NCBI RefSeq assembly: GCF_033153115.1 | Contig: NW_026889759.1 | Span: 11,222,001-11,286,000, forward strand | Reading direction: 5' to 3' | Length of the DNA stretch: 64,000 bases | Source: Saccostrea echinata | Taxonomy: Eukaryota | Shown: piece after piece, positions 1 through 64,000 of the stretch | Numbering within the stretch: the first letter of the stretch is position 1 | How the letters are laid out: each line of letters opens with the position of its first letter | Made by a program: the position numbers and the translations under genes | The notes under the pieces: model-generated | The model's database searches: none | Seen by the model: the letters and a program-made list of their open reading frames with translations, nothing else | Told to the model about the DNA's origin: nothing

Positions 1-457
1 TGGCTTTTTCACGATTTTGATATTTTACATGCCCGGAAAATGTCAGAACTGGCGCCATTACGAAAACTGGAAATTTCACCGTCTCCAGTCGTAGCTGATT
101 TTCGATACTTGCGAACTGAATTAAATGCCGAACTTACAATTTATCAGTAGCACAATGCTTCTAGTACTCACCAATATCGATGAAAAGAAAATATCACTCC
201 ACATTTCGATAAAGGTCTTGCACGATTTCAAAATGCACGAAATGAAAAGAAAACTCGACGGTCTGATAAAATGTTTTCACCAGACTGTATATTTCATAAA
301 CAAACCATAAAAACGATGTTGGTGAGTACTAAAGGCATTGTACTAATAATAAGTTGTGATTTCAGCATTTAATTCGGTTCGCAAGTATCGAAAATCAACC
401 CGAGAATGCCGCCTCCAGTTGGAGGCGGTGAATTTCCAGTTTTCGTAATGGCGCCGG

Positions 458-3302
458 TGTAAAGACGAATAATGACCCCATAGAATAATGACCGGAGGGT
501 CATATTTCAACGACAAAAAATGACCCCCAGCCGTAGAAAAAATAAATTTTTTGTAGAAAAAGAGACCTAGGGTTCATTTTTTTATGTGTGCTTCCTATAA
601 AAAATTGACCCCCGTTGAAAAATGACCCCCTTTCCAACAGAGTGCATGTACAAAATTTATAACGGGTGATCGATGCCAAGGTTTTAACTTCAATGTTTGA
701 TATTCTTTATGCCCTTTTTGACCAGCACTGGACAAACGCGCAATTAAAATGCAATAAAACCGCATTACATTTACCTGCATATTTCTATCTTTTAAGCCTA
801 TTGTGTTCTCAGCACATATTGAAAATCGCAAAATGGCTACTATTGGTTATAACTGTTAACGTAATTTCCCTTTATGACTGTCTTCCATTTGTTTCATATT
901 TGGATATTTGACTGATTATAGACATTCATAGTTAAATAACAGACAAGTGGTATGTTCTGGCATTTCATTGGTAAACATGTCTCCCAAAGTAATCAGCATG
1001 CTTTGAGTAGGATCAACTTTAAAAAAAAAAATGAAGGAAAAAAAAAGAATGAAATAAGTTTTCAGAAATAAATACGGAAAGTTATGCAATGTAATATATA
1101 TGCATATTTTGAATGACATAAAAAGTCGTGCAAATGAGGTAGAATGTATCGAAAATGACGTAATAACTCGTGCGAACGACATATTGTGGATATACATATT
1201 TCTTAATAAAAAAAAATGGTGAAGATAACGAACAGTGATGATTTTAAAATATCCACAAGCAGTACAATTTTGTTAACAGGGCATAAAAAAGGACCCTCGA
1301 AAATTGCAGAGGTGGGATCAGGTGCCTAGAAAGAGTAAGCATCTCCTGTTGTCCCGTTACACCGCCGTGAGCGCTATGAATAAATCAGGTAAACGGGACA
1401 TTTCGTTGTCGAATTTAGTATAAAGACGGGCCAAACAATTGACCTAATTATAGGTTATATTTGTTGACAGGGTCATTGATACGACCATTGAATCTACGAA
1501 ATGCTGACTTTAAACGAGGTTGTTGAAACCCCTGTAACATCAACTTACATGTATCTGTCAGTAGCCTGCCTCGATTTAAAAATTAATCGTGCTTTTTGGG
1601 TATCGAATAAGTTGGAAGACGTAAACATTATATGCAAATGATTGCAGAATATTACTTCATAATTAAGGAAAATTGACAATAGAAAAGGCTAAAGTCATCC
1701 CGTTTGTCAGACAATTAAGTTGTTAGTTGGTCTTTATGGTCTATAGTCAGTAGAACGTCCAAATATGAAGCAGACGTGACAAACATAAGAAGGACATAAA
1801 ATTTCTGCATCTCTGAAATATATACAATCTTATGATGTGCATTCAATTTTATTTATAAACAGTGGTCTACTCTATGGGAATTTCTTTTCAAGTATATAGA
1901 AGTAATACAGGAGAATCCCAGTATAATGTACATTCAAGTCTGTGAACATGGTCGTCTGAGAATAGGATACATACATGTAAGAGGAATATTTTTTAATCCA
2001 CTTTAAAACAGTGATACATTTGTCAAATCAATATGGAAACATTTTCAATACAGTGTATATTGAAGTAGATTAATGTTTTCAATCTATAATTAAAGACAAA
2101 ACTATTTTATTGACCTTCAAGGTGAATACATGTATAAGGATTTATTTTTCCTACATTGAACTAAAAATAGATTGAAAACAATTCTGAAAAGTTATTTCAC
2201 CTGCATCTGAATTCTACTCAAGTGAACATAATATTCAGGCACAAAGAATCGGAGAAGAGGGAGGGATTGTTCCCCCTTTTCTGAATGTAAATTTTAGCAA
2301 TTTCTAATTTGAAAATGTTCATTGAAAGTCTTGTAACCACCCCCTCTTTCTTATACAGTATAGTTAAAAAATCTCTCCTACTTGAGTGAACAAAATGAAC
2401 ATTACATTCAGGCACATAGAATCAGGGATGGTGTGTCCAGCCCCTTCCATTTCCATGAAGGTACTTTTTTTCGCCTGAAAATGGTCATTGCAAGTCTGGT
2501 TGTCCTACCCCCAGCTTTTTGGTACAGTAGAGTAAAAGAAAATCCCACTTACATCAATAAACTTTTTGAGGGGTTCATCAAAGATATTTTTAACTAAAAG
2601 TATTTTTAATTTTTGACTCTTATAATGCGCCATTTCCCCTTTCGATGCTATGCCCGACATTTGTTTTTTCTACATTGCACCAAAACTAGATTTCAAATGC
2701 AAAATTAATACTGGTTATGCTTACATGTATGTTAACTCCTATTCTTTCACTCTGTTTGGTTAGACTTGAGCAAATGTAAATGTACATGTCTGCGTAATCG
2801 GTTTGTATCAATTTAATAGTTGAATCATATAATAAAACAATTATTGCTGTTTTTCTGTCAGGACGATCAGTGATTTTCCACCATCGAAAAACAATGCTCT
2901 CCTCGCCCTTTGTACTCGATAAATCTTTAACTCCATTTGATTCTGAATCATTGAATTGACCTTAAAAACAGCAATGATTGTATAATGTAATGAGATCAAT
3001 ATATCATCGATTTATTCCCAATGAAGCTCAAGTGAGCATTTTGGCCAACAGGTCTCTTGATTTATTAGTTTTATTTTGCCCCCTAAAAGTTTCAACTTTA
3101 ATCCGCTTTAAATCACATGGGGTCATTATTCTACGGGGGTCATTTTTCTTCACGTGGGGTATGCAGGTTTTTAGGGTTATGACACTTTTTCTGCGGGCAA
3201 AAGGGTCATTTTTCGCCGTTGAATAATGACCGGGGGTCATTATTCGACGTCGAAAAATGACCCCCGGTCATTATTCAATGTGGGTCATAATTCGTCTTTA
3301 CA
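458..3302. mobile_element. Non-autonomous Ginger1-type DNA transposon
   Basis: Termini TGTAAAGACGAAT...ATTCGTCTTTACA. 4-bp CCGG duplication at 454-457 and 3303-3306. Repeated AATGACC(C)/GGTCATT subterminal motifs at both ends. No transposase ORF. Confidence 0.8.
1216..1780 (-). mobile_element. Penelope-like retroelement 3' fragment (RT thumb + 3' UTR), decayed and unedited
   Basis: Minus strand gives remnants of the AYGVY.SQLIRY and LMLQGFQQ.RLKSAFR..GR motifs, plus the tail ...CTAGGCACCTGATCCCACCTCTG...CTGTTCGTTATCTTCACC. Homologous to 34900-35381. Confidence 0.75.
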
Positions 3303-4135
3303 CCGGTTCTGACGTTTTCCTGGCACGTAAAATATCAAAATCGTGAAAAAAAAGCCTGGAAAACGTCGATATTTCGGCCAACCACTGAAAACCAACCACC
3401 ATATTCAATTTTCCAAGGAAAAATCTTACTTTGTTTGGTACATGTAGTTATAGCGTGCGATTTCTCTGTTTGTTTTTTTTTTTCTATCTGCTTACATAAC
3501 TATTTAAGCTTTTAACCCACAGTTTCAAGATCATGTGAAAATCAGATTTTAACAATGCTCGAGGCTGTGACATTTAGGCAATAATATTCAAAAGTGTAAT
3601 TCATAGTGTAATGCGACTAGTGGTATGCTTGAGTTTGCTATGTAAGTATAGAGTTGTGTATGCACTTCTCTCTCCAATTCATACACATCATTTCAATGTT
3701 AAAATAATATTTATTTTTCAACATAAAATGCGTAACCCTGATTATTTTGTCAAAGCCGGGGTTCCAGATCCATTAAAGAGTTTTCCAAAAATTGCTAATT
3801 TTCACTTCAAACTGTTCTTAAAATATACATTAAATATGTTTGAACATTATGTTGAAACGGGACACTTTTTCTTTCTATCCACACAAATTTGTTCGTAATT
3901 ATTTACTTAGTAATAATAACAACAACAAAAAACAGTCTCCAAATTACAAATATCCTTGCAAGCATCTATATTTGCATATTACACAGTACTAATTAATCAC
4001 ATATATTATAATATATACATTTACATCTCATCTGATACTTTGGCATCATTTAAGCATGTTCATAATATACATTACATAGATTAGTTTTTTTGCTGTTAAG
4101 AGGGCAGTTCTAACTAGAATACTATAACTGTTTAC

Positions 4136-4524
4136 TATTCGGTATATTTGAAGACTTTCACCTCATAACCTCCAGATTCCCCACCAAGAGTCGCCCTAGA
4201 TCGTCCATACTTAATCTATCATTAGTTATCTAGACTACGGAGAAACTGTCCGTCCTGATCATTGATGTGGATGCATTTATTCCCATTATCACCCACCAGG
4301 ATATGACCCATGGCGTCCGTAATAATGGTACATGGAATAAACTTTCCTTCCATCGTTTGCATTCCTTATGGTGGCATATTTCTGCCCCCTATATGCAAGA
4401 TAAATTATGTTAAATATATGCGACTCATTTATGTCAACAAGCAAAATAATTATGTTGACATGCAAGTTACCAATCTCTTTAAAGAATCTAATTTTAGTAC
4501 TGGTAAATTTACTAACGCCATTAA

Positions 4525-4563
<39 letters not shown>

Positions 4564-4880
4564 TTATGTTAACATTCCTTCAGGCCTATATCGGTTTTGG
4601 AATTTCTCCTTCTTGTTGACCACAACGGCCCTGGCGTTCACATCACAAGCACATATAACCCCATTCACATTCTCTGCCACGTAAAACATTCTATCTCCTT
4701 CATTAAATAAAGAATTCCCCTGGTCATCTTTTTCAATCTCCTAGCGCACAATCTTATAAGTTCCCTCACAAGAAATACCCATAGCGACCAGCAAGTCGAC
4801 AGATTTTGTACCGCAAAGTGCTAGACGCTCCCATCTCTGACAATATTAACAGATCTTTTCATTCTATCTGTATATGATAG
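4136..4880 (-). pseudogene. NHL/beta-propeller (TRIM-NHL-like) pseudogene fragment
   Basis: Minus-strand translation gives YVAENVNGVICACDVNARAVVVNKK and IITDAMGHILVGDNGNKCIHINDQDGQFLR, with stops and frameshifts. Interrupted by a repeat at ~4365-4575. Confidence 0.65.
4365..4575. repeat. Dispersed repeat fragment rich in ATGTTGACATGCAAG motifs
   Basis: Internal direct repeat TATGGTGGCATATTTCTGCCCCCTA.ATGCAAGATAAATTATGTT occurs twice. Similar motifs recur at ~14270-14880 and ~15170-15400. Confidence 0.55.
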
Positions 4881-5794
4881 ATCTCCGGTTTTTTTTTTTT
4901 ATCAAAATGTCACTCGGATGACCATTCGAATCCACACAACTAGACAAAACGGTCGCCAGTATGAAACACTGTGTGTTTGGCCATTAAAACTTGTTTGAAT
5001 GCAAAGAAAAGTTCATTAGAAGTGAATAAATAATTCTAAAACCAGTGTCAAAAAGTTAATCTATCTTATTTACAGCTCATTTCATAAGGGGGGGGGGGGT
5101 ATATGAAATCAGGCTTTAAAACATGGCCACATTTTCAAATATTCATGGAAATACATAAATAACCCTTACATCATTTCATAAGGGGGAAGGGGTTAGAAAT
5201 TTTATCAACTGAAGTCAGGCTTTAAAACATGACCAGATTTTCAAATACCCACGGAAATGGATAAATAACCCTTAAATCTCTCCATTTGTTTAACTTATGT
5301 AGAATTCAACATACATTACATCAGATTGACCAAGAACTTTTTTTCTCATTTGAAATTAATTGGTAATAAAGTACATGTAACTATTTTTGCTGTTTTTAGT
5401 CTGTAAACATCCCCCCCCCCCCGGTGAAACAACAAAACCTTTGCTATGAATTTGTGAAATAACGATTCGTTTTACCTGTAGAAAGGTTGTTGTTTCACAG
5501 AGGAGGGGGGGGGGGGTTGAAAATAAATATCTGTGTTCCTAGTGTTAAACACTAGTTTTACCAAAATTATGGAGTTAACTCACTTTGCTTTCCCAAATAA
5601 GTTATGTTTTATGAAAATTTACATTAATGTCTATATACAGTGTAAATATAAAAAAAAATCATTCAAATATGTTAAATTTTGAAAATAGCGGAACAATACT
5701 AGCATTCGCAGTTCTTTTTCTTGTGATCGTAGGATTTATTCAAGTATGCGTATTAAAGATATTAAGATATCAAAATAGGCAATATCATCTATAA

Positions 5795-5868
5795 GCAGTG
5801 GCAGTTGGCAGTAAGCAGTGAGCAGCTGGCAGCAGGCAGCTGGCAGTTGGTAGTAAGCAGTTGGCTGT
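5795..5868. repeat. 7-bp minisatellite (GCAGTTG-like)
   Basis: About 10 degenerate GCAGnnn units in tandem. Confidence 0.7.
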
Positions 5869-5980
5869 CGTATAACCAGAGTTATACCGCTTTTGTTAGT
5901 ATGCTGTTATCCTAATGAAAAATCTGAGACTTGGATGTATTTTTCTTTTTTTAAGCATAGAAATAACCAATACTTTTTAA

Positions 5981-7511
5981 AACAAGAGGTCCATGGGCCA
6001 CAACGCTCACCAGAGTAAAGTTGAACCTGAAGAATTTTTGAAAAAAAATCCTTTATTCCAATGAAAAAAATTGACCCCATTTAGTCCCCATACTGTGGAA
6101 CTACCTTGGCCTCAAGGGTTTATAGGCCTAAGTAAATTGAACTTGAATCCATACAACTTTTGGATGCTTCAATATCAATTTAACTTCTAAATGACCTTGA
6201 TGTTCTGGAGAAGAGAATTAAAAAAAAAAGAAGATTTTATTCTTTTAAACATTAGTCCATTATATTGCATTGTAAAATTTGGATACCCAATTTTAGTTCC
6301 ATCCTAACTCCAGTGTCCATAATTTCAACAAGACTTGAATTTACACAACTTTGTAATAATTGCATAATTATCAATATGATTTCGTGTGGCCTCGATACTC
6401 TTGAATTTTTCTTTTCATTTTCAAAGCACACACAAATACGAATCCGATCCCCTAATGTGGCCCCGACTTACCTTCAGGGACCATGATTTGAACCAATTTG
6501 AATCTGCTCTACTTGAGGATATTCGCATATTTATGTCACTAATCATGACCTTTCTTTTCTTGGGAGAAATATTTTAAAAGATTTTTTCCAATGCATTCAC
6601 ATTAAACAACTGATCCATGGCCACAAAAATTGCCCCAAGTTAGGCCCGACACAATTATTTGAATAAAATCGAATCTGCAATACCTGAAGACGCTTGCTTA
6701 TCAGTATCACTGAAGGTGGCGCTGTTTTTCCTGGGAAGAATACTTGAAAAAAGGAATTTCTATTGATTTCCTTTGTAAACATTTGATCCACTATTGTGTC
6801 CCTATCCTACCCTGGGGGCCTTGACTTGAACAAACTTGGATTTGCACTACCTGAGGATGATTATTTATTAATATTTATTATCATGGCCTTGCTCTTCTTG
6901 AGAAGAAGATTAAAAAAACTGGCATACTTATTCCCAAGTTAAAGTCTGATCCCATAATATGGCTCCACCTTACCCCTGGGACCATGAATTAATTAAACCT
7001 GAACCTGCATTGCCTGAGGATGTTGGGATATTAACAGTACATATCATCACCCTGCTGTTCTTGAGAAAAAGTATATTCCACTGGAAAATTCTAATCCCGT
7101 ATCGTGACCCCATCCTATTCCGGGAGGACATGATTTAAACAATCTTGAATCTACACTGTGCCAAAATAAGTTTTCACATAAGTTTTATTTTTTCTGACTC
7201 GGTGACTCTTGAGAAGAAGATTTTTTAATGACCCCAACCAATTTTTTCTTTTTCTTAATTATCTCCCCTTGGAAGAGGGTGTGGCCCTTCATTCTTAATT
7301 ATCTCTCCTTGAGAAGAGGTGTGACCCTACACTTGAAAAATTCGAATTTCCTTCATTCAAGGATACTTTGTGGCAAGTTTGGTTGAATTTGGCACAGTTG
7401 TTCTACAAAAGAGAAAGTTTACAGAAGACACGCGACAGACATATGGTCAGAGGGACGCGGGACACTCTTCGATCAGAAAAGCTCACTTGAGCTTTTGGCT
7501 CAGGTGAGCAA
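5981..7511 (-). mobile_element. Helentron-like non-autonomous element (HINE) with a decayed internal satellite array
   Basis: Ends AACAAGAGGTCCATGGGCC..GCTCACC and hairpin GCTCACTTGAGC..GCTCAGGTGAGC. Internal degenerate ~160-170 bp repeats. Confidence 0.75.
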
Positions 7512-7944
7512 ATAATAAAGGAACATGTATGTAGCAAATGGCAATCTGAGCATAAATGAACGGATGTCTTGCTCATTATCAAGATTTAAAAAAAAAACTT
7601 GTTATAAATAAGCTAACGTCTTTGCAATTTCACAAATGAATGTACATTTTGGTCAACAAGGATTTATGGACGCCCTCATTTGAAAGAAGGCTCAGAGACG
7701 TAAAACTTTGTTCCATTTGATTATGTTATGATTCAATATACACTGTACTTGAACGAACGTATAAGAACCTCATTTTATCACTGTTGTTGGTTACAGCGTA
7801 ACTTAAATAAATACAATGAAATTGAGAAACATTCTTCATTGCCTTTGATTGTATGCATATCAAACGCATAATAAACGGTGGGTCGTGAGAATATACCGGG
7901 TGCGGGGTATTTGGGTAGGTCTCCTGTCACGATCTTTACCCCCC

Positions 7945-7952
7945 TATATATA
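7945..7952 (+). promoter_or_regulatory. Putative TATA box of the chymotrypsin-like gene
   Basis: TATATATA ~40 nt upstream of the ATG at 7992. Confidence 0.5.
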
Positions 7953-7991
7953 CGATACTCACAACAAGATACACAAACTTTTACAATCATA

Positions 7992-10900
7992 ATGAATCCT
8001 GTCCTTTTCCTGTTGGTTGGAGTCGGTAAGTTCTAGCACTTGCAACTTTTTATCAATTATCACATTTTCACTAAATTATTTTCTTATGTTGAAATTAACA
8101 CCTTTTATATATTATTTTTTATCCTTAAAGTCATATATGGCGTATTTTTGATAAGTTAAGACTAACTAAAATTAAAGAGATCTTTCTATTTGTTATATTA
8201 CTTTATATAAAGATAGGACTTTCCTGTAAATTACACAATTTAAATCAATCGCGTTTCATAGTTATTAGAAATTTAAAACAAAATTTATTTACCGACTCCG
8301 TATTTAAATATCAGACACAGTTTAAAGTTGATTTACCTATAGAAACGAGGGGTTTTTCAAGTTCAAAATCGGTGAAAATTTTAATTTGAACGTAAATATC
8401 AAATATCATGTTCATCTACACTCAATCTCGTATTTTTATACACCATATATAGCTTTAAAGATTTATACGAAAAGTATTCCGTATGCCAACGTGAAATTTT
8501 CGTTTACCGATTACATTTATTTTGAAAATTAAAAATTGTTATTTCTTATTTTGATTTTCAAATAAAAATCAGTAAACGATAAAATGATAAATTCAGATAA
8601 TACAGAAAAATAGTTCAGAAACACAAAAAATATTCAAAATGATTTTATTTAATTTTAATATTTTTTAAAATTTATTCGGAACAATATTTTCTTGAGCCCC
8701 AGTTTCCAAAATTAGGCATCAGATATTTCAGATTGGTCAAATCTTTTTGGCCATTTTGCTGATGTTAGTGAAACAACAGGAATTAATATAAAACATGATT
8801 TGATCATTTTTACAATGCATCTACTGTATTTTAAGATAAAAATTGTGTAATAATTTCGTCTCTAAAAAAAGAGCAAGATATTTTCCTGTAGACCTCGAAG
8901 GGGCTGTACCGAGGCACAGATATTCTAATATGAGCAAATAGAAAACATTTTACATACTGTCAGTGTCAGAATCAATGGTATATATATATATATATATTAT
9001 GATTATTTAATTTTGTTGAAATAGTATATGTCCAAGATGGGTAAAACTCGAGAAGCAGAAGTAAGAGAATACGAGGGCAACAAAGAAAGGAAATGAGGGG
9101 ACTGAACTGAGGGAGTGAGAACGCGCAAATGACAGCACAATGTCGCTCCTTCGCTCTCTTAAAAACGAGAATGATAGGGAACGAGTTAGTGATCCATTGC
9201 TTTGTACGCGATCTCGCTCTGTAAATAACTTTTTCGCCCTAGCTCCCTTGTGTTGTCGCCCCAATGTACTTCCTCCCTCTCCCTTGATCTAAGAGAGAGA
9301 GAGAGAGAGAGTAGCCTTATCAATGCACTACTACATGTAGAATGGTATAGTGGTGATATTTGTAATATATATATTTTTTTATTTATGTGAGAATTTAAAG
9401 AACAATTTAATATAGGAAAAAAAACATAATTTATGTAACGTCTGGTTATCTTAGCATAAAAAATACAAAACCTAACAAATGAATTGTTTATCCATTATTG
9501 GACATTATACGGGATGTCCTCCTCTATGCATGAGCTTAAAACAATATGTAAGATTATTTATATTACAAATCTTACGATCAAAATAGATCTGACGGTACTT
9601 TGAATGCAAACAAATGAATAAAATTAAACAGAACAAAACGAAAAAAAAGACAGATAAATAAATACTTGTAAATATATGATATATTGAATAAAAAGATTAT
9701 TTTAGAAAATTATTTTTCACGTTTCACAGTCTTTCTATGCAGCAATACATATACTTGAAAAAAAAATCCAAAAATAAAAGAAAGCAGACACACAAAAAAA
9801 TGTATAGAAATAAATTTCTTCGGGATAACTTTCCTGTAACAAGTACAGTACTTCATGCGGATAAATTACGTTCAATGTATTCAGCCTCGAAGTTCTGTAA
9901 GTCATTCCAGTTGTGGGAGTCCTGCGGGGCCTGGGTTTAAAACTAATTTTAAAACAGAAAATATCAATGTCAGACAAGATTATTAACCTGACACAGTCCT
10001 AACGGCTAGTATACTGGGTAACCTTGTGGTTTCAGGGGTTCTATTGCCCAGGCGCCGCAGAATTATGGCGCAAGATCTAACTTCATGTCAAAAATTCCCA
10101 AAAGGCTAACTCAGAAAAGAAAACGCAGAAAAGTACATTTCTAATATGAGATTTATATGGAATTTAATGTTATTGTTTCACTTAAAATTAGTATGGTTCA
10201 ACGTAATTTCAAAACAAAAACAGAAAATTAGTCGTTACAAATTTTGCATGTCTTTGAAACTGTGAGCACGTGCATGTATATTTCCTACAAAGGTGAAATA
10301 AGCATCTACATTTTAATGGCTTACTAAGGTAAAGCGGTTCTGCTATACACATTATAATTTAATGGATGATTCTGATTAGTAGAATAAAAAGTCTAAAATG
10401 ATTATTTTAGAATTATTGATACCTAGTCAAACTAGAAGTTTTAAAGGACGAATGCATGCTTACTAACACTTCTTAATTAAATGTTCAATTTTTGAAGCGG
10501 TCCAACTTAATATCAAGTCTACAAAAAGATTTTAATATTATTATTTAATATTTTGATATACATTATACTCAGTTTAAACCTCAGCATTTCTGTGCTTATG
10601 CTTTTCATGCATATTTGCCTTTTTCATTATTTTGTTAATTTTTTCGATTTAGTTCTACTATTTGTTTGCAGTCTTTCAAAATTCCCTTATAGTATTCTAT
10701 TACTATATGGAAATACTGAGTTATACTCCGCTGTATAATTCAAAATTTTTCTTTTCATTTTTTTCTTTTTTAAGGTTATATCTGCTTTAATATTATACAT
10801 TTATTGACCGAGTTCGAGGGTAACATGCGTTTTGTCGTGTCGGACCGAAGAACCAAACCGTTTGCCTGAGGCCGTCAGGCCGAAGGCACAAGTTTAGTTC

Positions 10901-13900
10901 GAGGGGTCGACAGAATGCATTTTGCCCGAGAACACAGTCAATAAATGTTTTGTTATTATCATGAACACTCCATCATTTCAGTCCCCTCATTTTCTGTCTT
11001 TGTTGCCATCATATTCTCTCATTCTTGCTTCTCGAGTTATCCCCATCTGTACATATACTATTTCAACAAAATGAAATAATCATAATATATACACCTTGAT
11101 TCTAACATTGACAGTATTTTGTGGTTGTGTTAGAATGTGCATATGGGGAAATGGGACGTTATTTTTTGCATTGCTTGGTTGCAATAATTCCTTATTGATA
11201 ATTACATAAGCGTTGTGACTAAAAGTTTTAAAAATTTGCATAATACTAAATCTAAATAATTATTATTACGTTTAAATTTGTTTTAATTTCTTATCAGATA
11301 TTTATTAATTTATGATTTTATAGAGTTGTTACATGAACTGCTCCCTAACATGGGCGTGCGTAAGATATAAACACAAACATATTGAGTTTCCGGATATGAG
11401 TAACAGCGCCTAAAATAATTAATAAATTGTAAAAAGTTTAAGAACTGAATTTGGTTTTGAATACACTACAGTTGGAAATAACAATGAAACTTTTTTCTGC
11501 ACCTCACATTTATTTTGATACATCACAACACTGATCAGCATAATCACGTGACAAAGATCAAGGGTATCATCACTTGAAGTTTATTATTTAGATATTTGTT
11601 GCATTTGTCTTTGAATCAAATAATTTGATAATAATACATTTCTATACTTTAATATCTCAGCCCGATTTTTATATCCATGAATTTATTTATCTTGATAAAT
11701 ATTAAACCATTGATCACTGATAGTTAAAGTATTAATTAAAATTACACGGAAAAGTAAAGCAAATTTTAAAACGTATCACATACTTTTTCAATTTGGAATT
11801 TTTTCTTCTCTGGACTCTTTCTTGTGGAAATACTTCAAAATGCTAAATATATTTTTGCGGCCAATTTGATGCTTTGCATAAATTTAACTTGTACCTTATA
11901 TTTCTTGATATACATGTATCTTGTGCTGGCTTCCATGATGTAAATTTCCGATCCTTTACCTGCATTTCTGTCTCTGTTTAACACGAACGAATGTGTGTAA
12001 GATTTAGCTGATCCCGCCCTCAGTATGACGTAAGCAGTCCAATATCTCATCGACAGGTCCAATATCTCATCGATAGGTTCTATATCTCATTCCGCGGTCA
12101 AACATCGATTATTTATGACCGCTCAATAAAACATAGGAAATGTAAACTTTTTTAGTATAGATTTCCATATGAAATAATTTTTAAAGGTATAACAATAGTA
12201 TGATTATGGACTACCCTTCACTGTCAATCCTTAAACTTCATTGTTAATTCTATATGCTTTTAACCTTGATCCTCTTGGAGAGGCTTATACAAGCATGATG
12301 CTTGATGTCAAATACAGCTATATGAGACTGTAAGTCTTCACATAATCAAATATTGATTATATTAAAACAGTTCTGAATTACAGTATAATTTTATATAAAA
12401 TATATTTTTTCTCTTGAACTGATGAAATAAACCCCATAGTATGCCACACAATATAAACTTCGTGTATTTATCTCCAATTTTCTTCCTTATTTTAAAAGAC
12501 CTCCACCTTTTAAAAAATATTTAACGTACTTTATTTCGTAATTGAAGCTTACGGTCTGCCCAGACATTTCCAGAGCCGCATTGTCAATGGAGTGGATTCT
12601 GGGCAGGGCGATTGGCCTTGGCAGGCATCCCTCCACTACGAGACCAGCCGGGGTTCGTTCTCTCACATATGTGGAGGGTCACTCATAGACACAAACTGGG
12701 TTCTCACTGCTGCACACTGCGTGGAATTCGAGTAAGTGGAAACCATTCAACAGTGGACATTTCTAGTTTATTGTTCTTGAATCCTTGCGACAATTGGTCA
12801 GAAATATAAAGACATTTTAAGGTTAATCATCCCTTTAAAATTATGCTTCAACTTTAACTTTTTGGAAGAAATTTATAATTAAAATGCACATAATTTTAGT
12901 CTAGCTTTCGGGACAAAATTTGACCTAAATGGCCTTTTAACTTTACAATTTTATAAAGGAATTATAGTCATTTTAACTTATCAGAAGGTCAACCTAAATT
13001 TAAACAAATTGTACAATTTATCTTGATTTTAATAAATATCACAGAACTTTAAACCAATTCCTTTGCTATGATGTATAGATATAATTTCCTAACTGTCAGC
13101 TGTTATGGTTATATTTCAAAAATTATAATTATATCTATAAAATATACATGTAAGTCATAAAGTAACGATGCAGAGTTAATAAAAAATGATAAGCATTTCA
13201 AAGAATGTAGACAAATATCATATAATTGATTCTGTTTTGAGGTCAATACGATGATTCAAACACCCGAGGAGTACAATATATTCACGGAGTCCAAAGAGCG
13301 AGGTGAATATTGTACTCTTCAGGTGTCTAAACCATCGTATTGACCTAAAAAAAAAAACAGCAATAATTGTGTAATGTTATTGTTGGCAATTATTTTTTTC
13401 AGTAATAATGTGAATAAATTCCGTGTTGTTCTTGGAGAACACATTCAAAGCGAAGACCATGGCTCTGAGCAGACAATCAACATTGCAGAAATTATCATGG
13501 TAGTATGCTTGCTGTTACAATTTCTTCCCCCAACCCAACCACGTTACAAAGAATTTCAAAGTGCAACAAAATCAAGTTAATCTTAAATCGAACCAAAAAA
13601 ATTCTGACACGCAGAACTATCATTAAATACATGGCTAAAAATATCGAGTCTTATTAAATATTAATTTAAATGTGTTTTATTTTGTCTTGTAGCATGAACA
13701 ATACAACGGAGGTGGCAGTGGAATACCGAACGACATTGCTCTTCTTCGTCTACAAGATTCCGCCGATACTAGTCGACCGGAAATCGGAATCGTGGCTCTG
13801 CCCAGTTCCTCCAATCAAGAATTTTCAACCCGAGACACCTGCTTCATCAGTGGCTGGGGAAAGACTAGTGGTAATTATAATTAACCTACATGTATATTAT

Positions 13901-16038
13901 ATTATGTACCTTATAATGTCTCAAACGTACAAGCTAAAATTTGTGAAAAGCCAGCTTTGGGCTCTTGATGAAATACAAAGTATTAAGTTAAGTCAAAGAA
14001 GAAGAAAGTCGGAATAAATAGCATCAGTCCGACAGAAATATAAAGCTAATGCAAAAATTATAGACGATTGGGGGTATTTATAAAAGATCGTAATATGATA
14101 AATCTAATTATACATACATAAATAAATGTGTATACATCTGTAAAAGTACTGAAGTACTGTAAAAGTACTGAAGTACTCGCATTATTCCTGTTTTACATCC
14201 CTCGGTGTTTACATTTTTTTCATGCTTTACAGATTTTATTCATTATGATAGAGTATTTTTGCATCGGTGTACAAGACATTTTGCAATACATTATGTTGAC
14301 ATGCAAAATATTTTTGTCGACAACATATCAACGTCCTGACAACATGTTCGTCGAATATTTGATTTTGTATCTCTTTGTAATATATCAAAAATATGTATAA
14401 TTATTAATATCTTCTGATTTCTAAACTGCTTTCAGAATGTCAAAAATATATTATTTAAACAAGAATTGTTATATCAGCAATTTAAGGGATTTTCATTAGT
14501 ATTATTTAGGTAATACTCTGGAATCTTGCACAAATGCTTGCTAATGTATCTCAATTTTTGGTGAGGAAACTTGTTAAAGTAGCAATACTTCATTCATTAA
14601 AGTTGCCTGACCTTAAGATTATGAAATGTAGTTGTAAATTAAATGTGACATTTTACTAGCTAGATATAACTTCATTACATGCAAGGTAATATTATAATCA
14701 TATAGCATGGCATGCTAGATATTTTTTAAACATGATTTGTGCCGAAATTCAGCCTATTAAACACATGTCATCTTCTAAGATAATTGTGTCAAATAGCAAC
14801 ATATGTCTACATACAAAATACGTCAACAATCAAGATTCCTAATGGTTCTGTTTACTGAATTAATACATGAAGTTATTAACAAGCAATGAATTACATCAAA
14901 ATAAGACAAGTTAGTGTAAAGGCGCGAGGAGAAGCGTCGTGTTGTAATTTTTTGAATTTACCAGGTGGCAGTAAATACAAAATTTACAACATGAAAACTA
15001 CCACCCGGTAAATTCAAAATTTACATGACAGAAGGTTGTTTATTTTTCGTCCTTGTGTAATGCATATAAACGACTTTATCAATCATGGATGGTTTACTTA
15101 GTTTTAAACAATACAGCATTGACACAATTCATGTTAACAAAAAAACAACAACAAAAAATGAAATATCTCATGTAATGATCATAAATATCTAAATGGGTAA
15201 GGTGCACGTTGACATAATTAAGTTGCAATATTTGCATAATTATTATACATACTGACATGACGAAGTAGCATCTTGAAAGGTAGATGCCACATATGACCAA
15301 TATGTCCTTTTTCAGTGAATTTTATAACTCCTAGTTTTATGTTGTTCGTTGACATAAATACATATAAGCTGCATGTCATCATAATTATCTGGCATAGCAT
15401 TTTCTACATCTTTGCTATGCAGGGTTCCGATCTGTCCCTTTCTTCTTTCAAGTGATAAAGAGTTTTGGTTTGCAAAGATGCATATTTTATATTAAAAAAA
15501 ACAACTAAATTAATAAGTGCAAAAAACATATATCTTCATTGAGAAACCTCAAACTCTTCGAAATGGAATAAAAAAGATCCGAACTCAACCTCATATGTAC
15601 CTTCGCATTAGAAACAAAAAATATTACAATATTGTAGCTAATGGGGGTGTTGCGGACGTTCTCCAGCATGTGCAGATCAACGTTTTGACCAATTCGGACT
15701 GTAGCTGGCGATGGTTGTTCCAGAGCATCCTTTCCACTCATATCTGTGTAGGAGGGGGCTCCGAATCTGCATGCAATGTGAGTCGTTTTTAATCTTTTAA
15801 ATGATTCTTTTTAAATACAAACCCCCAACCAGCAGAATGGAAAGTACCATGGCAATGTAATCATTTATTGTCATTAAATCAGGGCGACTCCGGTGGGCCA
15901 CTGGTTTGTCAGAAGAATGGACAATGGGTCTTGGCCGGTGTGACGTCATGGGGTTCCTCGAACTGTCAGAACATGCCAAACGTCTACACTCGCGTGTCCA
16001 AATACTTATCTTGGATGGATACAAAAATGTCAAACTGA
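7992..16038 (+). CDS. Secreted chymotrypsin/elastase-like S1 serine protease, 262 aa; exons 7992-8025, 12548-12731, 13403-13499, 13693-13870, 15638-15777, 15883-16038
   Basis: All introns are GT-AG with matching phases (789 nt in total). Signal peptide [14 protein letters not shown], activation site FQSR|IVNG, motifs TAAHC, DIALL and SACNGDSGGP (Ser189). AATAAA at 16085. Confidence 0.93.
8129..8454. mobile_element. Kolobok-type MITE in intron 1
   Basis: TTAA at 8125-8128 and 8455-8458. Imperfect TIR AG(TC/CT)ATATATGG(C/T)GTAT. Confidence 0.65.
9292..9311. repeat. (AG)n microsatellite
   Basis: Direct inspection. Confidence 0.9.
10798..10955. mobile_element. Short palindromic element (Crypton-like non-autonomous?)
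   Basis: CATTTATTGAC...GTCAATAAATG arms around a GC-rich centre. Related copy at ~49625-49755. Confidence 0.5.
11900..12195. repeat. Dispersed repeat, inverted homolog of ~49330-49600
   Basis: GATTTAGCTGATCCCGCCC...CCAATATCTCATC...GCGGTCAAACATCG matches the reverse complement of ~49425-49510. Confidence 0.65.
13224..13368. repeat. Palindromic hairpin element in intron 2
   Basis: AGGTCAATACGATG (13240-13253) pairs perfectly with CATCGTATTGACCT (13333-13346), and the arms extend both inward and outward. Confidence 0.75.
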
Positions 16039-16084
16039 ACAACTGTAATTCTTAGAAGAGGATAATCAAGCATCATTCTTTTGC

Positions 16085-16090
16085 AATAAA
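16085..16090 (+). terminator. Polyadenylation signal of the chymotrypsin-like gene
   Basis: AATAAA ~47 nt after the TGA. Confidence 0.6.
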
Positions 16091-17984
16091 CGAGACAAAA
16101 CAATATTTCTTATTTATTTGAAACGTAGTTTTTAAGAACAACAAAGGTCATGTCCTCATTGTTTACCAACATTCTCATGTGTAAAAAAAATCAAAAAAAA
16201 AAAACCCTAAGGATGTCCAATCCCTGGAAGTTTAAATTTGCGACTTTTCAGATCTGCATTGTTGACATTGTGGTTTATCTGTGGTCAGTATTACTAGTAC
16301 TGCATATTATACTAACCGCTTGTCAGGCCATGCATTTTTTTTTTTGAAGATGTAGAGGAAATAAGAAATGCTAAAAATGAGAGATGTACGTCAAAGAAAT
16401 TAGCTTTTTGTAACTCTTCTAGAATTTGATCTTTTGATATATGATTATTTTGATGTACTTCACTAATCCTTCCTTTGAGATAGGATTAACTTTACTCTAA
16501 AATAAACAATAATAAACACAGAAAATACACCAAACTCTATACTGCATATCACAATGAAACGAAACTTCTCATAAATAAACAGCAACAATCGTCCCAAGAT
16601 ACACTACTTGTACACGAAAGGCAGGTATTAATCTTTTATTATTCGTGGCTATTTTTGTTTCTTTGATCTATTTTGGTCAGGATTAGCTTGTCCAGTGTCT
16701 GTTAAGGTGACGACCCCTGTGTGCCATATTCAAAGAGAACTGGTTTATTTACGACAGGAACTCGGTACTGTTACCGAAAAAATGTAGAGCCTAATCAACA
16801 TCAATCAATCTTTGTAGGAAATCTGGGACATAAGCCAGCCTCTGCAAACTAAGTTGTATGAATCGAGATGTCATTCATACAAAACCGACAGAGTAACGTA
16901 ACAAATACTTGTAAAATTTTTTATCTGGGATGGATTTTCTTCATCGATCCTAGATTTTAACTTGTGAAAATCATTATTTAAAATCTCTGGAAAAAAATTA
17001 AGCAATGATATGGTTTATGGATTCTCCAGTGATTTATGGATTATCAAAATATCAAATGATTAAATATAACACATCAAACTTTTGATTCCTGATTGATCTA
17101 TGTACCAGACAGGTTTCGATTTCGTAATAACAGTTTTGCCATGCAAAATAGCATAAAGGATAAAATAGATATTACTGAAAAAGTAACACGTACACTGTAA
17201 ACTCAGAGAACTACAGAAATAATTTCAGAGATAAATAATGATAAGGGAAATATGTTGACAAGTAAAATTAATAAACACCATAATTGCAGTTAATTAAAAG
17301 TGGAAAAAATGAAATGGCATGCGTTGTTGGGAGATTTTTTTTGTAGACCATAGGGTTGTCAAGTCAAGGACAGTGTTTTACCTAAGGCGGCTTCCCAGAA
17401 TAGCTCCAAATCGACCCAAGTCGGTAAATAGAGCGACTGAGAACTACGGCTCACTAGGATTAAGAGATTAACTTCATTAGATTCCTACAACAAAATAATG
17501 GTAGATTATCTAAAGTTTTTATCAAAACAATACCGAGTATCGATTGTTGGGAGTATTAGTTCAGCCATTGGGGAAACGTGAGCCACATTACTTTTCTTAT
17601 TGACAGTTTGAAGAATGTGCTGAAATTTTTAGAGGTACTTAATGTGACAATTAAAATTCTGACTCTGATACGCTTCCTATCCACCACATAATTACTTCCG
17701 CTTTTTATGGGTGCAAAGAGAGCACGTTAAGTATTTCCTATGTCACAGGTCTTGATGAAAGTTAACTTAAAAGATGAAAGTTAGCAATCTGTGACGTATG
17801 GGAGCCATTTAGTTGAAGTGCTAGAAACCACCCTCCCCTCCCTACAAAAATGAAACAGTGCTTCACTGATTGGAAAAAAAAGAAATAATGTAGATTGGAC
17901 ACTTTTAATTCTAATTGTTGGAACACTTGACCTTTCATAAAGGCACACACTAAGTCAATGCAAAAAAAAAAGTAATGTGTATGT

Positions 17985-18689
17985 AGGAGGAGACCCATTG
18001 GCCACAACGCTCACCTGAGTCACCTTTGGCCTGCTATTTTTCAGGATTTTAAGGTTTTCCCCCTCTTTTTCATGAAAATGCTGTGGCCCCATTGTATCCC
18101 TGAGGAACATGCATGATCATTGAATCTGCAATACTTCAAGATGCTTGTGTATTTTAAAAGTGACTTATCATGGCCCTGCTACTCTTGAGGAGAAGATTTT
18201 TGTGGCCCCACTCTACCACCGGTTGCCATGATTTGAACAAACTTGGATTGTCACTACCTGAGGATGCATGCATATTAATAGACTGATCATAGCCCTGCTG
18301 TTCTTCAGAAAATTTGACCTATACATACCCAGTTACTTCGTTTTCTCATTGTGGCCAACCCTATCCATGGGGTCATGATTTCAATAATTTTTCAATCTTC
18401 GAGTAATTTATGTCAGGAGCTTTCAAATAAATTTCTTCTTTTCTGGCCTAGTGGTTCTTGAGAAGATTTTTAAATTACTCCATCCTATATGGAAGGGGAA
18501 CTGGCCTCATATTTAAAAGAAAAACAACTTGAATCCCCTCTATCTAAGGATACTTCGTGCCGAGTTTAATTGAAATTGACCTAGTGGTTCCGGAGAGGAA
18601 GATGAAAATTTGAATATTTTTGGACGACGACAACAATGACAGAAAACGGACAGAAAAGCTTACTTGAGCCTTAAGTTCAGGTGAGCTAA
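17985..18689 (-). mobile_element. HINE element, same family as 5981-7511
   Basis: GGCCACAACGCTCACCTGAG at one end and AGCTTACTTGAGCC..TTCAGGTGAGCTAA at the other, with decayed internal repeats. Confidence 0.75.
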
Positions 18690-20271
18690 TAAAATGGAAA
18701 AAAAGAGTATATACTTTTTTTCTAAATTTTATTGTATTTCTTCGTCTAACCCTGAGAACATCAAAGAAATTTAAAGCATCTTCAAGAACACTTCAGACTT
18801 CAGAGAGTTTATTTGAAATGCATCTAAGTTAGCCATTTTATATCAGTAACAAAAAATTAATTGGAAAATCTTGCATGGATGATTTTTTATTGGGTAAATT
18901 TTCATCCAGAATATACGACCAGGGAAGATGCATGTTTATAGTGATAAAATGAGATCTAGACTTAACAACTATAAGTGTCTGATGATCAACATAAATAAAC
19001 AAAAACAAAGAACATGTAACATAAATGTATCATATAACATGACGTATGATGCTGATATTATGACAATTTTTCATGATTTAAATTTATGTAAACAATGTTT
19101 CTTGGCAGCATATAATGTCAGTGAATTTGTTGTTGAATAACTCCTGGAAAATCCTACAATAAGAACTTTTCAACCTAAAACTAATTAAACAGTTACACCA
19201 GGCCTTGTATGGAGATTTGCGTTGTAATTTCTTTCAAACAATATGCTTGTTTGTCGTACATTAAAAATGTTTAATTTTCAAAAGACTAGAGGCCGTACTC
19301 CTGGATCGTGTATCTTAATTTTATCTGTACTTTTTTTGGCTTTTCTGTTTTAGAATTAGGTAAATTTAGCATTTGTATGAGGAAGGCGATTTTGAATTCA
19401 TCAGCTTTAAACTTAATAAAGAGCAATTCTGGTTCAAAAAACCCTATAGTTTATTGTGTCCAATAACAAAAAATCAAACATTAGCCTAAGTGTGTAAAAC
19501 AAGTGCTAGTACTTGCCGATTCAGCAGCTTCTACGTACTTTCTGTCATGTATTTTGACCTTGTTTAACTGGAAGACCCACATTACCTTTTGTTCTTGAGA
19601 AAATAAAGTCAGGAAAGCCAGAATACTACTACATCTACATATGTTATTTCTGAGTTATTTCAACGTAAAATTTCTTACCGACACATGTTTCTTCAGATCC
19701 AATTACATGTATGAATTTTGCATGAGCTGAGTGATGACCGAATGACTCGCACAGACAAACGGTCAGTGTTGGTCATAAACTTTTACACAACCCTAGCGTT
19801 AACAACTACAATGGGAACATGGTTACATTTATAAATAACAAACATTTTTTTTTTTAAATTTGAGGTTGCAGCCCCCATTTAAGAATTGGTGAGTTTCATG
19901 ACAGACAGACAATAGCAAAGCAAAGGTTCGTTGCTACTGTCACTGATTTATTCAACTATATTATGGACTAGCAGTTAATGATAACGAAAAATGCATATTA
20001 GCTAAAGTATAAATATAGGGGTTGGGTGGATGGGTGTTTAAGCATAATGATCCTGTGTTAAGGTTATGTTTGTATAATTTTTTGACATTAGTTGCTCGTC
20101 AGTAGCAAAAGTAGAGAACTAAAAACAAGTAAGTGAAAATAGCAATGAACCATTGTTATGATTGTCGTACAGGCTGTTCCCCACAAACTCAGCAATTCAC
20201 TTAATTAACGTCCGTGGACTTAGAACTTAAAATACTGTGTGCGTATCATACTCAATAACAATACACTTTCA

Positions 20272-23200
20272 CTATAAATCTTTTGAAATATTTTTAACAA
20301 TCCATCGATAGAATTTACTGACGTCTGTGTAAATTCCAAACTTCCGCTTCTGTCCACAACCTTCACCATAACTAGTGACACCATTTACATACCACTTCCT
20401 ATTATAGAGACCACGTGACTTGACACAAAGTAATGGTCCACCGCTGTCACCAGTACAAGCGTCTTTCTGGCCTTTTGAATAGCCTGCACACAGCTGAGAG
20501 CTTGTAACTCTAAAGGAAAATGCTTTTTTGCACTTCTTTTTCTTTACTATCGGAACTTGAACTTCATATAATACTTTATTGTTATGAGGTGCTGTTATAT
20601 TTGTTTTACCCCAACCAAGGGTACTACATAATGTCCCTGCTTTCACTCTAAATTTTTTACCCTTTTTGGGTATGCACGCATATCCTGTACTATTTGAAAT
20701 GTGCACAGGTTTGGAAAGTTTGAGAAGAGCAATGTCATTTGCAACTAATGCGTAGTTAAATTTTGGATGCGGCAGATATCGACTGACGCTGATATCCTTT
20801 TCTGTACCTTCTCGAACATCTGTATCATGTTCGCCAACGCGAACAAGTACTTTTCGCTTTCTTCCCTTTTTTACGATGCAGTGGGCAGCGGTCAATACCC
20901 AGCGTGGAGAAATCAAAGTTCCACCACAAAAGTGTCGCTTCCTTTTTGTTAGAATCTCAACCTAAATAGATAAAATAGCATGTATAGTATAACCATCTCC
21001 TTAAGTTTATATGTATACAATAGGATAGGAAAATTACGTGTAACTTACCTGCCAGGGCCAGCTATGTGGAATACTCTCGTGTCCTCCCACAATGCGAGGG
21101 GATCTTGTGTTAGGTCTTATTCCACAGACACTTTGCAAACCCTTTAAAGTCTTAAGTTTGTCTAGATTTGAAGAAAAAGGCACATTTAATTTATATTGAG
21201 ATAATTATGTGTTCGTTAATGTTTTATCCACTGAATAATTTGATTTGGCTACAAAATAAGAATCTGATTTACTACCTTGTCTATTTTTTGGTCGATTTTT
21301 AACATATAATGACATTATCTTGTTGCACTTGGAAGTACTCTTGCAAGATTTTTCTTCCTCCAAAAATCCTCCTGTGCAGATATCAGTCTTGCACTTCCGG
21401 CGACGCCTCGTTTTGCAATCACCGCTGCATGCTGTCCACGCTGTCCAAGAATGATAGAAAATGTCATATAAACGATCCTCTATTCTTCTATTTCGTAAAC
21501 TAGAACCAATAATCTTAAATGAATGATCAGGACATTGCCGGGTACGGTGTTTGCATGATTGTTTTTCTTTGAATCTTGATTTTCCGCAGACGTCTTTTTT
21601 GCGACATTTGCGCATGCGCGTCTGCATGCAGTTTCTATTGCATTTCGACCAAGTTGTCCACTGAGTGTAGAAATCGCAAAATATTTTCTCTGGAAAAGGA
21701 GACTTTGATGTCGTGTTTGAAAAAAATTCATCCTTCGTTGAATTATTATTCACTGTTGCATTGCTAATGGTTGAGGCAAAATTGTTCGTGGCCTACAACG
21801 ACAGAAAATACATGATGTACTTCATAGAAAAAGACTATCATAAAAAAACCATTTGGATAAACTAAATTAAACGATCTTTGTGTCTGATTAAATTCTTAAT
21901 TTAGCGAACCAAAAATTTTGCAAGATATGATTTCATGCTACGAATTTATTCATGTTTATTTATAGGTAATTAATTTATAACAGATTCTAGTTTGTCAAAT
22001 AAAATCTTCAATAATAGTGCTGGAGGAATATATATTAAACATTTAATAATTCGGTAGAAAATCAGACTGTGGAATAAATGCAGTGCTTATGTCTATGTCG
22101 AGAATCTAATGCAGAGCAAAATACATGTATGTTAATATGTATCTGGATTTTTTTTTTAAATATATAAAAATAATGTAAGTATATACCTTAAGAAAACGGG
22201 ATGTTATCGGTTTCATTGTACAATGTAATGATGAAGTTGTTTTATATCAGGGATAAAACTCTATTAGTTTAAACTTAAAATAGTTTGTGAATAATTGGTG
22301 CACACATAATTGTTTTCTTCCCATAGGAAAAAATAACACCTTCCACCAAAATTTTTAAAAAAAATATAGCGTAAAAAACATATATATTTACAAAGACTCC
22401 ATTTCAAATGAGGTCTTATGCATAATAGGAAAAAAGATTTAAACAGTAAACTTTTAATCAAAACTTTTCCTTGAATTCCCTTACAACCGGCGATATAATT
22501 GTTGTCAGTCTGCGACATTCGGAGGTTACTCTATTTTATAATAACGGCTAAAGTTGTACGTGTAATTGCTTTTCCATCGAAATTTGACAACCGAAATGTT
22601 ATGAAATATGCAACCCTGTGTTATATTCTCATCTAAAATTCTTTAGTCAAATCAGACAAAAACTGATGGAGGATTAGGTTCTGAAAGCTTACAGAGACGG
22701 AGATGGACAGCCAGACTGACTTAACCTCAAGCTAAAACTTACCAATTATATCGGCATGAAATAAAGGATATTTATAGCTATAAATAATAAAATCATTCTA
22801 CCTCGACAAAGATAACAATTTCAAGAATTAATGACATAACCCGTGTTAAACAAATGATAATGCATGAAGTTCTAATTCCAATGATTATCCCAGACAAAGA
22901 GATACAATCTGTGCAGTACTTTCATTCATTCAATCTACATATAAAGACATTAATGACATAAAAATTACCAAACAAACGATTCCAGTCATCCTTATCTACC
23001 ACTGGGAAAGAATTCAGAATCAGTTAAGCGCTATCTTGTCATTGTGGTAACCTGAAGTCTGAAAAGGCTTTCAAGGACCCCACTGGCCATTGTCTTTCAT
23101 TCTTATTCTCTGATAGTTTGAGCACGAAAAGAGGGTGATGTAGAGTTAAATATTTAATAAATCCTGGACTGTCATATCTTCAACTTATGTAACGTTCGTC

Positions 23201-26200
23201 ACTTGTTTTGTGTGATATGCCTTTAATTATGGATCGGACTTTTATTGATAAGGCATGCATTGTGTAAAATTTATCGCAGAATTTACAAGTCTGGTATTTA
23301 AATTTTTGCTTCATCTCCACCCAACTTCATTTCAGTTTTTTTTTTTGGAACTATCCATCGTAAAGCTTATATCCATTTTTTTAAAATTACAAATCCATCA
23401 AATTTGCATGTAACATTGGTTCGTTTTTAGCAGCAGATTTAATTCATCTATGGTGTACCAGGTAGCATTTTGCCATCTGTGTTTCTGTCTGTCGTCCATT
23501 AACCTTTGAACATTTTTAGGTTCTTCTTTTTATCGACTGAACCAATTTCAACCATTTTTTTTGGTTATACCAGTAAAACATCTATGAACTATGAACTGCA
23601 TGGTCTCTGCCTCCCTGGGGCCTAAGGGATGTGGCCAAAACTATGGAAAACGAAAACAGTCAAACTCTTGGCATGATTATAATTAGCAATTAGCCCTATA
23701 CGACAAAATGTGAAACTTGTGATCCCTAGTTTCAGACCCCCGATTGATGCTAATTGGTCTTATTCTTTGAAAAAATCATCATATCTTTTAAAATCCTCTT
23801 TTCTACTGGACATCAAGCTGTCAAACTATTAACAGCGCTGTGATTAGCAATTGGCCCTTTACCAAAACTGTGAAATTCAGGACCCCTTGATTCACTGGGA
23901 TGTTCATATTCTATCGTAGAGAATCTTTTTCTTTGCTCCTGGACATGAAGGTAGCTAACTTTGGGCATTATTCTTCAGGTCACAGGGAGGGACTGAGTTG
24001 TATATTAAAAATACATTAGATTGTTACTTCTGACATCCAGTAGGCAAAATATTTGCATGATGATAATGAGCAACTAGTGCTTAACCGGATTTTGAAATTT
24101 GTATCTCTAGGTTCAGAATTTATGCTCCATTGTGGGAGCATCGTGGTTGGTCACGTAATGAAAATTCACACAGCGCTTCTTTTCAAAATCTTATTTATCC
24201 ATGGACATTTAGCATGCAAAATGGATGCATGGTGGCTTAAAGCTACATGTTTACATGTATCCTTTGACACATTTGTGAAATGTGTGTCTCCAAAGCTACA
24301 TGTAATCCCCAAGGGTAGGTTAAAACTTGTTTCCAAAGGTACATTTCTAAAATCAGAAATTATCAATTCCGAGACCTTCAACTGGTGCAATTATTAGCTG
24401 GTATAGTTTTTGTGAAACCTTTGGCAACATTTTCTAAAGTGCAACATATCTGCTTCCCCGATTTAGTTACACTTCATGCATTTTATTTTAGATAATTGGT
24501 TTTCATAATATCCGAAAAGATTATTTTATTATTTAATAAGAAAAGAAAGAAAAACAAAGAAAAGAAGAGCTAGGATTTTGGAGGCCCAGGAACCTTTAAG
24601 GACATTAAGCTACATGTTTAGAGAAAACTAACATTATCTCGTAACTTAAACTGTTGAGACATTTGCCAAACGTACTGAACCTAGAGGAATATAATTTCAA
24701 GTGATTTTATAGGCAAGATTCAGTACTTTCTGGAATACAGCCAACAAATGACTAAGTTTGAGTTTGTAACTAAATTACAGGTATCTTCGGTCTACTTTCT
24801 TTGCTGAACTGGCTTATCAAGTCCTTGCACAGATTCTTTGAGTTACAATATTATGCAAATAAAAGGAATGTAAACTTAAAGAGGCTGGGGGGTTGTGGCC
24901 ATTTTTATACTATATTGATCTCCTTTAGAAGAAGAGCTCCATATGAAGATATAGAAAATGATCAAATTTTAAAACTAAAATTTTTGAAATTTTTCTTTGC
25001 CAAATGATAGTTGACAGCTTAAGATATCATATCTAAAAAATTAAGTTAAATCTGGTGGTTAATTTGTTGACCCCCCAGCCTCCTTAAGGTGAGTTCAAGT
25101 CATTGCCATGTATATGTAATAAAGTGCAGTGTTAAAAGCTATCATATATTAAAACTGTGCAATTATTGCTGATGTGAACAAAGAATATGTGCGATTTAGG
25201 GAAAAGAGCAGGGCCTTATTACAACGTAAAATCTGTTTTATGAACTTGGCACAGAACTTCTTTATCTAAGACTGGAAGAACTCCAAGTGTAAGCACTGCT
25301 TGTAATGTCAGATTTTTAAAATATATTCGCACAAAAATAAAAACAGTAAAAATTGTGTAATTTGCTGAAGGAAATTCTTTTAAAGAGACACCGTGACGAA
25401 AAAAGGAGAAAATTGACAAAAGAATTTTTGCATGACACATGCAAATTTTGTGCAATTCTTAAAGATACTAGGTTTCAGAAAATTACACATTTCAAAACCT
25501 AAAAAATCTACTTTTATGGAGAAAAATAAAAGTGAAAATAAGTTTTATTTGCCCCACAGAAAAATATTGCTTCACTTCTTCCTCTTTATTCTACGCATGC
25601 GCAGAAAAGTTGAAGAATTTACCATGGTGCCAATTCCATAGATATAAATGTCGGATGACCGAGGGTTTTCATACAATCTTCAATAAAGATGATCAGAACT
25701 TATTCCTCACTTTTGCTTGCTCCAATTCAATGTTGTTTGCAAGTTTCACGCTAAGAATAAAAGAACGCATGACCTTGACATTGTTGACATTGACGATAAC
25801 AAATAAGTGATAGATACAACCTTTGTTTTTCCGGCACATTTTGCAGTTCTTTTCTTGCTTTACAGTGCAATTGAGCTGTCAAAACTTCGCTTTATTCATA
25901 TTTCACATAAATCTTTTGTTTTATGATACAATTATTTTAAAAGAAACGCGTGGTTTTGACTCATTATGTAACTTTAATTTGCTCATGTTTGCTAATTAAT
26001 GTATTATTGAAGAATAACACATTGATAGTAAGCACAAATAAAGAAAAACAATATTTCTACCGCCACTTTTCTTTGGCTTTTTAAACATATAATATCAATT
26101 AACAACAATGGTTATAAACGCATTTACAATGCAAGTGACAAGATTTTCTCCATAAAACCTAAGAAAAGTTCCATCACCTAGAATATGAATCTTGTCCTGT

Positions 26201-29200
26201 CTCCTAAATCAAATATTTTCCACTTCTACTTTCACAACGAGATATTTTTTGTTTATTGCTCATTTATTTTTGGCCAAGATACATACTGTATTTCACAATT
26301 AAGATGAACATTTTCTTTATGTTTAATGAATATTTATTTGCATAATATTGTTCGATCGTGGAAGATTCGTCCAGCTATGTCAACATGAAAATTAAACTAA
26401 CATTTAAAAATTAAAACTTGAACCCAACGAAAATTAGTGACTTTATAGTATTCTGCAATGTTTTACATTGTTTTTACCGGCAACATGGGTTAAGATAAGT
26501 TTGAATTTTAAGTCCTTCTGTAAAAAAGTTATTTTTACTGGTATTTTATTAAAATTACTATTTTTTTTTAAAATACAATGATAACGGTCAACTATGGGTA
26601 TGGATGTGAAAAATCTAAAACAAGACGTATCGAGACAAGAACAAATTTTCACCATGAACCTTTGAGTCAATATCTGTGCCAATCGTTGTATCTTTTTACT
26701 AGGAACTGAATAAAATGGATGATTAATCTCCGTTGTTATAGTTATTGGCTTTACTATTTATATTTTTACCATTACTATGACATAGAATTTCCCTCTTATG
26801 ACGTCAGCAAGAACAACTGTGATGCTAAGTGCATCAATGGGAATATTAATTTATCAAATTAATCCTGAGCATAGATCCCTCTCAATAATGTCCATGCGTA
26901 GACTACATGATGCAGAGATTGAAGAGTTTAATTATCCGGCTGATACACTCTAGTATAAAAAAGGTTATAAAAAGCAACAAATAGTCTTGTACTCGTTCGA
27001 TTGACAATAAAAAAAGGGTACATCAATAATATATCATTATAGAGGAGTAGCGATACACACAAAAATAATTTTCATTCGAATGTAAATTCATTCATGATAA
27101 TATATATGGCGGATGTTGCCTCATCTTTGACACTGTTTAGGTCTGAAATACGCGTTCTGTTTACTGTATATTTTATCTCCTTGCATAATACTGTGAAATT
27201 AAGATTTTATGATGGTTTCTGCTATACATTTTTGTTTCTATTACCTAATGTGTTTAATTGTGTTTGGTATTGTCAATTATACTAGTATGTGTTGACATAT
27301 TTTGATTGCTCCGTCACTTATTTATTAATAAATGACCATTCAATTCCAACCTTGCGTTTTCATTTGTGTCAAACAGAGCACCGCCATATCAGATATCCAT
27401 AAATATATATATATATATAAAGAAGTAAGTCAAAACAAATATTATAATTAAAAATAGAATATTTGTCCTCAAATTCTCTGCAGCACTTGATAGTAAATAA
27501 GAAAGAGAGTAGAACACGACCTTGTTAGACTGATGTACAACTAGATTTCACCTGACATAAATTTGACTTGTCGGTTTATAGCTGTTTTATTGATTTCATA
27601 TGTCGCTCTAAATAAATCACAACAGTGAATATCAAATATTTGTGGATTAACCATGCTATTAACACAATTCTCTCAAAAGTTTTTCCGGTGAACTTCAGGT
27701 TTTCTGGGGGAGGACGGGGAGTGCGGAAAATGCAAAAAATATCTCATGGCATATTTTTGATCTACTATGTATAGTAACATAATTAAAGGACAGTCATTCA
27801 GAAGAAGTGTTTTTAATGATCACAATGATATAGCAATAATCCTGCCTGACGCTCGACTCCATTTAATGCAATTAATTTAATTAACTTTTGACGAATGCTG
27901 CGTTACTTGTCTGAAAAGAATCTATATAACANNNNNNNNNNNNNNNNNNNNNNNNNNNNNNNNNNNNNNNNNNNNNNNNNNNNNNNNNNNNNNNNNNNNN
28001 NNNNNNNNNNNNNNNNNNNNNNNNNNNNNNNNNNNNNNNNNNNNNNNNNNNNNNNNNNNNNNNNNNNNNNCAATAAGAATACCGTGAAGCTTCCATTTAA
28101 AAATTTTTAACTCAATGTAATTACCTTATAATATTTTAACTCTGCATACTTTAAAAAAAAAAGAAGAAGAAAAAAGGAGTTAAAATTGCTCTGAAGAGTA
28201 TGGCAAAAAGGTAAGTCGTTCATGTGATGAACTATCAGAAATTTACATATATTATTCTTGAATTTATGGAGTCAAATAGACAAACGGCCTGTGCCCCATT
28301 CTATGTTATTTTTCATGAGAATTGACGACGCGCTCTCCATTTCATACTGTACAAAAACTAGCTGTGGATCCTTTTGTTACAAAGTTATACATGTGGGCAG
28401 AAGGATAGGAACTGTAATCATCATTTAAACTAATTGCCTAAATATTTGTCAAAAAGAAAATAAGTTTGGAATTTTTGATTTCATGCAATAATAATACATA
28501 TCAATCCATATAGAATCTCGGTGATTAGACCCCACTTCGTATTAACATTTAATTGGGAATTCGAATCCAAAGTACAGTGAATTCAATAATGAAGCTCTCA
28601 TAACCATTGAAAATTCTTGCCAAAATCACTTAACATTTACAGCCTATTTAATTTTGACTGCCCAGTAGGTCACGTGAACTGATACTGACGTCAGAAAAAG
28701 TCCCATGATGCTTATACATTCATGCTTTATTTGCTCCATTATGAATGGTGTGATCAAAGAGTACAGCTGCTGTAAAATCATCAGTGTTAAATCATGAAGA
28801 TGAGCATTACGTATCTGGTTGTTCGTGAAGGTCAACCATGTCCTTGCAAATTCTTAAGAGTATGCACTTATGCATATCCTTTAATACACTAGAACAGTAT
28901 TTAATCTTCGTATGAAATGGTAAAGTGCCGGTTCACACTTCAGAAAATTTGAATGAGGAAAGAATTATGTCACGTATTACAAAATTGATCTACCTTATGA
29001 TATAGAATTTTCTATAACAGTATTGTAAGTGCGAAGAAAATTCATAAAAATTCAAATAAATTACACAAGAGGAGAAGGGAAAGAATAAAGTTCTGCTCCG
29101 TAATAAAAAAAAAACACACCCTTTGACGGTCATTCTCATGTGAAGCAATATTCGATATTAAAATCTATTTGTAAACAGTGAAACAGCGTTATCCCTATTG

Positions 29201-31278
29201 TGTTTGATGTATTGTTTTAGCAATGAAATGCTAAGCCGAAACTGGAAAACTTGTGGGAGTAAATAAGCTCGGGGGTGGAATGCTTCCGTCTGAACCCAAG
29301 ATTATTAATTAAATGTTTTATAAGGTTTCCTGTCCAATAAACAGTTTTAAAAATCAGCACGTAGCAATTTTTCAACGAAAGATTTTTCTCTTTTTTATTG
29401 CCCCTCAATGTTTTGCATTATCGCCTATAGGTTTGAGGTCGATTATTTCCTAACTGTCTCGATATCTACGACCCAAGAATCGTGTTTTCTGATAGATCTA
29501 TTGGAAAATAAGTGGCACAAAAGAAAAGCAGGGGTCTAATTTTGTTGCATTATGTAGTCACGTTATCGCACAAGACTATATAGGAAATGCAGATAACCAC
29601 CTCAAAAAGGCGGATTTAAGAATTTTTACACTTTTTACAATTTCCTCTCCATTTCAATAGGTTAATATTTGAATTTAGTTCGGATAAAAAGACCCAAATC
29701 GCGGAAGTTTCTAAACACGAACTTGCACTGAAGGTTGATATATTTCTAAGACAACATCTTTTATTTATTACTCCCACGACAGGAACAGGAAACTAGAATA
29801 CACAAAATTTGATGTTTCTACGCTTACTTTTCACATTTAATTAAACAAATATCTTAAAAACATCTATGTAACAATGACCCTCTCTTTTTGTATTCCTTCA
29901 AATGCTATCGTTCAGACATAACACAGTGTTTGAGGGACCTCACCTCACATAGTTACTTGACCACAACAACACTTGCGTATTTTACCATAAAGAGGCCAGT
30001 TAACTAACCAATTCACTTGGTCAAACATTGGTCTAGTTAACCGAGAAACTTGGTTTATATTGCATAATAAAAAAAAACAACTTTTGTCCCAGTAAAAAAC
30101 GACGACGATAATATGTGTTCAGAGCCCAAAATTTGTTACATAGATTCTAGACTCTTGTTTTCAGCCAATTATTAGCTTTACGTATTTATGTAGTTCCAGT
30201 TAATTTTCAGTGATACATTTGAAAAAAAATTAAGCATTTTCTTTATATTACCGTAAAAGTTCTTATAAATAGGCAAATCTGACATATTTAAAGACCAATT
30301 ATTTATACGTGATATTGACTGTGATCATGGAATAACTAAACAATATCAAGAAAAAAATTCGTTATCAATGATTGTTGAATATTTTTAATTGATAACAAAG
30401 TTCAGACATTTTCCCCAGTCTGGAACGTTTCAAAAATTTGCTACAAAAAAGTTGAAAAATACAATTTCCTGAAATGTAGTTCAAAGTGCAATTTTTCTAA
30501 ATTTTTGGACAAGCATTTTCTAATTCCGAGTATTTTTTAATGTGTGTCTTAGCACATTTCCTAGTGTTTACTGTTGGATTATTCCATTTTAAATGTAACA
30601 CCTGTAAACAGCCTTGGCCTTGAACAAATTTCCATTCTAAATTTGACGTCCTGCCCAAAAGTTCATGTGTATACCAATTTAAGGATAGCCTGGATTTAAG
30701 AGCGTTCTTCATGTAAAGGTTGTTACTCTACTTAACCATACCTTATAAATCTCTAAAGGGTTTAAACGTACAAGTGAACATCGAACGATACACCCTCTCC
30801 ACAAATCTAATTCAAACTCTTAATTACAAATCAATAAGAAAACTTGAAATTAATTGAAATCACCTTCATTATTTAACTGATTTACAGTTACGTGATATAA
30901 CAGATGTGCGAAACCCTTATCTATGTTCTTTTTTTTTTTTTTCATTACATATTTATATACATATCAACTCAATATTTCAAACAACATAAGAAACTGATAT
31001 TCACAAACACACACATATTTCATCTATTGACCTAAATTCCATGTAAAACTTATTTTCTGAGGAAAGCTCCACACTTATATTTTATAACAGATATTTCACG
31101 ACAGATGAGTGCATTTTTGCGCCAATGAAATTGCAACCGCCGCCAGAGAAGCAGTAAATGTTGACACAAAAAATAAGTGAGGGAATAAACGAGAAAGCAC
31201 GTGAATTTGACAGGTACTTACCATGCAAACAAGAGGCACCTGTAGGAGCAGAAGAGTCACTGCTAGTCGATAGTCCAT
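20272..31278 (-). CDS. Secreted trypsin-like S1 protease with two N-terminal thrombospondin type-1 repeats, 458 aa; exons 31278-31222, 21792-21276, 21161-21049, 20961-20272
   Basis: GT-AG introns in consistent phase (1377 nt). Signal peptide MDYRLAVTLLLLQVPLVCMA. Two WxxWSxC..C..R.R.C repeats. SPR|IVGG, TAAHC, DIALL, DACTGDSGGP (Asp189). Extra exons in the 9.4-kb first intron, which contains a gap, cannot be excluded. Confidence 0.9.
23460..24250 (+). mobile_element. Highly decayed HINE/satellite remnant in the intron
   Basis: GTCTGTCGTCC microsatellite-like box followed by degenerate CCAAAA.TGTGAAA.T..GA.CCC units related to the 168-bp satellite. Confidence 0.45.
24880..25083. mobile_element. 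Kolobok-type MITE
   Basis: TTAA on both sides (24876-24879, 25084-25087). TIR RGAGGCTGGGGG / CCCCCAGCCTCC. Confidence 0.75.
27932..28070. other. Assembly gap
   Basis: Run of N. Confidence 0.99.
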
Positions 31279-31430
31279 ATTCCGTAAACTCACGCAGGAC
31301 TAACTTTTTTTTTCTCTGTAGTGCTTTATTTTATATGGAATACTTAGGTAGGCGACTTATTAGAACCAAAGGTCGATTCTTTGTCACCCGTAGATCATTC
31401 GCCAAGTAGCCCTGGCGTTCAGGAGCCGGC

Positions 31431-31438
31431 TATTTATA
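31431..31438 (-). promoter_or_regulatory. Putative TATA box of the TSP1-trypsin gene
   Basis: TATAAATA on the minus strand ~150 nt upstream of the ATG at 31278. Confidence 0.55.
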
Positions 31439-33301
31439 GCCTCTCTACTCTCTGTACAATTGAAGAAAATGCTCATTTTTTGACAAGCATCGATACTAAT
31501 ATGACGTATGATTACACGTGCTAAAATTGCTATCCGCCGGTGCTAAATCTCTTGATCAATTTATAAATAACATAATTAGCTGATTTCTTTATCTCTCGTT
31601 ATATTTATTTCGTTGACAGAAAATGACAAAAAGTTGTATAATTGTTGCGCCTTGCTTGAATTATTCAATCGTGGCGAAATTCGCGGGCGTCCGTGGGACC
31701 CCGAGATATAGTCGTTAAATATTTAGATACATCTTTATCTAGTTCTCCCCCAGGAAGGAAGTGTACGCGAAATTACATAAACACGCTTTCAATTATCTTT
31801 TAAAATCTTATTTATGAATCTCATTTTAATTAAGTTTTGCACGCATATCACCCTGATAATTTTATCTGACCAAAGCAACTTTTATTTTTAAAATTCAAGT
31901 TAACGTATCCAATTCCCTTCCCAATTTTTGACGACGTCATGCGATTAAACATGCAAATTGCCAACAAATGTATTTATTTATTGAACTGAGAGAAGGTGAC
32001 AATAATAATTCTATTGATATTGACCCCCCTCCCCCCCAAAAGTTAAACAAATCTTACTGCTTTCAAACTTTAACTTGATAGATCAAAAGTCGCAAGATGT
32101 AAACAACTTTTCCTACAGCAAATAAGTACTTATAGACTACAACAAAAGTAAGACAAAAAAGCATCCACGAATTTTTTTAAAAATTAAAGTCAATTTCAAT
32201 TAAAGCACCACGAATTTCACACATTATACATAACGTAGTATCCAGAATTTAAAACTACTTGTATGTTTAAACAGCCTGAGGAAATGGTTGCTTTTAAGGC
32301 TTGATATACTCTTTTTAAGGTTGAGTCTTCTATGAAATATTGTTTAAAATGAAACATTTTAATTTCATGTACATTATTGGTAACATTATTAAATTTATCA
32401 TTAAGTTGGCAAAAAGCTTATTACACCTAGCAGCTGTTTGTCCGAAAATAAGTAAAAGCTTCTTTAAAAAAAAAGTCGTAAATAATAATGAATAATTCAA
32501 AACATTTTTTCTCATCTGTCAATTCCCTCTAAATTTATCTCCATTATTTTTTACTTTAATACTTATTATTATTAATTATTAAGGAAACTGTATGTAGATT
32601 TTAAATTTATATAAAGAAAATTCTAATTTGATATATTCTACTTGTGTTCAAAGTTTCACTAGATTTCAATTAAAGTCAATCAACGTGATTCCTTTTCAAA
32701 ACAGAAATTTCGCATTTTTATCAAACCGTGTAGAGTGTGTTACCAGATACCACTCATCTTGAGTTGCAGGTTTTAATATAGATGAAGCAATTAAACACTA
32801 GTCTATTTAAACAATTTTTTCAAATGTTGCAGATAAAAGAAATTGAATTCACATCAAACACGGCCTAATCTATAATTATCGTTGCTACCCTGCTCATCCG
32901 TAGATTATATTGCTTCCAAAAATAATATACAGTAAGGCATGTCGGTCTCAAAAGAAATATTGGAAATCAATATAGATAATTTTGATTCAGTTTATACAGC
33001 CGATTGTTTTTTATTATTATTATTAAACGTTGATACTATTTAGAAATTGTTAGAGTGAGAGTGTGCAAATTTTAACCAAGACTGACGTGAGAAGCTTTGA
33101 TCTGTGTAACCATCAGTAAATGCAATGTACATGTATCTTTAAACGTTCGAGAGAAATATTAGTCCCAGTATCACAAAAATATTTTTTTATTATTAAGTAC
33201 AAGCCTGCTCAAAGAAACCAGAAGTCTCTGACGAGACTGGAGCTCTACCAGTTCACTAGAATCTTGTTAATGCGGAAGCTTCACCTTCTGGGCGAAATTT
33301 G

Positions 33302-33469
33302 NNNNNNNNNNNNNNNNNNNNNNNNNNNNNNNNNNNNNNNNNNNNNNNNNNNNNNNNNNNNNNNNNNNNNNNNNNNNNNNNNNNNNNNNNNNNNNNNNNN
33401 NNNNNNNNNNNNNNNNNNNNNNNNNNNNNNNNNNNNNNNNNNNNNNNNNNNNNNNNNNNNNNNNNNNNN
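33302..33469. other. Assembly gap
   Basis: Run of N. Confidence 0.99.
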
Positions 33470-33954
33470 TCCGGACACTTCATTAATCCAGGCTATTGGC
33501 TTGAGAACAGAGACTCGGAAAAGAAAACTTATACCTGGACTTGAATTTTTATGGATTTGTATAATTTAATAATTTTTAAACCAGTACCTGATGACCTTAG
33601 CGTAGTTTATTTGTGTAGCAAGTCTTAACTGTATTTAAAACAGACCAAACTAGGAGGAGAATTTTGATAGAATTATTCGAAATTTTTTTTTCAGCAACCA
33701 TGCAAAAAAAATGTGTTTTTTTTCCTTCTGAAAAAAGTTAAAAGACTAGAAGACAGACGACAGATTCACTGTACCTCACCGCTGTATAAGTTCTCCTGCT
33801 CTCAGGAAAAAAGATAGATGGCTGTCTTTTCCGTCCTTTTCCGTCGAAGTGTTTCTTTAGGTTTGGCATAAAAATATAGGCAATCAGATTTTGCCAAATA
33901 TAAAGTTGTTAGATTTGTATTAAACAAAAAAAACGCCATGCTTCTGGCCTTAAA

Positions 33955-35381
33955 GATTTACTGCACACACAAGTATTCTGAAGTAGATATTAATAAGATG
34001 CTCGACTTTCCGATTGACAATATCTATGTGGCTTTTGGATATCAGGTCTTCCAAAAATCCGTCGGAATTTTCATGGGTACCAATTGCACACCGTTATCAG
34101 CCGACCTATTTTTGTATTCAAATGGTGCAGAATTCATCCAAAAACTTGTGCATGGAAGGGGAGGGGGACGCTCGCTGTGGCCTTCGGCTCGACATTTAGA
34201 TACATCGACCTAATATCAATTAACAATACAGTAAAACTAGTTTAGTACGAACAAGGATATTAAGAATTCACGGTTATAGCGAAGTTTTTTTGGAATCCCC
34301 GGCAAAATTCTGCACAAATCCTAGGAAAATATTACAATTATAACGAACTCTGATATAACGAATTTACGGATATAGCAAACTGATTTTGTGTCCAGTAGAG
34401 GTTAAAAATAACGAAAATTAAATCTTTTATAACGAATTTTCAATATATATTAAAATTGAAATATTTATCTGATATTATTTTTAATCAGTATTTATATCGG
34501 ATATTCAATATTTTAAAAATCTTAAGTGCCCTATGGAAAACTTTGTAGTGAATACCTCCAAGTACATTGTACATATTTGGTAGTAATATTTAAATAAAAA
34601 AATGCATATTGCGAATTCGTTATATATACTTTAACGAATTCGTTATACGGATATAACGAATTACGGATATAGCGAAGTAAATTCACAAACCCTAAGACTT
34701 CGCTATATTCGAGTTTTACTGTAGTTACTTCCATATGTCGACTCGATATATTCCAGTGACCTTGAGGTGGAAGATACCAAAGATTCTGACACATCTGTTT
34801 CATATTTGGATATTTTACTAGAAAAAGACGTTAATGGTATCCTAGCAAAATTTTATGATAAGCGTGATAACTTTTCTGTCGTCAACTTCCCTTTCTTATG
34901 TACGTAGCGGATTACTTATACCCTTGTCACCTGTGTATGGGGTTTGTGTCTCCCGGTTGGTTCGGTGCGCGGGGGCGTGCTCCGCGTGCTAAAGTTTTCT
35001 AAAACGAGGCAAGCTGTTGACTGGCGGGTTGGTGGGGCAGGGATATCGTCAGTCTCGTTTGGAGTCATCCTTTCGCAAATTCTGTGGTCGGTGCAATGAC
35101 CTAGTCAGCGGGTATGGTCTGTCATTGGGCCGAATGCTGACTGACGTTTTTCGCACTAATTGTTGGGTCATTGTTTCAACACTGAATTGTCAATGGATTT
35201 TTCCGTTTGCCTGATCATGACAGTGAGCACAAGGCGGGTGTGACTGGTCGACAGGTGATTCTTGCTCCTCTATGGCACCTGATCCCGCCTCTGATGTGTT
35301 TTTAGGTCCGTGTTTGCTCTGCTCCCGATTTGCATTGTTTCAATGGACATTTTAGCTTAATTACTGTTCGTTATCTCCATA
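33955..35381 (+). mobile_element. 5'-truncated Penelope-like retroelement (RT core to 3' end), A-to-G hypermutated and split by a MITE
   Basis: IDNIYV.FG.QVFQ.SVGI.MGTNC.PL.ADLFLYS, F-RYID, FYDKRD and F.VVNFP motifs. Tail CACCTGATCCC.CCTCTG...CTGTTCGTTATCT is shared with the copies at 1216-1780 and 59040-59300. Confidence 0.88.
34229..34721. mobile_element. Tc1/mariner (pogo/Tigger-like) MITE
   Basis: TA duplications at 34227-34228 and 34722-34723. TIR CAGTAAAACT...AGTTTTACTG. Internal TATAACGAA/TATAGCGAA repeats. Confidence 0.85.
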
Positions 35382-35858
35382 TTAAATTGAATTCAGCTGA
35401 AATAATCTTTGTTGTTATTCATCAAGCAAACATTACTACGCATTCGACATCCATTGCATCTGCGTGGTTAAAAATTTAGCAATTTTGAAATGCATCATCT
35501 CACTTCTTTATTACTTTTTGTATAGTTATTAATTTTGCAAAATGGATTTGCGTTGTTGGAGGTGTTAACAGTGTATAAACAATCAAATACAGTTAACTTT
35601 GGGTTAAGTTTTAATTTAGAACATCGCACAATGGAGTAAACAAAACTTCGAAAATAAAATTTGACATTTACACTCATAATGAAATCGCGTAATGAGCAGA
35701 GAAATGTAATTAAAACTAACTAAACAAATAAATAGAGGGCGTATGAAGCTTAGCATGATGTTAAGTATTAGGTTACGTGAATGCTAGTGATGTGATCACA
35801 AGGCCACTCTGAAATTCATATTTATTTATCTACCCATTTTTATATTATCACCTTACTT

Positions 35859-35910
35859 CGATAATTAGTTCTTTGTTGGAACTCCGATAATTAGTTCTTT
35901 GTTGGAACTC
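35859..35910. repeat. Perfect 26-bp tandem duplication
   Basis: CGATAATTAGTTCTTTGTTGGAACTC twice. Confidence 0.85.
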
Positions 35911-36153
35911 TGGTACAGAGAAGCGTACAATAAAGTATTTATACACCCAAAAGACGTATCATTTTATTCATTTTGGTATCTTCATGCACACACAGTAAAC
36001 GAAAACTTGCTAAAAAATGAAAACACTAATTCCCCGAGGTACATAAATATGAATTTCTCTCTCTCTCTCTTTTTTTATAAATAAAAATTCACAACCATTC
36101 AGCACAAAATATTTTGCCTAGACAAGGTCCCATAGAACTTTTGTGTGCTTTAA

Positions 36154-38850
36154 CAGTGGCGAAGGGTGCTCCAAATATGTGTAGGCACGAGAAATTGAAG
36201 CCGAAAGCTTCACTGAGGTGTAAAGCACCAAAAGAGAATAGGTGAGGGAGGGGACCACCCCTTCCCGCAGGTGGGCGAATTCCGAGAGGCCCCTTCCAAA
36301 ACTTTTTTAAAAGGACGCAAAATTAGCCCTTTTGAGAGCAGAAAATACATAAGCTTTTTTCAGGTAATTTTATTGGAAAAAATTGAGATTTCCCGCATTA
36401 ACTAGGTCTGATTTTTTAAAAGCAGAGTTAAAATGTCATTTCAAGATATACATGTATGTCCACTCAGTGTACATACTAGTAATACTATATACTTATTAAA
36501 GTTTGAAAAAAATTACGTTTTGCCGGGTCCATAGTTATAAACCAACAAAATGTCTGAGTTATAGTCAAAAAATTGCTTCATGCATCATGTCCATTGCAAA
36601 ATCATTCAACGTTTCTTTTTTTTTTTAGCTTCGTCAAAATTATACTGGAAGGTGTTGTGAATACGCATTAGGGTACTTAAAGGTTAGAAAACTTCTCCTG
36701 GCCCATAGTGGCCCTCAAATACTGTAGTACGACTTTATTCTCTTCATAGCACTGAAAAGCAGTGAAAACGGACATGTTAATGAAGACGCGTAGATTTAAG
36801 TGGACATTGGAAAAGAGGATGCCGTTAGTGTTTTCAAGGGTGTCTGAAAGGCATTCAAGCTTAAGTTCATTTATCTTCCATCTGAGTTTCCATCTCTTTA
36901 TTTCTTCCTCGAGTTGGTTAGGGAGAGGAAGGTCAGCGTTGTAATGTTTAGCAATGTCAGCTTGGTTTTGGATTGTAAACTCTTGAAGATAAAGGGATTA
37001 AAGTTCGTGCGTGAAATCTGGTCTCTGGCACAAGAAGACTGTCTGTGGTCCCTAACCAAATGATCTGGGATAAAACATGGCCTGCTTATAATACCGTGAA
37101 ACATTATCTGCGGGAACATTTTCCCTATTCTGCTGTCTTTGGGCATTACGAGAACTTCGTATAACAACCTCATGCTTCCAAGCAATAGCTTCAACTTTTG
37201 TACACAGCTTATCCCTCACCGCATCTTTTTTTCTTTCAGGCTGTTACATTAGCCTCCTTTACCGCTTCTATCTGATCCATGGATTTAAACTGCAACATCT
37301 TCGACAACTGTACTGCGCTCTGGATGAGACGTTCTGTCGTTACCAGACTAAAAATAAAGAGAAACGTAAGCATGTTGTTCAAATTGAACTGGGTTGTCGT
37401 GTCTCTTTCGTCTCCGAGGTTGGCTAATGCATCAACGACCACGTCAAAGATAGCCAGGAATGTGTAAAGAACATCGCCTCTAGCGGACCAGCAAGTCTCA
37501 AAAAGTTCCCTGAGCTTTTATCTCTTTTTAAGCTCATGTGGCACAGTCACTTGTTTCGTATATGGGGTCATCCCCCTTCTCTTTCTTTCCATAAGGTAAG
37601 ATACCTAACTCAATTTCAGGCACCCCCGCTTCAAGCTCGTGTTGCTTTCTAGGCTACAAACTAATGTGAACGCTTTACAGAATATGAAAATGCAAAATGT
37701 ATTTCCTGCACTATGTCCATCATATTTCATATTATCATTTCATTCGAAACATGTATACAATTGCTAAGTTTGAGAAATTGGAATGGCGTTGAACATAAAT
37801 TGCCTCTGGGTGTAGCACTCTGATCCTGCTTGAGCTCCTCGACGACAACGTCTCATATTTGATGTGCCGTCGTCACCCTGACCTATCATATATTATACGT
37901 TTATTCCAAACTCCCTCAGTCCTCTAAAAATAATTCTGGAAGGGCTTCCCCTGTTGTAGACTTCGCTTGGACAAATCCAAGAAATTCTTCCCTCACGATG
38001 TTCTCATGATGTAGCAACTTGGTCAGTTGTGGACCTATCCGTTGCTTCAACTGCAATTATAGAAAAACACTTAGCAGAGTTGCATTCCTTTACAATTTTT
38101 TCTCTAATCTATCTCTCTAGAATAACAATAATTTCACTTTGAATGCCAGGACTAGTGTATTTAGGACCCTGTATTTAGTTACAACGTAGTACAGCAGTAG
38201 GGTTGCCCAGGTGTTCTGCTAGATCACTGGTCATCTTGTGCCGATAATTTCAAAATTGCAAGAAAGTTACTGTCCTCTGGAGTATGTCCACGAAAAAGAA
38301 TAATCTGTGATCCACATGAGGCAATGTCTTTTATTGTCTTTCTGAACAGTTTCGTGCTGTTTCGAAGATATTTGATCGACGATCGTCTTTCTTTGTTGTA
38401 CAGTGTACCTCAGTAACCACCAAGTGCCTTAAGATTAACTTACCAAAATTTTTCCAGTCAGAAATAGACATTGTTGAAAATATTTTTTCTTTAGAATCAC
38501 TGGAGAAAATAAAGTAAGGTGCACAGTAGATGGTGTCCAAAGAAACTGAATACTTCATCCACGAGTTCTGCATTTAATGGACACCTTTATTTCTTCATAA
38601 GAACTTCTGTTTAATAATGTTCCTGGTAAAAAAAGGAAATGACATGTCTTGCCGTCATAGTTACTACATAACTGAACGTTTGATACTAAATTTGGAATAA
38701 CACTTAATAGTACAAATGTAACTTGGTTGGGAATGAAACATTGAAAGCTTCCAAATTCGTTGTGAGAAAGAAACCCAACTTTCTCTTTATTTGTCAAAGA
38801 TGAAGGCAGGAATGTCCCAGGATCTTTGCACAGGGTACTTACTTCGACTT
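36154..38850 (-). mobile_element. Decayed hAT transposon (ZMYM1/Tip100-like transposase pseudogene)
   Basis: CAGTGGCG terminus at 36154. Minus-strand remnants WMKYS..DTIYCAP..F..SDWK (TTF zinc finger), KYTSPGIQSEII..KCFSIIA.EATD and FSAMKRIK..LRATMGQE (dimerisation domain). Many stops and frameshifts; the other end was not found. Confidence 0.78.
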
Positions 38851-39373
38851 GATGCTTGAATCGGATATGTGGGATTAATTGTAAAAGAATGTCTTTTTCA
38901 AAAATTGTAAATTATTTAGCTTCGGTTACGGCGTTTTGCGTTAAAGAAGATTTGTACGTGCGGAAAAATATATCATTTACATGCATGTACAACCGCTATC
39001 AATGTATAAACATACTAGGATCAAAAATTCGAAATATTATATATCAGCGAAAAATATTAAATATTGGAAATGCTCATTTATATAAAACTAAGGTAGAAAA
39101 ACTCGTATTTATATTTTTAACTTGCATTTTATGAAGTTATCTCTCATTACGAGGTCAAAAATTCATAAGGACCCTTTTCCACAGGCACTTGTTTTTTTTT
39201 TTTTAACCCATAGTATTTTCAAAAGTCAAAGTATCTAATTTCAAATTACATGGAGTACCCCCTCCCCAGAATCACGGTGTGAGATGAATTTTCCAGTCGG
39301 AGCAGAGTTTTGACGATGTTTATTGAGGTAAAAGAAAAATAAAGAAAACATGCTCGTATATGGTTGTGAAGAT

Positions 39374-52498: not shown

Positions 52499-52899
52499 AG
52501 CCGTCACGGAAGCTCAGTCGGCAGAGCGCTCGCTCTGTGATCGGAAGGTCGTGTGTTCGAATCACGGTCGCGACTGACCTAAGTCGATAAAAAATAGGTA
52601 GCAACTGTTCCTTCGTCAAGCGCCCCGCACTTTGAAGTGAAAGTTGCGGGTCCTTCGGATAAAACCTTAAAAACCGAGGCCTCGGATGAGACCTTAAAAA
52701 CCGAGGCCCCGGATGAGACCTTAAAGACCGAGGCCCCGTGTCACGGTAGGCGTTGGCACGATAAAGAACCCTCAATGCTCAATGGCCCTGAGTGCCGAGT
52801 AAAGGTCTTAATTTGAAGCCCTTCACCGGTATATGGTGACGTCTCTATATGAGTGAAAAATTCTCGAACGTCCGGGACGTAAAACAACATACAATCAAT
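52499..52899 (+). mobile_element. Meta+Nin/Deu tRNA-SINE with an internal 27-bp triplication
   Basis: Boxes A and B, (CAAT)n tail, imperfect TSD CATATC.GCAC.T. Collinear with 39374-39718. Confidence 0.85.
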
Positions 52900-53454
52900 C
52901 ATATCTGCACTTTATTTTGGAGTTGCTTCCCTTCGTATCTTTAATTATTCATGAAGGTAAATAAAGAAAAATTACAACTGGTTGGCTGTTTCCATTATAT
53001 CCTTTACTGTAAATTGGAAATAAGAAAAAATTGGCATGTTTCTGGGTTTTTTTTTTTGTGTGGATTTGTTCGAAGTTACTACATGTTCTTCCTTCACCCG
53101 ACAAGTCCGTCGTATAGGACATTATCTGGTGCCCCTTGTGAAGGATTGCAACCTCCTTGGCACGCTAAAGATCGTTTCTTTGGTTTTCGAAAAAGAGTAT
53201 ATTCATAAGGGACCGCCAGAGAAACCCCAAAACCGTTCATAGAATATTTAAATTTATACCGCTGAAATATGGTTGAAATATTGCCGACTCGGAGTAAAAC
53301 AACAATAATCAATCAATCATCCGACCAAGAGAACAGTGGCTTGCTCAGGGGTAAAAAATTATTTTAAAAATTTCATTTACCAACTACTATATAACTATAC
53401 AAGGGAGGACGCATCTTCAACCCCTTCCTCACTTAAACTTCTACTTCTTATGTG

Positions 53455-53690
53455 TAACCCTTGTGACAAGACCTTCCTTTGGATACCAACAATCTTGATC
53501 TTGACCTAGGAGTTTGACCTACTTTTGAAAAACTAACTTGGTCATAACTTTTGAACGGTTGGTGCTAGGGCTTTCATACTTCACATATGTAATCCATGTG
53601 ACAAGACCTTTTTTGTATTCAAACAATTATATCCCATTGACCTTGACATTCTTTTGGAAAACTTTAACCTTGGGCATAACTTCAAGATGA
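53455..53690 (+). repeat. Fragment of the HINE repeat family seen at 40860-41385
   Basis: TGTGACAAGACCTT and GGAGTTTGACCTACTTTTGAAAA units. Confidence 0.65.
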
Positions 53691-53721
53691 ATTCATATTT
53701 TATTATTATTTTTTTTTTAAT

Positions 53722-56293
53722 TTAAAACTTCAATTGAATTCTGCGTTGTTTGGATTCGGCAAATCTAGTAAGTATATTGCGAACAGAAACTGCCTGGTGT
53801 CTGTGAATGAACAGCAAGGCAAGACCGACCAGGCGATCCTCATTCATTGTTGATCTCCCCCAGTGTTTCAGACGTCTCATTGCGGAAAAAGATCTTTCGC
53901 AAGGCACAGATCCAACTGGCATGGTGAGCAAAATACGGAAAATGACATGCAAATTTGGGTAAAAGTCCGAGTCAGCTAACATGATTGCATTGCTTAAGGA
54001 ATTTCTTTCAAAACCATCATTCGGCAAGTTTCCACAGAACACTTTCCAACGTTCGAATTCTTGATTAAACACATCTCTGTCCGGTAAATCATCTTGGAAC
54101 CTTTCTATAATATCTGCCAATTCGTCTCGGGTAAGTGTGTCTATCTGGCCTGGAAGAAGCTTGAAGGCTAGGAATGAAGGACGTGTCTCGTCAGAAAATC
54201 TGTCGTTGAGTTCCTTCAAACAATGATCAACAAATGGCAGGTAAGTATTTATTCTGTAGTATTCTTCAGCAGTGCCAGCAAGAACAGCATTTGCTCTGTG
54301 TTGCATATGACCCGCCGTTCTTGGTTTCTGTAACTCGATACCAATACTGTCAGCAATGGCTGATGCTTTTGACCATATACATCTCTGAAAAACTTCCTCA
54401 CAACGCTGATCATTAATAACTTGCTTGCAATTCTGTGCGTCAACAAAGGCCTTGTATACATCACATTTTGAACTCTGGAGAGCCAAAGTCAGAGGCTTCA
54501 TATAACTCAGTATGTGGTGTGCAACAACAATTGCAACAATAAATGAACTCTTCTCCATCATATTTATAAATGCAGTGGCTTTCGTACGAGCATCGGATAC
54601 AGTGCTTTCATTTCTGACATCTTCGAGCGTCGATAATATGGCTGCATACTTTCCAATGACAACTGAAAGAGTATCAACTCTAGCAGACCATCTATTTTCG
54701 CAAAGGTTAGGCAAGATGTTCACAGAAAACGATTTTTCTATGTTTGTTTTTATTACTTTCGGTTACCTCATTTTCGATATTTCCAATTAAATAATCAACT
54801 TGTTTTGCATTTGGCAAATGTCGTTTCATAATCGAAACTCTCTTTGGACTGGCCCCAAGAAACCATGTCAGCTGATTAACATCATCAAAGAGGTTTCTGA
54901 CCATAGGTATGTTCTTGCATGAAGAAGATATAACTAAATTCAGTGCATGTGCTCGACAGTGGTGGTACTCAGCAAGCGGTTGGACTTCCCGTATACGAGA
55001 ACAGACCCCAGATTTTGATCCAGACATAACGCTTGCCCCATCATAACCCTGCCCTCTAAGGTATTGTGTATCTAAATTACAGTCTTCAAGCTTTTGCAAA
55101 ATTGCATTACTTAGGGATGCTGCATCGACTGAATCTAGAGGAGCATATCCAATGAAGTCTTCGTTTACTTCATTGTTTTCATCCACATACCTGATGCATA
55201 TAGCCATTTGTTCAATATTGGCTACATCTGCACATTCATCGGCCATAACAGAAAACCATTTGGCAGTCCTTGTACGGGACAATATTGAGTTTAGTACTTC
55301 TTCTCCAGCTAACTCAATTATTTCATTTTGAATGTCGGGACTAAGATATTTTGCATTGTAAGCTGCATTTTCAAGGTGAGCTTTAAGAAAGGGTTTTTCT
55401 TTAGCCAACCAGTGAACAAAGAAATCAAAATTACCATCCTCCCGTTTTGTGATAGTGTCCCAACGATGACCTCTAAACGGAATATTCCGTTGACCGAGAG
55501 CAATGACTACGTTTATAATGTTTGACAATATTTCTCTGTTTTTAAGAACAGTATCTTCATAACTTTGAGATATACTGCTTTTGATGCTTTTTTCTTCCCC
55601 CGAATAAACTTTCATAAAGTTCACTGCCTTAACAAGAGCGTTTTGGTGAGCACTTGATTCCTCATGAATCTGTAGAGTACCTCTTTTAGAACCCGTAGCA
55701 TTTTTCCAGTCTCTGAGACCAGACGTTACAAGTTTGTCCGATTGATTTTGCTGACCAAAAGCAATGCATGGGGCACAAAATGCTGCATCTTTCGATAGCG
55801 AATATCTTAACCAAATGAATTTATCTTCCCAAGTTAAATTGTATCGTCTGCCATTGGTTACAGGAAATGAATATTTTTCGTGTGGAGAAGGACTCCATTT
55901 GCTTGACAGTATCTTTGATTTTTCAGCATCATCTAAAACTTTCTGTATAAAATTTACTGGATCCATCGACTCTGTTTTGGGTTTTTTTCTCTCGTTATAT
56001 TGCTCGGGCTTTGAAAGTTCTAATGTTGGCGTAATATATTCATCTGTTTGTGAAAAATAGGGAATTACTAGTAATAGAAGAATTTGTGGGGTTTTTTTTA
56101 TGGGAAGCAGGTTTGTAGTGCCTTAGTTAATTCTGAAACTATGTTTATAAGGATAAAAAAATTATTCACTAGTTTATAGGTTTTGTAAAATAGGCCTACC
56201 TGACGCCGATTCTAGACTGTCTTCTTTCCTTTTCCTCAGAAAGGATGTCAACTTTGTTTGCCCCTTTTTCTTTTGGTTTCTGTTTTGGTCCAT
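53722..56293 (-). pseudogene. hAT transposase with one intron (exon 1 56293-56200, exon 2 56043-53722) and a single frameshift near 54757
   Basis: TTF zinc finger, FSVMADE, GQGYDGAS, HCRAHALNL, RW, CERSFSAMRRLK. The phase-1 intron joins in frame to MDPVNF. Confidence 0.88.
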
Positions 56294-56566
56294 TTTTTTT
56301 TTTTAAATTTCCCACAAAAACTACTTTGAGGATTTAGTGGAACTAGAGCCCGATCTCATGAATTTTGATCCCGAACATATTGATATGAAAGCAAAACAAT
56401 TTAAAGCAAAACAGTTTATAGATTTGTTCGAATGTTTAATAATATGCATTAGATAAAAAAAGAATTAAATATTTTCTACAATGTATTATTAATTATGGGA
56501 ATTGAATGGTGCTGAAAAATCTAGTGAGGCAGTTGCCTCATTGCCTCAATGGAAGCTACGCCCCTG
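53722..56566 (-). mobile_element. hAT transposon (Tip100/ZMYM1-like); 5' TIR present, 3' TIR not found
   Basis: Terminus CAGGGGCGTAGCTTCC at 56566 with TGAGGCA subterminal repeats, upstream of the transposase gene. Confidence 0.85.
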
Positions 56567-59039
56567 GAAGCAAGGCCCTGTGACCTACGTAGACAACTGT
56601 TCGAGATCAGCATCTGTCAAATCTTTGCCCTTCCCAGAATAGTTGAATCAATAACAATTTGTTGACCCTGTCCTCTAAACATAGCCATGATGCTTTTCTT
56701 TTCTTGCTGTAGAGATGAATCTATCCGTTGAAGGAAGCACATTTGCTTCTTGTTTACCTCAGTAACATATACTTTAATAGCTTTCAGAGCATACAGAATT
56801 CTACACGAGAGATCACTCTCAATGATTGTTTAATAAGTGATAAAAAACTATAAATTATTTTTTTCTCCGGAACACCGTGCCTTGCCAATGTCCATTACAT
56901 GTATCTCAAGGAATTTGAAGTATAGTGTTGAAAATCATGCGTTTTGATGCTTTTAATTTTGAAAAAAATTGTAATTACAAATTTTCTAAAAGGTCTTTGG
57001 AGTTTTTCAGTATCTACACCTTTGATTATCACCATTCTTCAAATATGTTGATGTACAGTACTGCTAAGGTTTCTTCTTAATTGCTGTTAAATTTTTCCTG
57101 GGGGAGTCAAGAAAGACCCGGTAGAACATTTAATAGGACCCGCTATGTATATGTCTTTGTAAGGATTTTTCTGAAGTTTAGGAATCCAGTATAAGTATGG
57201 CTATTTATATTCAATTTGATTGTTGAACTATAGAATATATTTAAAATTGGCACACGATTTAGAAGAGTCTTCATTTTCAAGGGAACTTTTAGTACAAGTT
57301 GGATTACCACTTGTATAATCAAATCCAAGTTCCTCTAAGATGCAATTGTAATGTTACATAAAATCTGCAAAATACATTTCCTTCCAAGAAATTTTAAAGG
57401 CAAATTTGTTCCAATAAACCCACACAAGATCACCTTAGTTCAACAGCAGATTGAGGGTATATATGACTCAGTCTTGGCATTTATTCTAGCATACTACTAA
57501 TACGCGTTGAAACGTACCCCCCTTCCCCCCAAAATACTAGGTAAAAATAAAGGATGATTGTACAAAAGAAACAGTGCCCATTCAGTCTTATTAATGCATG
57601 TTCAATAAATCGAGATAGACAATTGTCTTTCAATGCGATATACATGTATGAAGAAAATTGTGTAAACTGAGGTCTGAAACCATGTTTGACGAGTCATATG
57701 ATCGCTGAGCACCGTGCAAAGGTAGCTTCGTGTCTCTCAATTTGTATATTTGCACTATAGTCGCTGCCTTGCCAGTTCTCGAAATGTAATTTTGAAATGG
57801 CAGAATTATAAACTTTGTAGTTCTAAGGCTGACTGAATCTGATATCAATTGCAAGAAGTCAGAGGGAAAAAAAACTAGTTAATTTTTGCACATAAATGTC
57901 TACTTTTGATAGAAGAGAACAGCTTTGAATTAAAATTTGATATGGATGATATTTTATTTTTTGTATAGATACTATCGAAAAAAAGTTGTCGCCAATATGT
58001 GTACTTTCTCCAGTTGTGGAGGGTCCTTTGAAGCAATTCCGAATGTGATGAATGAATCCCCTACAGCTTTAAAGATAATAGACAAAAAATCGGTAAAATA
58101 CAACAATCATTGATAAAAACAAGACCGTAAAAGATTTTCCTCAGCAAGACGGAGACATTTATCGCCTAGCGCAAATCACTATATTGGATAGAAATGATAG
58201 TGAATAATAACTCAATAATAACAATTACTTGTGATGATTAAAACATGTGACCCCGTTGGTGAATCAGAGAATGTCATTCAAAATATCTCCAATGGGGAAT
58301 ATCCGTGAAATAAATTGCAAGTGGACTAAAGAAAATTATCTGATTTTTACCTACTTGGACTGGTGGTAGAAGTATTGTGAAATGTTTTATCTCTGTTTCT
58401 CTCTTCCTTTCAAACAAGATTTCCAACATAATTATTTACCTTTTACAAAGTTAATAAAAGCCTGCTCCAGGAGAGTTCAAATTATGTCAAAAGATACCCT
58501 ACTTTTTTCAACCGCACATCTAGACCTTATGCTGTAGTGTCTATGCTTCTTGTTACATTTTTGTATCCTCCAGGGGCTTTTAGTCTTTGATGTCTCCAAA
58601 AAAGAAGCAGACATGTTATTTTTAGCATGGTTTATATTTGTATATCCGTTGGTCTTTGTGTCAAAGGTCGTGTCCTTGTAATAACTTTCGAACTCATAAT
58701 CTGAATGATTTTAACCGACTCTAACGTGTAATGTTCTTTACTCAAGGTTACATTTCGAAGCTCCATGTCACTGTAACACGAGATCAGTGAATTGATGATT
58801 TTTTTTAAAATCTTTTTTAAAAGTACTTAAATCTTTGGTGTTTTACTGCTATGAGTCATACATGTGTAAGTGTATTTCTATGGTTTAGTGCAAAGATCAA
58901 AGATAAGGTCACTAGGCAGGGAAAGTGAATAGATATCTTGACTTTAACCTTTGAGCCCTTAACATGAATTTAAACTTGATGATGCTGATCACCGATAGGT
59001 GTCTCATTACACTGGATAAAGTTTAAGGTCATGAAATGT

Positions 59040-59300
59040 ACAGATAACGAGAAGTGGTTCAAGCTCAAATCGAATAAAACTATAAAAACTGAGAGAAGGA
59101 CAGGCACAGACCCCGAGATACATCAGAGGTGGAACATTGTGAGTAAGCATGCCACGTTGACCATTCACACTCGCCCTCAGCCCTTTGTCTTAATCAGATA
59201 GACGAAGCAATCCGTAGGCACATCAGTTTGAAACCAGTGAAATCTATAATTTGTATGAATAACATTAGTCAACTCCATCGGCACTTACTTTCACAGGTAA
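59040..59300 (-). mobile_element. Third PLE 3'-end remnant
   Basis: CAGAGGTGG..GAGTAAGCAT..GTTGACC..TCACAC.CGCC corresponds to the tail of the other two copies. Confidence 0.6.
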
Positions 59301-59488
59301 GAATGTAGTTTTGTTCATATTATGGCTGGCAACAATATGTGCTCTTATTTACTGTTCACTGCACTTTTTCACGCCACCATTATTACAGTAAGACACTTAA
59401 TGATGATGGTGTCAAAAATGATATCTTAAATTTCATGGGATCACTTCTTCACAATAAGAAAAATCAAGTGTTGTACGCACAATTGTCA

Positions 59489-60150
59489 TTTTATACACCT
59501 CCCAACGAAGTTTTTTGGAGGTGGGGGGTTGGGGAATCACCTTGTCCGTCTGTCCGTGCTATCTTTTCTGGGTTATACCGTTGTAAAAAGAATGATTGGA
59601 AGCCCATATGATTGTTTATAATCTTGTGGTTTGTCCTGATATTGACACAAGGACAGTCTGGCAAGTTCAAGGTCACTGGTAAAAAAAAAACAAATTTACA
59701 AATTCTTTATGAGAAACGTTGAAAATTAATACTTCATGCAAATATAAGTTATAATTTGAAGGTGTGTCATAAACTTGACCAATGTCATCTGATCAAATTA
59801 AATCTCTTGTAGAAAAATGTTTAATTCCTGTCCTGACCATATTTTGTAATAGAGAACATTAGAGGCTCATTTGTCACAAATGTTGCATATGATCTGAGGG
59901 TATTTTGGCATAATCCAAGTTCATTACAGCAGTTCAAGGTCACTGGCCAAAAAAGTGTAGTTTTTGTGTCAAGTATCATACTTGATACAAAGATCAATGT
60001 TGCTTGTAGAAAAATAATTTATTCCTTCCCTGTACATATATTGTAATACAACTTATCACAAGTTCTGCAAATGATCTGAGGGTATTAATTGACCATAACC
60101 CAAGGTCATCAGCAAGTTCAAGAAATTTTATTTGTGTCCTGTCTACAACT
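59489..60150 (+). mobile_element. Decayed HINE-like element
   Basis: TTTTATAC.C start, GTCCGTCTGTCCG box, repeated GTTCAAGGTCACTGG units. Confidence 0.55.
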
Positions 60151-60747
60151 CTAAAATAGACGCAGTTTGTTGAAGTTTTGGAATCTGAGTACCCAGAATC
60201 CAGCTCTTGAAGAGACATTGAGAAAACAAAATGAAACTGGTCACTTAATGTATGGCAACGTGGTGAAAGTTTATTTGGACATATTTATTAAAAAATCTGA
60301 CTTAATGAATGAGTTTTAGAATTCTGGAAGGAAGTATTTAAGGAATAACAAGATATTGATAAATATCAGGAAGAATTGCTTGAACTTAAAAAAGGACATA
60401 ACAAAAAGATTTCTGAATGTAATTTCAGCACAGCTTACAAGAGATTTTCAAATTAGATGTCAAAAGACAGAAGACTAGTGCACACAGGAAAAAACAGTTG
60501 TGGAAAAAAAAACAGAGAAGTCTTTGAAATCAATAATCATAACATGAAAAAATATTCTTGAGAAAAATCCCAGAATAAAGAAGCATCACATATTTCTTTA
60601 AAATTAAAATTCAATGAAAAATCCAAAAATCTTTAATGAAAGGATGTTCACTAAAGAAAATTTAAACAACCTCTGCAAAGGGTATATAATAAAGGTTGCA
60701 AATTTTTTTTAAAGAGCAGAAAAGAAGTTTAAAAGTTAGCAATGGAC

Positions 60748-60752
<5 letters not shown>

Positions 60753-60789
<37 letters not shown>
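60753..60789. repeat. (TA)n microsatellite
   Basis: Direct inspection. Confidence 0.95.
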
Positions 60790-60791
<2 letters not shown>

Positions 60792-60931
60792 ACTAATACA
60801 AGTTTTTTAACTTGGTGCTTAAGAAAAATTTAACTGTCGACTAAAAATTTGCATTGGCGACTAATTTTTTTTTATTAGGAACCAGTTGGCGCCTAAATTT
60901 TAGAGATCACATAGAGGCCTGAATACAAATG

Positions 60932-61069
60932 GATTGAATGATTGCCTGTTGTTTGTTGTATGACGGTCAAGGGCTTCAAATTTAGACATACTCGCCACTC
61001 AGGGCCATTGAGCAATGAGGGTTCTTTATCGTGACAACGCCTATACCGTGACCTCAGTTTTTAAGGTCT
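60932..61069 (-). mobile_element. 3' part of a SINE cut by the LTR insertion
   Basis: Matches ~39450-39555 and ends at TTTTTAAGGTCT, where the LTR begins. Confidence 0.7.
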
Positions 61070-64000
61070 TGTTACGAACGCAGCTTCTTCCTGTCTATTT
61101 ATTTAAATGATTGGATAAATGATTTAATGTAACGACAAGACCATGTGAGCTAAATAGCCCCTCCAGCTTATCACTTATAAAATAATGATATGAAACATGT
61201 ACATAGCGTATTTGCATTTAATTTTATGATTCATAATTATTGGATTGTGTATCTATCGAAATGTTTATAACCCGAAATTCCTCGATGGGGATAAGAACGT
61301 CATATATAAACAGCGATCAGCTGATTTCAGAAACAGATTCCTAGCTCTCATCTGAGATCAAGACGTATCATGACTGATGAATCTCGTTGGGTAATTGTCG
61401 GTTCTAACTTTAATTAATGGGAGCTGATGCCTGATCCAAAATTGGGATAATCTATTAATAGGATCATTTGTATGAAATAATTTTATATTCATTGTATTTA
61501 GTGTATATTCTAGAGTGGGAGAAAGTTATGGGAGAGAGTTACTCCCACAAGTAATTTGATGCTCCCGCTAGATCCGTATTATTAAATCTACCTTTTATGT
61601 ATTATTATTCATTGTTGCTAATTATAGGATATTCTTTCGCTACATTTATATGAGTGGGAGAGACAAGGGTTAATTCAATAAAAAAATTATTTGTACTTTC
61701 ATAAAATTTCTTTACTGTTATGTTCAACAAACAGAGTTGGGAGACCCACACGTTACTTTCACATAGGTAAAACAGTGAAACGTAATATTGATGTCAGAAG
61801 TGGGATTTAATATTCCCATTCTTCTCGTTGAACGGGAGACTAAATCATAACAAAATAACACCAAACATATATAAATCTATTTAATTATCATAATTAAAAA
61901 AAAATGTCCCAAAACAATAGCAAGTTAGAAGATTCAGAGGAGGTAATCTTTCATCCCAGGTCTTGTATTGGGAAAAATTTCTCCCTTGATCAAGATATGG
62001 ATCCTAAGGTGTCCTCTCCCAAACAGGCATCAGCCGCCCAACAAACTGAAAATATGAATGAACTTATATTGAATGCAATGCAAAACATGAGCAAAAAATT
62101 TCAATGCATGAAACATGATATGAAAGAAAAGATTTATGAAATGAGACAAGAATCTCTTAGATTACAAGCAGAAATTGACATATTAAAAAAATAAGGGTTA
62201 CCCTCCTCAAAACCCAACCACACAACAAGTAAATGGGAATAGGGAACATGTACCATAAAAACCCAGAATAACGGACTGTTTATCAGATGTAAATAGGAAC
62301 GAAAATGGGTTTACAAAACCCATCCTAAAGCCAACAATTGGAATAAAGCCCCAAACTTTTGATTGGGGGGAATGATTTTGACGAGTACCTCACGCAGTTC
62401 AAAATTCTTGCGCTATTACATAATTGAGATTACAGAACCAAGTGCCTTTATTTAGCCAGTAGTTTAACTGGGGGAGCAAGGGCTATTCTGACAGAATTAA
62501 ATGAAACCCAACAGCAAGATTTCGATTCACTTGTAAGTGTTTTGAACATGAGATATGGCTCAATAGAAAGAGCCGAAATGTATCGTGCAAGATTGAAAGG
62601 TCAAGTTAGGGGAGAAAAAGAATCACTCCCTGAATTAGCCCAGTCAAGAAAGAAGCTTACCAGACGGGCATATCCAACAGCTGACCCTGCTGTTATTAAT
62701 ACACTGGCATTAGACTATTTCATAGATGCCTTAACTGACCCTGATATGAGGCTGCGCCTACGGGAAGCAAGGCCGAAAGACATCAATGAAGCCGAGATAC
62801 TGGCTATCCGGCTTGAAAAATACAAACTTGCAGATGCCCAAAGAGGTCAAACAGTTAACAATATCAAAGTTAACAAAGAGAATGAACAAGACTCTTTAAC
62901 TGCTTTTAAACAAGCTGTAAGGGATGATATTCAATCCCTTACCAAAGAGATTAGAGACCTTGTGAAAAACACTCACTCAAAATATCCACAGAATGATCAT
63001 GGGGAGAGTAACCCATCCAACATGGGATATAGAAACCACTATGGTCAAAATAGGGGTAACAAAGATCACTTTTATAGACAAAATGACTCCCATCCTCAAA
63101 GATCGTCAAACTTTCCCGTGTCGAATTCGGGGGTCGGAAGTCGGCAGAGGAATGGGGTAGACCCCAGAAACATCCAATAGAAAATAATACTTGTGAACTC
63201 CAAGAGTCAGTCAAACTCAAACAAAATATTGAAAATAAAGAAATTAATCTGGGAGCAAAATCTCAGAAAAATAGAAATGATTCAAAAGAAATAAAAATAG
63301 GAGATATAAGGAAAATGTTCAACGAAGGAATTTATGTTGTTGGGAAAATTGAAAATCACCCAATTTCGATGTAAGTAGATACAGGAGCTAGCGTGACCAT
63401 ATTGAGCTCTGATATACTTGAAAATGTTGATCTGGGAAAGAAGATTAATTTAACACCATCCTCAGTGAAACTGACATCTGCAAATGGGGAGAGAATTGTT
63501 GTTTGAGGGGAATGTCCCATGAAAATAACTGTTGGAAATGCAACTGTTACTCACAATTTCTTAGTGGCAAATATCCTAAATAAGTGTATCTTAGGGATAG
63601 ATTTCATGCAACAAAATGCATGTGATATATTAGTAAAGAAAATGAACTTTAAAAAAAGGTAAAGAAGTACCTTGTGTTTACAGTGAAAATTTGGATGTCC
63701 CTTTCTGCAAAGTATTACTTGCCGAGGATATTTAAGTACCTCCAAATAGCGAGTTCATTGCACCTGGGAAGATAGAAAATGCATTATTCAAAAGCAGGGT
63801 GGCCCTTGTAGTTTGTTGAGAAACATGAATTATTAATTCCAAAGACCTTAGTTAAGGTGGAGGGGGAAGAAGTTCCCATTCGTTAATCGTTATACAAATT
63901 TGAATGACCATAGTGTGAAAATTCACAAAGGTACAGTTTTAGACACTATTGAGAATGTAGAAGAAATGTATGAGAATACTGAGACAGTTAATACCCTTTT
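61070..64000 (+). mobile_element. Ty3/Gypsy LTR retrotransposon, decayed and running off the window: 5' LTR 61070-61787, PBS 61789-61806, gag ~61904-63180, protease from ~63340
   Basis: LTR TGTTACG...CGTAATA, PBS TGATGTCAGAAGTGGGAT (tRNA-Leu-like), gag IKPQTF..YLASSLTGGA..ESLPELAQ..AYP..FIDAL, protease VDTGASVTILS and ILGIDF. Stops and frameshifts throughout. Confidence 0.88.

Follow-up and report, generated by a model that had tools for sequence, protein, structure and literature searches.

The window (the whole 64-kb stretch of DNA that was analyzed) contains a copy of a Penelope-like element (PLE) on its plus strand (Table 1). The earlier note had recognized a Penelope-like retroelement at 33955..35381; this assignment stands and can be made more exact, as the element is of the Naiad type, and a DNA transposon inside the copy had gone unmentioned. 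The copy spans positions 1736–2663 of a natural young copy of the same family (L122:4701-7372), which was used for mapping. Its 3′ part aligns to positions 2005–2663 of that copy, with 50 A>G, 7 T>C, and 4 G>A differences.

Table 1. Features of the 64-kb window. Positions are those of the window; L122 is the 2,672-nt family copy used for mapping.
Feature	Position	Strand	Remarks
Naiad-type Penelope-like retroelement copy	33962-35382	+	5′-truncated
5′ part of the copy, RT motif B to C region	33962..34226	+	Corresponds to L122:4701-7372 positions 1736-2001, 80%
A>G tract 1, A-rich lysine tract now G-rich	34125..34187	+	11/21 conserved A read G
Later-inserted non-autonomous DNA transposon, 497 nt	34227-34723		Terminal inverted repeats, TA at both ends
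3′ part of the copy: RT end, former stop codon, 3′ end	34724..35382	+	
Small A>G cluster	34767..34770	+	Three changes
A>G tract 2, core	34926..35132	+	36/60 conserved A read G
Codon of the ORF stop	35164..35166	+	TAG in other copies, here TGG
Distant sister fragment of the same family	1220..1778	-	67-71% identical; no A>G skew
Older fragments of the same family	51675-51918 and 56920-57347	-	75-76% identical to L122
Trypsin-family serine protease exon next to a Cys/Trp-rich frame	20272-20961 and 21205-21792	-	PF00089, E=1e-60
Tandem array, units of ~180 nt	46002-47494		407-codon open frame on minus strand
hAT-family transposase, two overlapping frames	53722-56122	-	PF05699, PF14291
250-codon open frame	62428-63180	+	No Pfam match

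A KR block and the motifs CxC, GxKF, and DKA are diagnostic of the Naiad clade, whose elements also have a C-terminal RT, are often truncated at the 5′ end, and occur in thousands of copies (PMC8557442); the present family shares all of these. In the L122 frame, CSC at residue 188 followed by GPKF (also found in L123) corresponds to the Naiad CxC and GxKF/Y motifs, and DKA at residue 315 to the Naiad modification of DKG. The linker motifs were read in longer family copies, the window copy being truncated below that region. The KR-rich block is represented by a short RRKR near the start of the frame in long family copies. About 220 nt separate the stop of the family ORF from the 3′ end, and no C-terminal EN follows the RT. 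Naiad elements have an N-terminal GIY-YIG endonuclease with a CCHH motif. The longest family copies examined (2.67 kb) are themselves 5′-truncated, and the GIY-YIG core was not seen in them; the stretch before the linker in the family frames resembles what we take to be the tail of an EN. In Naiad elements an insertion in the fingers makes the spacing of motifs A and B ~20 aa longer; measured in L122 by itself, the starts of the two motifs are 88 residues apart (468 to 556). Naiad elements also have no canonical hammerhead ribozyme; L122 and L123, both of which are without the 5′ end, had no Rfam match of any kind. Four family frames had no match in Pfam, and a PDB sequence search with the family ORF gave none. 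An Atlas search with the same ORF returned RT-containing clusters at 0.91–0.94, which serve as a lead only. The family has at least 2,095 members, as counted from genome matches of one 24-letter motif. The published account of the Naiad clade makes no mention of editing in the parts covered (PMC8557442), whereas the present family carries edited copies.

The composition of the window copy is unusual. As the earlier note had pointed out, only 2 A are found in the 70 nt at 34921–34990, and no other 70-mer of the window is like it; T stays abundant, with no 70-mer of 2 or fewer T anywhere in the window. The surroundings had been called very A-rich, but they are AT-rich (20900 A vs. 20879 T). An excess of A>G differences had also been claimed from comparison with the sister fragment in the window. 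The sister is too diverged to serve as a yardstick, but the skew itself was recovered against genomic copies (49 for the 5′ part, 53 for the 3′ part; commonest letter per column). In columns conserved at 85% or more, A>G was found at 59/242 positions vs. 15/271 for T>C (Fisher p=1e-9), 3/149 for G>A, and 9/161 for C>T. The check proposed in advance, whether A>G exceeds the other classes, thus came out with A>G far above every one of them.

The changes are clustered: none of the 41 conserved A at 33966–34120 is changed, unlike those in the tracts downstream, and in its wider extent tract 2 covers 34845–35173 with 43 changes. The 3′ part has 54 A>G sites, 29 of them private with respect to 53 other copies and 38 found in at most one; in a first comparison set no other copy had more than 14 A>G in this part. 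The predicted protein changes YVSQLIRYAR>CVSRLVRCAG and KFYGRY>KFCGRC are present in the copy's own frame, A>G at 34767, 34769, and 34770 (the EIK>EVE example) was likewise confirmed, and the altered codon in Table 1 is indeed the stop of other copies, of which 3/53 likewise have G. One listed example, at 35209, can be read either way, as most copies have T at this position and some older ones have A.

The transposon and the flanks provide internal controls. Compared with 18 of its own copies, the transposon shows 36 differences in all and A>G at 1/169 A columns. Since it is unskewed yet diverged, the A>G burst is old, predates the insertion of the transposon, and is not a regional property; the insertion itself is old. 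Where inspected, the flanks of edited copies retain their A residues. The transposon was considered as a hairpin source and rejected, being unedited.

Edited tracts used as queries gave 236 alignments in 135 loci, a set biased towards A>G. At least 14 further independent copies with sense-strand A>G tracts of their own were identified, making 15 with the window copy. Their A>G/T>C counts are 110/2 (L129), 102/2 (L130), 102/3 (L132), 81/2 (L135), 41/1 (L127), 41/2 (L136), 41/2 (L131), 38/1 (L150), 31/1 (L146), 20/2 (L126), 19/4 (L134), 13/1 (L167), 11/2 (L144), and, from a set sampled by position, 40/5 (L206). L133 was dropped from the count as a duplicate of L132. Weak candidates outside the 15 are L137 (19/6), L246 (9/0), L143 (7/1), L202 (6/0), L156 (6/2), and L157 (5/1).

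To sample by position, motif matches were taken in sequence from the start of contig C1 until 100 of the 2,095 had been collected; all 100 could be mapped. One copy was heavily edited (L206) and two were lightly or possibly edited (L202 and L246); none of the 100 was skewed towards T>C, the longest T>C run being 2. The edited share is therefore 1–3%, or about 20–60 copies, with a wide interval of 0.03–8.5%; the 24-letter sampling motif tolerates A>G and not T>C, which introduces a slight bias. Genome-wide, a mirrored pair of motifs gave 5 A>G matches vs. 0 T>C matches, the five all being known edited copies at four independent places. Two earlier pairs had been discarded: the first was too strict (1 vs. 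0), and the second was asymmetric, one A being a subfamily variant (22 matches, including 3 already known edited copies, vs. 0).

It could be argued that the G residues belong to a G-rich subfamily, or were produced by GC-biased gene conversion or by double-strand hypermutation at TpA. A few A>G sites of the window copy are in fact subfamily variants (34948, 35013, and 35042, present in 11–15 of 53 copies). The sharing of G residues among many copies had been named beforehand as a sign of a subfamily trait, and it was found near the level of independent events: edited copies have G residues in common about as often as expected by chance, or slightly more often (52 vs. 45.6 for L092/L104, for instance), and each has private sites. 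Pairs of edited copies differ at roughly 20–100 sites, with the exception of one exact duplicate, and any sequence common to their flanks outside the element is limited to short pieces of other repeats. T>C stays at background, against any process acting on both strands, and all four 5′ contexts are changed, against TpA hypermutation. These explanations are largely refuted, and we regard them as very improbable. The other divergence of the edited copies ranges from 0.9 to 9.6%, and the events therefore recurred over time. The earlier interpretation of the window copy as a fossil of A>G-edited PLE RNA is thus supported, with the amendment that it is not a single event and that the share of the family given above is affected.

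The exact duplicate bears on the quality of the assembly. L132 (C54:36255000-36264900) and L133 (C16:4611200-4621100) form a 9.8-kb, 99.45% identical pair with all 102 changes in common. On these two contigs, some 0.6 Mb from the first pair, L307 and L308 also have scores identical to each other, and the stretch shared by C54 and C16 is likely a long duplicate or a retained haplotype. Editing might in principle be imitated if the assembly had been polished with edited RNA reads or if base calling had erred systematically, and clusters of same-type mismatches are a known trace artefact (PMC2873906). Such an origin is nonetheless most improbable, given that all 102 changes recur on two contigs, that the skew follows the orientation of the element on both contig strands, and that host transcripts would be edited in both arms of inverted pairs and in the inverted-repeat transposon, whereas the inverted neighbors and the transposon are unedited. 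Contigs assembled from four read runs contained the family and the transposon; the unique flanks of the locus were absent from them, so these contigs have no bearing on the locus.

Inside the tracts the spectrum is almost purely of one class: A>G 592, A>T 13, A>C 3, T>C 11, C>T 15, and G>A 8. Because copies share sites, neighbor preferences were averaged per site and labels were permuted over 205 sites. In the pooled copies, the rate of change depended on the 5′ neighbor, with T at 0.61 (p=3e-4), A at 0.51, C at 0.47, and G at 0.32 (p=1e-4), and a 3′ G raised it to 0.62 (p=0.003). No preference was seen at positions -2, +2, and -3 in the same permutation, and the UAG context was edited in 10/11 cases. 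A 5′ G was below the other contexts in 12/14 copies (p=0.013), the exceptions being the window copy and L126. The avoidance of 5′ G expected by the earlier note is therefore a property of the pooled copies and is not seen in the window copy alone. There, the statement that many surviving A residues follow a G was not borne out, as 10/16 A after G were changed vs. 43/71 elsewhere (p=1), with 9/18 vs. a rate of 0.45 in a second count. Nor was a 5′-T preference seen there (10/24 changed, a small number). The subfamily of the window copy is 8–10% from the yardstick, which blurs neighbor calls.

In metazoans, ADAR favors a 5′ U or A, disfavors a 5′ G, and favors a 3′ G (PMC9989829), and the pooled pattern matches this preference. 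ADAR-family deaminase domains (PF02137) are encoded in the genome; this domain also occurs in ADAD proteins. C>T changes at CpG generated by editing (5/151 vs. 1/153) were too few for use. An error of polymerization is the alternative on which the spectrum and the context bear most directly: G could be misinserted opposite T during second-strand synthesis when dATP is low or dGTP is high, or the RT could be error-prone at A. Such an error would be expected to give tract-limited A>G on the sense strand and a 3′-G preference, the latter being what a bias of the nucleotide pool would also produce. It does not predict the depletion of 5′ G together with the enrichment of 5′ T, and the near-background A>C and A>T counts exclude A>N infidelity of the DGR type. 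We consider polymerase error quite improbable.

All tracts lie within positions 1813–2654 of the L122 copy, i.e., in the 3′ ~850 nt; this confinement is partly a matter of ascertainment, as it was A>G-rich queries taken from the 3′ region that recovered most of the edited copies. Upstream of position 1800, 2 changes were found in 533 observations of A in edited copies, and L131 has 439 unedited A ahead of its first tract. In 6/14 copies 2 or fewer unedited A lie between the 5′ end and the first tract, a count made without a null expectation. Several edited copies show structures of their own. At L126:3600-5150 an unedited segment (928–2037) is fused to an edited one (2203–2670) and editing begins at the joint, possibly a template switch between two RNAs. 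At L136:4596-5158 two edited segments are separated by a long G homopolymer that replaces about 110 nt of the element. At L135:4301-6053 an edited copy sits within another family member that is older, unedited, and oriented the same way. The independent edited copies at L129:4960 and L135:4753 start at element positions 1942 and 1944, and a plain copy starts at 1943; positions ~1942–1944 are possibly a preferred truncation point.

Adenosines in duplex RNA are converted to inosine by ADAR, and inosine is copied as G by reverse transcriptases. Had first-strand cDNA been deaminated instead, the changes would appear as T>C, and the restriction of the changes to the sense strand therefore fits an RNA intermediate. 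Judged from sequence comparison, ADAR very probably edited double-stranded RNA of the element, which was then reverse-transcribed into germline DNA. The duplex would involve the 3′ portion of this RNA. PLE insertions often carry an inverted 5′-truncated copy at their 5′ end (PMC8557442), and we favor intramolecular pairing with such a flanking copy as the source: in read-through RNA the inverted arm would pair with the 3′ end, and the host ADAR would hyperedit the sense strand within the duplex. Antisense RNA from the thousands of 3′-end copies would be an alternative source. As the element RT would start at the 3′ end, only the edited sense arm would be copied; the strand and position of the edits would thus be accounted for, since 3′-primed, truncated daughters record the sense arm only. 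Each daughter would be a coding-dead record of the editing of one RNA molecule. No long internal inverted match was present in the natural 2.67-kb copy, the longest being 54 nt at 70%. Inverted neighbors within 1.4 kb were not enriched at edited copies (2/10 vs. 10/125 plain copies, p=0.22); the intramolecular source does not require them at daughter copies.

The same neighbors are relevant to a change in situ after insertion, whereby edited cDNA would gene-convert a resident copy or ADAR would deaminate the DNA of an RNA:DNA hybrid. Three edited copies do lie 0.5–2 kb from an inverted family copy, ADAR has been reported to edit DNA in model hybrids (PMC12925331), and the resulting neighbor preference would be the same. 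Apart from the lack of enrichment, it is at odds with this that the inverted neighbors of the three copies are unedited, that the L132 tract (1853–2059) reaches past its partner (2101–2670), and that the 6/14 copies starting at a tract edge tie editing to the insertion event. We consider change in situ improbable. The possibility that an inverted partner and its edited neighbor arrived as one insertion was rejected, with 0, 0, and 1 variants in common.

Genomic fossils of deamination have been described for APOBEC, whose G-to-A “DNA editing” is recorded in vertebrate LTR retroelements; within a screen filtered for G>A, such editing was absent in 19 invertebrates, according to the part of the study covered (PMC4866542). 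The present case resembles those fossils in that hypermutation of a single class, clustered and biased to one strand, is fixed in genomic copies and detected by the same tests. It differs in that cytidine deaminases act there on cDNA (PMC4866542), whereas here a Penelope-like element shows A>G changes that probably arose on its RNA. ADAR hyperediting of retroviral RNA has been reviewed for Rous-associated virus, avian leukosis virus, and HTLV-2; about half of the A residues in a tract were changed to G, one case lay in an inverted repeat, and the changes passed through reverse transcription (PMC12925331). By our reading of the review, those viruses were exogenous and the cells infected, whereas here many independent, heritable, non-viral copies of a range of ages are found. 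At the RNA level, high editing of Penelope transcripts has been reported from Xenopus tropicalis (PMC10636886), and hyper-editing from oysters (PMC9044936). In these accounts of animal repeats, young repeats including Penelope are main targets and the neighbor preference is the same as here; their marks are in RNA, whereas ours are in DNA (PMC9989829, PMC10636886, PMC9044936).

Full-text literature searched by title and the start of the abstract, with few subscription journals, contained no report of ADAR-edited copies in genomes for any non-LTR element, Penelope-like or other. The case that comes closest there is Mtv61, a mouse endogenous retrovirus with an excess of A>G for which ADAR was likewise considered; in the part of the paper covered, its authors found no ADAR context, whereas the pooled context is significant here (PMC12548423). 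The phenomenon is real and recurrent and belongs to the deaminase-fossil type known in retroelements, with ADAR as the most likely agent. The sequence evidence points to hyperedited RNA of a mobile element repeatedly becoming heritable DNA, in ~1–3% of a family that numbers over 2,000 copies. It has been noted that restriction of L1 by ADAR1 appeared to be independent of editing in cell assays (PMC12925331), which makes a germline record of editing informative. Little is understood of how PLEs transpose, and every edited copy would mark a double-stranded part of a mobile RNA. The test for skew is cheap and can be repeated in any assembly, e.g., in lineages with and without ADAR.

A broader interpretation, which we put forward tentatively and consider rather unlikely to hold in full, is that, owing to the inverted architecture of PLE insertions, the mobile RNA forms a long duplex at its 3′ end that ADAR hyperedits, with ADAR acting in invertebrates as an APOBEC3-like mutator of germline retroelements. 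The RT would often stall, or the RNA be cut, inside the edited duplex, as is suggested by the 6/14 copies that begin at a tract edge, and genomes across animals might map the double-stranded RNA of PLEs molecule by molecule.

Several further features were noted in and near the window. Adjoining the serine protease exon is a Cys/Trp-rich frame with no match in Pfam that we presume to be thrombospondin-like, and the 250-codon frame near the end of the window is presumably gag-like. A Mab-21 nucleotidyltransferase gene (L121:8284-9900, minus strand; PF03281) lies about 4 kb from a young copy of the family.
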